DNA of 64,000 bases, taken from assembly GCA_964106915.2 (NCBI GenBank), contig OZ066916.1; one strand, 5' to 3'. The DNA comes from Podarcis gaigeae (lineage: Eukaryota). Made by a program: the position numbers and the translations under genes. The notes below the pieces were generated by a model that searched no databases, was not told where the DNA came from, and was given only the letters and a program-made list of their open reading frames with translations. Below, in pieces: positions 1 to 64,000 of the stretch; within the stretch, counting starts at the first letter, position 1; each line of letters starts with the position of its first letter.

Positions 1-369
1 CTTATTAGCTATTAGGGCTTGATCCTAAACACACTGTTGGAAATACATCATGCTGACTGTGTTCACCTGTTGCATTAAGGGGGGAAAGGTGGCTATAAAA
101 TAAGAACAACAACAACCATTTATTTTATACATGAACACTTATGTTAGCAGCCTAGAGGCGGATATCAGCCTAAACATATTATATTATTATGGAAAACTAT
201 GTGGAGTTGGCAACACCAACCACAAATGTGTCACTTTCAGCCTGTTTTCCCTGCCCCTTTGGGATCAAGCCGTTAGGCTTCATACAAATGCATAGGTGTC
301 ATGCTAACAGGTTGAGGGTAATATGCTTTTATAAATGTCGGTGTTAACCCTTAATGAAACATATTTCAG

Positions 370-514
370 CCTGAAGAACTGATGTGTCGTTTAGTAGTCC
401 CAAATTTCTCCAGCCATGCTGCCTGTCTTTACACAGAAGAGGAGGTATTTGCTTGCTCAACAGGAACGGGAAGAATTTCTTTGCCCCAGGAGAAAATGAT
501 ATTCAGTATTCAAG
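370..514 (+). CDS. NUP133: NUP133 coding exon (first in window)
   Basis: cag|CCT...CAAG|gt; [48 protein letters not shown]. Confidence 0.9.
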
Positions 515-3500
515 GTCAGAACCTAAAGAAGCTGGAGCTCTTAATAAGCCAATGAGGGTGTTTATAGTTTCTTTCCAGAACGATTATGCTTTTAAAATTT
601 ACTGTATTTACTTTTTATGGAAATGGTCATAGGTATAGCAGTGGTATAGATATAGCAGTGATTATTCATCTTTCCATTGACTCACAGTACAATCCTATAC
701 ATGTCTACTTGGAAATAAGTCCCATTGAGATCAATTGGCCTTACTTCCAGGTAAGTGTGTATAGAATTGAAGTCTCAATGACTTAAGCAGTTACAGGCCT
801 AACAGTGAAATCTCAGATTTAAGAACAATCCCAATTGTGTTATGTAGAGTTATTATTGTAGGCATAGGAAATAAACTCTGTCTTGTTACTTTTTCACTTG
901 ATAACTCTGAAAACCAGGCCTTACAGCCTTTTAACTTGTGCTTATAACATAGCTTTTCAAATCAAACTTAAGCCCACAGTCTGACATTCATTAATGGTAT
1001 TGAAGTTGTATTGTGTTGTGTTTATTTCCTACCTTAGGTGATAGAATTTTAGGAGCAGGTTCTTGTGCTGGACTTCCAATTTTTTTCACTAGAAAAAGTG
1101 GGCTCGTGGCCATACATTCCAGGGAAAACATGACTGTGCTTCCTGAAGATATTGAGGATTCTTTAGCCTCATCTGTAGCTGAGACAAATGATGAGGTAAG
1201 GAGGGAAAGCATTGTCTTAATTGTCTTAACAGTAAAGATGTATATTCCTGCACTGGATTTTCTTTGATAATTTAGTTATTTCAAAGTTAGCATTTTTACT
1301 ATTTCAAACTACTTTTTTTGTGGAAGCATTATTCCTCCCTTTACATTTTTCTCTCTTTTCCAATTTTATTTTAGAGCATTGCATTTGATGCTGCTTCCAG
1401 GATGGATATTATAGCGCAAGAGGATAAGACCAAAATGTTAAAATCTGCTTTCTTACAGTTTTGCAGGTATAAAATTATGTCATGTTTCATATACAGTATA
1501 TTTCATTCTGGGAGCATTGTGGGTTTGTAAAACTGAAGAGAAATATTAACATTTTAGCATTACCTTTTATAGAGAATGTAAGCCAACGTAATACAAATAG
1601 GTATGCTCTGGGTTTTCTTCCTCTCTTCCCTGCAGGCATTTGTGCGCTTTCAAAATCTGTAAAAATAGATGGCTTTATGTTCTATGAGATAACAAACAAT
1701 TGGGTTTTGCAGACTATCAAAAGATCTTGTGCTCCTTTCTGGCCAAGTAGTCTGTAATCCCTCCTGTTGCTTGGAAGCCCTCTCCCTTTGCTGGTCCTTC
1801 AATTTGTTTCTTGTCTTCCTTCATTTGGAGAAGAATCCATTTGTTCCTCCTTCAGTGTGCTAATCTTCTCCTTTAAAACCACCTCCCAGCATTAAGCATA
1901 TCACGGTGGTTAGATGATTACTGCCCACCCCTGCTTCAACCACAAGACAAATTACACCACCGTCCTCCTCTTCCATCACGGCACAAGTTCACAGGAAGCA
2001 GATAGAGCACTACCAGCTGAAGCTGTGACTGGGTTTTTAGTCTCCTTTCATGCACCTCTCCAGTAAAGACAGTCACAGTTCCTCTCCTTACAGCACCTAT
2101 GGCAGCTTCTGCCTGTTCCCCATCCGATGTCAATATCATTCTCCCACAGTAGTGCTGCAGTACCAGATGTGGTCCCCCAGAGGGCAGAAGATAACCATGA
2201 AATACTTAGAGAACTTGAAGAAAGAGGCAATATTTTGAATACAGCATCAGCATCTACAACCTGCTGCTGTGGATCCAGCTGATTGGTCTTAGGTACCTCT
2301 CATCTAGTGTCCTGCCCGGCAGTTTTTCCTGTTTTGTATTGAGGACCCAATTTGTCCTCAAGATTGAAGAGGCTGTTGTGGCAGATACAGCTAAAGAGCT
2401 AGTTCCCAATAAGCAGTTTTATGAGTATCTAGGACCCTCTCCTGCTCTTGAGGGCCATCCTTTAAGTGAAACCCAGCAGTTTTTGTTGTTGTTGTTGTTG
2501 TTTTTAATAGTCAGTCCACCCCAGATTCTGTAATTTCTCAGCACCATCTGCAGAGGAATCTCCTGACCCTATTAGCTCACTAGTAAGCACTTTCACAGAA
2601 GAACACTATTGCATGTACCCTACCCTCAGCCTGTGTAAAGTTGACAGCATGATAGATTACCCCTTTGCCTTAGAGACCAGCCACCAGACCAAGAGATACG
2701 TCAAAAGGTTCCTGATTCAAAAGCTGTGAATGCCCTCATAACATCATGCCCTCCAACACCCCTACTGTCACACATTGTTCACAAATATTCAGTTGGACAG
2801 GGTTTAGGTAGTCCCAGTGGCTCTCTGCTGGCACAGCCAGTCTTGGTTTTCCAAAATTCTCTAGCTGGTAGAGTATCCACCGTAGTTCCTGCCACTCAAG
2901 CCAGACCTACTCACACAGAGACCCCTATTGCAGCCAGACCTGACCCGTCTCTAGCTAATTGTTTGAAAACTGAACAGAGCATTCTCCTGAGGGCAGGTTT
3001 CTCACCAGAAGTGGCTGCATGGTCCTCAGCAAGCACTTTCGCACACTGTTTCATACAACTCAGACCTGCTTGCATCAGTAGTAACTGCTTTGGGGAAGAT
3101 GAGTGCTGTGGCACATGCTCCCATTTCACCATGCAGCCACCTGATCGCACCCACAAGACAGCAGTTTTGATGCATTCCACTTGACTCACATCCCATGCCC
3201 AAGATAGCTCAGAACCATGGTCTTTATTATGAATGTGGCTTCCAGTTGAGCATTAGCAGGTGCCAATGCCACCCACTTAGCTGTCTGCACATACCAATCA
3301 CCTGAAGGTTTTTTTGGTCTTGAGCATCCAGTTTCAGTGCACACACAGCTAGCCTTGGCTATGTTTCCTTCTGCCCCTCCCCAGCCCCAGTCCTTTTATG
3401 GATGTTCTTCCTGATTCCTGATGTCATCATACAGTAGCTTAGCTACAGAACAGAACTGAAGAGCAAGCAAAAGGGGCTTTCTTGAATATGGGCAGGAGGG

Positions 3501-6500
3501 ATGCAATCATAAGCTTCCTGTCTTCCAAGCTGTTGGAGGGATTATGACCCACTTGGACACCCTCAGATGTGCAGTTAAAAGCAACATTCCCAGGGAGGAC
3601 CAGTGTTCCATTCTAAGAGTCGACTCACCAAGTGTTTCCCTTCATTTCAGTAATAATATGAAAGGTGCACAAATCATCGTTGCTGAGCTCTTTCCACAGC
3701 ATGGAGATGCATACCCTGATGCAGACCTAGACAGAGCTGTGTTTCAAATTAGTGAGAATTTGGTGGATGATTATCCTACATCTGACCCACGATGGGCTGA
3801 ATCAGTACCTGAAGGTGAGAAGTCTCATGTGTAAAATGGACATTCTGAATGTACAGCCTTAAGAAAGTAAGACTGTAAGTTATACTAACTTTTAAACCCC
3901 TTTCCTTTTCACTTTTTTTGTACCAAAGCAGCTAGTTTTCCAAATTCTTCCATCATTCTTCTTCATCAGCTGGAAAATAAGACAAAGGCCCATTCTCTGT
4001 TCATTGACTTTCTTCGTCAGGTGGGTTCCTAATGTTCTTGTGGAAATGTGGTAATATAGGATGTGGCACAAGAGTATTTTTATGTACAATTCTCTCTATC
4101 CAAGGTGGGTCTATTTGGTCGCCTGGGTAATTTCCAAGTACGAGGCATACCAATGGCAACTCGGTGGTTACTCTGTGAACATGCAGAAAAGTTAGCGGCA
4201 GCCATTGCTCTCAAGAACCATCACTACAGATTGCCAGATGTGGTCAATGCTGCAATAGAGACTGCTTTGATGAAAAGAGAAGATGACGTTCCGTCAAGTC
4301 TAACTCCTGCAGATGTTTTCTTCAGAGAGGTGATATAAAGAAATAATTTATCTACAACCACATCTGTCGTTTTCTGTGTGAATAGCATTTCCTAATAAAA
4401 TGCATGAGAATCCATGCAACATTCTAGATTTCTTCTTTTAGATCCATACTTTGGGACGGGGGTTGGAACATGAATACTTTTCCTTTAGGAAAGTGCCTGA
4501 TGAAATTCTCCCATGCTTATGGATCCATTTTAAGAATGAAAATTAAATGGCAGAAAAGCCATTTATGAGATTCACAGAGCAATCTAAGCTCCCGGCTGAG
4601 AGCAGATGCTCTACCACCACACCTTTCTGCTCACACATGGCAGGAGGAGAGGTTTTGTTTTTCCAGCTCCAGGCTAGCACTTCTAGTGCCTGTGGTAGCT
4701 TCCTGGGTAGCTAGTAGATCATTGTATCCCCAGCCTTCAGCATCAGGGTGTTTGGTTGGGTGTACGATTGTGCTCTTAACGTGCTAAGTGAAACACTTAA
4801 ACTGCTCAGTGCATAAAATATCAGGCTGAATCATTGCTTTTATACCTGATCAGCAGTGTTAATTGTCAGTGTTCCTTCTTCTTTTCTGTTTTTCAGGTGT
4901 CACAGATAGATACTATTTTTGAATGCTTACTGGAAAAGGAAAAGCAAGTCTTGAGGGATATGTCAGTTCAGTCTGAGGAATGGTCTGAAATAGTCGTCAA
5001 TGTAAACAATATCATAAAGGTATTACATTTCAAAAATTAAGTAACGGTAAAAAGTCCGCAACCTAGGAAACTGGACGTAATGCACCCAGCTAAATGTTTT
5101 AAAGCCCCATTTGATTTCATAGTTTAAATCCTTCTAATTCCAATAAATGAAATTTGAAAAGGAGATCATACACTAATTTAGGGTTTTAATAAGAAGTGGG
5201 AGGTTGGACAGCTTTAGATTACATGTTGCAGTAAAATGAAAATGAAGAACAATATTGTTGATTTCCCAAAATATCTTCCCATCAGATGAAAACAGAAAAT
5301 TGCAGTAGCAGTAAAATAACTGGTTATTCTCACTACCCATAGGAAACTACCCAGAATAAAGGAGGGGAAAATACAGGGTGGCTTGGAATCATAATACAGG
5401 ATACAGAAATGTAAAATGTAATAATACTAAAAAATGATGAGTGCTAATATATAGATGACACTCCCCAAAAATCCTTTGTTTGGTAACGTCCTATGTTTTC
5501 TGTGTCAATATTCTCTAGGATATGCTGCAAGCTGCTATCCAAGACCGCCAGTCCAAAGCTGCTTTATATAAAATAAGAGAGCCTCCCGAAATGGAACCAG
5601 AATATGTTCCATGGACAGGTGAGAATAGAGAAAATCTTATATAAATGGTTTTGTAACACAGTATTTCTCTTTCTACATAAAATCCACTGAAGAGTACTTT
5701 ATTAGCCTTTCCAATTGTTGACCTTGCTCTTAAATTTCTAACTCAATAGTGCCATGTTTCATAAATACCTAACTGGTTTTCTTGAACATAAATGTTACAT
5801 TTTCAGTGTTTAAATATTTCTGTTTATTATATCCTCATCCTGAATGTCTGGGCTAACATGCTTGCCTGCTTATCATCATTATGGCTTATGTAAGGCCATT
5901 ACTGCTGTCTGTGCATTCAAACATAAGCATTTATTTACTGGTGCAGATAACATTAGGAGGCTAGTGGGACGCGGGTGGCGCTGTGGGTAAAAGCCTCAGC
6001 ACCTAGGGCTTGCCGATCGAAAGGTCGGCGGTTCGAATCCCCGCGGCGGGGTGCGCTCCCGCTGCTCGGTCCCAGCGCCTGCCAACCTAGCAGTTCGAAA
6101 GCACCCCCGGGTGCAAGTAGATAAATAGGGACCGCTTACTGGCGGGAAGGTAAACGGCGTTTCCGTGTGCTGCGCTGGCTCGCCAGATGCAGCTTTGTCA
6201 CGCTGGCCACGTGACCCGGAAGTGTCTCCGGACAGCGCTGGCCCCCGGCCTCTTGAGTGAGATGGGCGCACCAACCCCAGAGTCTGTCAAGACTGGCCCA
6301 CACGGGCAGGGGTACCTTTACCTTTACTTTAGTGCTGTTAACCTTTAAGATGGTTGCCCTGGAAACTGATGTCAAAACTTACTTGAATTGAATTGTGATT
6401 TATTTTTTTAATGGCATTTCGAAATAAATGTGATTTCTCAGCCACAATTTAAATTTGCACCTTGTTTTCTTCCTGGAGAGATCAGACAGGAAAGGACAGA

Positions 6501-9500
6501 TGAGAGCTGAGTTAACCTGAGGCACAGTCTCTCTCCTACTCGGTACAACACTTGTTCCTGTGAACAAGCCCTAAGCTTATTATAGACTTACATTCCTGCC
6601 TGCAATAACTTGAAATCTACACTTTCGTAAAAATTGCAAGCAACATCACAGTACAGGTGGCTTTGCAGGGGAAATATCTGATACATTCCCTTGTGCTTTT
6701 AAGTTGTTTTGCGCATCATAGAATTAAGAGCCTACATGGAAGTTATAACAAATGCTGTCCAATGCATGTGCACATGTATCGTCAAGTAAATCTATGTACC
6801 GGATGGCTGTAACATTTTGCTTGGAAATCCCTTCCATGTAGACTTTTGTAATGCAGGCAGTGACCCTGAGAGACTTTTAGAAACCATGGTTTTAAAGCTG
6901 TAAAAGAAAGAAGCCTGTGTATTAGGTTTTGGTGTAAAGAACAGGATTTTATCCTATTGTTTCAAAAGTTTTCAGATTATTTCATGAGGGGAAAGGTAGG
7001 CATGAGGGCATACTTGACACTGAGCTCAAGCAGTTGTCATTTCTTCTCAGCCATAGCCTTGGCTCTGTTAGGATTGTTAATGTGGAGGATTTTCTTTTTC
7101 TGCTGTGCAATGCTGCTGTTCCACTAAGACTTAGGCTGGGGGTTGCTGCTTTGCTATGGAAAGTAGATACGTTTACTTTTTAACAGCCTCTTGTGTCTAA
7201 CTTCCCCTTGGTATACTATCATATGTCATTTTTCAAATTCCATATGCCAAATATAATAATGCCTTAATATTTCATTTTCCGGTCTTCTCAAGCATCCGTT
7301 GGTGTGCGAACGACTATAATACAGCAACATGAAATCATTCTGAAGAAGGTCTATCCTCAGGTTAATAGTAAGCTTCGTAGCATAGTGACAGAACAGCTGG
7401 TGGCACTTCTAGATTGCTTTCTGGATGGTTACGTTTCTCAGCTTAAATCTGTGGACCGGCCAGAGTACCAAGAACGCTATAACAGTCTGGAAATGGAATA
7501 TATGCAGAAAAGATCTGAACTGTTGTCACCACTACGTAAGTGCTGAGGTTATTATACAGGGTGCCATTTAAGTCTCTGCCATGGGTATAGGAAAGCAGGG
7601 GAAGAAGGAAATGCTCTTCTCCTTTCTTTTCTTCTTTCCAATAATGTTTGCCTATTTTTAGCTTTCAGAGCAGAGTTTTCTTTGTAATGTCAAGTCAAAA
7701 ATGTGGATTAGAATATTTCAACAACATTTCACAGTGTGCCATTAGGTTCTTAGTTTTTCGATTCTAGGCAATGTTGAGTTGCTTTTTCTTAAGGGGAAGA
7801 TAATTTTCAAGGAATTATTAATGAATGAACGTGTGCTTGTATTATTGTCAGAACCTAATCCTTTGCTTAGGAGTTCTTCCCTGGCACCTTCTCCATGCTA
7901 GAGTCGGGCCCCCTCTGCCCTAACATTAACTTTTCCCTTACTCCTCAGTTATAAGGAACTTTGAAGCCCCCCTGCCAAAAGCTGTGTCTCCCTAGGTTGT
8001 TCCTTATCTGTCTTATCAGGCTCCACTGCAGGCAGCAGAAATGGTGTGTTTTGTCTGACTGCAGGCTTGCTTCCCAGCCATTCTCCAGCAGCAAGCTCTG
8101 CTTACTGAGGTCTTGATCCTGCATCCATGCAGGTGGAAAACACAGCGGGCAACATGGTGGTCCCTGGTGGTTCAAAGCTCTTCTGTAGGAGAAAAATTGT
8201 ATTGTCCTACTACTCCATTATTCGTTGCTGGGGAGAATGCAGTACCCACCTTCACTCACAGGAACCAAATCCTATTGGTTGAATCAAATTGTCCCCCCAC
8301 TGACTCTTTGATGTAGCATAGTCTTTCAACTTAATAATATAGAGCCTATGATCTTTCTAATGGCATGTGGAGTATATCCCTTGCAAATTGCTCTAACTTC
8401 TTTATAGTTTTTGAAAACAATTATCTAGAGGCAAAATGCCCTTGAAAGCCACACTCATGGATCTTTAAAAAAAAAAAAGTCTTCACAAAATGGCCATGTT
8501 TTTATTGTGGGCGTTTTTCCTTGTTTGTTTTTGTTCAGTTTCTCTTGGACAGTACCAGCTTGCTGCCGCTCTAGCAGAAAAATACTGTGACTTTGACATA
8601 TTGGTACAATTGTGTGAGCAGACTGATAACCAGACCAGATTGCAACGTTACATGACACAGTTTGCTGATCAGGTAATGTTCTTTATTTACTCCAAACAAC
8701 AGGCTGTTAAGTAAGTGTATATTGTAGGAGAAAGCTCAGACTTGCTGTCGGCTTATTTTTCAGAATTATGTCAGTACAGATTTCTTTTTCTGTTAAGCAG
8801 CTATCTTATTACACATACAGATAGTGACTATCCAAGAGCCTCATAAGTTACAGAGAAAATAACCAAGCATAGCTATTAGGTGGCTGCATCAGGCAACAGA
8901 TGCTAGGGGAGAATTGAGTTGTTGGAGAACAGAACTCTGGGTGCTCCATGACTTATGTGTTGCAGTGAGTTTCATCTGTCAATCTGGTCAACTTTGGTAT
9001 ATGGAATGGTGAAGGGGACCCCATTGTAAACAGCTATTTCTTCACTGATGTGCGAAACAAGTGATAGAACTTTTATAAATCTTTTCTATGCTGGAATGTT
9101 AAAACTTGTCCCATTTGGTAAAAATGTTTACATTTTTAGATTATTATTTTTAACACAAGTTGCAGTCTTGCAAGCTTGACCGCATTCTTGCTACTTTTAG
9201 AATTTTTCAGATTTCCTCTTCCGTTGGTATTTGGAAAAAGGAAAACGGGGAAAGCTGTTATCACAGCCCATTGCTCAGCATGGCCAGTTGGCCAGCTTCT
9301 TACAAGCTCATGAGCAACTCAGCTGGCTACACGACATCAACAGCAATGATTTTGAAAAGGTGAGGCTTTATAAAAAAAGCAAAGTATTTGTAATGGGTAG
9401 TTGCTCTGTCCTCGGTAGAGACCCCTTGCAGAGCTAGAGAATGTGACTGACTGTACACAGGTACCCCACTTTGTTAATCTAAGGAACAAGTGGAGACCTC

Positions 9501-10713
9501 TGTGTATTTGCACCTACCATTTTAGTGGGATTCTGCAAGCAGAACAGCTTTTCCTGACTTGGCGCAAGTTACATGCACAACAAAAGAAAACTGAAATTCA
9601 GCAGTGTGCCTCTGATAGTGCATAGCTTTGTTCAGCATCTCGTAGGAAGACCTGCACCGCTTCCCACAGTGTGTGCTAGCACAATGCATTGCATATCCTT
9701 TTGCCTTCTGCTGTGTTGTGCTGAGTTTTCCAATAGTTTTTCCACAACAGTTTGTAGAACAACACTGTTATTGGAGTTTTATTCTGTTCCTGTGTATCTC
9801 TGGCTCTTACCCCATGTAAAGTAAAAATAATATGCATAGGAGGCAATTCTGTTCTTTGAAATCTTGACACAGAGGTAATTTGTAATCTCATCAAATATTT
9901 CTAGAACTTAATTGACCTAGATTTCTGTAGTTTTCTTTCTTCACTGAGGTTATTCTGATAGTTTTGTAAATATTGAGCTGTTGGGTCCAAGTTAGACAAA
10001 TGAATGTCTTTGTTTTGTTTTATTTGTTAAAAAGTGCAAAATATAACTTAACTTTTTTTAAAAAAAAAAGCTTCCCAGCCTAAATACTGGACAAGTTATA
10101 AAATCAGATATTTTAGCAAGCAACTGTTTTTGTAATATCTTTCCTCTTTTCCTTTTTCTTATTCTGGTAGATCCAGTCACTATTTTAGTGAGTTTCTCTT
10201 CTTTCTTAGCATTATAATTTCAGGAGGCGACCATTTCGTACAGGGTTTCTACTCCTGGCCCCCATGAGAGCCAGTGGAATGAGCATCAACCTGCCCCATT
10301 ACACCCCCATTCTGCCTTCTTCCTGGTCCAAAAGGACTCACACATTGGTGATTGCATGTCAATTGAATGTGCCTAAAATGGTCACCACCATTCACAATAC
10401 TGGGGTGTGAATTCTCTTTAGAGCTTTGAAGAAACATAATAGAAATATTTACCTGAAATCAATGTATTCCTAAAATACCATTTCTTCATAATAGACTTGC
10501 TTTGATACCATTTCTATTTTCATTGACTTTTAACGTGTATCCTGTAGTGCGGCTGTTTAACATCTTCCCTATCTTGCCTTTTGCATGTTGTTATTCTCAG
10601 AGTTATATAAAATTGTTCACTGTAGAAGAAATTCTCCTTGGCCATATCAGAATTTGAACATGTTTATGAAATAATAACAATATATAATCATCATGCAAAT
10701 TACTAATGTCCCT

Positions 10714-10760
<47 letters not shown>

Positions 10761-13700
10761 AAACTTACATGTTGAGCTTTATGTCACTTGAAATATTAAA
10801 AGTATTTTTTGTCAATGTTAGGCTAACCGAACACTGCAGAATTTAGCAAATACAGAAACTCGGTACTTTGCAAAGAAGAAAACTCTTCTTGGCCTGTGTA
10901 AACTGTCTCTACTGGCTTCTGATGTATCAGAAGTGATGCAGAATGAGAAAATTGAAGGTACTATTTTTTCCATTGTAAAGTTTAAAGTAAGTTTTCTTTA
11001 TATGGAGATACCCCTTAATTTATTAGATCTACAAGGTCAGTTGTGATCCCAGCAGTATGGTGGTTGAGACACCAATGACAGGGCTTTAGTTTCCAAAGCA
11101 GTTTGTCAGTTCCCCACTGAAATTCTTGGCTGCCACACACAACAAATTAATACAGGTATCTATGAACAATTACTGTTGTGGTTGGAATGTAAAAGTTTTC
11201 CATCTTTCTGATGTTGCTCCAGTAAGGTGTGCAGCACTTGAAGTAAGGGGTTAATTCAGTGGGTGATGATGCTTAGCTAGTAGATGACACCACCTTGTAA
11301 TGTAACTATAATGTGTATATTTGCTTTTTAAACAACATTGAGAATGATCACTAGGATATTAAAGAATTTTCCGTAGAACTTTAGTGCAGAAATGTGGGGG
11401 GGAAGCAGGTCCGCTATCATGAAAACGTGTCATTTTTGCTGCCTGCTTTCAACATGATTATCAATAACATGGGAGGTAGCACATGTCAAGGGCTGTCATT
11501 TACAAGTCTTTCTGAATACATGGACAGAATTCCCTCCCTTGGGATCTTGTAGGTAGACTTCCCACCACTTTTAGGGGTGGTGGTGGTGGCCTTTATGTTC
11601 TATGCTAGAGGTCAGAAAATAAAAGCTTCTTGTCAAAATCCTCCCTCCAACCAGCCATCCAGTTGTTTGCCAAGAAGTGAAGGGAATTTGTAGCAAGTGG
11701 TCTGTCTGGCTACTAAACATACTGGCAGGTTACAGGTGGAGGTAGAGTTACTGGTCTTCAGGCTCACTGAAAACCTTGAGCGTGATGGAATATTCATAAT
11801 TAGGTAAATAATACTTTCTTTGTACTCGGGAATTATAGTCATTTGTGCTATGCTTTTTATTTCATGTATACAAGAAATTACTGAACAAGAGCGTTTTCTG
11901 CTACACCAAGAGACTCTACCTGAGCAGCTGCTAGATGAGAAAAAAATTAATCTCAATGAAATGCCAGTGTTAAGTGCTCCACAGCTGATTGAGGTATGTA
12001 CTATTAAGTGTCCTACCGGTATTGAATTTCTGAGCTACTCTGTCAAAAGACACTTCTCTAATGTGGTTTTGTGTTCCTGAATAATACTGGGTAAAATGAC
12101 TGGATGAAAATGGGTCATGCCTTGATCCCCTGACCCCAGCAGACAACTCGGTAGCCCCATGGCATCACTGTGGCATCACAATTGACGGGTGTATTGCCAC
12201 GCTCACCGGTCAAAATCACTTGTGCTTACAGTGCTCTTTGCAGCAGTCTTTCTTCATCGCTGTGTGATGGAGCAGTCTTTCAGTGCCGATGTCTCCATAA
12301 AGCAGACATCAGCTCTGGCAGGGACTGCTCCATTGTGCAGCAGTGAAGGAAAAAAACTTGTCTGGAGCTTTCACTGCCTGCTCAAGGCTGAGCTTTTTTA
12401 GAGATTGAAGGAATCAGTGGAGGTGGGCTGTCCAAAAAGGTCCTGTCTATCAGCTGACATCACCAGTGATGGCAGTAGATGGGCATGGTTTGGAGAAAAT
12501 GGGCTCTTGGCTCAAATTCGACCCCCTGGCAGGCCCAGATTGGCCCATGTGCTGGAACTTCCACACCCCAGGGAAGGAGGGATGGCTAGAAAATTCGTGT
12601 GTTAGATACTGTTCTTGTGATAGATACTGAGTGCCCTGCCTTGCTTGAGTAGAAGTGCTTTCTGCTGCCACAGAGTCACTATTAGATACAGCCCAATGAA
12701 GCAGCCCTGAGTCTGTCCTGACTCCTTTGTATTACAAATCTTAGTGACCTCACCAACACAATCAAAATAAATTCAGGAAATTTTGGTAGGGAGTCTGCTG
12801 TGCAGTTTGAGTCAAAAGAGTTAATCTTCAGGGCCAACATACCTCATAGGTTTGCTGTGATGAAATGGGGAGCAAACCATGTATAATGCTCTCAGCTCCT
12901 TGGATGAATGGTGGTGTTTGGGTTAAATTATTTTGTGCCTCAAATACCAGGAACGTATCCTGTTTCAGATGAGTTGACTGTACTCTTCCATAGACGTTGT
13001 CTGCCACCATATCCAGATGCCTTATGCAGTGGGTTTTGATTATACACACAGTTCATGGGTTATTAGAGCACTAATCTGTGCTTGCTTTGTGGCAAGATCT
13101 GTGACTAGGAATGTTCAACAAATCCACTTACACTTTCTTGATGATAGTCGGAGACTGGGACACCATTGACCTAAGCTTATAAACAAGTTTCTTGGTAAAT
13201 ACACTTTTTAGTCCCTTGAATGAAGGAAACCAGAAGGATAGGCAGGTGTGGCAAATTGTCTGCATATGTTTTTATGAATGAAAACCCCTAGTAAAAGTAT
13301 TACATATATAAGGGCTTTTTTCCTTTTCTGCCTCCGCATTCTTCGAAGTCCATCCTGGGAGGCAAACAGGAGTCCAAATGTTTTGGTGTTTAGGCATTAC
13401 AGTGGTATTACAGAAGAAGTCTCTGTAAGCAGAAAGGGAGGAGGAGTTTATTTAACAGCTGTGCTAAAGCCAGGCAGCTCTGATGCCCCCTAATAATCTT
13501 CCAGCCTGGATCACTGCCAGACCCTGCTTTTAATTTCTTCTATCAGCAAGGCCTTTCCTTTCTGCCCTGGTGTCATTCAAGTTTAGGAATTATTATGTTT
13601 TTAAAAAAGAAACAGCTATAATCTGAACAAAGCTGCTCATTGTGCTGAACCATAGCTTAACTTGTGTGACTGCAACCATACTTTTGGATCTTATTTCATA

Positions 13701-16700
13701 CAGTCCCACAACTTACAGACATTTAGCTTGTGTACATCCAGCTTTATGTTCTTGGCAAATGATAATAATAAATAGAAAGGGGACAGGTGTCTGGGGGGAG
13801 GGGAGTCTTTGGCAATCCCACCCACCATTGCACCCAATGTTTTGTGATTATAAGCAATTTTGGCTTTAGGTGTGATCCCCAGAACGTAACCCCCATGTCA
13901 GTTGAGGGCTTACTCTATTAAAGTAAATATGCATGTCTTCTTTGCAGGTATTTATCTTTCCAGAATATTGCAGATGATTTTTTTATTTTTATTTTTTGCA
14001 CATAGGAAGCTGCTTGTACTGAATTAGACCCTCGGTCCATCTAGCTCATTGTTGTTTTCAGACAGAGGTCTTTCCCAGCCCTGCCTGGAAATGCTGGGAT
14101 TGGACCTCAAGCCTCCTGCAGCCCGAACAGATGCTTTGCCACTGAGCTCTTCTATAACAGAGTACTTATTTGTGGAACTATGTTCCTACCACAATAGGCT
14201 AGGAATGCCAAAGCCTTAAATGGTTTGTAAATTTGAGCCTATCATATAGCAACCTTATAGGCAGTGAAATCTTTCCATTGTAATATTGGTGGAATGCCTT
14301 TCTAAAACCCCGACTCTCTTCCTTACTATAAAAATGCCTACAGCTGAATGAAGGCATATTTCAGTCAACAGTCACATGAGTTAGAATCCAGGGTGGTCTT
14401 CCCACAAGGAGTTCTTAACAAGATCAGTTACACTGTTTTGGAGTCTAAAAATAATGTTGTCCTTCCATCTTTCATACAATAGTTGTACATATCCCCTGAG
14501 AACAGAAGGGCTAATGAATATGACTTCAAGAAGGCACTCGATCTGCTGGAGTATATTGATGAGGTATGAAAATGAATGAGTTTTGGTGATCTCTGAACCA
14601 GGATGTTTTTCAGTCTAACTGAAGTCCCCTCCCCCATCTGTAAAAAAATAAACAAACATAACCTCTTATTTCTCAGCTACCAAAATACTCAAGTCCCATC
14701 TAATACCAACTGCGTGACTTATTGGCCATCTTTTAAAACAATAATGGAGGGCTAAACCTATGAAAACATAAAAACTGAAACTGAAGACTGTGACTCAGTT
14801 TTAGTGATGCCATCAGTCAAATATCAGTTCATATCAGAATGGGAAATTGATCATTTCCCACCCACCTTCTTTTTAGTTATTGATGTCGCTACCCCAACTG
14901 GTATCCTTGTCGGGATCTAGATTCATGATATAGCAATGTCCCAGGACCTCTTCTCAGTCCTCCGCCTGCCCCTGTGTTAGGTTTTATTTTATTAATATTT
15001 CTATTAAAATATTTCTGACCCATTCTGTATCACTTGATCCCAGCCAAATTGACACTTTCCCTCTCACAAAAACTGAACTGCAAACTGTTAAGTGCTCTGA
15101 GTCACATTCTGTGGCATCAGACCAGGTCTGCTCATTTCCCTAAGCACAATAATATACTGATCACCTTAAAGGAGCTTACATGTATGATTACATATCTGTA
15201 TGGACATTGTGGGTCATGCAAAACTGAGAACCTCTCTGAAGGTCCCATTGTTCTTTCTGATCTGTTCTTGTTTAGAAAGCACATGGCTTTGCATCTTCTT
15301 GCTTGCCCTCTTCATCCTGCCACAGTTTTCCCAGTCTGGTATTTCTGTCTGTGGCCAAGAGGAAAAACGTTTTTTATTCTTGTTCTTAAGAGACTCTTGT
15401 GCAAAGTCTCTATATGCTTGGTTATGCTGGAATAAAAGGCATATTTTAATAAATAAAAGGCACAAATGAAGTCTTTTTTATGTAGATTCCCCTCCTTTCC
15501 CCATCAAGTCATAATCCATTTTCAGACATACTTCAAAAAGCTATTTTCTGGCCCATACCCTTGAAAATTGTCCCTCTTTCTTACTTCTGGTCATGTTTTT
15601 AGCTTGTGAACTATTGAATTTGGATATAATCACAATGCATAATGTGTGTTTCTCTAAAATCTCCAAGGCAATTTAATATTTATTTATTTTCTTTCTTTTT
15701 TTCCTTTCAATGAAGGATGAGGAAGTGGACATAAATGATCTTAAACTTAAAATACTTTGCAAAGCTCTTTTAAGAGATAGGTAAGCAAGCTATTTATTTG
15801 TTTGTTTAAAGCATTTTTGTCCCCACTTTTTGGCTGTAAAGAATGCAGCTCACATAAACTCAATAACAAAGACAGGTCCTACATGTAGGCTTACAGTCTA
15901 AAAGACATAACACAAAAGGAAAATGTGATGACAGAGGAAGGGAAAAATAAGCAAACTCAGGTCTTTATTTTACAACAACTATTTTATAACAATCAAACCA
16001 GCTTGAATGGAAACAATTAGGGAGAGGAGAAAAATAGAACTCAAATAGAAGAGCTGATTAAGTGGTCCTTCTTCCTATCTCTCCCTTTTTTCTGTAGCCA
16101 TTGTATAAAAACTTGTTAGTACACTTAATATTCTGTTAAAATTTGTGGTTTTCCCAGCTGCTTGTACCAGATTGAATATTTTCTTCGAAACATATTTATG
16201 TCACACTTCATCATATCAGATTTCAGGGTGTTGTACAGCAGGGGAGGGCAGACTTGAGGCTTGCAGGATCTACTTTGTGTGTTACTGGAACCCTGAGATC
16301 CACCGACCGGAACAAGGTGTAAAAGACATGAGTTTAGAATTGAAGAACACATTGCCTCTAAGCAGCTGTTGAGGACAGGGATTTGAGTATTAGAAGTGAG
16401 GCTGAGCTCACAATCTTTCCATACAAAAATCTATTCCTAGTTACCAAGGTTCCCCCCCCCCCCCGGGGGTTATTTTGTTGTGTTATTGTTAAACAGGTTG
16501 GAGTCAAAAATCCTTGCTGATCTATTGCAGATCACCCAGAGATCTACCAGAAAATTCTGGTCTACCTTCTGCCCACCCCTGGTGTACAGCATAAAATATT
16601 TTTTAAAGTGCAAAAACAAGATAGCAGATAAAACTTTTAAGTGACTACAATATTATTGGTTAAATCAGTAAATCATAGCAGTGTGGGTGCCAGGCAAAAT

Positions 16701-19700
16701 TCTTAAGGGAGAGCATTCCACAACCAGGACATCACTGCAAAGAATGCCGAGACTGTCCCTTGATGATCTTACATTTAATTGAGGAGGTGCATGTCAAAGG
16801 GTCTTGGCAAATGATGATAAAGAACTGGCAAGTTAATATGGGGTGTGGTGCCTCTCAAATTATACTAGCAGGTTGTCTAGCTACGGGGAAGATGCACTTT
16901 AGACAGAACTGTTCTCTATTGAAAACACATCCATAATAGGTTGTCTGCGTAGGCACATGATTTGTGTCTCTCCAAACAAATTTTGTCCTTACGTTTTACT
17001 ACTCCTGGTTGGTTGGGGTGAACAAACCATCAGCCTGGGTTTGGACAAGGAGACAAGCCAGGCCATAGTTTGTTTCCCAGCAGGAAGCAGAAAGACTGCA
17101 ACTTCAGTAGTATGCAAGTGCACACTACACATTCACAGTAAACCATAGTTTAATATGATGTGTGAACCTGGTCATCCTCAGTAGCCCTCAGAGAAGCTAA
17201 TAATTCCCCTCCTGTTACAGATGGGGGGCTAAATTAAGATTACCTAAGGATCCCCAACAGGTTTTGGCAGGGATGAGACTTGAACTGTGGGCAACTAGAA
17301 TCTCCTAACTATTATGCCAAGCCAGCTTTCTTTGGTTCTCTGGCCAACGGCACAGCAGTGGTACATTTCTTTTACACTTCCGATGATTGATGATTTCATT
17401 TTCTTCATGGTAATATGCTACATCATGGGTAGTAAACCTTTCCCAGCCCTAGAGGCACTTTCCATCATGGGGGAATCTGGAGGAACCACAGGCCAGTAGT
17501 GGGCGGGGTCAAAATATCTTTCTCCATTGACAGCTTGCTTGTGTTCCATACTACATGCTTTGAAATAGGCTTCTTTCTCTAAGGGCACAACATGGAAACA
17601 CAGCAGGCTTCCGATAGAGAGATTTATTTCTCCCTCAGCAGCACGCCTCTGCAGCAGTTCCCCCCCTTTCCTGCAACCCAGCCGTCACTGATCACTTGGG
17701 CACCAGGGGTGAGAACTTGGGTTTCATGACCTGCCACACCTCACTACTTAGCTGGTTGGCAGAAACAACCAAGTAGTGGGGGAATGGTGCTGCAGTGTGG
17801 GCAGGGCATGGGAGGAGAGGCCAGTGGGCAAAGAGAGTGCCCCAGGAGGCTGTGTGTGCCCATTCTACATGTTCCATTTAAGGAATTGGCTGCAGTTACA
17901 ATAGCATTTGAACTAAATGTTATTGGCTCTAAATCAAGAGATAGTTGAAGGTGTGTTTTTTTGTATTTGTGTCAGGTGGTGTTTAGAACATGCCTGTTTG
18001 CAGGTTGTTCCAGACAGCCCCTATGACAAATGAAAACCCCCATATTCCACCTTTTAATTTTCAAAAACCTAGTCAGCTACTCAGTCTTTAAAGCATAATG
18101 ATGGAATAAATCAACACTGTGTTTCAAACTTGCTTAGGGCTAAATCCCTAAGTCCTTGCAAGACTGAGCTGCTGTTTCTACCTTCAGACATTTGAGTGAA
18201 AGAAATATGTGAACCCCTTTGAAGCCCAGTCTGTGCAGGTTTACTCAGAAGTCAGCTCTCTCTAGCTTCATGGAATGTTTAGGATTTTGGAGTTTATTAT
18301 TTCTCCTACTATACTAAGAACAATTTAAGGATTCACTGAACAGGGATCACTATGCACAAATAGTATATAAACTCTGAGCGAACCAAGTTAAATATAAATC
18401 TGTCAAGGTTTGATATCCAAGTTGGCAGCCGAAACATTTGTTGGAAACTGATCTTCATTTGAATAGCATGTTTAGCATTTCAATAGATATGCCCAATTGA
18501 TTGAGCTTTAGATAAAATAGCTATGCAGGAATAATCCTTATTCATGAGAATATGTCATCTTGAGTTTTGATGCATCTTCAAATCACTGCATTGGACACTT
18601 TGAACTACCTGTTCTTCAGGAATGTGCATAATTGTGCATAATCCTTTATGCATCCCTGCTTCATAGCTATATATGGCAACTGAATTCTTGGGTAGTACCC
18701 TGAGGCTTGTGGGGAACACTTGGTGACTTCCTTATATGGTAGTGGACTGTGTTTCTCTCTTACATTTTGTGCCCTCCTGATGAAGGTGAAGTAGCGAATA
18801 GAAATGCAAAGGAAGTTGTAGGGAAATAGATCCTTTTCCCAGCATGCATAGTTGTTTAACGCATCCATTTTCACCTGACTAGGAAATTCTTAAAGTAAAT
18901 GGTAGTCGCAAGGGAAATTACAGAAGGTCTTCTTTATGCAAAGGTTTTGACAATGCTTTTAAAAATGCATTACTGAAAGACATGCTAAATGGATTTATTG
19001 ATTGTATTGAAATGGAACTTTAAACATGATTTCAGAGTTCTCTTGGTCCAGCATCCTGCAAATGAGACACTTCTGAAAACCTGCTTATAGGGCAAATTAA
19101 GGCTGATAGTTGAGTTAATCTGCTAATAGGACATTTCCTCCGTTGACAATGTTTTGGAGCATGCATGCTGTTTGCATAATGCAACAACACCGAATCGGAA
19201 GGTATATTGAAATAAAAAGCTGGTTGCACACCATTTCTAATACTTGATAAGGCTCTTTCTGTGGCATAGGTCACTCTGAAAAATTGTTTGCTAATCCCAC
19301 TACAGGGGACAGCCCAGTACTAACACCTCTATGTATATATCCTACAGTGTTTGGAAGTGTAGCTTATTAGTTGTAAAAAATAAAAATTATCCATAGTGAG
19401 GCACATATAATAATTATTTTTTACTTTATTCTTTGTCAGGTAGCATATACATTTTAGCATTCTTAATACTGTACGGCCTTGAAAGATGTGAAATTGAGTA
19501 AAGGATACACAAATAATCAAAATACACACAAAGTGACACTGGGGATTCTGATTTAATACTATATATATTTGTTTTTTAAAATATATATTCTATTTGTACT
19601 AACTTTTATTTTTTGGATACAGGTGGTGTAGTTCAGAAGGCAAAGATGATCCAATTGAAGCATCTAAAGACAGCATATTTGTGAAAATTCTACAAAAGCT

Positions 19701-20164
19701 GTTCAAAGAAGGTAGATATTATTGTGTGAAATATGCTCAGAAATAGGTTTTTGTGAGTTCTCTGCTTTACATATATTTACATCAAATGGCATTAATATCA
19801 TTAGTAGTTAAGATATAAATACAGCAGGCAAAATTGAAAATAAGGCATGGGCAGAAGGGATTTGCCAAATGTGGTTTGAAAATAAAACTTACCCATTGAT
19901 GATAGTGCTTCGAAAAATTATCACTGTATCCCGGGCCTAGACAAGTTATTCTGAAATGTAGGTACGCATTTCAATGATCACTCAATGTTTGCAGTTTACA
20001 GTAGCTAATAACTTCTTTCTGTTTTAGGAATTCAGCTCAGCGAATATCTACCTGGGGTAAAAGACTTAATGCAAGCAGATGAACTTGAACACTTAACATG
20101 CAAACCGTACTTAGAATTTGTACTTAAAGCAAATTACGAACTTTATGTCTATAGGCAGACCTGA
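370..20164 (+). CDS. NUP133: Nucleoporin 133, 3' portion of gene (17 coding exons, 753 aa + stop; 5' exons lie upstream of the window)
   Basis: 17 GT-AG exons splice in frame (2262 nt). The peptide is colinear with vertebrate NUP133 ([63 protein letters not shown] near the stop). Confidence 0.97.
690..769. repeat. Short (~80 bp) imperfect palindromic interspersed repeat, MITE-like, family not named
   Basis: Arms caatcctatac/tacttggaaataag versus cttacttccaggta/atagaattg. Degenerate copies occur at ~18225, 21525, 23722, 27468, 27755, 29852, 29940, 30660 and 60622. Confidence 0.6.
1038..1195 (+). CDS. NUP133: NUP133 coding exon
   Basis: tag|GT...GAG|gtaag; [23 protein letters not shown]...[12 protein letters not shown]. 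Confidence 0.93.
1375..1466 (+). CDS. NUP133: NUP133 coding exon
   Basis: tag|AGC...GCAG|gt; [19 protein letters not shown]. Confidence 0.92.
2740..3030 (+). mobile_element. Decayed DIRS-type (tyrosine recombinase) retrotransposon fragment in a NUP133 intron
   Basis: Stop-interrupted frame [51 protein letters not shown] resembles the vertebrate DIRS1 pol C-terminus. The overlapping frame [12 protein letters not shown] resembles the start of the YR ORF. Confidence 0.65.
3651..3814 (+). CDS. NUP133: NUP133 coding exon
   Basis: cag|T...GAAG|gtgag; [30 protein letters not shown]. Confidence 0.94.
3929..4020 (+). CDS. NUP133: NUP133 coding exon (alternative in-frame start 3932)
   Basis: Tandem aag|cag| acceptor; [29 protein letters not shown]|gt. 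Confidence 0.88.
4105..4329 (+). CDS. NUP133: NUP133 coding exon
   Basis: aag|GTG...GAG|gt; VGLFGRLG...[19 protein letters not shown]...[10 protein letters not shown]. Confidence 0.94.
4897..5019 (+). CDS. NUP133: NUP133 coding exon
   Basis: cag|GTG...AAG|gt; [15 protein letters not shown]...VNVNNIIK. Confidence 0.94.
5519..5618 (+). CDS. NUP133: NUP133 coding exon
   Basis: tag|GAT...ACAG|gtgag; DMLQAA...EPEYVPWT. Confidence 0.93.
5966..6330 (+). mobile_element. Full-length, CpG-rich Sauria SINE (Squam1 type)
   Basis: GGGACGCGGGTGGCGCTGTGGG head, Pol III B box GGTTCGAATCC (6030-6040), core GCCAACCTAGCAGTTCGAAAGCA, and (ACCTTT)n tail shared with BovB/RTE LINEs. Confidence 0.92.
7293..7535 (+). 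CDS. NUP133: NUP133 coding exon
   Basis: aag|CA...CTAC|gtaagt; [24 protein letters not shown]...[10 protein letters not shown]. Confidence 0.92.
8539..8672 (+). CDS. NUP133: NUP133 coding exon
   Basis: cag|TT...CAG|gt; [44 protein letters not shown]. Confidence 0.95.
9201..9359 (+). CDS. NUP133: NUP133 coding exon
   Basis: tag|AAT...AAG|gtgag; [23 protein letters not shown]...[14 protein letters not shown]. Confidence 0.95.
10715..10756 (+). repeat. (GT)21 microsatellite
   Basis: Direct reading. Confidence 0.97.
10822..10957 (+). CDS. NUP133: NUP133 coding exon
   Basis: tag|GCT...GAAG|gt; [27 protein letters not shown]. Confidence 0.93.
11875..11993 (+). CDS. NUP133: NUP133 coding exon
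   Basis: aag|AA...GAG|gtatgt; [19 protein letters not shown]...[11 protein letters not shown]. Confidence 0.93.
14000..14150 (-). mobile_element. Degenerate tRNA-derived SINE (Squam3-like)
   Basis: Reverse complement is similar to the copy at 46500 (agctcagtggcaaagcatctg...ctagatggacc...gcagcttcctatg). Confidence 0.7.
14483..14563 (+). CDS. NUP133: NUP133 coding exon
   Basis: tag|TTG...GAG|gtatga; [27 protein letters not shown]. Confidence 0.94.
15716..15780 (+). CDS. NUP133: NUP133 coding exon
   Basis: aag|GAT...ATAG|gtaagc; [21 protein letters not shown]. Confidence 0.9.
19623..19711 (+). CDS. NUP133: NUP133 coding exon
   Basis: cag|G...GAAG|gt; [29 protein letters not shown]. Confidence 0.93.
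20028..20164 (+). CDS. NUP133: NUP133 last coding exon
   Basis: tag|GA...; [19 protein letters not shown]...[21 protein letters not shown]. Confidence 0.93.
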
Positions 20165-20228
20165 GAGAATTCTGAATTTTAGAAAGACCATTTCTAAAGA
20201 ATGAACTTTTTGTACACTTTTTTTGGGC

Positions 20229-20234
20229 AATAAA
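20229..20234 (+). terminator. Candidate NUP133 polyadenylation signal AATAAA
   Basis: AATAAA ~65 nt after the stop, with an upstream TGTA. Usage not demonstrated. Confidence 0.5.
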
Positions 20235-22564
20235 ATTTTTGTTAACTAAGAACATGTCCGTCTTTAAAATGGTAAAGAATTCATTAAGTATCTAGAAGGT
20301 TTGGTAGCCTTTCCATCTGACAAAGACAAAAACTTACAAAGCTTAAGAAAACTGTTCTGTGCACTCTCAAGATAAGCTTTAAAACATGGTTTGGAACAGA
20401 CATCTCTTGCTTCAGTAATCCAACTTCTGACTTGTGCTCTGCTTCTGTAAGTAAATGAATATAATCCATCCCATTTTCAATCTTATCCTGAAGAATGCTT
20501 TTTATTCAGTTACAAACACACTGCAGGCCCACAGATATGTTATACATAAATAATGAAAGTTTTGGTGCTCACCACATTGCGGTATCACGTTCTACTACCA
20601 TCTAGGTAATGGCATGAAGACTAGAAAGCTGTTCTCTGCCTGCCTCTCTTGGAAGAGTCTCTTCTCTGTTTTATACCAGGCTGTTTTGAGTTGCTGGGTT
20701 GCTGTACAATCCACAGAATTTATACATTCTAATGCTTAAAAGAGTAGATAGCTAACTTTATTAGTCTTAGTGGCTTTAATCTGACAAATGTCACGGAGAA
20801 TCTTTCTTACAGACTGCTAAGCATGCAGAGATTGACTGCAAAGCAACTTGCCTCCCCACACATTTTACTTTATGCCTTGGCTAAATGCCTATTAGAAGAA
20901 CTTGATCCAACAGCTGAGAAGGTCATAAGTTAAATCAGTTGAAGAGAGTCCAATTTCTAGTTTTAAAAGCCCTGCTATCATTCCATGGCTTCCCTTCTTG
21001 CTGTGCTAATACGGCGCTAAGGGTGGAGGAGCTGAATGTGTTCGGAAAAATAGACTTATCTGGACATGTTCAAACCAATGTAGAAAAGAAATGCATTAGC
21101 ACCACTGGAAATAGATCCAAAGTTCTGCATAGCAGAGAGGGGCTCACTGTACTTGATAGCAAGAATTAAGCAGCGTATCTTGGGTATTATCTAGAGAATA
21201 ATGGAGTTAAAAATATGTCTTAAAATGGATAGTGATAAAATGAAGTCATTTCTCTGCCTAGACTTTACTGCTTGGCTTTGTGTCTAGTAATATGGACTGA
21301 AGGTTCTGCTAGAATTTCCCTCCCGTTGTCTCTAAAACCCACTTAGCTTGCTTTGTTGTATTTAACACTGATGAGTGCTGCTTAACCCTCATCTGCTGGA
21401 AATTCTGTTACTGCTGTCTGAAGACCTCGGAGTCAATTGGAGGTTCCCCCATCCCATGTCACTGTTTATTGACCAAAATACATTTGGTGAGAGTATGTTG
21501 CTCATAGTTTTCGTAAGAGATATACAGCCCCACCCTCTGCAAGTTTACTTAAAAGCAAGTCTCACATGAGCTTACTCCCATGAAGGTGTGTATAGGGTTA
21601 CAGTCTTCACAAGTATGAAATCAGGAAGAGTAATTCCATTATGTTTTAGTGCATCACTGTACAATGACCTGTTGATGTTGATACCCAGTGGGGAGTCACC
21701 TTGCTTAAAGACCGCAGGGCTAGGGAGTGGATTTTGTTTTAGGGTTTGGCTTCTGTAAGCATGAATCTAGTGAATGGCAATTGCAAGAAGTCACTATGTG
21801 ATGATAAAATGGGTCATCTGAATATACCCACAGAATACCTTTGGAAGATTTATCAATAATATGAATTCCTCTTACTGGAGATTATATGTATTCCTTCAAT
21901 GTCAATCCACTGATATTACAAAAAAGGGCAACATTTGCAGCACATTATACTGATCAGCTCTACTGAATTGGGGAAATTCATTTCTATAGGATGTTTCAAT
22001 CGATAAATTCTTTAGCGGAGTGGAAAAGTTGGATTAGTATGTGAGATAACTATCAAACGTGGCAGTTTGTTTTAATGTTGCACCTTGCAAATGACTCTTC
22101 TGAAAACATCCTATGATTTAAAGCAAGAGGCAAGGGTGTAAAGTTGTTACTTTCATCTAGATAGACTTGAGAACATACAGCAATTTCTCCTATGGAGATC
22201 GGCTTTACTCTTACACCAGCTCTCGTTGCTGGAATTTGACCTGCCTTGTCTCTGTTATAGCTGAGTACTAACAAAATATTAGTTTAATCCTTCATGCCTA
22301 TCTTCCTACATCCTAATCCCTAAGAATGTTTACAACGGAAATGACCACTTGCTTGGAGAGAGCAGAAAAACTGATGTTTAGTCATTTTTTGCATTTAGTT
22401 TATATAGTGTTGGCATGGATATTTGTAAAAGCACATGCATCATAAGGCAACATTGTGTCAGAAGTTTGCATAACTCTGAAGATCACAAAGTCTGCTTTTA
22501 TGTTCTGTAGCTTGGTTGGTATGATCAACGTTAACAATCTGAGTGCAGGTAACAAATTATAATA

Positions 22565-22776
22565 CAGGCAACTCCCCATTTATGCAAGGGTTATGTTCCA
22601 AGGCACCGCACGTTTAAGTGAAATAGTGTATATTTGAAATGCCATCGGAAAAGCCTGCAAACACCCCATTCCGCCCCCATCCCTTTTTGTGATGTTTTTT
22701 GGTCACTTCCAGGTTCAGTCCAATACACATGCACAGCTGTGCACATATTGAAGGTGTGTAAATGGGAGGTTGCCTG
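22565..22776. mobile_element. Tc1/mariner (Tigger-like) MITE
   Basis: TA|CAGGCAACTCCCCATTTA...TAAATGGGAGGTTGCCTG|TA, i.e. terminal inverted repeats (TIRs) with a TA duplication. Confidence 0.8.
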
Positions 22777-24842
22777 TAATCCTGTATGTTAATAGCAACC
22801 TCATTTTCTGAGTGTGGATCCCTGTCCAGTAAAATGTTGAAGAAAGGCATTATCAGCCAGCTTGGGGAAATCCCATGGCTTGCCAAAATATAAAAATGGG
22901 ACTCAATAAAGCTCTGAGCATGGACAGTAGCCACAGGACGCTGGCTGACTTGTGGGAAACGAATGGGACAGGGAATGGGGTGTCTGAGAAGAAGGCACGG
23001 CTGGAACCCTAGACAGCAACACTTTCCACTGCAACAGATTCCACTTGTTGCAGGCTCCACATGTTCATTCATTCTTAAGTGCTGGGGGGGGGGGGCGTAA
23101 TAAGAGGCTGTATAGAATATAGAACTGAGAACCTCCCTGCAAGTTTACAATCTTAAGATTAGAATTCAATACACAACAGGGGATTTATGCATCATGATAA
23201 GCTCAGGCCATCCCACATCATGAATCCAAAACTCCAGGGGAGTTGCATCTGTAAGACACTTCAGCAGTGTGCTCTGGGTGCAAGACACTTGCAGGTGTTG
23301 CCAAGAACACCCAAAACATGCATAAATGAACAAAATTGGGATTGTGCACCCCAAACTTAGCTTTCGGTCACCCCTGCACCATACATCTACATGTCCAGCA
23401 GAGTAGAAGAGGAGGCAGCATATGAACCAATGCACAGGCCATTCTCAAGCATAGTTCTGTAGAAATTAATAATGCACCAGTTTGAGCTGCCCAAATGTGT
23501 CTGCTTGAAGTTTGAGCATGCATGCACTGACATGTATTATGACAAACTTGTAAGACTAGATACGTTCAGAACAAGGTAACTATAATCTCTTAACAACTGA
23601 AATTTAGAGGTTTCTTGTGAGATTCGCATTAATGCTGTTAATATAAAATAAGTTTGCACAGAATGCTGGTTGGGATGTTTCAAATAACTATATCAAAACA
23701 TACAGTAAAGAGTTCCACCAGGCTGCAGTTTTATACCCACTCTCTAGAGAATAGATCCCATTTAATTCAGTGGGTATAAAAATATTCTGAGTAGATATAT
23801 ATTGGATGGCACTGTTAGTAATTTAACAAATTTTTGACACACAGACTATGTGATTGCTGCAGGTTTTATCACCTATTCCCTACTTTAGAGATATAGATGC
23901 TTCCAAAAATCATGTTCTGGAATGATATGTAATAAAACGCATGGGAAGAATTTACTGCTTTTAGTGGTATGGCTCAAGAACTGTGGATTGTATCCAAGTC
24001 ATCTTGTTCCCACCAGGACTTGTTCCCACCATGAGATTTCCCTCTCTCTTCTCTCACTGCGCACTCTAATATGCTCCATAGGATCAAGGGAACTCCCCAA
24101 AACAGATTTGGGAAGCACACGGGGATTGGAGGGAGGAAGTTCTGTTACACAAGTGTAAGTTTCAGCACCAGCAAAAAGACTTTGTAGGATACAACCCTAC
24201 TTAAACGTTTCCAGATGTGAACATTTAGAAATAAGTGTCTATTTTACACACAGATTAACACAACTGAAGTGCAGTGGATCATAGCATCACAGTGGAATGC
24301 AATTCAGATACATAATCCAACCTAATTAGTGTATATTGTTGTTTAAAGCAGTTTGGGATATTATATGGGACACAGATGGCCTCACTTTCTAACCGGAACT
24401 ACAAATAAAGTGTTCGGTTTTTTTATAGAGAATGAATGTCTTCAGTAAGGTTGATGGGGATGAAGGTCCCAAGTCCCGTACTTCCTTCACTTTGAAAATG
24501 CAAAAGTATATATATGTGCATTTCTGTTCTAAAAGACATATGGGAAATCCTGAATTACTACTATTTTGCCTAACACAAGCACAACTAACCATGCAATGTG
24601 CACATATCAAATTAGGCCATGGTATAATTTCAATGAGATTATGGTGTCTTTAAATCTTTCATATTGGGGTGGGGTACTGCAGGGACAGGGTCCCAATGCA
24701 GCCCTCCAAGTTTCTCTATCTGGCCTCCCCCCCCCCCAATGCCCTCCCCACTAAGACTCTGTCCCTCGCATGTCCTACTTGGCACCCTCAAGTGTTTTTG
24801 CCTTGAACTCCAATAACACCTTTTGCTTGCCTGCATGGAGAA

Positions 24843-24844
<2 letters not shown>

Positions 24845-24892
<48 letters not shown>
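24845..24892 (+). repeat. (GT)24 microsatellite
   Basis: Direct reading. Confidence 0.97.
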
Positions 24893-24895
<3 letters not shown>

Positions 24896-25199
24896 CTAGC
24901 CTACTGTGGTGTGTAGGGATACTGCAGTTGCAAGATTGCATTGAGCAGGCAGTAGGACTGTAAGATCTCTAAGGTGCCTTACAACTCTAAAAGGCTATGA
25001 TTCCATACCAATTTCCTAGCGAGTCTTTATGATTGTGAAAACAAGTTTAAACAGGCATGTGCACAACAGGTGGTGAAGTCTCCAACTGGATGTGCTGCAG
25101 GGGGAGCTTAGTAGTTGCAATGGAGGCATGGGACTAGGCTTCAAAGTTCCTTATTGCATTTCACTTGTTGCCTACAACCTGCCAACCTCTGCTATACAG

Positions 25200-25500
25200 A
25201 TGCTGTTACACTCTCAGCAAACCTCTGATTGCTGCAACACGTTACACATGGGGCTTCCTTTGAAAAGCATTCAGAAACTACAGCTAGTGCAGAATTCAGC
25301 AGCCAATTGTTGACTGGAACCAGGTGGTCAAAGCATACAACACAGTTCTAGTCCAACTGCATTGGCTGTCAGTTTGGGACCCCAATATCTTAAGGACTGC
25401 ATCTCTCCATCAGAACCTACCCAGATCCTGCTAATACCATCAGAGGTCCGTCTCTGTGTGCCCAACCTCTCCCCTACCACAAGAGGTGTGGTAGGTGGCA
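25200..25500 (+). mobile_element. L2-clade LINE ORF2 C-terminal remnant
   Basis: DCCNTLHMGLPLKSIQKLQLVQNSAA matches the L2 motif DYCN..Y.GLP....KLQLVQNAAAR. The frame is broken downstream. Confidence 0.8.
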
Positions 25501-28153
25501 AGGCAAGAATTTTTCTGTGTATGTATGTAAAGCAAAACTCAATTAAAATTATTTAAAAAGAATGGGCTTGTCCTGTGTTGTCGCCATTTGTAGAATGTGT
25601 TTTCAAGGGAAACATGTCTGGCACTGTCATTGTCAATTTTCAGAAGCTAGGCAAAGCATTGTTGTTCCCCTAGGCTTTTAAATTGTTAAATAGGATCATA
25701 CTAGAGTCTGATTTAGGGGTTTTATTTGGCAGGGTAGGCTTTGTCCCAGCAGTATTGTTGGATGAATACTTTTTACATAAAATGTGCACTTTTGTTGCAT
25801 TTTCTTGATGTATTTGTTTTTTAAAATGTTTGTTAATTTTGTTGCTTTGAGTCACTCTTTGTGTAGAAAGTGACAAATAAATGCTGCTGATGACTGTAAT
25901 ATTCCCATGGTTAGCAAGACCTGGATAAATTAGACAAATGCATTTATTTTTACATAATTTAAAGCTACAGTATTGAGTTGGTTCAATCCTGCCTGCAAAG
26001 TTCTTGAAAATAATCAGCGTCTATTCGAAGGGCTGCAAGTATAGCTGTTACTTCCTCTTACTTCTGGCAGGGCGTTTGTACTGTCCTCCTAAGGTATCTG
26101 TTCAGTCCAGTCCTCTCCATAAGTGGCTGGAGCCCTGGCTCATCCTAAAGGGGACTGGACTTCCACCCTTTCTCCAATCCCAAAACTGCCATTAACCACC
26201 TCCATGACCATAACTAGATATGAATCTCTTTAGATTTTTTTTTTTTTAAGTCAGTGTACCCAAGCGGTATAAATAGCCTAAAGTGCGGCAGGGCCCATGG
26301 TGTATGGTAACTGTTCAGTGTAGTCTGGCAGCTAGCCAGACCCTTAGATATTTATCATCCTCTATATATAAAACTGATTTTGCACAGCATCTTGAATTGT
26401 AGAGAAAAAGGTTAGAAGCTCCCCTACCCCAATAACAAATTCCTTTGACGTCTCTCCTGATATATTTCAGAGCTGATCTTGTACAAGGCTTTCAATAAGC
26501 CTTTCTCATACAATCTTGCATGGAAATAGACTTCACTGCGCTCCAGTCTACCTGACAGCCCCATTTAACTGGCATATATCTTGAGAACTGGTGTTGCCAG
26601 CCAGAAGGGAGAGGCCTAGGTTATCAGCCCAGTTCGGCCATGATTGTCTAGGGCACATCCTAATTCCTCATGTAAAACTGCTCTTCATATGTAAACGTTG
26701 GTAAATATTGATTTAGTTCATACAGCTGGAGTTTAATAAACTGTTCATTAGTACAGATTAGACATGGCAATCTATACAAAACTTGCAGTGAAAGATCACA
26801 TTTCAATATCCACACAGTCCAGTGAGGATAGAGTTATAAAATGGTTTTAAACTTGTTCCCTTCAATGTATACTGTATATTGTATTTTGTGAATGTGGTCC
26901 AACTACGCTGAGCTTTAGCAACTGATTAACACCTTGAACCAGCCTGCTAATTAATATGTTTTTCCTGTGATACCTCCCTGATCCTAATACTTAGAAGCAA
27001 ATCACTGATGTCAGTAAAAAACATCCATCTGATGTCTTTGTTAGTAACGTGGCATTGTTTGCCACTGCAAACACAAGAGGTACAGTAATTCTGGGGTAGA
27101 CAGAACAGATCAAAAGAGATTTTCTATATGTGTCCTAATCCAATTTTAAACACTTTCCTGTACAATAAACCCATTTGTTTCCATTCCTGTTCCCAATGTG
27201 ATCTTAGAATCCTATACTGGAAGAATGCGAGTTCATGAAATGTGCCCTACATCGGATTAAAATTAACCCACAACAAAAGCGTGTGATCTTATGAATGAGC
27301 CCTAGACCACAATAAGTGATCCTGAATGAAGGGATATGATACAAGAGCTCTAAAAAGTAGCATTAGTCTAAGAAAAAAGGGTGTGCTTGTTTATGTGGTT
27401 TCAGACAGGAGAGATGTGTTAGCGGCCCGATTTAAGAAAACGAAAAAACCAAAGTTACGCTCCTTAAGGCTGTAATCCTACCACACTAACCAGGGAATGA
27501 GTTCCTTCCCAGTAAGCATGCACAGGTTGACCCCAACCTTGTTCACACCTTGCACCAAACACAGGTACAAGCGTATGTGAAAGAATGTACACGTGAACAA
27601 GTCGGTACAACTGTTTCCGTATGCAGGTTACACACTCATTGAATGCGACTGTGAACACCCTTACAGTAAAAAGTACTTGAGTTTAGCACGGGTCCAAACC
27701 TATCTTGGGCTCCCTGAACAGCTAAGGCGGCCCTGCTCCGAGTCCTGGCCCGCCCTGACTTACCTGGGAGTAAAGCCTATTGAACAAAACAGGCCTGTTT
27801 GCTGGCCAATTCCCCATCCCGCTCCGCAGGCGGGACGAGGCTGAGCGAGGGGGGTCCCAGAGCCGCTGCTGGCCAGCTCCTTCCCGGCGCGGCCGAGAGG
27901 GAAACGCGGTGGGCTGGACAGGCGCGTAGGCCGCAGCCTCGCCTCCCCTCCCGCCCTCAGCCCCGGGCCGCTTCCTTCCTCCCCATTTTCCTTCCTTCCT
28001 TCCTCCCCTCCTTCCCGGGGCCTGCCTGCCCGGCACCCCCCTCCCCGAGCCGGGGGCTTCTTTCTCCTTTCAGGGCATGGCGGCTCGGGGGACTATTTGG
28101 GACAGGAGCTCTCCTGGCCCGGGGGGCGGAGGAGGTCCCGGCCGGCAGACACT

Positions 28154-28350
28154 CCTTATACGGCCCGGCCCGTGTTACCTGGGCGCGGGCCAGGCGCTCC
28201 TTCTTTGGGCAGCCCCGCGGCAGCGCAAGGGGCCTGGGGGGCTCCGGCCAGGCCGCCCGGGCTCGCTCGGTGCCCGACACCCAAATATGGAGACATTCCT
28301 GTGGGTCGGCGGCAAGGGAGGGAAGAGCCCGGCCGGGAGCCTATATAAAA
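28154..28350 (+). promoter_or_regulatory. ACTA1 proximal promoter: three CArG/SRE boxes, M-CAT and TATA
   Basis: CCTTATACGG 28154-28163, CCTTCTTTGG 28199-28208, CCAAATATGG 28281-28290, CATTCCT 28294-28300, TATATAAAA 28342-28350. This is the known skeletal alpha-actin promoter set (SRF/YY1, TEAD). Confidence 0.92.
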
Positions 28351-28372
28351 CCCACCGGGCTTCCTCGCAAGC

Positions 28373-28436
28373 CCACCGAGCTGTAAGAGCTGGGAGAAGC
28401 AGCAACCGGAGCTAAGAGCCAGGAACCAACCCGAAG
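28373..28436 (+). other. ACTA1: ACTA1 non-coding exon 1 (start approximate)
   Basis: Begins ~30 nt after the TATA box; strong donor AAG|gtgagg at 28436/28437. Vertebrate ACTA1 has an untranslated first exon. Confidence 0.7.
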
Positions 28437-30318
28437 GTGAGGAGCGGGCGGGCAAGGGGGATGGATCCGGGCAGGACCACATGATGTGGGGGGAACTCCC
28501 AGCCACGCGGCCCGGGGGATACCCGGCAGAGGGAAGGTGGAGACATCGCAAAGCCAGCCCGGAAAGGAGGGAGCCTTCCAACTCCTCTCCGGTGCAAAGC
28601 AGAAATGGGCAACAGGGAGCAGAAAGCAGCTGCATCCAGCCTTCTCCGCCTGGCGTTCTTCAATTGCCACTGCTATTTAAAATAAAAAAAAAGTTTTTTT
28701 ACATTAAATTATAAAAGAGATCCTGCCTGCATCCAGCCTTAGTTTAAACCAACCCGGGAGCAAGCTTTCAATTTATGCATAATCTCTCACTTGGCTTAGG
28801 CTGCTACTGAGACTTGTGAAGATTCTGACACACACGCTCATATGTAAGATGGAATTATCCGTAGTCTGCGGAGTCCCACGGCAAGGATCTCTGAGATGCG
28901 GGCTCAGGGTTTGACTCTGCCACCCAAGGAACTCTTGTGACTTTCAACAAGTCGCTGCTGGCCACTTGGAGGGGACTCTGAAGGAGAGGGGAGGCTAGAA
29001 CTGACAGCTGCCCAGTTATAAATTGCGTGGGATGAACAAATCCACTTCTCACTTGGAACATAAATGGTTCCATTGGTATTTATCATTAAATTAGAAGGGA
29101 TTGCCTTGGCTTTGAAGGACCCAGCCCTTTTATTACCGTGTTTTATATTACTGAATGAATGGTAATTTTACTGAGTGTTAGGCACAGGGTGTTGAGCTAC
29201 AAAGGACAGGAACCGTTTTATTTGAAGGATGATTTTGGGTTATTCTTTTTTCATCCTTTGCTTCCCTAATTCCTGAAGGTTTCATACACAGAGAAAGGGC
29301 TTACCCAGTTGGAAGCCTCTGTTACACCAAGTCGGAATCTGTAGGGTGTAGCTAGTCCTGAAGAAAGTCAGGGGTCCCCTTGTCCCCAGGACAATGGACA
29401 ATCCATCATTTGCAGCACTACAGCTCAGAGTGGTTAGTGCTGCCTGGAAGTACAGGTATGCCCAGAAGGTTTCTCAAGGAAGCAAGCCTTCAAGCTTTTC
29501 CTTGCAAACCGTATATTCCACAAGGGAAAATATCCCCTATTTTGTGAGTTGTTGCACGCTGTGTCATGCTGTTCAGATTGTGTGACAAGGTTTGGGTTAT
29601 CTCCATTGAGATGTAAAATGGACCAACTTTATTCAACTTTGTCACTCTCTGAAAGTGCTAGTCACTTTAGACATGTGCCAAAAGTTTGGGGGTGATGCCT
29701 TTGCTAAAGCTCTTCAGCATACTTCTAATTCCAGGTACAAGAGCATAATACTTTGTATATTAGCATCTTAATATGGGGATCTACAAGTGGGTGGCCTGCA
29801 CATGTTTTAAGCGGGAGTTTTATTTAAATTAGATTTTTCAAAGTGTACAGCTCCAACCCTAACCACATTTACTATAGACCAAGTACCACTGAATTCAGTA
29901 GAGCTTCCTTATTCAAAATGTGTTGGGTTGCATTGTAAAGCCTAACCTATTACTCTGGAAGTCACTGGAGACAAATGGGACTTCATCCTAAGTAAATGTG
30001 ATTCAGTTTCTCGACCCCAATAAGTTCATCTAACTGTGCTGAAGATTCAGCTGTTACTTGGTGTTTCAGTTTGCAGATCTTTATTAACAATAAAGTAAGC
30101 AGGTAGAAGGGGAACAGAAAATACTGTAATCTACTTTGTGGCCAGCGTAAGAACTGCTTTCTCCAGATTGATGGCCTATACTCCCCCACCATGGGGGAGA
30201 CCCCCCTGTCAGACTTCCATAGATAAGAATTCTGCCTGTAGCCTCTAAGCTTTTGTGAGTGGATGCCTGCTGCCTGGTTGCCTCTTGTGAACTCTTCTTG
30301 CTTCTGCTTCATCTCTAG

Positions 30319-33886
<3,568 letters not shown>

Positions 33887-34154
33887 ACATGTTTACAAAA
33901 AAAAGGATCATTATTATTACTTGGTTACTACTCTCAGGATGACGACATTGTGAGTTGCAGGCTGTTGAACACCTGCAACAGCCACCTCAACGTTCTATTT
34001 TGTAACAATGTCTTTGTTGCTGTTGCTGCAGACGCCATGTGACACTGAGTGTATGTAAAGTGTACATAAAATTAATTTATTTTACCTCATTTTGTTATTT
34101 TTCAAACCAAGCCCTGTGGAAGGAAACCAAAAACAAAAAAATACTTCAAGAAGC

Positions 34155-34160
34155 ATTAAA
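34155..34160 (+). terminator. ACTA1 polyadenylation signal (ATTAAA variant)
   Basis: GAAGCATTAAA ends a 3'UTR block that resembles the mammalian ACTA1 3' end as I recall it. GT-rich sequence follows downstream. Confidence 0.75.
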
Positions 34161-34764
34161 TCATCAGTCATTCTGTCATGCCCCAATGCAGCTGGCTTCG
34201 TGTGATTTATTGCTCTCAAATGCTGTGGGTTGTGCTATTTCAAGCCTTCTGGCTTTTTTTTTGTCTTTCAAGTAGTTGCAATACATAAATGGGATGGGGA
34301 GGTGCTTTAAAAAGGGAACCCATATGATAATGATTTGGGATTCTATAAAGAGATTTTGATTTCCAGAAATCCACACACACAGTTTCTGTGAAGAGGGTAT
34401 GCTTAAAATATACACAGAGCTGCTATTACAGATGGCTTGGTCAGACTGAGTGATTAACCCCAGGTCACCCAGTGATAGCTAAGCAGGGATTTTAATTCAT
34501 ATTCAAATCTCATGCTCTCAGTCTGTACCACACTGGCTCTCAGGAGTGTTGATGGAAAGAGGAAATTCTTTCTAAATAAGAAAAATAATTTCAGTTGCAT
34601 TATTGTGTTTCTAAAGAAACCTAGTTTCTGTCCTCACAATCAAGTTTTACAAAGATGCATAACATTCATAACAGACCCAGTTGTTTCCTTGCATTGTACG
34701 AACTCCATAACAAGATAAAAGTTGTTTTCCTGCAGAATTCAGAGGCACTGTTTAAGGATATCCA

Positions 34765-34950
34765 CAACTGCCTTATTACTAATTCAGACTAATGGCCCAT
34801 ATTCTTGCCTATCTGTATTGCTGGAGAGTTTCCACCAAAGATCTGTCCAAGAGTCCTGCTATGCGAGATCCTTTAGCTAGAGATGCCTGGAATTAAACCT
34901 GAGATATTACATATGCAAAACATGTGCTGTGCCACTCAGCTATGGCTCCT
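34765..34950 (-). mobile_element. Old Squam3-like SINE
   Basis: Reverse complement reads ggagccatagctgagtggcacagcacatgttttgcatatg...caggtttaattccaggcatctc, similar to the head at 46500. Confidence 0.6.
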
Positions 34951-37900
34951 TCAATTACTGGGTGTCAAACCTAACTGAGCCAAGGACCTAAAATACCCCA
35001 GAGGGCAGGACAGATTAGCACAGCACACTTGGTGTGCAAAGGGACTTGCAGCTCCCAGCTGTTCTTTTCTTTACCATACCCTCTAAAGGAATTGCATTAG
35101 ATTCTCGCTAATGTTTTCTGGGCTACCACTCAGTTGGAAAGAGTCTGAAGGTCATCTGGTCCATTTTACTTCAGCCAAACGCCTGCCACATCCCAAGGGC
35201 TCAGAGCAGGTTACAGTGTGGTATCATAAAACCATTTCCTGTTTGGAAGACCTGCAGTCTAAAGGAGTTTAAAACGGAAATCACTTGCACTTTTGGCTTT
35301 ACTAAAGGGAAACTACTTCCTGACCTGACAGCCCAGGCCTCCATTTCCATCATTCCCATTCTCTGGATTCTTAGAAGCATTTCCATCCTCCCCGAGGCAG
35401 CGCAAACTTGCCTGTCCTTTGTACCTTTTCATCTCACCCATCTACCTACCTCGCTCTTGCACACACACCCCTCTTGGCAAAGCCTGGTATAATCTAAACC
35501 TGTCTTGGCTTCCCAAATCACATCCCACACATGGATCTGTGACTGACCATCCATAGATGGCTGGGGCCCACCACTACCTTCAGCATCTTCCAAGCAGGTG
35601 AAACAGGCTTTGAAGTATCCACAAGGAAGCACAAAGATGGACTGAGCCCAGGTGGGAGCAAGCAGACTTGCGGAGCCTTCGCAGAAATCCTGCTCCCATC
35701 TTCCTTCCAGGGCAAGTGGGCAGTCCTTGCATGGTGATGGGATCCCTGGCAGCTTAGCCCCACTGTATGTCAAAAGCAGAGAGCAGGTGCAGACCAGAGG
35801 CCCCTTGCCAGAGGAGACTAACACAAGGACACATTCAGTAAAACAAGCTCAGATCATCAGGCTTGGTAATGAATCAAGCCAGCTTTCTCAGATGCCTTGC
35901 TGGAAATGCTGCAAACGACAGATGTCTCGATGACACAGGGTGGGAAAGGTGATACTTTCGTAAGGCTGTGCGCCTTTTGCTCTCTTTTCAGCAACAGTGG
36001 GAGCAGTTGCAGAAGCTGGACGGGATTCCTCCCATACAAGCCCCACACAGAACTTCGGGAGCAAGAAACAAGAACAAAATCCGACCTCTTCTGCAGTTCA
36101 TAGAATTGTAGAGAGTTGGAAGGGACCCAAAGTGTCATCTGTTCCAAACCCCTGCAAAGCCCCTCCATTGAAACCCATGCAGGAGATGTTCCCAGTGACT
36201 TTATTCTTGGGGTGGGTGTGAAATAAGTAGATCTAGCCCATGGGTCCTCCTCATCTGACCTACTTTCCCCAACCCGTGGCAATTTAGCTTAAACAACAGC
36301 TTCCCATTGGAGCCAGCAGGAATTTTAATGGGGGAGTGGAGCTCAAGAGGAACCCTCCAGTGCTGAAAATAGAATGAAAAAAGAAAAACTCCTGGTGGCT
36401 TCAACGGGAGGCTGTTTTCAAGCCCAGTTGCGTCAGAGGGGAACATTTGGGAGGGTCACAGCTGGGGAAAAAGTTTGTGCATTCTTGGGAAGCAACATAC
36501 AGTGTAAACCGATGCCGGTGACAGATAATGGAATGTGATTCTATTAACCGGGCAACACGTACGTCAGACAAGCTGACCTTGGCAAACTGGAAGGGAGCAG
36601 AACTGAGGAATTTGGTGCTTCACAGGGCAATTGTAAGGATTGCAAGAAGAAAATGCATGGGAAGTGCTTTGAACACTTGAAAGCTCTATACAAATATAAC
36701 AATAATGACTGCTGTTACTATTCCTACTATTCCTGAGTTTTACTAGGGTGTCCCATTCTCCTATATCACAGGGCTGATATGAGCGCCAAATGTCTCTTCC
36801 TGGGCTTCAGAGAATTTACAGGCTGAACTTGGTGAAGACCTATTTATCCAGCTTGGAACAAAAAACAGAAATGTTTTCAATTGTTTCTGGGGATGTGCAG
36901 AGAGTGGGCACCTGTTGTATGTTGACAGGCCTGCTATTCCACAGAACAGGGGCAGCCCTGCTTCTGGGATCTTTGGAACATGCAGGAGAAACCCTCCTGC
37001 AGACCGCAGGGCTCTTCTCTAAAGTATTCCAAGAGTGCTTTGCAAATATATGTCACCGGCTTCCTGTCAACATGCGGAATGCTTATTTCACAAGTCAGAT
37101 ATAGCAAGGCGGCAGGGCTTTTAAAAATAGAGAGGCCTGGCTTGCAGACCATAAAATGCAGCTCCCAAGGAAAGCTGCCTGCCGCCTGCTTTCAAAATTT
37201 CATTGTGCAAATCTTCACATTATCCGGATAGTTGCCGTACATCCAGCGCACGTGTAAATCCATCCTATTTCAGGGAGCAATGTCTTCAGAATCAGACCCT
37301 GCTTGCCCCTCTCGGTTTGGCTTGCCCCCTTCTTGTGGCCCCAGACTTCCTTGAAGTCAACCTGTGCTTATTGGTGGACCATAGAACTGCATAATCTTCC
37401 TGCTATTCCTATCACCCTTCCTGAGTCTGGAGGGCATTGCTGGTTGAAGGGATATATATGGAAAGGAAGGAAGGTGCCTTCAGCCCAGTGCCTTTCTTCT
37501 TGAAAAAAAAACCCCATGAAGTTGTTACAGTGAGTGCCAGACTTTTAACCAGTGCTTTGCTTCGGGGGGGGGGGGGGAGGTGCCAGTACTGCATCCCTCA
37601 GAAAAAAGCACTGGTGGTGGTTATTGGTATGGTAGCATGGAAGGCTAACAGTGGCTGGAGCCAGAGCCAAGGACAGGCAAGCAAAGTAGTTCTTGGTGGG
37701 GGTTTTTTGTCCCCATGCTCCTCCCTGCTGTGTTCTGCAAGGAAAATCTGGAGACTAAGAAGGAGCCACCCCTTGGACCGGTTGTGTGTAAGAAGGCAGG
37801 CAGGTTGGGGGGTGCTTGTGGTTGAATGGATCAGCTTCCACTGTGTGCAACATCTATGGAAGGTCCACAGGTCAGTGGCAGAATGGCCTACTTGCATTCA

Positions 37901-38361
37901 GAAGGCCTTGAGTTCAGATTCTGACTCCTCCAATTGAAATGATCAGAGTTGGCTTCATCAGGACCAGGAGGAGCAAATCACATCGCCTGTCGCAAGATCC
38001 ATTTAGAAACAAACCAGAGCCCACGCTGAGCCAGTGCACACACTACGGATGAATTCAGCGTAGCACTAAGGAAAACGTTCTGTCAACATAAGAATTCCGC
38101 TTGACTGGCAAAACGATCTCCCCTTTCCTCTCTCTTGCACGCTGTTCTGGGGGTTCCCACAACCTTCCAGAGCAGATCGGGGGGCGTGCGTGCGGCTGCA
38201 CTGGGAGAGGAGAGTGAGGGGAAGCTCCGTTGTGCTAGGAACAGTCCTTGGGCTAACATTCACTAACGGTTACAGATAGGTAGCCGTGTTGGTCTGCCAT
38301 AGTCAAAACAAAAAAAAATTCCTTCCAGTAGCACCTTAAAGACCAACTAAGTTAGTTCTTG

Positions 38362-38399
38362 GTATGAGCTTTCGTGTGCATGCACACTTCTTCAGATAC
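38362..38399 (-). ncRNA. Minimal type I hammerhead ribozyme motif, - strand copy
   Basis: Reverse complement GTAT-CTGAAGA-A-GTGTGCATGCACAC-GAAA-GC-TC/ATAC, with an intact G-C pair at the base of helix II. Confidence 0.78.
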
Positions 38400-38437
38400 G
38401 TATCTGAAGAAGTGTGCATGCACATGAAAGCTCATAC
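38400..38437 (+). ncRNA. Minimal type I hammerhead ribozyme motif, + strand copy
   Basis: GTAT-CTGAAGA-A-GTGTGCATGCACAT-GAAA-GC-TC/ATAC. Helix I is GTAT:ATAC; helix II closes with a G.U pair; predicted cut after 38433. Confidence 0.72.
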
Positions 38438-38520
38438 CAAGAACTAACTTAGTTGGTCTTTAAGGTGCTACTGGAAGGAATTTTTTTTGTATTCACTAAC
38501 AGAACTGAGTAGCCGAATCT

Positions 38521-38732
38521 GGCCCTATACCTTTAAAGTCTAGTCGAAACACACTGCCCACCTCAGAGAATTCTGGGCACTGGGCACACTCCTCTCTTGT
38601 TTGCCAAAGCAGTTTGTTAAGGGTTGCTGGGAATTGTAGCTCTATGGGGAATAAGCTACAGTGCCCAGAATTCTTTGCAGGGGAGGAATGTTTCTTGAAT
38701 GTGCTTTCAAGTTATAGTGCGTATATGCAGCC
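38521..38732. mobile_element. Degenerate palindromic non-autonomous DNA element
   Basis: Internal inverted repeat agaattctgggcactg / cagtgcccagaattct, plus a tgtagct...agctaca hairpin. Boundaries approximate. Confidence 0.5.
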
Positions 38733-39236
38733 TGAGTCTCCAGGATAGGGAAACAGCCTCTATGGAAACCAATAGGTCGTAAGTTGAAATCTAAGGCTCT
38801 TCTGGGATATTAGCTTGAATAAAAAGGAATTTACCACATACAAAGGCTCTAAGCTCCTGAACTTTCTGCTGGGCCACTGTTTAGCTGGAGGTCTCAAGTC
38901 TTCTTTGCACAAGGGAATTCTATATGAAAATCACTTCCCCCTCCTGGGGCAACCACCAAGCTGTTACTGTGTTGATGAGAATCTGAGTGTTGAGAACCTT
39001 TCTGTGGATTGAAACCTTTCAACAACAAAAAAAGATACCTGAGGATTACCAGAAGTTCTCTGTTACATGAAGACCTTTGGCAACATTGCAGTTCATACTG
39101 GATTACCATAAGGCTCTGTAGGTTATAGAGGCAGCCTCAAAACTTTTATTTCAGAGTAGTTTAAATATAGTAGCCAATACAGTATATTTGCCTTCATAGT
39201 AGATTGCTCTTTCAGAGCCAAACTAGATGATAATTT

Positions 39237-39744
39237 TGTACACCACCCCCGTTTCCAACTGGGGCACTGTTTCAAGGGTTCCAGGCGCTTACCAAGAATT
39301 TGTGTTTCTTTTGGAATGAGGGGCAGCGGAGACTGTGGTGTCTTTATGATATATGGTTTATTTACACATAATACAACTTGAGCCTACAATGGAGGGGCTC
39401 ACGGCATCAACACCCCAAGATGGCCTTGCTTCTCCCATAGCTACAACCTTGGATTCAAGCAGAAATCAGGCATGGCTCTGTCTCTCGCTCTGGCTTCCCT
39501 GCCTGCACCTTTGCTTCTAGCTTCTAGCTCACACACCTTAACTCTGCCCTTTGTCTTTCTAAGTACCAGCAAGTTTTGGGGGAGGAGGGGAGCATTTGTC
39601 TTCTGGCTACATCCTTTGTTTCTTAGGTACCTTTGTTAACCATACTAAGGCCATTAACTCATCATTCCATGAATTGAATCTGTGCTGAATCCAGGAATTT
39701 GTAGGGGGTTCAGGCATACAGCCCACCCACCCCCATTTATAACA
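39237..39744 (-). mobile_element. Possible solo LTR (~510 bp)
   Basis: TGT...ACA ends, minus-strand AATAAA near 39357-39362, imperfect 4-bp flanks attt/atat. Confidence 0.4.
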
Positions 39745-40949
39745 ATATGTTAGTTCATCTGATGCAGCTACTTGGGGCAGAAAAATGTATTGGCCGAACC
39801 AAAGAGTCTGTGTACATGTTCATGCAAGGCAAGGAAGAAAGCAGGTATGTGCCATTGCTAGTGCCTGATGATGTATACTTGTTTGATTCAGTTGCAAGTT
39901 TTAGCCCTGGCGGAGTTATATCAGAAGAGTGTACATTGCTGTTTGAGGTGCCTAACCCATGAAGCTGAAAGGTTTGCACTCTTCCCAGTAACAAAACAAC
40001 ATTTCAGCCACTCCACTTGGATTAACAACAGCAAAGGTTGTTTTTATCATCATCAAGCCCCACCTCCAAGATAAATTGGGATGGTGGCCATAGCTAGAAG
40101 GGGGCTGGACACCAGGTGAAGGAATACAATGGGAACATTTACTGGGAATCTGTCTTCACTGTGAGCTACCATTAGCACTTTTCTATTTTGGGAATACAGA
40201 GTGAGCTTCATAGGGGGGTGTCCCATACGTGACAGCTGATCAGACAGAGACGCTGAGTGGGGGATGCCATTTAGCATTACAGAGCACTGAGGCCGCAAGC
40301 CCAGAAGGGAACAGATGTGCAAGATTTGTGGTCATCACTGATGAATGGCTGGATGTTATACAGACCAAAAAGAACCAGACTGCAAGGTTGCCTGTGCTGG
40401 AAAAGGGCAGGGATGACTGAACTCTAAAGAGTGATCCATGTTCCTTTTAACTGCGGCAGCGCCTGCTTTTTCTGACTCTACACTTCTGAGGGTTTGAAGT
40501 TTTGGCTTATGGCAGAAGACCTTACAGGCCATAGTCACATTAATAAGAAGAGCTTGCTGCATCAGGCCAATGGCCCATCTGGTCCAGCCTTCTTAAATAA
40601 GAACCTCTGCTTTCAAGTTGTACCGGAATGGAGAGGAAAGCAGGTGCTGGTGGTAGGATCCTTGGGTTCAACTGACATCACGGTCAACAGAAAGGAAATG
40701 GGTATGGTGATTAGAATGTTGGAGGACAAGTGGAGTGAAGCCATGAAGCTGGGATTGGGACTGCCCATAAAGGTACCCTAAGGCAAGGCCACAACCGTGT
40801 GCTATGGAATCCCAGAATTATGCTCCAGCGTTCTTTGCGACCATTTGAGTGATCCTCAGTTGCACCTGCTGGACTGCATGCTTCTTCACTGGCACACCTA
40901 CAAACATGGCCACTTGGGGAATGCTTGTATTGTCCGGCCAGGGCTTGGA

Positions 40950-41340
40950 TGTGATGCTAATTGGGTGTAGTCATTGGACTAGGTTGGGAGACTCGGATTC
41001 AGGTCTGCACTTGGCCCTGGAGCTTGCGGGGTGATTTTGGGGTAGTCACTGTCTTTCAGCCTCAGCTGAAAGATAAAGAATTACCTGACGTTCAGAAGAC
41101 ATCTTAAGGCAGCCCTGTTCAGGGAAGTTTTTAATATGTAATGCTGTACGGTTTTTAACACTGATTGGGAGCCGCCCAGAGTGGCTGGGGAAAACTCAGC
41201 CAGATGGGCGGGGTATAAATAATAAATTATTATTATTATATTATATTATTCAGCTACCTCAAACAGTTGTTGTGAGGATAAAAAAATGGATAGTGAGAGA
41301 ATTAAGTATGCCTCCCTGGAGGAAATATGGGATATAAATG
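40950..41340 (+). mobile_element. MIR/CORE-like SINE interrupted by a LINE 3' end
   Basis: gtgattttgggg...tcactgtctttcagcctcagct [insert] acctcaaacagttgttgtgaggataaa resembles the CORE-SINE segment. Confidence 0.65.
41068..41249 (+). mobile_element. 5'-truncated L2-like LINE 3' end with (ATT)n tail and TCAGCT TSD
   Basis: agacatcttaaggcagccctgttcagggaagttttt...gggagccgcccagag...gatgggcggggtataaataataaattattattatt; TCAGCT at 41062-41067 and 41250-41255. Confidence 0.75.
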
Positions 41341-42690
41341 GTGTGTTTTTTTTTAAAGGAGTCCCCTGTTACAAGTTGAAGGGCAATCAAGTTCCCTAAA
41401 TTCCAGATAACTTGAGGAAATTACAAACAATTACCTTATGGAATGTTGTTATGGAACTCAGGACAAGGGTGAACAAAACAAAGTATGTAAATCGATTTAT
41501 TCCGTTTATAAACCCTGTTATGATTGAGTGTCACCTTCAGAGCTGGACAGAGGTCTTTGTTACTCATTAAATGTTGCCCTAGGAGGGGAATGAAATGTTT
41601 ACTTCTGGTATTTCTATCTCAAGCATCCGTAAGCGCAGATCTCTACCAGAGGCAGGGAAAATCTCAACTGGCAGGCTGCATGCTATTGTTATACCAAGGT
41701 ATTCTATGCCTTTTTATAATCCATTCCAGGAATTTACTTGGCGAGATGAAAGAGGAGATTACTCTTTCCTTCGGAGCAAAGAATACACACAAATGGTTGC
41801 TATATTTAGAAACCATACTCTGTTTTTATTGAGTTCATTCACGTTAGACAGGGTGCTTTCAGACTGATGCCTAAGACTGCCAACAGGTCATTCAGATATC
41901 ATACTCAGGTCATTGGCAACAGCCTTTAAAAACAAAAAACAAAAACTTACCAGCTTTTCCACAGACTGGGCAAATCCTGATTAACTGGTGAAAAAATATA
42001 TATACTGGCATTTTGATGCAAATAAAGTCCCATAGATGCTGGAGAAAACAGAAGCAGTACTGAACCCACAATACATATTCATTTGGAAGGATTCCTAGTA
42101 AATAAGCTGTTCTTGATACTGACCAAAAGAGCAATATGATGAAACAACAATAGACTGGGAGAAAATGTTCCATATTGTTTGAACTCCATTTCAGTGGGGA
42201 AATTCAGAGACAAGGGGCAATTCAGGGACAACAGTAATGCAGAGTGGACTGCTACAGAAACTATGAACCCCACTAACACTTTTATTCCTAGCTGTCATAG
42301 TACAAGTGGGAGCTGCAACAATGTTTTGCAGTGTCGAACTCTTCTTTTCAAGGTTCCACCCCCTTCCATTCCATCTCCTCCCTCCGTTTTTAATCCTCTG
42401 CATACCCTGCAACAGACCACCAGCATTCTATGCCCATTGAGCATTCTGTCCCAATCATCTGCTTGTGGAAAAGATATCCAAAGTAGATAGAGTAAAAATA
42501 CAAGGGGAGGGGGCTCCAATTTTCACCAGAGGGGTTGGACACAATTTCAGGGCCTAACAGTTGGTCATCTGCAGATGATCCAGACAGAACTCAAGGATGT
42601 GCGTAGGACTATTCTTAGGACAGCACCGGTTTAGACAGGTAGCACATTATATTTCCTTTGAAATCAATTGAACATTCAAGTTTAATAGTA

Positions 42691-43275
42691 CAGTGGATGT
42701 GGGTGGCACTGTGGGTTAAACCACAGAGCCTAGGGCTTGCGGATCAGAAGGTCAGTGGTTTGAATCCCCATAATGGGGTGCACTCCTGTTGCTCGGTCCC
42801 AGCTCCTGCCAACCTAGCAGTTCGAAAGCAGGAAGTGCAAGTAGATAAATAGGTACCGCTCCGGCAGTAAGGTAAATGGCGTTTCTGTGCGCTACTCTGG
42901 TTTGCCAGAAGCGGCATTATCATGCTGGCCACTTGACCCGGAAGCTGTACGACGGCTCCCATGCCCAGTAAAGCGAGATGAGTGTCGCAACCCCAGAGTT
43001 GTCCGTGACTGGACCTAATGGTCAGGGGTCCCTTTACCTTTACCTTGGTTTACGAACAGTCCTGTTTACGAACTATTCGGTTTACAAACTCCGCAAAACT
43101 GGAAGTAGTGTTCCAGTTAGCAAACTTTACCTCAGTCTATGCATGGAAGCTGGATGGTGGAAGGGCACTGGCAGCAGCAGACCTCATTAGGGAAAGCACA
43201 CCTCAGTTTAAGAACAGATTTGGTTTAAGAACGGACTTCAGGAACAGATTAAGTTTGTAAACCAAGGTTCCACTG
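42691..43275. mobile_element. Tc1/mariner (Tigger-like) MITE with left TIR split by a SINE
   Basis: TA|CAGTGG [SINE] TACCTTGGTTTACGAAC...GTTTGTAAACCAAGGTTCCACTG|TA. Internal sequence is related to the copies at 54195 and 55698. Confidence 0.8.
42695..43046 (+). mobile_element. Sauria SINE (older, CpG-decayed copy)
   Basis: Colinear with the 5966 copy; core GCCAACCTAGCAGTTCGAAAGCA and CCTTTACCTTTACCTT tail. Confidence 0.9.
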
Positions 43276-44732
43276 TATTTAAACTGAACTTAGGTGTACC
43301 AAACTTCCTTTGAATGCCACCCCCCATTGCCCTAATAAAGCCAATTTGTTGTCCCTCTTGGGACATATTTCAAATGGGTCATTCAGGAGTCCCTATTTTA
43401 GGCCAACCATCCTTCCCTTTCTGACGCTGGCAGAGACGCAGCCTACGGCTGACAAAATCACACTGACACATAAATTTGCATGCCTCCCTCCCACACGACG
43501 CAGCACACAGCCCAGCTGTTGCCATCTCTTATCCCGGAGGATTGCAAACAGGCAGTGTGGGCAATGACTGCAAGGTAGCACAGGCAAATATATAATCTTA
43601 ACATGGCTAACAGAGCCTTCCAAGAAATGTGTGACTCTGAGAAATATGATCTCTGTGCTTATTTTCTCCTGCAGAATGATTTCACCTAGGAGGTGGGGTG
43701 TTTGGCTCTACGGGTCTAACAAACTGCCATAGTTGGGGAGGAAAAGGAATGGACCTTAACTGTTGTCTCTAAGAGTTCTTTGCCTTCCACTTTTTGCTGT
43801 TGCTTCTTTGTGAGGATTCTTCCAATTACTTTGCACATGATTCAAAACAGAGTGGACTGTGGGGGTGCTGTAAAACAGAAACAAAAGCAGCCTAGCAGGG
43901 GAAAGGCCTGATCTGAACTTTGCAAGTCTTCCATTTGTAGGGAACAATTTTTAAAAACAAACAAGCAAACAGATAAAGGAGCCTTCAGAAATGTGGGACT
44001 CACCTCCAGCATGAAGTGGTAACATCCATTGCATCACCTCAGGAGTGCATTATTTCATTCTGTTATTGATGATGACCAGGAATTCCACTGGGCCTTCCTG
44101 CATAGAAAGGGCTATAAAAGGCTTTCTAATTGGTCCGGAACTTTGCCTGAGCAACCAAGTCTTCCAGGTTCTGGGCAATTCCTAGGTCCACCTCTAACAG
44201 CTATCTAGGGCTCATCCTTGACACATACTCAAGCATATTATTCTAATATGAGCTATAATATTACCCTGATGTTATTTTGCCCCAACAAGTCTAGTTATGG
44301 ATGCTGTTCAGCTTTAGGAGCATTTAAATAAGTTGTAAAAACCTCATATAATTCAACATTTATTCATAACTGGGTTCCCAGTGGGGAAGGGGGGAGGAGT
44401 GAAGATTTTAGGGAAAGTGCCGAAACATTAGTTGTTATTCAGCTAAAGCTAATCAGAACTATATCCCATTTGAGTTAATGACACAGCTTTGCTGCCACTA
44501 ATGAGGCATCTAATCATAAGCCTGCATTTTTTATCAAAGCTTATATATTTCAATCAGGGCCTGTATCTTAAAGATTTTCAAATGTTTCATGCCAGGCAAA
44601 AGACCAGCTGCCTAAAAGGCCTTGGCAATGTTTTTTCCTCCTAGACAAGGGGCCCCCTGATTTATAGCAGAAAACAATTCTCAAAGTCGTAAAAAGGGAA
44701 ATTACAGGCTGAGAGCAGACACTGATCCTACA

Positions 44733-45741
44733 TGTTACAGAAGATAAAAAAGCAGAGATAAACATAATTAGGAATGAGTAAATAATAAAATGATACCATG
44801 TGCCTCCCAGTAAAATGAGCCATATCTTCTTCCTAAGGTTAAAAAGGCCAAGAGCAATGGAGAGGCATCTAGCTGGCAGAAAAAGAGAGCATTTTAAGGA
44901 AATCTTTTAAAGCTGTTTTTTTTTTTTTAAACTGAGAGAGTTAAAGGGCAATAAATGTTGGGAAGAGCTAATGGGAAAGCAGCTGGCTGGAAAGGAGGGG
45001 TGAAAGGAGGGGTGTAAACTGAAGAGGCTTCTTTTGAAGCTGTTTTTTTTTTACTGAGTTCCTTTTTTACTTTACAAAGGCCTTATTCCTTTTAAAAGGC
45101 TACCTATGATAATGTATTAAATATATTGGCTTAAATGTAATTATGCAAAGGATTTAAGAAATGCTAGATTCTTATTTCATATAGTTGTAAGAGTTTTAAC
45201 TATCCTGAAATTAAGTCAGCCACCAGCCTAGCCCCCTGCCAGACAGGAGACGCCATAGAGCACTCCTGATATATAGTTGTCAGGCTTTTTGTTTAGAAAC
45301 CTTCACATGAAGGAGATCTTTCAATGTTGATGTGAACTCAAGATCCTTGACATCTGTTGAAGATAAAAATTCAAGATTAACTATCTGTTTTGGAAGGCAA
45401 TAGGGCAAGGAGGGCAAGAGGTGAGCTGGTAATATAGCTCTTTGTGTTCCATAAAAGGACAGAAGGAAATGGGTGTATCTTTTGTGATTGGTTCTAGCAA
45501 ACAGCCAATAGGAATTTCAACCAGGCTGATTGGACAGAGGCAGCCACAGGAGGAGCAAGGGGGCTGAATTAAGGAAATATAAGTGCTGGCCAGAATGGCA
45601 GGAGGCCAGGCCAGAGCTTGGTAACCATACCACTGTGCCTCTCATTTATTTGTCTGACAAATAAATTATTATTTTAATTTCTCTATTGCTGCGTTGAATA
45701 TTTCATTCCAGCTAAGCGTTAACCACAAGCAGGGTGCTACA
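44733..45741 (+). mobile_element. Possible solo LTR (~1 kb; left boundary uncertain)
   Basis: TGTTAC...GGGTGCTACA ends, internal duplications, CCAAT boxes (~45487-45533), AATATAAG (~45576) and AATAAA (~45660) in LTR order. Flanks ctaca/ctaac match only partly. Confidence 0.42.
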
Positions 45742-45759
45742 CTAACTTAAATCCCACTG

Positions 45760-45993
45760 CACCTTAAAACAGGATGAGGCAAATTCATGAAGGATAAAGC
45801 TATTCATGGCTACTGACCATGATGGTTGTGTTCTGTCTCCACTGTCAGAAGCAGTATCCTGCAAATCACAAGTGGGGGGAGTGCTGCTGGGCTCAGGTCC
45901 TGCTTGAAGATTTCCCACCAGTATCTGGTTGGCTGCTGTTACAGCAGAGTGCTGGCCTAGATGGGCCTGTGGCCTCATCCAGCAGGGCTCCTA
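45760..45993 (+). mobile_element. CR1 LINE 3' end fragment
   Basis: aaattcatgaaggataaagctattcatggctac...gtgctggcctagatgggcctgtggcctcatccagcagggctc. Related pieces occur at ~31674, 40545, 53510 and 57885. Confidence 0.7.
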
Positions 45994-45999
45994 AATCAC

Positions 46000-46000
<1 letters not shown>

Positions 46001-46036
<36 letters not shown>
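46001..46036 (+). repeat. (CA)n microsatellite, one interruption
   Basis: Direct reading. Confidence 0.95.
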
Positions 46037-46037
<1 letters not shown>

Positions 46038-46287
46038 GTGGTACTTTGGTTCTTGAACTTAATCCATTCGGTGAGTCCGTTCGACTCCCAAAACCTGTTC
46101 AAAAATCAAGGTGTGGCTTCTGATAGGCTGCAGGAGCTTCCTGCACTCAATCGGAAGCTGTGGAAGCCGTGTCAGACGTTCGGCTTCCAAAAAACTTTCG
46201 CAAACTGGAACACTCACTTCCAGTTTTGCGGCGTTCGAGAGCCAATTTGTTTGACAACTAAGCCGTTCAAGAACCGAGGTACCACTG
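46036..46287. mobile_element. Tc1/mariner (Tigger-like) MITE
   Basis: TIRs CAGTGGTACTTTGGTTCTTGAAC...GTTCAAGAACCGAGGTACCACTG|TA. Related copies at 57752-57835 (partial) and 59576-59807. Confidence 0.82.
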
Positions 46288-46499
46288 TACCAGATTTAAC
46301 AATATCACTGATGCTGCACAATTTCCTGGGGAAACAAAACATATTTTCTTGGCATTGAAACACTGACAAGGTTTTATTCTGGAGGGCCGCAGGTTCCCCA
46401 GGAACAGTCTCCATTTGACTGTCTAAAGTACAGCAAGAATCAAAGACCTCGCCCACTCCAATTTTCAGCAGCTCAAGGCCAGTTGAGTTATTCTTGACA

Positions 46500-46699
46500 G
46501 GGAAGGGCCACAGCTCAGTGGCAGAGCATCTGTCTTGCATGCAGAAGGTCCTAGGTTCAATCCCAGACATCTCCAGGTAGCACTGGGAGAGACTCCTGCC
46601 TCCAACCCTGGAGAGTCACTGCCAGTCAGTGTAAACAATACTGAACAAGATGGACCAACAGTCTGATTCAGTAGAAGACATCTTCCTCTGTTCCTATGT
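46500..46699 (+). mobile_element. Full-length tRNA-derived SINE (Squam3-like)
   Basis: A box AGCTCAGTGG, B box GGTTCAATCC, body ccctggagagtcactgccagtcagtgtaaacaatactga...gatggacc, tail tgttcctatgt. Confidence 0.82.
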
Positions 46700-47910
46700 A
46701 TTCTGGCACCTGAGACAGAAAAGCTCTTCTCCCTCCACACACACACACTGCCCCTGGCCATCAAAATACAACAGCAGTAAATTAAATAGCAAATACTTTT
46801 CTGCCCTTTCAAGACAGCTGAAGTGGCTGCATCACTCTGCGTAACAGTTGAGCCAGCTCTGCTTAAAATGTGTTGAGTGGCACAGTGCACCCCTTGGTAA
46901 ACGAACAACTGAAATGTCTGCTTCAGCAAACACGGTTTTTTATTATATTCTAATTGCTTCATAATGCCATTCACGCAGAAGTATCTTGGCACAGTTAATG
47001 TTTTGAGTAACTGATGAACTGTTGACTTTGGCTAAGTGAGTCAGTTCATAAACTGCGGAGAGAAAAAACAGATACCTCCAGCTCACGGTTGTTTTGTAAT
47101 GCCAACCACCAAGCAACGCTATACTGTCTTTAATGGAGAAGTCATTATGGGAAGGAAATAAATACTAAAGTCTCAAGGAGACCTCAAGTGGGCAAATTTG
47201 GAAATGAACTTGACTACAGCTACTCTATTCACCCTGGGAGATGGAGATGATGCGAAAACACTTCTGTCTGGGAAACCTGTCCTTGAACGCCACACAAAGA
47301 TTCCTGGGGTCTTTTTGCCTACAGAAAGCCAGAGAGCCTATAATAATACGTGACAAGATTTCATCACCTCCCATCGGTAAAGAAGTCACGTTTCATGAAG
47401 ACATGATTTTCCATTCATCTCTTTTGCAGTATCCCCGGAGGAAAAAATGGTTCTGTCCTGATTGTTTCAAATGTCTGTCCTTATACTGATGGTGGTTAAT
47501 AATAATTTTGGTTGTTATTTATTTTTATTTATTCTCCGTGTTTATTTTTTAAAAAACCCCTGAACATAACCCCCTTCAATTGAGCTAAATGAAATGCTCA
47601 AATTTATGTTTATGTTCATTTGTGGTTGATGAAGTTCACCTCGAATGCTAGTATTTTAGTGTATTTCACTCATTTTAGTTGCTAGTCGTAGGTCCCTATC
47701 TTCATCTTCAGTTGCAACCAGATCTGAGTAGGAGGAATTGCATTTGCCTCTATTTGTCCTTTATTACCTTTTGTTTGCTCTTTTGTTTATTTGTGTGTTT
47801 TTTAATTTTAAATTTGTTATTGATTTATTTAGGGTTGAGCTTTTTTTTAATTGTGCCCAAAGCTGATCAGCTTATTGGTCCAAACTGAGGGGGGAAATGC
47901 CTTTTTTTGA

Positions 47911-48016
47911 TTGCCATACATCCAGATTTTCCAGGACATTTTCCTGATTTCCACCTGGACACTGCTGCCAACTGTGGTATTCCGTATATGTCCAGAAAAA
48001 TCTGGATGTATGCCAA
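47911..48016. repeat. Palindromic MITE-like element
   Basis: Inverted arms ttgccatacatccagattttcc...gaaaaatctggatgtatgccaa. Confidence 0.6.
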
Positions 48017-48639
48017 TCCTGATTTGGTAACAAAAAATGTGCAAACAGAATAAAAAGAAAGAAAACAAAGAGACAAAAATCTAGTGAGATCTCGTTGGAA
48101 GCGGCTGCCACTTCTTACTCTCTGGCTGCATTGGCAGGGGTTGCCTACCAAATGCCCATGAAAATCCTAAATTCGGCACCTGAGCACCACAGTGCTCTCC
48201 CCTGTTAAAAATATACAATCTTTTCACTTACCCTTGAGAACACTGAGGAGCACAATCCCGCCAAAATTAAGTATTTTTAAATCTTAGCTGGATATGTGCT
48301 TAATTGCTTTCATGCACACTGCTAAGATATGACTGTGATTAAGTGGTATGCAAATTGTTAACTAAAATGTGAAAAATCGACTGCAGACTTGCTCAGTTCT
48401 GGCTGATGCCTCGGGATGTTGCTTTGCTTTAAGAAATCTAGGAAGACAGATTCGAAGGGCACAAGAATTAATTACCGTAATTAATTAGCTCCCCAAGGGG
48501 CGCAGCATTGGGGGGGTCACCACAGAAAAGGCTCGTCTCCTCCCCACCGATCGGACTTCCTTAAATGAACCTACATTGAGTGCCCCCTTTAACTCCTCAA
48601 AGCGACGCTTTCTCGGGCCGTGTAACTCTCAAGAAGCTA

Positions 48640-50170
48640 GATTTCAAAGGTCTGCGCAACGTTAACTCTGAATTTGGTTAAATTGACCGGTTCCACGACA
48701 GCTAGTCTCCAGCAAAGCGTCAGGCACAGGCGAGCAAGCCTTAGGTGGTCCGCACCGTCTGCGATCACGTGCGATGCCCATGTGGGGTACTTTATTTTAT
48801 AGCAGCAGCTGCGTTGGTGGGTGACTAAAACCTGGTGACTAACACCACTGCAGAGACGAAAACCAACAACCGGGCAGGTTCAGAGAAAATCCCGAGTCCA
48901 CTCCCGCCTCCAGGGACAAGGACAGCCGCAGCCCGAGGCTTCCTGGCGCTTCTCCCCAGCCTCCCCACCCGCTAAGCTCCAAACGTCCCCTCGGGCTCGC
49001 CGGCGAGGGACCTTCGAATGTTTCCCCGGAGCCTCGAAGGCTCTTTCGTGACGTAGCCGAAGGACGCCCTCCTCCTCGCGCGCCGATTGGCTGAAGCGCG
49101 CGGAGGCGGTTGCCGAACGTCGCTGTTTGTGTTTGAACGTTCCAGCGGGAGGGTGGGGCGAGGACGGCTCCGTCGGGCAGGCGGCCGATTCGCTGCTTGA
49201 GCAGGGCGACCCTCCCCCCCCCCCGGCTGGACGGCGCGGCGCGATGGTGCCGTCTCGGTGCGTGAAGAGCGAGTACATGAAGCGCTTCAAGGAGCCCAAG
49301 TGGGAGGCGTGCGGCCCCTGCTACCAGGAGCTGCTGCGCTACCGCCTGAGCCGGCGCCTTTTGGAGCAGGCGCACCGGCCCTGGTTTTGGGACGGCTGGG
49401 AGCAGGACAGCAGCCAGAGCGGCGGTGGCTCCCCGTCGCCCCCGGGCACGTCCAGCCCGCCGGGTGGCCAGCAAGGAGAAGAAGCAGCGGCGCCTGGCGA
49501 AGCTGGCCTGGGCGGGGCGGCGGCAGCAGCGGGGGACGCCGACAGATCCTGTCCCGAGGAGCCCTTGCACGGGCCGGGTATGTTCCTCCGCCGCCGAGGG
49601 GAGAGGAAGAGGACGGCCTGCCGGAATGACCTTGAGCCATTCTCCGGGAAGGCGGGCGGAGGGGGCGCTGGGAGCCGCGGCTGCAGAGATGAGTCGCTGG
49701 GGAAGGAGGGAGGGAGCTGCAGTGGCCGGATGTCCCTGCTCTGCAATGGAGCTGCCGCTGGATGTAAATGCGGGGCGGGGGGCGCGCGGAGGAGAAAGCG
49801 GCTTTCCTGGGTTTTAAATAAATCTTAACAGCTGGGGCTCCGCGTCCGGCTTGGCTCTTGAAGCCGCCCTCCCCTCCGCGCGCATCGGGAAATGGAGGGT
49901 GCCAGGACCGTGCAGGCGCTTCGGCCTCTTGCCGCCGAGTGGCTTCGCGGCTCCTCCTTACGCGTCTGTTGGGGAACGGGCGAAGGCGGCCATCGAGGGC
50001 CACGGACGTGGTTGCTGCCAATACTCGGCCCCTCCCTCCGGCGCCCACCCGGGTCCTTCCGGGGGCGAGAGATCTCCAGCTGGATCGTCCCCGCCGAGAA
50101 GCGCTTTCGCCCTCGGGAGGCACTTTCCTCGCTTGCGAACGAATAGATTGCTACCGCTGACGTAACAGCG
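48640..50170. promoter_or_regulatory. CpG island over the CCSAP promoter and first coding exon
   Basis: Very high GC and CpG content. TGACGT 49049-49054, inverted CCAAT 49086-49090, TTTGAA 49132-49137. Confidence 0.88.
49244..49577 (+). CDS. CCSAP: CCSAP first coding exon
   Basis: Kozak-like gcgATGg; donor CCGG|gtatgt, phase 1. Confidence 0.9.
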
Positions 50171-53100
50171 GCATTTTGGAAACCCATCTTTGACCCAAAT
50201 GGAAAGGGACGATTATTTCTCTCCAGCTTTGCGCTTTGCTGGCAGGAAAATAGGCCATGCCCCACTTGCATTAAGGCTTTCTTTTGAAATTTATTCGTGT
50301 AGGGTCAGAGATAGGCCTGGGGCTTTTTGGCCAATGGAGGACCAGCTCGAACAGGGATGATGTGAGTTGTAGGACAGAAATCAGGATGGGGCTACAGGTT
50401 CTCCATCTCGGACTTACTAAGGATGGTGCGACTCCTGCTTTGCGACTTAAATTCGCAGCCTTATGATAAATAATATCTATCTAGAGAGCAGATGGATGCC
50501 AACAACAACAGTATCTAGAGAGCAGTGCAGAAATTATGCTACCCCATAAGGCAGGTGTGGGGAACTTTTGGCCCTCCAGGTGTTCCTGAACTACAGCTCC
50601 TTCATCCCCTGGCATTGACGATGCTTGCTGGGGTTGGTGGGAGTTGTAGTTCAGCAACACCTGGAGGACCAAAGGTTCTCCACACTTGCCGTAAGGATGA
50701 CGCCATTCTTTTAGCCACTCTTTGGTGGTAATAGCACAATGCCCTGTTCTATGCAGAATTAGGATTGCTTTAAGACCATGGAAATCTTAGGCGCACAGAT
50801 AAAAACGAGCCTGTTTCCTCTGGGTTTACTTGCAGACTCTAGAATCTGTTTTCCGAAAAAGTGAGACAAAGCTTAATGATCTTACTATGAGTGAAGGGTT
50901 AGATCTGCATCCCTGACAACACTTCTTCCAGACTAGTACATTATTATTATTATTATTATTATTATTGCTCTTGAGTATTGCTGTTGGCACCAGTGGAGCC
51001 AGCTTCAGAGAATGCAGCTTTGATTTCATCCCCAAAGTTTCTTGATCTCTTATAAGCTTTTTGGAATGACCTCACCAATAGCATTTCAATGGCCCAAACT
51101 GAAATACCAGCACAGTACTGAGAGTACACTCAACTCAGTAGTATTCTGAATAGAATAACCCTAAAAAACACTCTGAAATTCCTTTGGTTTTTTTTCTGAT
51201 TTAACAGAAAGTAAAAGTAGCTTCTTTATTTAGTTACAGTATTTATAGCCTACTCATCACTGAATATTTTCAACCCCAGAATAAGGATCAAAGTAATAAA
51301 ACCATTACAAACTAATATAAACAGGTCCAACAAGCAACAAATCAACAGTTCTTTCATAAGGGAAGCAACAATGCTATAATGATAAACATTAAACTTTCCA
51401 GTTTAACCAAATCCCTAGGTAAAAAAAAAGAAGACATTCGAACAGATTAAACAACCAACAATTCCCACCCTATTTTTCATTTCTGGTGGAGATGCTGATG
51501 TAATCCACTTGCTTCCCACTATCTCTCATACAAAGAAGGCTCCACTCTGTGCCAGCAGACTCACTTCGTAGATTTTGAACAGCTTCCATCTCATCCAGGC
51601 TCTTACCCTGAGCATGGGTGTAGCCAGGGGGGCAGGTGCCCCCCATCAAGTAAATCAATAAGAATACAGTAGTTAAGTAATAGAGGTTCTGCCCCCACCC
51701 AACAAAAATCCTGGCTACACCCATGGGCCTGAGTGGTATAAATTGTTGCTCACAAGGATCTACAGCAAGAAACCCCTCCTACTTGACCATGGAAGCAACA
51801 GTAGTTGAAAAAAAAAGCAAAAAAGAAAAAGAGGTTGGCAATAAGGCCCTGCTAGTGTTTCTCTCCCAGTCCTGTCAAAACTCCTGGGTCTCCAAGTCGG
51901 TAAAGCTACTAGGGAGGAATATGCAGGTGGATTTGTTGGCCTCTCCCAACTCTGTCCTCCTTACCAGCTGCCACAAACCGCATTCAGGGTCCTCTAGGGA
52001 AATTAATGTGCTTCTCTATATAGACTGTGCCCTAGTTCTCAGAATACACTTAATTAGGAGATGTTTTACACAGTACACAGCAGCAAACTCAGATTGGCCA
52101 TTAAGTGCATTCATAACAGGGGAGCAGCAACTCATGCAGTCTGCTTGATTGTACCTGCACAATTTATGTATACACAAATGGAAGTTTGGTGTGTCACACA
52201 TAGTCTTTTTTCCTCTCCACTAAACCTTTTAAAAACATAAATTTGTGAAGTGTCCTATGACATTGGTTGAGTCTAGGAATGTTACCTTGCTGACAGCTGG
52301 GATCAAATTTTTAAAATGGATTTTCAAATGCTCATGATATCAAATGTGGGCAGATACCACCTGCAAACTGAAACAAATGTGCATGACTTATATGTGGAAT
52401 ATACTATCAGCAGATACAGCAATGGTTGGCAGGATAACTCCATGCAAGTACCCCTATACAAATTTGCAATACTTCAGGTTTGCTAAGATAATCAAACCTT
52501 AATACGAATGACAGCATGGAGTTTTCTCTGTGCTGTGCTTCCTGGACAGTATTTATCTGGAACTTAAAAGCATTGTCACAAATGTGACACTAGCGTAGAT
52601 AACCTAGTCTTCTGATGACACACTGGTACCTTGGAGGCAAAGACATTTCCTCTATAGAAGGTTGGTTTTTATTTTTGACACTGATCTCTTTTCCTTCGTT
52701 ACTTCCCATTGTATGATGAAAATCGGTATCATGCCTTGACAAGCAAGAGTAATGATGAGGAAGAACACTGTGTGCGTATGCATGCACAGTGGGCTCAGCA
52801 TTTGCAGAGACTTCTTTAGTTGTCAGTGATTCTCACACGGATTCATGGCTGCTTATGTAAGTTGTTGCCATGGCATCTTGCATCTTTAAAATTGCATAAG
52901 CTTTCATTCTCCAGCCAAAAATAAGGCACTAACAAGAGCAGGGACTATTACATGCTAGGTGCAAGAATTGTAACGTAGCCGCAAACGGCATCACTGTGGC
53001 AGCCAAGCTGGTGCGTGATGGGAGTTGTGTTTTTTAACAGCACAGGCTCCATAGCCGCCTTTGATCTGGCCTCTTGTATAGGAGAAGGCATTGCATCTTT

Positions 53101-56100
53101 TGGTAACACTATGCAGCTCTGATCACTGACACCTGTCCACTGTTGCTGTATCTACTGTCTGATTGGAAACCTAAGTAATGGAGGGCTCTTTTTCCTACTT
53201 TACATTGCTGACTCTTGTGTGCACCTGGGGGTCTCATGGCGGTTCACAGAATAAAATCAAGATATAAAACCACAAAATACATAATAAAAATAAAAACAAC
53301 AACCCCATAGCCCCTCCCCAAAAGAACACATTTTAAAAGGGCATAGGATGTAAATCAGATCAACCAAAGGCCTGGTTAAAAAGGAGTTTTTGCCTGGCGC
53401 CTGAAGGTGTATAATGAAGGTGCCAGGCGAACTTCCTTGTAGGGAAGTTTTACCTACAGCATGGACAAATCAAAGGAGTTATGGTACACTAATAGTCTGC
53501 ATTGGTTTGCATAAGATGAGCCCTGCTAGATTAGGCCAGTGGCTCATCTAGTCCAGTATCTTCCTCTCACAGTGTCCAATCAGTGCAACAATGGTCTCCC
53601 AGCTTGTATTCCCCAGCAACTAGTATGCATAGGCGTTCTGCCTCTCAGCAGTGGAGGTAGAACTTAGCTGTCTTGACTGGTAGACACGAACAGCCTTTGT
53701 CTCCATTAATTTGTCCTGTCTGGTGCCAGTGGCAGCTGCTTTAGTGTGCCTCTTGGGTGGGCCGGCCCTGGGAGGTGGGCAGGCTAAACCTAACCCTCCT
53801 TCTTTTCTCCCAGAGGATGAAGACCAAGAGAAAGCTGAGGAGAAAACCGAAGTTGAGAGTGGAGGCAAAAAGTCTGCCCCCAAAGGAGCTGGCGGGCAGC
53901 CTTCGAGTCGTGGTGCTTTGGGCAGCCGGGGTGACAGAAGACGGGTGAAGAGTCCTCAAAGGATACATGCGGCAAAGGGGTTGAAACACCCATTTGCCTT
54001 GTATGGCTGGGGAGAAAAACAGACTGATACTGGGAGCCAGAAAACACACAATGTCTGTGCATCCGCTTCTGTGAATGAAGTAAGGCAACTTGAAATATAT
54101 ACTTATGGGTTGTTTTTCTAAGTCCTTGCCCTCCTGCCTGACTCCTTCCTTCACACTTGTAAGGTCAGCCCAGGTTTGTGTTTAATATGCTATACAGTGG
54201 TACCTCGAGTTACAAACGTCTCAGGTTACAAACTCCACTAACCTGGAAGAGTTACCTTGAGTTGAGAACTTTGCCCCAGGATGAGAACGGAAATCGTGTG
54301 CCGGCAGCAAGAGGCCCCATCAGCGAAAGCATGCCTCTAGTTAAGAACAGTTTCAGGTTAAGAACGGACCTCCGGAACGAATTAACTTCGTAACTAGAGG
54401 TACAACTGTAGTTACCGTATTTTTCACCCTATAGCACGCACTTTTTCCCCTCCAAAAATGAAGGGGAAATGTGTGTGTGTCCTATGGGGCGAATGCAGGC
54501 TTTCGCTGAAGCCTGGAGACCGAGAGGGGTTGGTACGCACCGACCCCTCTCGCTCTCCAGGCTTCAGGAGAGCCGCAGTGCCAGCCCCACAAGGTTGGGG
54601 GACAGCGGGGAGGCGGAACGCCGCCATCCTGCTGTCTCCTGATGTGGTTTGGAGGCTGACGGCGGGGAGATGCGTGCTTCTCCCCGCCGCCAGCCCCGCA
54701 AGCTTCGGGGGCAGCTGGGAGGCGCAGCGCGTCTTCCCGCTGTCCCCAGACCTGGTCTGCAGGCGAGCAGCGGGGTGAAGAGTGCTTCTCCCTGCTGCCA
54801 GCCCCACAAGCGCCTGGGGGGGATTTTTTTTTCTTTATTTCCCCCCAAAAAAACTTGGTGCGTCCTATGGGCCGGTGCGTCCTATGGGGCGAAAAATACG
54901 GTAAGTGGGCTAATGTTGTCTTAACTTGCTGCCCTTCTGCTACTGCGCCCATGCTCTGGGCAGCCAACAGATGCCAGCAGACTTTTGACTGTGCATCCCC
55001 AAGGCAGGGAATACTATTGAACCCATCAGCTGTGAAGCTGCCCCTGTGCCAACTCCTCCAAAAGTGCAGGATTTCTCTGTGTAACTTACACAGCTGAAAT
55101 GAACAACTCTTTGGGGTGCCCAGTTTGCCTGTGTGGTTCGGCTGGCCTTGCCTGGTTTTCCGACCCCTTTATTATGCCTATGCACTTACTTGCTTGAGAG
55201 TAAGGAGTAGGGCAGCATCCTGTTTTGGTTTTGTTAGTTGCCTGCCCTCCTTGTGAATTTTGTGTTGTTTTCCATAGCTGGATCCAAGGCCGTTTCTTCC
55301 ATGGTCAGTAGCAATACTCTGAACTGGGTATGGGAGTGGCCTTGCCATGAAGCAGTTGCTTTGGGTCTTTTCTAGTGGATGTATTGCTGTTTGTATTGTA
55401 TCCAGCTAAGTTATTATATGTGTGGAACGACTTCTGCGAGCAGAGTGGAACTTTCCCTCCCTCTGTGTGTTCTCCAAATCTGCTCTATGTTTTTCTCTAA
55501 CCATTCAGAGCAGATTTGAGGGCAGAAAGGAGAGGAGTGTTCAGCTGTGCTCACAGAAGCTATTCCGCATGTACAGTGAATTAGTTGGCTACAACCCCAT
55601 CTTAGATTTCTTACCTGCCCTTCACTATGAGGTCCCCCGGGGCGGGGGGATTACAACAATGAAAAAACAGAATATTAAAAATAGTTTAAGCACACTACAG
55701 TGGTATCTCAGGTTAAGTACTTAATTCGTTCCGGAGGTCCATTCTTAACCTGAAACTGTTCTTAACCTGAAGCACCACTTTAGTTAATGGGGCCTCCTGC
55801 TGCTGCCGCGCCGCCAGAGCACAATTTCTGTTCTCACCCTGAAGCAAAGTTCTTAACCCGAGGTAATATTTCTGGGTTAGCGGAGTCTGTAACCTGAAGT
55901 GTATGTAACCTGAAGCGTATGTAACCCGAGGTACCACTGTACAAGCAAGAGTATAGGGTGGGTCCTTCTATATATCAGGTATCAAAAGCCCCGATGAAGA
56001 GATGTGTCTTCAGCATATGACAAAAATTACACAATGAAGGTGTCAGGAGCACCTCTGTGGGGAGGGAATTCCACAGCTTAGGGGCTGCCCCAGAGGAGGC

Positions 56101-57068
56101 ACTCTCCTAGGCTGCCACCACCTTAAACTTCCAGCGTGGTGCTCCCCAGAGAGCCCCCTCTGCTGATCCTAGCACTTGAGGGGGTCTGCAGGGAAGGAGG
56201 CAGTCTTTCAAATATAGTCACCAAGGCTGCCTGAGCCTCCAGTGACAATGTTGGGTCCAGGAGCATCCCTAAGCTACGGACCTACTCCTTTCAGGGGAGT
56301 GCAGCCCTGTCCAGAAGAAACCATCTCCCCAGACTCAAGAACTGAAAACAACCTATGTGTTTTCATGGCTTCAGCTTCAATTGACTAGTGTGGGTGTGTC
56401 AAAATGGAAGGGAAAGCGGTAGTATCTGATGTCAACATGTTCAAAGCTTGGGATAAATGAGTGGGGGAAGAGCCTGTAGAAATCCATTTGCCACATACAG
56501 GCATCTTCATATTCCGTAAATTGCCCTATTGTACTGAGACACCTACTGGACCTTGTGAATGGAATGTCGGCCATTGATCTTCTGCAATTATATTCCTTGG
56601 TTGATGGTAATGGGCTGTGACATTGTCACTGACATCCTATGCTGTAGTTATGAAGCAGAATCTTCTTCCACTTTGTTTACAGATTATATTGGAACAATAT
56701 TTGCTAACTCTAATTTAATGCAAAGCTTTTGTTTGTTTCTGGCTGCTGTTTCAGTGCTGCTGTGGAAGGAATTCCCGATGCTAGAACAGTTGCCTACCCC
56801 TGTCAGGATATGAGAGAGAATAATCTTTGTAAAACAGCAGGCAGTTAGCATCAAGTGTCCCAAGGCAGAGTGAGCTCAAGTTTAGGTATGGCATAAAAGG
56901 TTGAAAGTACTGATGACACCATCATGGTAGGCTCCTGGTACTTGAATGACATTGGGAAGCTGTAAGTTCTTGCAAAAGTGCTGCTGATCTGTGAAATGTT
57001 AGATTCAGCATAATGTATATTAATGTACTTCTGGCAGCAGTATGGAAGAAATATAAGAAAGGGAGCTA

Positions 57069-57114
<46 letters not shown>

Positions 57115-58199
57115 ATACAGCACGTACTGGTTAAATTTACATATCTCGATTTAGTCTAGCTTAGTGCATTGAAATCAGTAAATCTAAGCTTGTTTTAAAT
57201 GGACATCTGTCATTAAGAGTGAATTACTAAAGTCCCAACAGATACTGGCATTTGCTACTGAATAGAAAAAAAAAACGGCGTTTATAGTAGAGCTTACACA
57301 TATTTATGATTGGATGGCTAAAATATCTGTACACAGCCTAACATGCCTTTGTACAACCTCTGCAGGTTAGTGGATGGCTAAATCCTTCAGCCTCTCAGGT
57401 TAGCAGCTGAGCTTATTGCATTTGTGCTTCATACCCTAACCCAATGCCATGCATACTTACTCACCTTTGAAAAGTTGGTGATTCAATATTGGATGTGCAC
57501 AGCTAATTAGCATGTTTTTTATTTTACTTAGCGTGCACCTGACTTTTCAGTTTGATGAACTTTTCCCAAGCGGCCCTCAAATGAAAGCAAGAATAGATAC
57601 TATCCAATAGTTTAAAAATGGAAATGGTAAATAGCAGAACAGTGTTAGCACATGGAAAGCCACAATAAACCTTAAAAGCAGCAGTAAATATCAGTCTCCG
57701 TTTAGTTAAAAGAGGCAAAATTTAAATGGTTTTTGCCTGGTGCCAAAACCTGACCGTGCCTTGGTTTTCAAACTATTTTGGGAGTCGAACAGACTCCCAT
57801 AACGGATTAAATTCGAGAACCAAGGTATGACTGTAGCAAGATAATAACTGGCATATCAAATACGGTAACTAGACAAAGTTTTGGGATTCTGGATGCTAGT
57901 TGCTTGAAACTACAGGAGGGGAGACTGCTCTTGAGCTAAATCCTGCTTGCAAGTTTCTCACAGGCTACCAAGAATCATCTAGATGGCTACCAAGAATCAT
58001 CTAACACTTAAATATCTCTTGTTAGATCCATGAATCTGCACTGAGAGCGAAGAACAGAAGGCAAGTGGAAAAAAGGAAGCTGTCTCAGAGGCGGATTCAT
58101 TCAGCGGAAGTAGAACAAGCCTGGAGAGCAAAATCTGCTGCACCAGACAACCCCTGGATGACGGAATACATGAGATGCTACTCAGCACGAGCACGGTGA
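49244..58199 (+). CDS. CCSAP: Centriole, cilia and spindle-associated protein (3 coding exons, 257 aa)
   Basis: [68 protein letters not shown] and [19 protein letters not shown]...[15 protein letters not shown] match CCSAP. Exons splice in frame (774 nt). Confidence 0.96.
50552..50688. mobile_element. Palindromic non-autonomous hAT element
   Basis: CAGGTGTGGGGAAC...GTTCTCCACACTTG with nearly full fold-back; 8-bp TSD ccataagg/ccgtaagg. Confidence 0.82.
50940..50966 (+). repeat. (ATT)n microsatellite
   Basis: Direct reading. Confidence 0.9.
51613..51725. mobile_element. Small hAT-type MITE
   Basis: Perfect 16-bp TIR CATGGGTGTAGCCAGG / CCTGGCTACACCCATG; 8-bp flanks accctgag/ggcctgag. Confidence 0.78.
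53190..53445 (-). mobile_element. L2-like LINE 3' end
   Basis: Reverse complement reads ttcgcctggcaccttcattatacaccttcaggcgccaggcaaaaactcctttttaaccaggccttt...gtgaaccgccatgagacc. Confidence 0.65.
53510..53715 (-). mobile_element. CR1 LINE 3' end fragment
   Basis: Reverse-complement similarity to 45760-45993. Confidence 0.65.
53814..54079 (+). CDS. CCSAP: CCSAP second coding exon
   Basis: cttttctcccag|AG...GAA|gtaagg. Confidence 0.93.
54195..54408. mobile_element. Tc1/mariner (Tigger-like) MITE
   Basis: TA|CAGTGGTACCTCGAGTTAC...GTAACTAGAGGTACAACTG|TA. Confidence 0.85.
54415..54901. mobile_element. Tc2-like non-autonomous DNA transposon with an internal GC-rich hairpin array
   Basis: TA|CCGTATTTTTCACCCTATAG...CTATGGGGCGAAAAATACGG|TA, with subterminal repeats gtgcgtcctatggg. 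Confidence 0.8.
55605..56216 (-). mobile_element. L2-like LINE 3' fragment split by the MITE
   Basis: gaagagatgtgtcttcagc...aatgaaggtgtcaggagcacctctgtggggagggaattccacagcttaggggctgcc is typical reverse-oriented L2 3' sequence. Confidence 0.6.
55698..55939. mobile_element. Tc1/mariner MITE, inverted relative to the 54195 copy and inserted in an L2-like fragment
   Basis: TA|CAGTGGTATCTCAGGTTA...GTAACCCGAGGTACCACTG|TA. The internal sequence is the reverse complement of 54195-54408. Confidence 0.85.
57071..57108 (+). repeat. (GT)19 microsatellite
   Basis: Direct reading. Confidence 0.97.
58026..58199 (+). CDS. CCSAP: CCSAP last coding exon
   Basis: ttag|ATC CAT GAA...GCA CGG TGA. Confidence 0.94.
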
Positions 58200-59575
58200 T
58201 TCAACATTTGCCTGGACCTGTTTGTTTTTTAAAAAAATCAGAAATAGTGTACGAAAGCAACGGGTGAAGAATTCCAAACTACTTATGCAAGATTTTTAAC
58301 AAAAGGATTTTTCCAGCAGTTTGATATACTTGTTTATATTTTGGCTACTTATCCCTGCAGGAGAGGGAATAATTGATTCCATACTGGTGGGAACTATGCT
58401 TAGCAGTATAGCTTCTTTACAGATTTTTTTTTTTTTAAAGAAGAATATTAAGAGATCTTTCTGTTGACCTTGAGCAGAAAAGCTATGGAATGTTGTAGAA
58501 TGAACTTTTTAAAATGAAAGACCCAGAAGGGTTATTTTGACAATTATTTAGTCCCTCCTTAATCATTAAAACATATGGACCGTAATCCGTGGGAAATTTC
58601 TTGCCCTGATGTTGCATAGAACTCAAAACTTTTCCCTATAGGGGAGCCATAAGGCTTTACAAATCAGGTCTCTAAAAATTATTTGTAGGTGCCATTGTAT
58701 TTTCATGTGATTCTAGTTAAGTTGCTATGATTTTCCTCAGACCGGTACAACTTGAGACCTAGCGAGCCAAATACAGACTTTCTGCCCTCTGTGGATTCAA
58801 TCCAGTGACCACAAAAACAGGGGACTGTTATCTATCTATCTTGCTGTGCAGGCCAGATGTGCAGGCTCTTGCAGCCAGATGTGCAGAAGATTGTATAATT
58901 GGAAATGCTCCATTTTTAGAATTCTGAAAGCTCTTCCCAACTTTTGGTAAATATATAGTGACTTGTTCAGGTTTACATTCCAGTTTTAGGTTTTGTGACC
59001 ATCTGGAACTGGAGATTTTGGTGCAATAGATTAGTAATGTGACGTGTTTATGTTTTTAGCTTTTTAAATTTGCTATCATGAGCCTGTGGTACCAAAATGG
59101 CAGGTGTAGACAATCATTAACTATTAGTTATCAGTACTTTGCAGTTAAGTAACATGGACTTGGTGACAGTGAACAGGGATGTAGATATTTTTAATGCTTT
59201 ATTTGGGTGGATTAAATATGCTTTGTAAAGAGTTGTTAGGTGAGCTTCTGCATAAGTGAAATGTTACAACTATTTCAACTCTTGAATTGAACCTACCAGA
59301 CCAAGTTAGTGTACATTCCAGAGGCATGTTCAGGACTCAAGCAAATTTTGCTATACTTCTCAAGTGTATGACATGCCCCTTATCCCCCCCCCCGACCACC
59401 CAAAAAAGTTGATTTGTGTAATTCAGAGGATGAAGCCATTGGCAATTATGAGAATGTAACAAATCTGTTACAGTTTAAAGTTCGTATCGCATATTGTGAG
59501 ACTACCTGCCATTTTTGTGTGTGTATCAAACACCGAACTGGTGGCTAATAAGCTGCTTAAAATAATCTCCTTATA

Positions 59576-59807
59576 TAGTGAAACCTTGGTTCTCAAACGG
59601 CCATGTTTTTTAACGTTTCGGCTCCCAAACGCCAAAAACCCGGAAGTAAATGCTCCGGTTTTCGAATGTTTTTCGGAAGCCAAATGTCTGACGTGGCTTC
59701 CGCTTGAGTGCAAGAAGCTCTTGCAACAAATCGGAAGCTGTGCCTTGTTTGTCAAACATTTCGGAAGTGAAATGGGTTTCCGGAATGGATTACATTTGAC
59801 AACCAAG
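59576..59807. mobile_element. Degenerate Tigger-like MITE related to 46036-46287 (opposite orientation)
   Basis: tagtgaaaccttggttctcaaacggc...ccggaagt...ttgagtgcaagaagctcttgcaacaaatcggaagc...tttgacaaccaag. Confidence 0.7.
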
Positions 59808-62329
59808 ATTGGATTGTATTTCAAATTATGTTGGCTCCATTCATGTAGGGGTGGTTTTATGCAGCTGGCATTAGTCTCAATCATTAAGACTTAAATAACT
59901 CAAATTTTGGGAAACAGGCTACATCAGGTACTCTCCCCAGAAACTCTGTGGTTACTCAGTGTTTGAGTTCCCTCTTCCATGGTTGCTGCAGGTGGTTTTT
60001 GGCTCTTTTGAGTTCTGCTTTCTTTCCATCTGTAGGCCTGTGGTTGAAACAGTGTTTCCTTCAGTCTTTTTTTAATTTAATCCCTTATCTTCACTTTGCA
60101 AAATTAAAGGACTTCAGTTGTTCATGGCTTTAACATAATAATACATTTCTCTGTCTTTGTTATACAATATTGACTCCTGCCCTGCTTCCAAGGGATACAT
60201 GAAGGACTTGTTTTCTTGTGTCCTAAAGACCACTTTTCTTAAACAACTGGCAGCTTTTTGAAAGTATTTTGGATTCTCTTTTCAAAGGGCTGTTCATGTT
60301 GTCATCTTTTAACTTCCCAGACTATGTTCAGCTAAACTTCTTGTAAGCGAACTGACACATGGATGGACGTTGGAAATTTTGAAGACACTGTTGAAACAAG
60401 GATACTAAAAGTCTGGGTTTTCAGTCTTCCACAAGGATGTGTTGGGTGGCTTAAGTCACTTTTAATTCTGGTAATTTGCAAACGGGGTTTGTGCATATCG
60501 CTGTTGCACATGGAGCATCTGCTTGCTTCTCTGTGTAGAGTGGTTTTTATCTTAACTTTAAGCGATCCCCCCCCCCCCAAACTGGGCATTAATGTGGTGT
60601 TAGAAATGGAGTCTCTTGGACTGCAATCCTAAATGTGTCTACTCAGAAGTCTCATAGAGTTCCAGGCAAATGAGCAAAGGATTGCAGGTGCGTTTCCTGA
60701 CAAAAGCCCTGTTCAGCTGTGATAAAAATCCATAAATATAGCAAGTGAGTGTCGCCCTGTCTCTGTCTCCCTCTGTAAATTGAAGGGCAGGTGTGCAAAG
60801 CGAGGAGCCTGCTTCTACGGGTGAATATTTCCTGTGCATTTTAGAATCCAGGTTTAACAAGATTCTGCATCACTCAAGGAGCCTCCATGCAGGTCCCCCC
60901 CTTTCTTGCATTATATTTTCAGATAGTCCCACCTGAAGAGAGCTAAAGTTGGCAGGAAATGGCAAAACTACCATCCGTACTAGTAAATAAAGAAGCTTAT
61001 TTACAGATGTGTTTACTAAAGCTGGAATTGGTGGTGGTGGGACGACAAATTCTGAGCTGTTCCAGTCTTCTGGGTATAAATAATGCTTTTGCTTTTAATT
61101 TTAAAAATTGTCATGAGAAATACCCCTCTTTCCTTGTTTGAACTTGAGAAGAGTCCTATTTATGGTCCATCTGTCTTCACAAAACTGGCATAGTATCACT
61201 ACCAAATGCATGAAACTGAAATGCACAAATGACACTCATTGTTCCAGCACAGAAAAAAGAAGTATCTGCTGTTACAATTGGACAATTACTTTTGTGAAAC
61301 ATGTTTATGGTGTGACATTGTGCAAAAAAAAAGGTATGCTTTTGTGTATATTTGTACCACCACATTTCTTGCATCACTATCCAGTAACTTCAACAACAAG
61401 CTATTGTTAGCAAGAGTTGCCTTCTCTGTTTTTAAATATCATGGTTATGCTTTTTCTTTTCTTTTTACTTTACCCTCAGGCATCTTGCTTGTACTGAGCC
61501 CTCCTTCACTATTACTGGCAGCTATGTCTTCTGTAAGCATGGAGCAGAATGCTTATTCAGCCCTGGGATTAGACTTCCCCTAGAATTGACCAAATTTGGT
61601 GAGGGTCCACATCCTCCCTGCCTTTTGAAGCTTCTGGGGTTGGCACAATGGTAGCTGTAGTGCTAGACCTGTTGCTTGATGGGAAAATGGCTCTGGCTCA
61701 ACTTCCCTCAGAGTCTTCTCCCACCTTTGAAATGTGTCTCCCCTGCTTGAGCTGCCAGGGCAGACAGGAATATAAGCAATTGAGACCACTTGCATTTTAG
61801 CCTACTGAAAACTGTCTATACCAGATTGGCATTAAATATGGCTTCTAGATGAGAAAGTTACCTTCTTGATGTGGGAGGCAGCATCACCTGAAGCATAAAC
61901 TATCTACTAGTTTGTTTGCATACTCCTGCCTCTTTGAAATATGTTGGTTTGTGACAGGCTAGGAGTACCAAAATGCTGGTGTAATACAAAGAGCAACATA
62001 TAGCCTAAAGCCATAAAGCGCGAGTAACCAGACCAAGCATGGCAGTCTTTTGAGCATGACTGTTTAAGGCCCAGATACTTGAACAGGTTGGGGCTATAAA
62101 CTCTTGACTCTGTTCCTCTATGCTGTTCCTATAATGTAAAGTTAAAGGTACAGGGAAGCTGCCACACTTAGCTTTTGTGAGCACTGAAATCACTTTAGAT
62201 AAAAGCTTGGGGAAAAATAAGCTTGAAGCAATATGTGACTTAGAATGTGTTTTTAAATAGTGTGGTGTTTTTTCTAATGTTCTTGTGTTATTTATATTTA
62301 ATTTTACTTGCCATGACTTTGTACATGTG

Positions 62330-62335
62330 AATAAA
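62330..62335 (+). terminator. Candidate distal CCSAP polyadenylation signal
   Basis: AATAAA preceded by a U-rich tract and TGTA (62320-62323), followed by GT-rich gttgttgtgct. Confidence 0.45.
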
Positions 62336-64000
62336 ATCAATTTGGGGAAAAAAACATTTTGAAAAAGCAGTTGTTGTGCTTTCTTGATAATGGTGAAATA
62401 GGTCTTATGACTCTTATGTAAGTTTTAGGGGCCTCGTGCCTCTGAGTCCTCTCAGTGGGTTGCCACCTTAAGGCTAGTAACTGCAAAAGACCATAGCAGG
62501 AATAGGGAACCTCTGACCTAGAGCCCAAATACAGCTCCCAAGGACACTATTTGGCCTCTGACCAGACCTGCTTGCACCTTCCTTGAGTAGTTTTTGGCTG
62601 GTTGTAATGTGTCCTTCCACTTTGACAACCCCTCTCGGTTTCCTGTAAGATAGAGAGGGATGCATAAGAATGTGTAGAAATTAACCACCTCCCAATCCTT
62701 TTTCTCTCTGCACCATGCATAATTATATTCATCATGTCTCCTCTTTCCCTTTTCGCAAGCTAAAACCTCCCAATTGGCTTTTTGGAACACAGAAACTTTT
62801 CTTCATAGGGGAATTGCTGCACCCTTCCTTGATCATTTTGGCTGCCCTTTCCTGAACCTTCCACCATAGGTTTAGAAAACTATAGTATTTATTCCCACAA
62901 AATGCACCACCTTGGATGGCTTTAAAAGATTAGTCAAATTTGTGGTGAATAAGGCTATGTTTTACCTCAGGCCTGTGGGTTGAATGTGGCCCTCCAGGCC
63001 TCTCTCCCTGTGGCATTCAGAATTCTTCTCAGGCCAGACCCCTCACTGGAACCACAAGTCATTTTGTGTGGCTGAAATGTGTTCTTAAATTCCACTAATT
63101 TCCCTTGTTTTGTCTGGATGGGTGATACGGGTTTTGTGTGTGTTGAAACTAGCCTGCTGTACAAAGGCAAAGGTTACATTGACTCTGGCCACTTTTGCCT
63201 CTGGCTCCATCTACCAATGCAGCATGGGCCTTAAAGGTTGCGCAAACTGGAATGTGGTCATTGGGTTGAAAAATATTCCCCACTATGGACACTAATTTTA
63301 AGCTGCTTTCAGACACAACTGAGCAACACTAGAAATCTAGACACCTCCCTCATACCCTTTATCTTTAGTGGTAGGCCCCTTTCCAGTCAGCAAAACAGTA
63401 AAAGATTGGATGGGCTAAGAAACTCCAAACATACTGGGAAATGCTTAAATGATTACTACATGTAAAGAAGAGGTTTTTAGCGTGCCTATGTGTTTTGAAA
63501 ATCTTAGGGATAAATCGGACTAAGGGGAATGATCCAAGTTTCAAACAAGTGATCAAGTTAGTAGACTCTTACTTTCTGTTTTGGCATAGAATACCAGCTG
63601 TCTGAATAAACATGCCCAATAGGGGCTGTTAAGCCCCCCACCTTGTGGTTGCCAAGGCTTTGTCCCCTAACTGAGCAGAGAACTGTAGCCTTGATGTAAC
63701 AATGCGGAAAGATCTGACCATATATTAATCACCAAGTCTAGCATCTTAACTTACTACTAAGTAGATACAATAGCTCTGAACACCATTTACACTAAGGGGT
63801 TTTTCACCCTTCTGTTTGGTCTGTGACTTCTAGGCATTGATCCGAGAGATTTTTCTTTTCTCCCACTGCTTTCCCAGACAAAACCTGATGTTTACTGCTG
63901 AATCAGAGCAAACGCCATTTGGGTTTTCTGCGGCGTGGCATTTGTTCCGATTGAGCAGTAAACAGCAGGTTTTCCCTGGGAAAGTGGCAGGACAAAAGAA

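What the first reader, a model, noticed from the sequence alone, without database searches (positions are those of the whole stretch)
38258..38500. Back-to-back hammerhead ribozymes in a young, spacer-less palindromic insertion downstream of ACTA1
Seen in sequence: a 223-bp insert flanked by a perfect 10-bp duplication (ATTCACTAAC). Positions 38311-38399 pair with 38400-38488 with no spacer and one mismatch (38374/38425). Each arm, on its own strand, reads GUAU-CUGAAGA-A-[GUGUGC AU GCACAY]-GAAA-GC-UC^AUAC. That is the hammerhead core CUGANGA...GAAA...UH, with helix I (GUAU:AUAC), a hairpin helix II and helix III reduced to the palindrome AGCU. Established: minimal type I hammerheads and inverted terminal repeats are hallmarks of Penelope-like retroelements, and such minimal ribozymes are thought to cleave as dimers. 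Inference: transcription in either direction yields one ribozyme plus its antisense copy upstream, so the ribozyme fold competes with a ~90-bp dsRNA hairpin. The single mismatch is a CpG-type C>T at the base of helix II in the + copy and may weaken it. The site is ~4.1 kb past the ACTA1 poly(A) signal, where muscle read-through is plausible, so it could act as a cleavage/termination site or a dsRNA/siRNA source.
Basis: partly seen in the sequence, partly recalled or inferred. Interest (0 to 1): 0.85.

Follow-up and report, generated by a model that had tools for sequence, protein, structure and literature searches.

The report
Penelope retroelement stub with hammerheads
This is a real, recent 223-bp insertion of the tail end of a Penelope-like jumping gene, laid down as two back-to-back copies that each carry the family's small self-cutting RNA motif; the layout is a described signature of these elements, and nothing found here suggests it does anything for the neighbouring muscle actin gene.

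Summary
A 223-bp insert (38268-38490) lies between perfect 10-bp duplications. It contains a spacer-less 89-bp inverted repeat with one CpG-type mismatch. Each arm carries every core position of a minimal type I hammerhead.

The motif matches the published Penelope-like-element (PLE) "min-HHR": an extra base between A9 and G10.1, a G10.1-C11.1 pair, a 4-bp helix I, and no helix III hairpin, only a palindromic AGCU. The insert layout matches the published PLE insertion signature: head-to-head 5'-truncated copies, a short duplication, and a 40-nt tail on one side only.

I read it as an ordinary, very short PLE insertion that is probably inert. Any transcript would carry one sense ribozyme directly after its antisense. 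It is predicted to fold into an 89-bp hairpin (-156 to -166 kcal/mol) rather than the ribozyme fold (-6 to -7). No second sense copy is present for the dimer these ribozymes need.

Cleavage or termination of ACTA1 read-through is therefore unlikely. No other family copies could be fetched, so covariation and the link to a PLE coding sequence remain untested. The scan has already noted about 99 hammerhead/Penelope items in this genome, including similar palindromes.

The parts
38258..38267 (.). Left copy of the 10-bp target-site duplication ATTCACTAAC
   Evidence: (D3)
38268..38307 (-). One-sided 40-nt 'tail'. It is the 3'-most part of the long arm (sense strand is -) and has no partner on the right side. 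A+C is 58% over the tail and 67% over its last 30 nt.
   Evidence: It matches the optional 30-40-bp PLE tail described in PMC8557442, PMC3846280 and PMC11167929.
38308..38399 (-). Body of the long arm (92 nt): hammerhead, then a stop codon of an open frame, then untranslated sequence. Nucleotides UUGGUCU/AGACCAA form a predicted stem spanning the point where the short arm ends.
38362..38399 (-). Intact minimal type I hammerhead motif with a G10.1-C11.1 pair. Predicted cut between 38366 and 38365.
   Evidence: the MFE of the isolated 38-mer shows helix I and helix II
38400..38437 (+). Second hammerhead motif with C11.1>U (38425), giving a G.U pair at the base of helix II. Predicted cut between 38433 and 38434.
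38400..38490 (+). Short arm (91 nt). It is the inverted copy of 38308-38399, ends without the tail, and has one T fewer in the homopolymer.
38491..38500 (.). Right copy of the 10-bp target-site duplication

Best explanation
The insert is a severely 5'-truncated, non-coding insertion of the 3' end of a Penelope-like retroelement. It was laid down as two head-to-head copies.

Shown directly:
- A 10-bp target-site duplication.
- Two arms that meet without a spacer.
- A 40-nt tail on one arm only.
- A complete PLE-type minimal hammerhead motif in each arm.

Inferred from the published biochemistry of the Anolis element PAc:
- The element's endonuclease nicked both target strands 10 bp apart.
- The top strand primed reverse transcription at the distal start site, which gave the long arm with the tail.
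- The bottom strand primed at the proximal start site 40 nt upstream, which gave the short arm.
- Both cDNAs ran about 90-130 nt through the hammerhead.
- They were then joined head to head by a template switch or self-priming at a short palindrome (the axis is TAC|GTA).

The hammerhead is cargo of the element's own life cycle. At this locus it is most likely inert. A transcript in either direction has only one sense ribozyme, placed directly after its perfect antisense. It should therefore zip into an 89-bp hairpin, and it has no second sense copy with which to form the AGCU:AGCU helix III dimer.
For: Anatomy.

Motif beyond chance.

The features that Cervera & de la Pena 2014 list as emerging beyond their search descriptor are met, apart from within-genome covariation, which was untested (PMC4209133):
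- a G10.1-C11.1 pair;
- palindromic positions 15.2-16.2;
- a 4-5-bp helix I and a long helix II.
The same paper reports dual motifs on opposite strands and such motifs in reptiles.

The Anolis Poseidon_Ac hammerhead has the same order and spacing but different helix sequences (compared by eye): CUGAGGA-U-GCCUGC...GUGGGC-GAAA-CG-UC^AGG. Helix I positions 1.2/2.2 and 1.3/2.3 and helix II positions 10.2/11.2 and 10.3/11.3 differ on both sides and still pair.

Layout:
- Inverted pLTRs with 9- and 10-bp duplications, a 31-bp tail, palindromes at the inverted junction, and head-to-head as the most frequent arrangement (PMC3846280).

Mechanism: PAc cleaves and extends both target strands and starts reverse transcription at two internal sites whose spacing is the tail (PMC11167929).

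Inertness:
- Whole-insert MFE is -166.1 (+) and -155.8 (-) kcal/mol, against -5.6 and -7.1 for the hammerhead helices.
- The equilibrium probability of the helix II or helix I pairs is 1e-17 or less.
- PLE hammerheads cleave poorly and only as dimers.
- For PAc the ribozyme was not needed for insertion, and no RNA-seq reads ended at its site.
Against: - No other copy of this family could be fetched, so within-family covariation and continuity with an RT/GIY-YIG coding sequence are untested here. The window holds no PLE ORF.
- Rfam 15 gives no hammerhead hit even at E<=10 on a 50-nt stretch.
- The arms alone fold no better than shuffled sequence (z 0.26 and 1.07). The short arm's MFE is not the hammerhead fold.
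- The two-strand priming model is inferred from another PLE family. A single cDNA that folded back on itself would also give a perfect palindrome.
- Equilibrium energies ignore proteins and kinetics.
Confidence: 0.85

Rival explanations
1. The insert is the same element, but it is not inert. Read-through or intergenic transcription makes the 89-bp perfect hairpin. The hairpin is then processed into small RNAs or edited by ADAR, feeding silencing of the PLE family.
For: A perfect 89-bp hairpin is predicted on either strand. Rfam miRNA-precursor models score it at 55-66 bits, which reflects its hairpin shape. In the rotifer A. vaga, small-RNA profiles switch polarity across inverted PLE halves (PMC3846280).
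Against: No transcription is shown. The site is 4.1 kb past the ACTA1 poly(A) signal and about 10.6 kb before the CCSAP exon. All Rfam miRNA hits are below their gathering scores.
Confidence: 0.1
2. The hammerheads cleave here and act as a cleavage or termination site for ACTA1 read-through transcripts.
For: The core of the - strand copy is fully intact. The + strand copy, the one in ACTA1 sense, carries only C11.1>U.
Against: - The hairpin is about 150 kcal/mol more stable than the ribozyme fold and forms as soon as the sense copy emerges.
- There is no helix III and no second sense copy for dimerisation.
- PLE min-HHRs show no monomer activity and low dimer activity in vitro.
- The copy in ACTA1 sense is the mutated one.
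Confidence: 0.02
3. The palindrome is an assembly fold-back artefact rather than real DNA.
For: PLE inverted structures are known to trouble assemblies (PMC8557442). No reads could be checked.
Against: - The arms differ by a substitution and by one base in a homopolymer.
- The arms have unequal lengths, with a tail on one side.
- The whole insert is framed by a perfect 10-bp duplication inside unique sequence.
Confidence: 0.03
4. The insert is a non-PLE element, such as a fold-back or MITE-type DNA transposon or a SINE, that carries a hammerhead-like string by chance.
For: No PLE coding sequence is linked to it in this window, and no repeat-library match was available.
Against: - The left terminus (38268-38307) has no inverted partner at the right terminus, so there are no terminal inverted repeats.
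- There is no poly(A) or simple-repeat tail.
- The motif carries PLE-specific extras that were not required by chance.
Confidence: 0.03

Closest known systems
Metazoan PLE minimal hammerhead (min-HHR), Cervera & de la Pena 2014, PMC4209133
   Same: Type I topology and all core nucleotides. Unpaired base between A9 and G10.1. G10.1-C11.1 pair. Helix II longer than the canonical 4 bp. A 4-bp helix I. No helix III hairpin, only a palindromic 15.2-16.2 (AGCU). Occurrence as pairs on opposite strands.
   Different: This family's helix sequences are its own. Helix II (GUGUGCAUGCACAC) is a perfect 14-nt palindrome. Activity and within-family covariation were not tested here.
Poseidon_Ac (PAc) of Anolis carolinensis, Frangieh et al. 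2024, PMC11167929
   Same: A lizard PLE with the same hammerhead architecture, a tail defined by two internal reverse-transcription start sites, and both target strands cut and extended.
   Different: There is no recognisable sequence similarity outside the core. In PAc the ORF starts at stem II. Here an open frame runs through the motif and stops 9 nt after it. The PAc start sites are 111-118 nt into the ORF, whereas here the arm ends lie 57 and 98 nt past the cut site.
Inverted-pLTR Penelope insertions of Adineta vaga (Pen2a_Av type), Arkhipova et al. 2013, PMC3846280
   Same: Head-to-head inverted pLTRs, a palindrome at the inverted junction, a 9-10-bp target duplication, and a one-sided tail of about 31 bp.
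   Different: Those copies usually enclose an ORF or captured DNA. Here nothing lies between the arms, so the whole insert is the palindrome plus the tail.
Animal non-LTR retrozymes (tandem hammerhead repeats giving circular RNAs), PMC7229834 and bioRxiv 10.64898/2026.07.22.740005
   Same: Short non-coding PLE-related units that carry type I hammerheads.
   Different: Retrozymes need at least two hammerheads in the same orientation to release a unit. Here the two are on opposite strands, so no unit can be excised.

Membership tests
PLE minimal type I hammerhead (min-HHR) | Core C3 U4 G5 A6 N7 G8 A9 / G12 A13 A14 / A15.1-U16.1 / H17, in type I order | tested here: met
   Both arms meet it. There were 0 descriptor hits in 300 random 64-kb sequences.
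PLE minimal type I hammerhead (min-HHR) | [quoted passage not shown] | tested here: met
   An A follows CUGAAGA in both copies.
PLE minimal type I hammerhead (min-HHR) | G10.1-C11.1 pair closing a helix II longer than the canonical 4 bp | tested here: met
   The - copy has G-C and the + copy has G.U after the change at 38425. Helix II is 5 bp with a CAUG loop. Published PLE families show 6-8 bp.
PLE minimal type I hammerhead (min-HHR) | No helix III hairpin; palindromic 15.2-16.2 that allows a dimer | tested here: met
   The sequence is GAAA-GC-UC, so AGCU is self-complementary.
PLE minimal type I hammerhead (min-HHR) | Compensatory changes in helices I and II across copies of the family | not testable with these tools
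   There is no other copy in the window. Public collections gave none or only chance hits. A by-eye comparison with PAc shows paired changes across families only.
PLE minimal type I hammerhead (min-HHR) | Self-cleavage as a dimer | not testable with these tools
   This needs in vitro transcription.
Rfam hammerhead families (covariance models) | A score reaching the model's threshold | tested here: not met
   No hammerhead hit at E<=10 on 3 kb or on 50 nt. My reading is that these models expect a helix III hairpin and no extra core base. The published min-HHRs were found with a dedicated descriptor.
Endonuclease-bearing Penelope-like element insertion | Head-to-head inverted 5'-truncated copies with a palindromic junction | tested here: met
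   criterion.
Endonuclease-bearing Penelope-like element insertion | Optional 30-40-bp tail at one end only | tested here: met
   A 40-nt tail at 38268-38307; criterion.
Endonuclease-bearing Penelope-like element insertion | Short target-site duplication | tested here: met
   A perfect 10-bp duplication. Duplications of 8-10 bp are reported for A. vaga copies.
Endonuclease-bearing Penelope-like element insertion | Sequence continuity with a copy encoding RT and GIY-YIG endonuclease | not testable with these tools
   The window holds no such ORF, and the genome cannot be searched. Scan notes s1-656167 and s1-670767 are leads only.
Non-LTR retrozyme | Two or more hammerheads in direct orientation bounding a unit | tested here: not met
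   The two motifs lie on opposite strands.
miRNA precursor families hit in Rfam (MIR1222, mir-559, mir-3688 and others) | A score at or above the gathering threshold | tested here: not met
   Scores are 66 against 90 bits, 58 against 95, and 57 against 84. These are generic long-hairpin matches on both strands.
TIR DNA transposon / MITE | Inverted repeats that reach both termini | tested here: not met
   The left 40 nt have no partner at the right end.

The most novel reading that the evidence does not exclude
The locus may record how PLEs integrate. Each of the two nicked target strands would have primed reverse transcription at a different one of the two internal start sites, which would explain the tail on one side only. 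The two antisense cDNAs would then have been joined by annealing of their 3' ends at a short palindrome native to the element (TACGTA here; the 14-nt helix II palindrome in other copies). Under this reading, spacer-less PLE palindromes record a symmetric, dimeric integration complex rather than self-priming on an antisense template.
Probability: 0.25. Interest if true: 0.4.

Novelty: new member of a known kind. Interest (0 to 1): 0.13.

Why it matters
It matters little as a single locus. It is one more young copy of an abundant lizard Penelope-like family, and both its ribozyme motif and its inverted layout with a tail are already described.

Its value is as a clean specimen: unmutated arms, an intact duplication, and unequal 3' ends. 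Together with the other palindromic copies the scan has noted in this genome, it could be used to test how PLEs build head-to-head inserts.

For ACTA1 biology nothing is implied.

Tried and rejected
- **Rfam 15.** Searched at E<=10 on 37000-40000 and on 38396-38445. No hammerhead family was hit, only sub-threshold miRNA hairpin models.
- **Other copies in the window.** blastn of the arm and a pattern search with 3 mismatches found none. The 72% similarity at 37678-37706 does not extend when aligned and is chance.
- **Pattern scans of public collections.** Viral contigs gave 0 hits. Metagenome contigs gave 7 hits, about the number expected by chance, none with a pairing helix II. Genome contigs gave 0 hits.
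- **The look-up of sequencing runs.** No reads were laid, so neither expression nor the fold-back question could be checked. The decline named no places. afterwards still used letters or a pattern from the insert; I made no further searches with them.
- **Paper search for strings of the element.** It found only an unrelated primer.
- **The search of earlier findings.** By sequence and by place near the window it returned nothing.
- **Papers not held.** Lunse et al. 2017 and Pyatkov et al. 2004 are not held. Their content is cited only through the review PMC6765202.
- **Formal alignment with the PAc hammerhead.** The comparison was done by eye.

Full report
**1. What is in the sequence**

- The repeat finder reports a perfect 10-bp direct repeat, ATTCACTAAC, at 38258-38267 and 38491-38500.
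- It also reports an inverted repeat with arms 38311-38399 and 38400-38488, 89 nt each, 99% complementary, with no base between the arms.
- A script confirms that the insert between the duplications is 223 bp. The only mismatch is 38374 (G) against 38425 (T).
- The mismatch sits in a CpG: TTCGTG on the left against CATGAA on the right. On the ribozyme strand of the right arm it is a C>T change.

One refinement is needed. A blastn of the left arm against the window carries the right-arm alignment on to 38498. Beyond the homopolymer only the GT at 38489-38490 belongs to the arm; the remaining 8 nt are a weak match (6 of 8) inside the duplication. The two arms differ by one base in the run (nine A against eight T).

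- The arms are therefore 38308-38399 (92 nt) and 38400-38490 (91 nt).
- The left arm alone continues for a further 40 nt, 38268-38307.

**2. The hammerhead motif**

On its own strand each arm reads GUAU / CUGAAGA / A / GUGUG-CAUG-CACAC (CACAU in the + copy) / GAAA / GC / UC^ / AUAC. In standard hammerhead numbering:

- Helix I is 4 bp (GUAU:AUAC).
- C3-A9 is CUGAAGA, followed by one extra A.
- Helix II is closed by G10.1-C11.1.
- G12 A13 A14 follow.
- A15.1 and U16.1 are separated only by G15.2 and C16.2.
- C17 is the cleavage nucleotide.

I wrote a descriptor for this arrangement. It required helix I of at least 4 bp, helix II of at least 4 bp, an optional extra base, a palindromic 15.2-16.2, and U-H.

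- It finds exactly these two sites in the window.
- It finds none in 300 random 64-kb sequences generated from the window's dinucleotide frequencies.
- A much looser version finds 4 hits in all 300.
- A pattern search gives 2 observed against 0.00 expected.

The two sites are copies of one event, so this counts as one non-chance motif, not two.

Rfam 15 reports no hammerhead family, even at E<=10 on a 50-nt stretch. My reading, which I did not test, is that the Rfam models expect a helix III hairpin and no extra core base. Cervera and de la Pena found this class only with a dedicated descriptor.

**3. Comparison with what is published**

Cervera and de la Pena 2014 (PMC4209133) describe the metazoan PLE "min-HHR":

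- Helix II is larger than usual.
- Helix I is 4-5 bp.
- G10.1-C11.1 is highly conserved.
- Positions 15.2-16.2 are palindromic in place of a helix III, so the motif can act only as a dimer.

They note pairs of motifs close together on opposite strands, and motifs conserved in reptiles. They also report no detectable activity for a single motif and low activity for dimers. Each sequence feature is met here.

The Repbase consensus of Poseidon_Ac from Anolis carolinensis is given as a supplement to Frangieh et al. 2024. Across its unit boundary it carries CUGAGGA-U-GCCUGC...GUGGGC-GAAA-CG-UC^AGG.

- The order and spacing are the same as here.
- The helix sequences differ but still pair. Positions 1.2/2.2, 1.3/2.3, 10.2/11.2 and 10.3/11.3 differ on both sides.
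- This is covariation between two families only.

**4. The insert as a whole**

Three papers describe the layout seen here as typical of endonuclease-bearing PLEs.

- **Craig et al. 2021** (PMC8557442): insertions are highly 5'-truncated. [quoted passage not shown] A 30-40-bp tail is often present at only one end.
- **Arkhipova et al. 2013** (PMC3846280): inverted pLTRs flanked by 9-bp and 10-bp duplications, with a 31-bp tail on one of them and palindromes at the inverted junction. Head-to-head is the most frequent arrangement.
- **Frangieh et al. 2024** (PMC11167929): purified PAc protein cleaves and extends both target strands. Reverse transcription starts at two adjacent internal sites of the RNA, and the sequence between them is the tail.

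In the present insert the long arm ends 98 nt past its predicted cut site. The short arm ends 57 nt past its own. The difference is the 40-nt tail.

The tail is A+C-rich: 58% overall and 67% in its last 30 nt. In the fold of the long arm, a stem (UUGGUCU with AGACCAA) spans the point where the short arm ends.

An open frame runs through the hammerhead and stops at TAA 9 nt after helix I. This fits a scan lead that PLE ORFs in this genome end in their hammerhead (s1-670767). I could not check that lead further.

**5. How it most likely arose**

This section is inferred.

- The geometry requires that the top strand was nicked after 38267.
- The bottom strand was nicked at the other side of the 10-bp duplication.
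- Each 3' end carries the duplicated 10 nt.
- The top strand primed a cDNA that starts at the distal site and includes the tail.
- The bottom strand primed a cDNA that starts at the proximal site.
- Both cDNAs grow inwards, so their "heads" meet. This gives the head-to-head arrangement without the need for an antisense template.

Both arms stop at the same template nucleotide. One strand must therefore have been completed by copying the other. Possible routes are a template switch, annealing of the two cDNA 3' ends at a short palindrome (the axis is TAC|GTA), or self-priming as Arkhipova et al. proposed.

A single cDNA that folded back would also give a perfect palindrome. In that case, however, the 40-nt difference between the arms would match the tail length only by coincidence. 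I cannot decide between these routes from one copy.

**6. Age**

The duplications are identical. The arms differ by one CpG transition and one homopolymer base, and show no other change in about 175 further positions. The insertion is therefore young. With so few differences I give no date. Either difference could also have arisen during insertion.

**7. What it does**

Folding the whole insert as RNA gives an uninterrupted hairpin of the two arms.

| RNA | Whole-insert MFE (kcal/mol) | Energy with only hammerhead helices I and II (kcal/mol) |
|---|---|---|
| + strand | -166.1 | -5.6 |
| - strand | -155.8 | -7.1 |

- The equilibrium probability of the helix I and helix II pairs is 1e-17 or lower.
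- In either direction the antisense copy is transcribed first, and the sense ribozyme begins at the palindrome axis. The hairpin can therefore nucleate as soon as helix I emerges.
- The motif has no helix III, and a transcript of this locus has no second sense copy with which to form the AGCU:AGCU dimer.
- The isolated long arm and the two 38-nt cores do fold into helix I plus helix II. They are no more stable than shuffled sequence (z 0.26, -0.44 and 0.37).
- The short arm's best fold is a different structure (z 1.07).
- Two isolated cores are predicted to prefer a domain-swapped duplex through the 14-nt palindromic helix II (-30.6 kcal/mol against 2 x -6.8 kcal/mol).
- For PAc, the ribozyme needed the element's protein, was dispensable for insertion in vitro, and left no read ends in RNA-seq data.

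I therefore take the locus to be inert cargo. Cleavage or termination of ACTA1 read-through is very unlikely. A double-stranded RNA product is possible only if the site is transcribed.

**8. Context**

- The + strand upstream carries actin exons that begin [11 protein letters not shown]. From general knowledge this is the skeletal alpha-actin N-terminus.
- The actin reading frame ends at 33886.
- The nearest poly(A)-like hexamer is ATTAAA at 34155, which is 4,113 bp before the insert.
- A CCSAP exon lies at about 49.1-49.8 kb on the + strand (Pfam PF15748, E 1.6e-31).
- The insert is thus intergenic.
- No ORF of 130 aa or more in the window looks like a PLE protein.
- The N run at 31178-31323 inside an actin exon was left untouched.

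**9. What could not be done**

I have no read evidence on expression or on the assembly of the palindrome.
- No other copy of the family could be fetched from the collections on hand.
- Within-family covariation and the link to a coding PLE therefore remain open.
- I did not verify the species.

**10. Earlier scan notes**

The scan holds about 99 notes with the words "hammerhead" and "Penelope", all in this genome. They include several spacer-less palindromes with back-to-back hammerheads and a 2.3-kb head-to-head copy with GIY-YIG ORFs. Two follow-ups judged tandem copies of the family to be ordinary members of a known class. I treat these notes as leads. They agree with my reading, and they suggest that the palindrome axis differs between copies.

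**11. Verdict**

The identification as PLE hammerheads in a young inverted insertion is supported. The proposed function at the ACTA1 locus is not supported. The kind is already described, so interest is low.

Noticed in passing
window 30331-33886 (+), N run 31178-31323: Actin exons with the skeletal alpha-actin N-terminus [11 protein letters not shown]. The stop codon ends at 33886, and ATTAAA at 34155 is the only poly(A)-like hexamer nearby. A 146-N masked stretch lies inside an exon and was left alone.
   Followed up: partly
window 49127-49825 (+): An ORF with a strong match to Pfam CCSAP (PF15748, E 1.6e-31). This places the insert in the ACTA1-CCSAP intergenic region, about 10.6 kb upstream of this exon.
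   Followed up: partly
window 38564-38582 / 38659-38677: A 19-nt inverted repeat (95% complementary, 76-nt spacer) begins 64 bp to the right of the duplication. It may be another small repeat element or a hairpin.
   Followed up: no
window 38374-38387 (-) and 38412-38425 (+): Helix II of the hammerhead (GUGUGCAUGCACAC) is itself a perfect 14-nt palindrome. Two isolated cores are predicted to form a domain-swapped duplex (-30.6 kcal/mol) rather than two hairpins. It may also serve as a fold-back point in other copies of the family.
   Followed up: partly
window 38352-38399 (-): Frame 1 of the long arm is open through the hammerhead (VSEEVCMHTKAHTKN) and stops at TAA 9 nt after helix I. This is what would be expected if the family's ORF ends inside its ribozyme motif.
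   Followed up: partly
window 38491-38498 against 38300-38307: The first 8 nt of the right-hand duplication (ATTCACTA) resemble the start of the tail (TTTGACTA), matching at 6 of 8 positions. This could be junction microhomology or chance. Aligned over the full 10-nt duplication it is 6 of 10 matches, and the probability of at least 6 of 10 is about 0.02 for a single register.
   Followed up: partly
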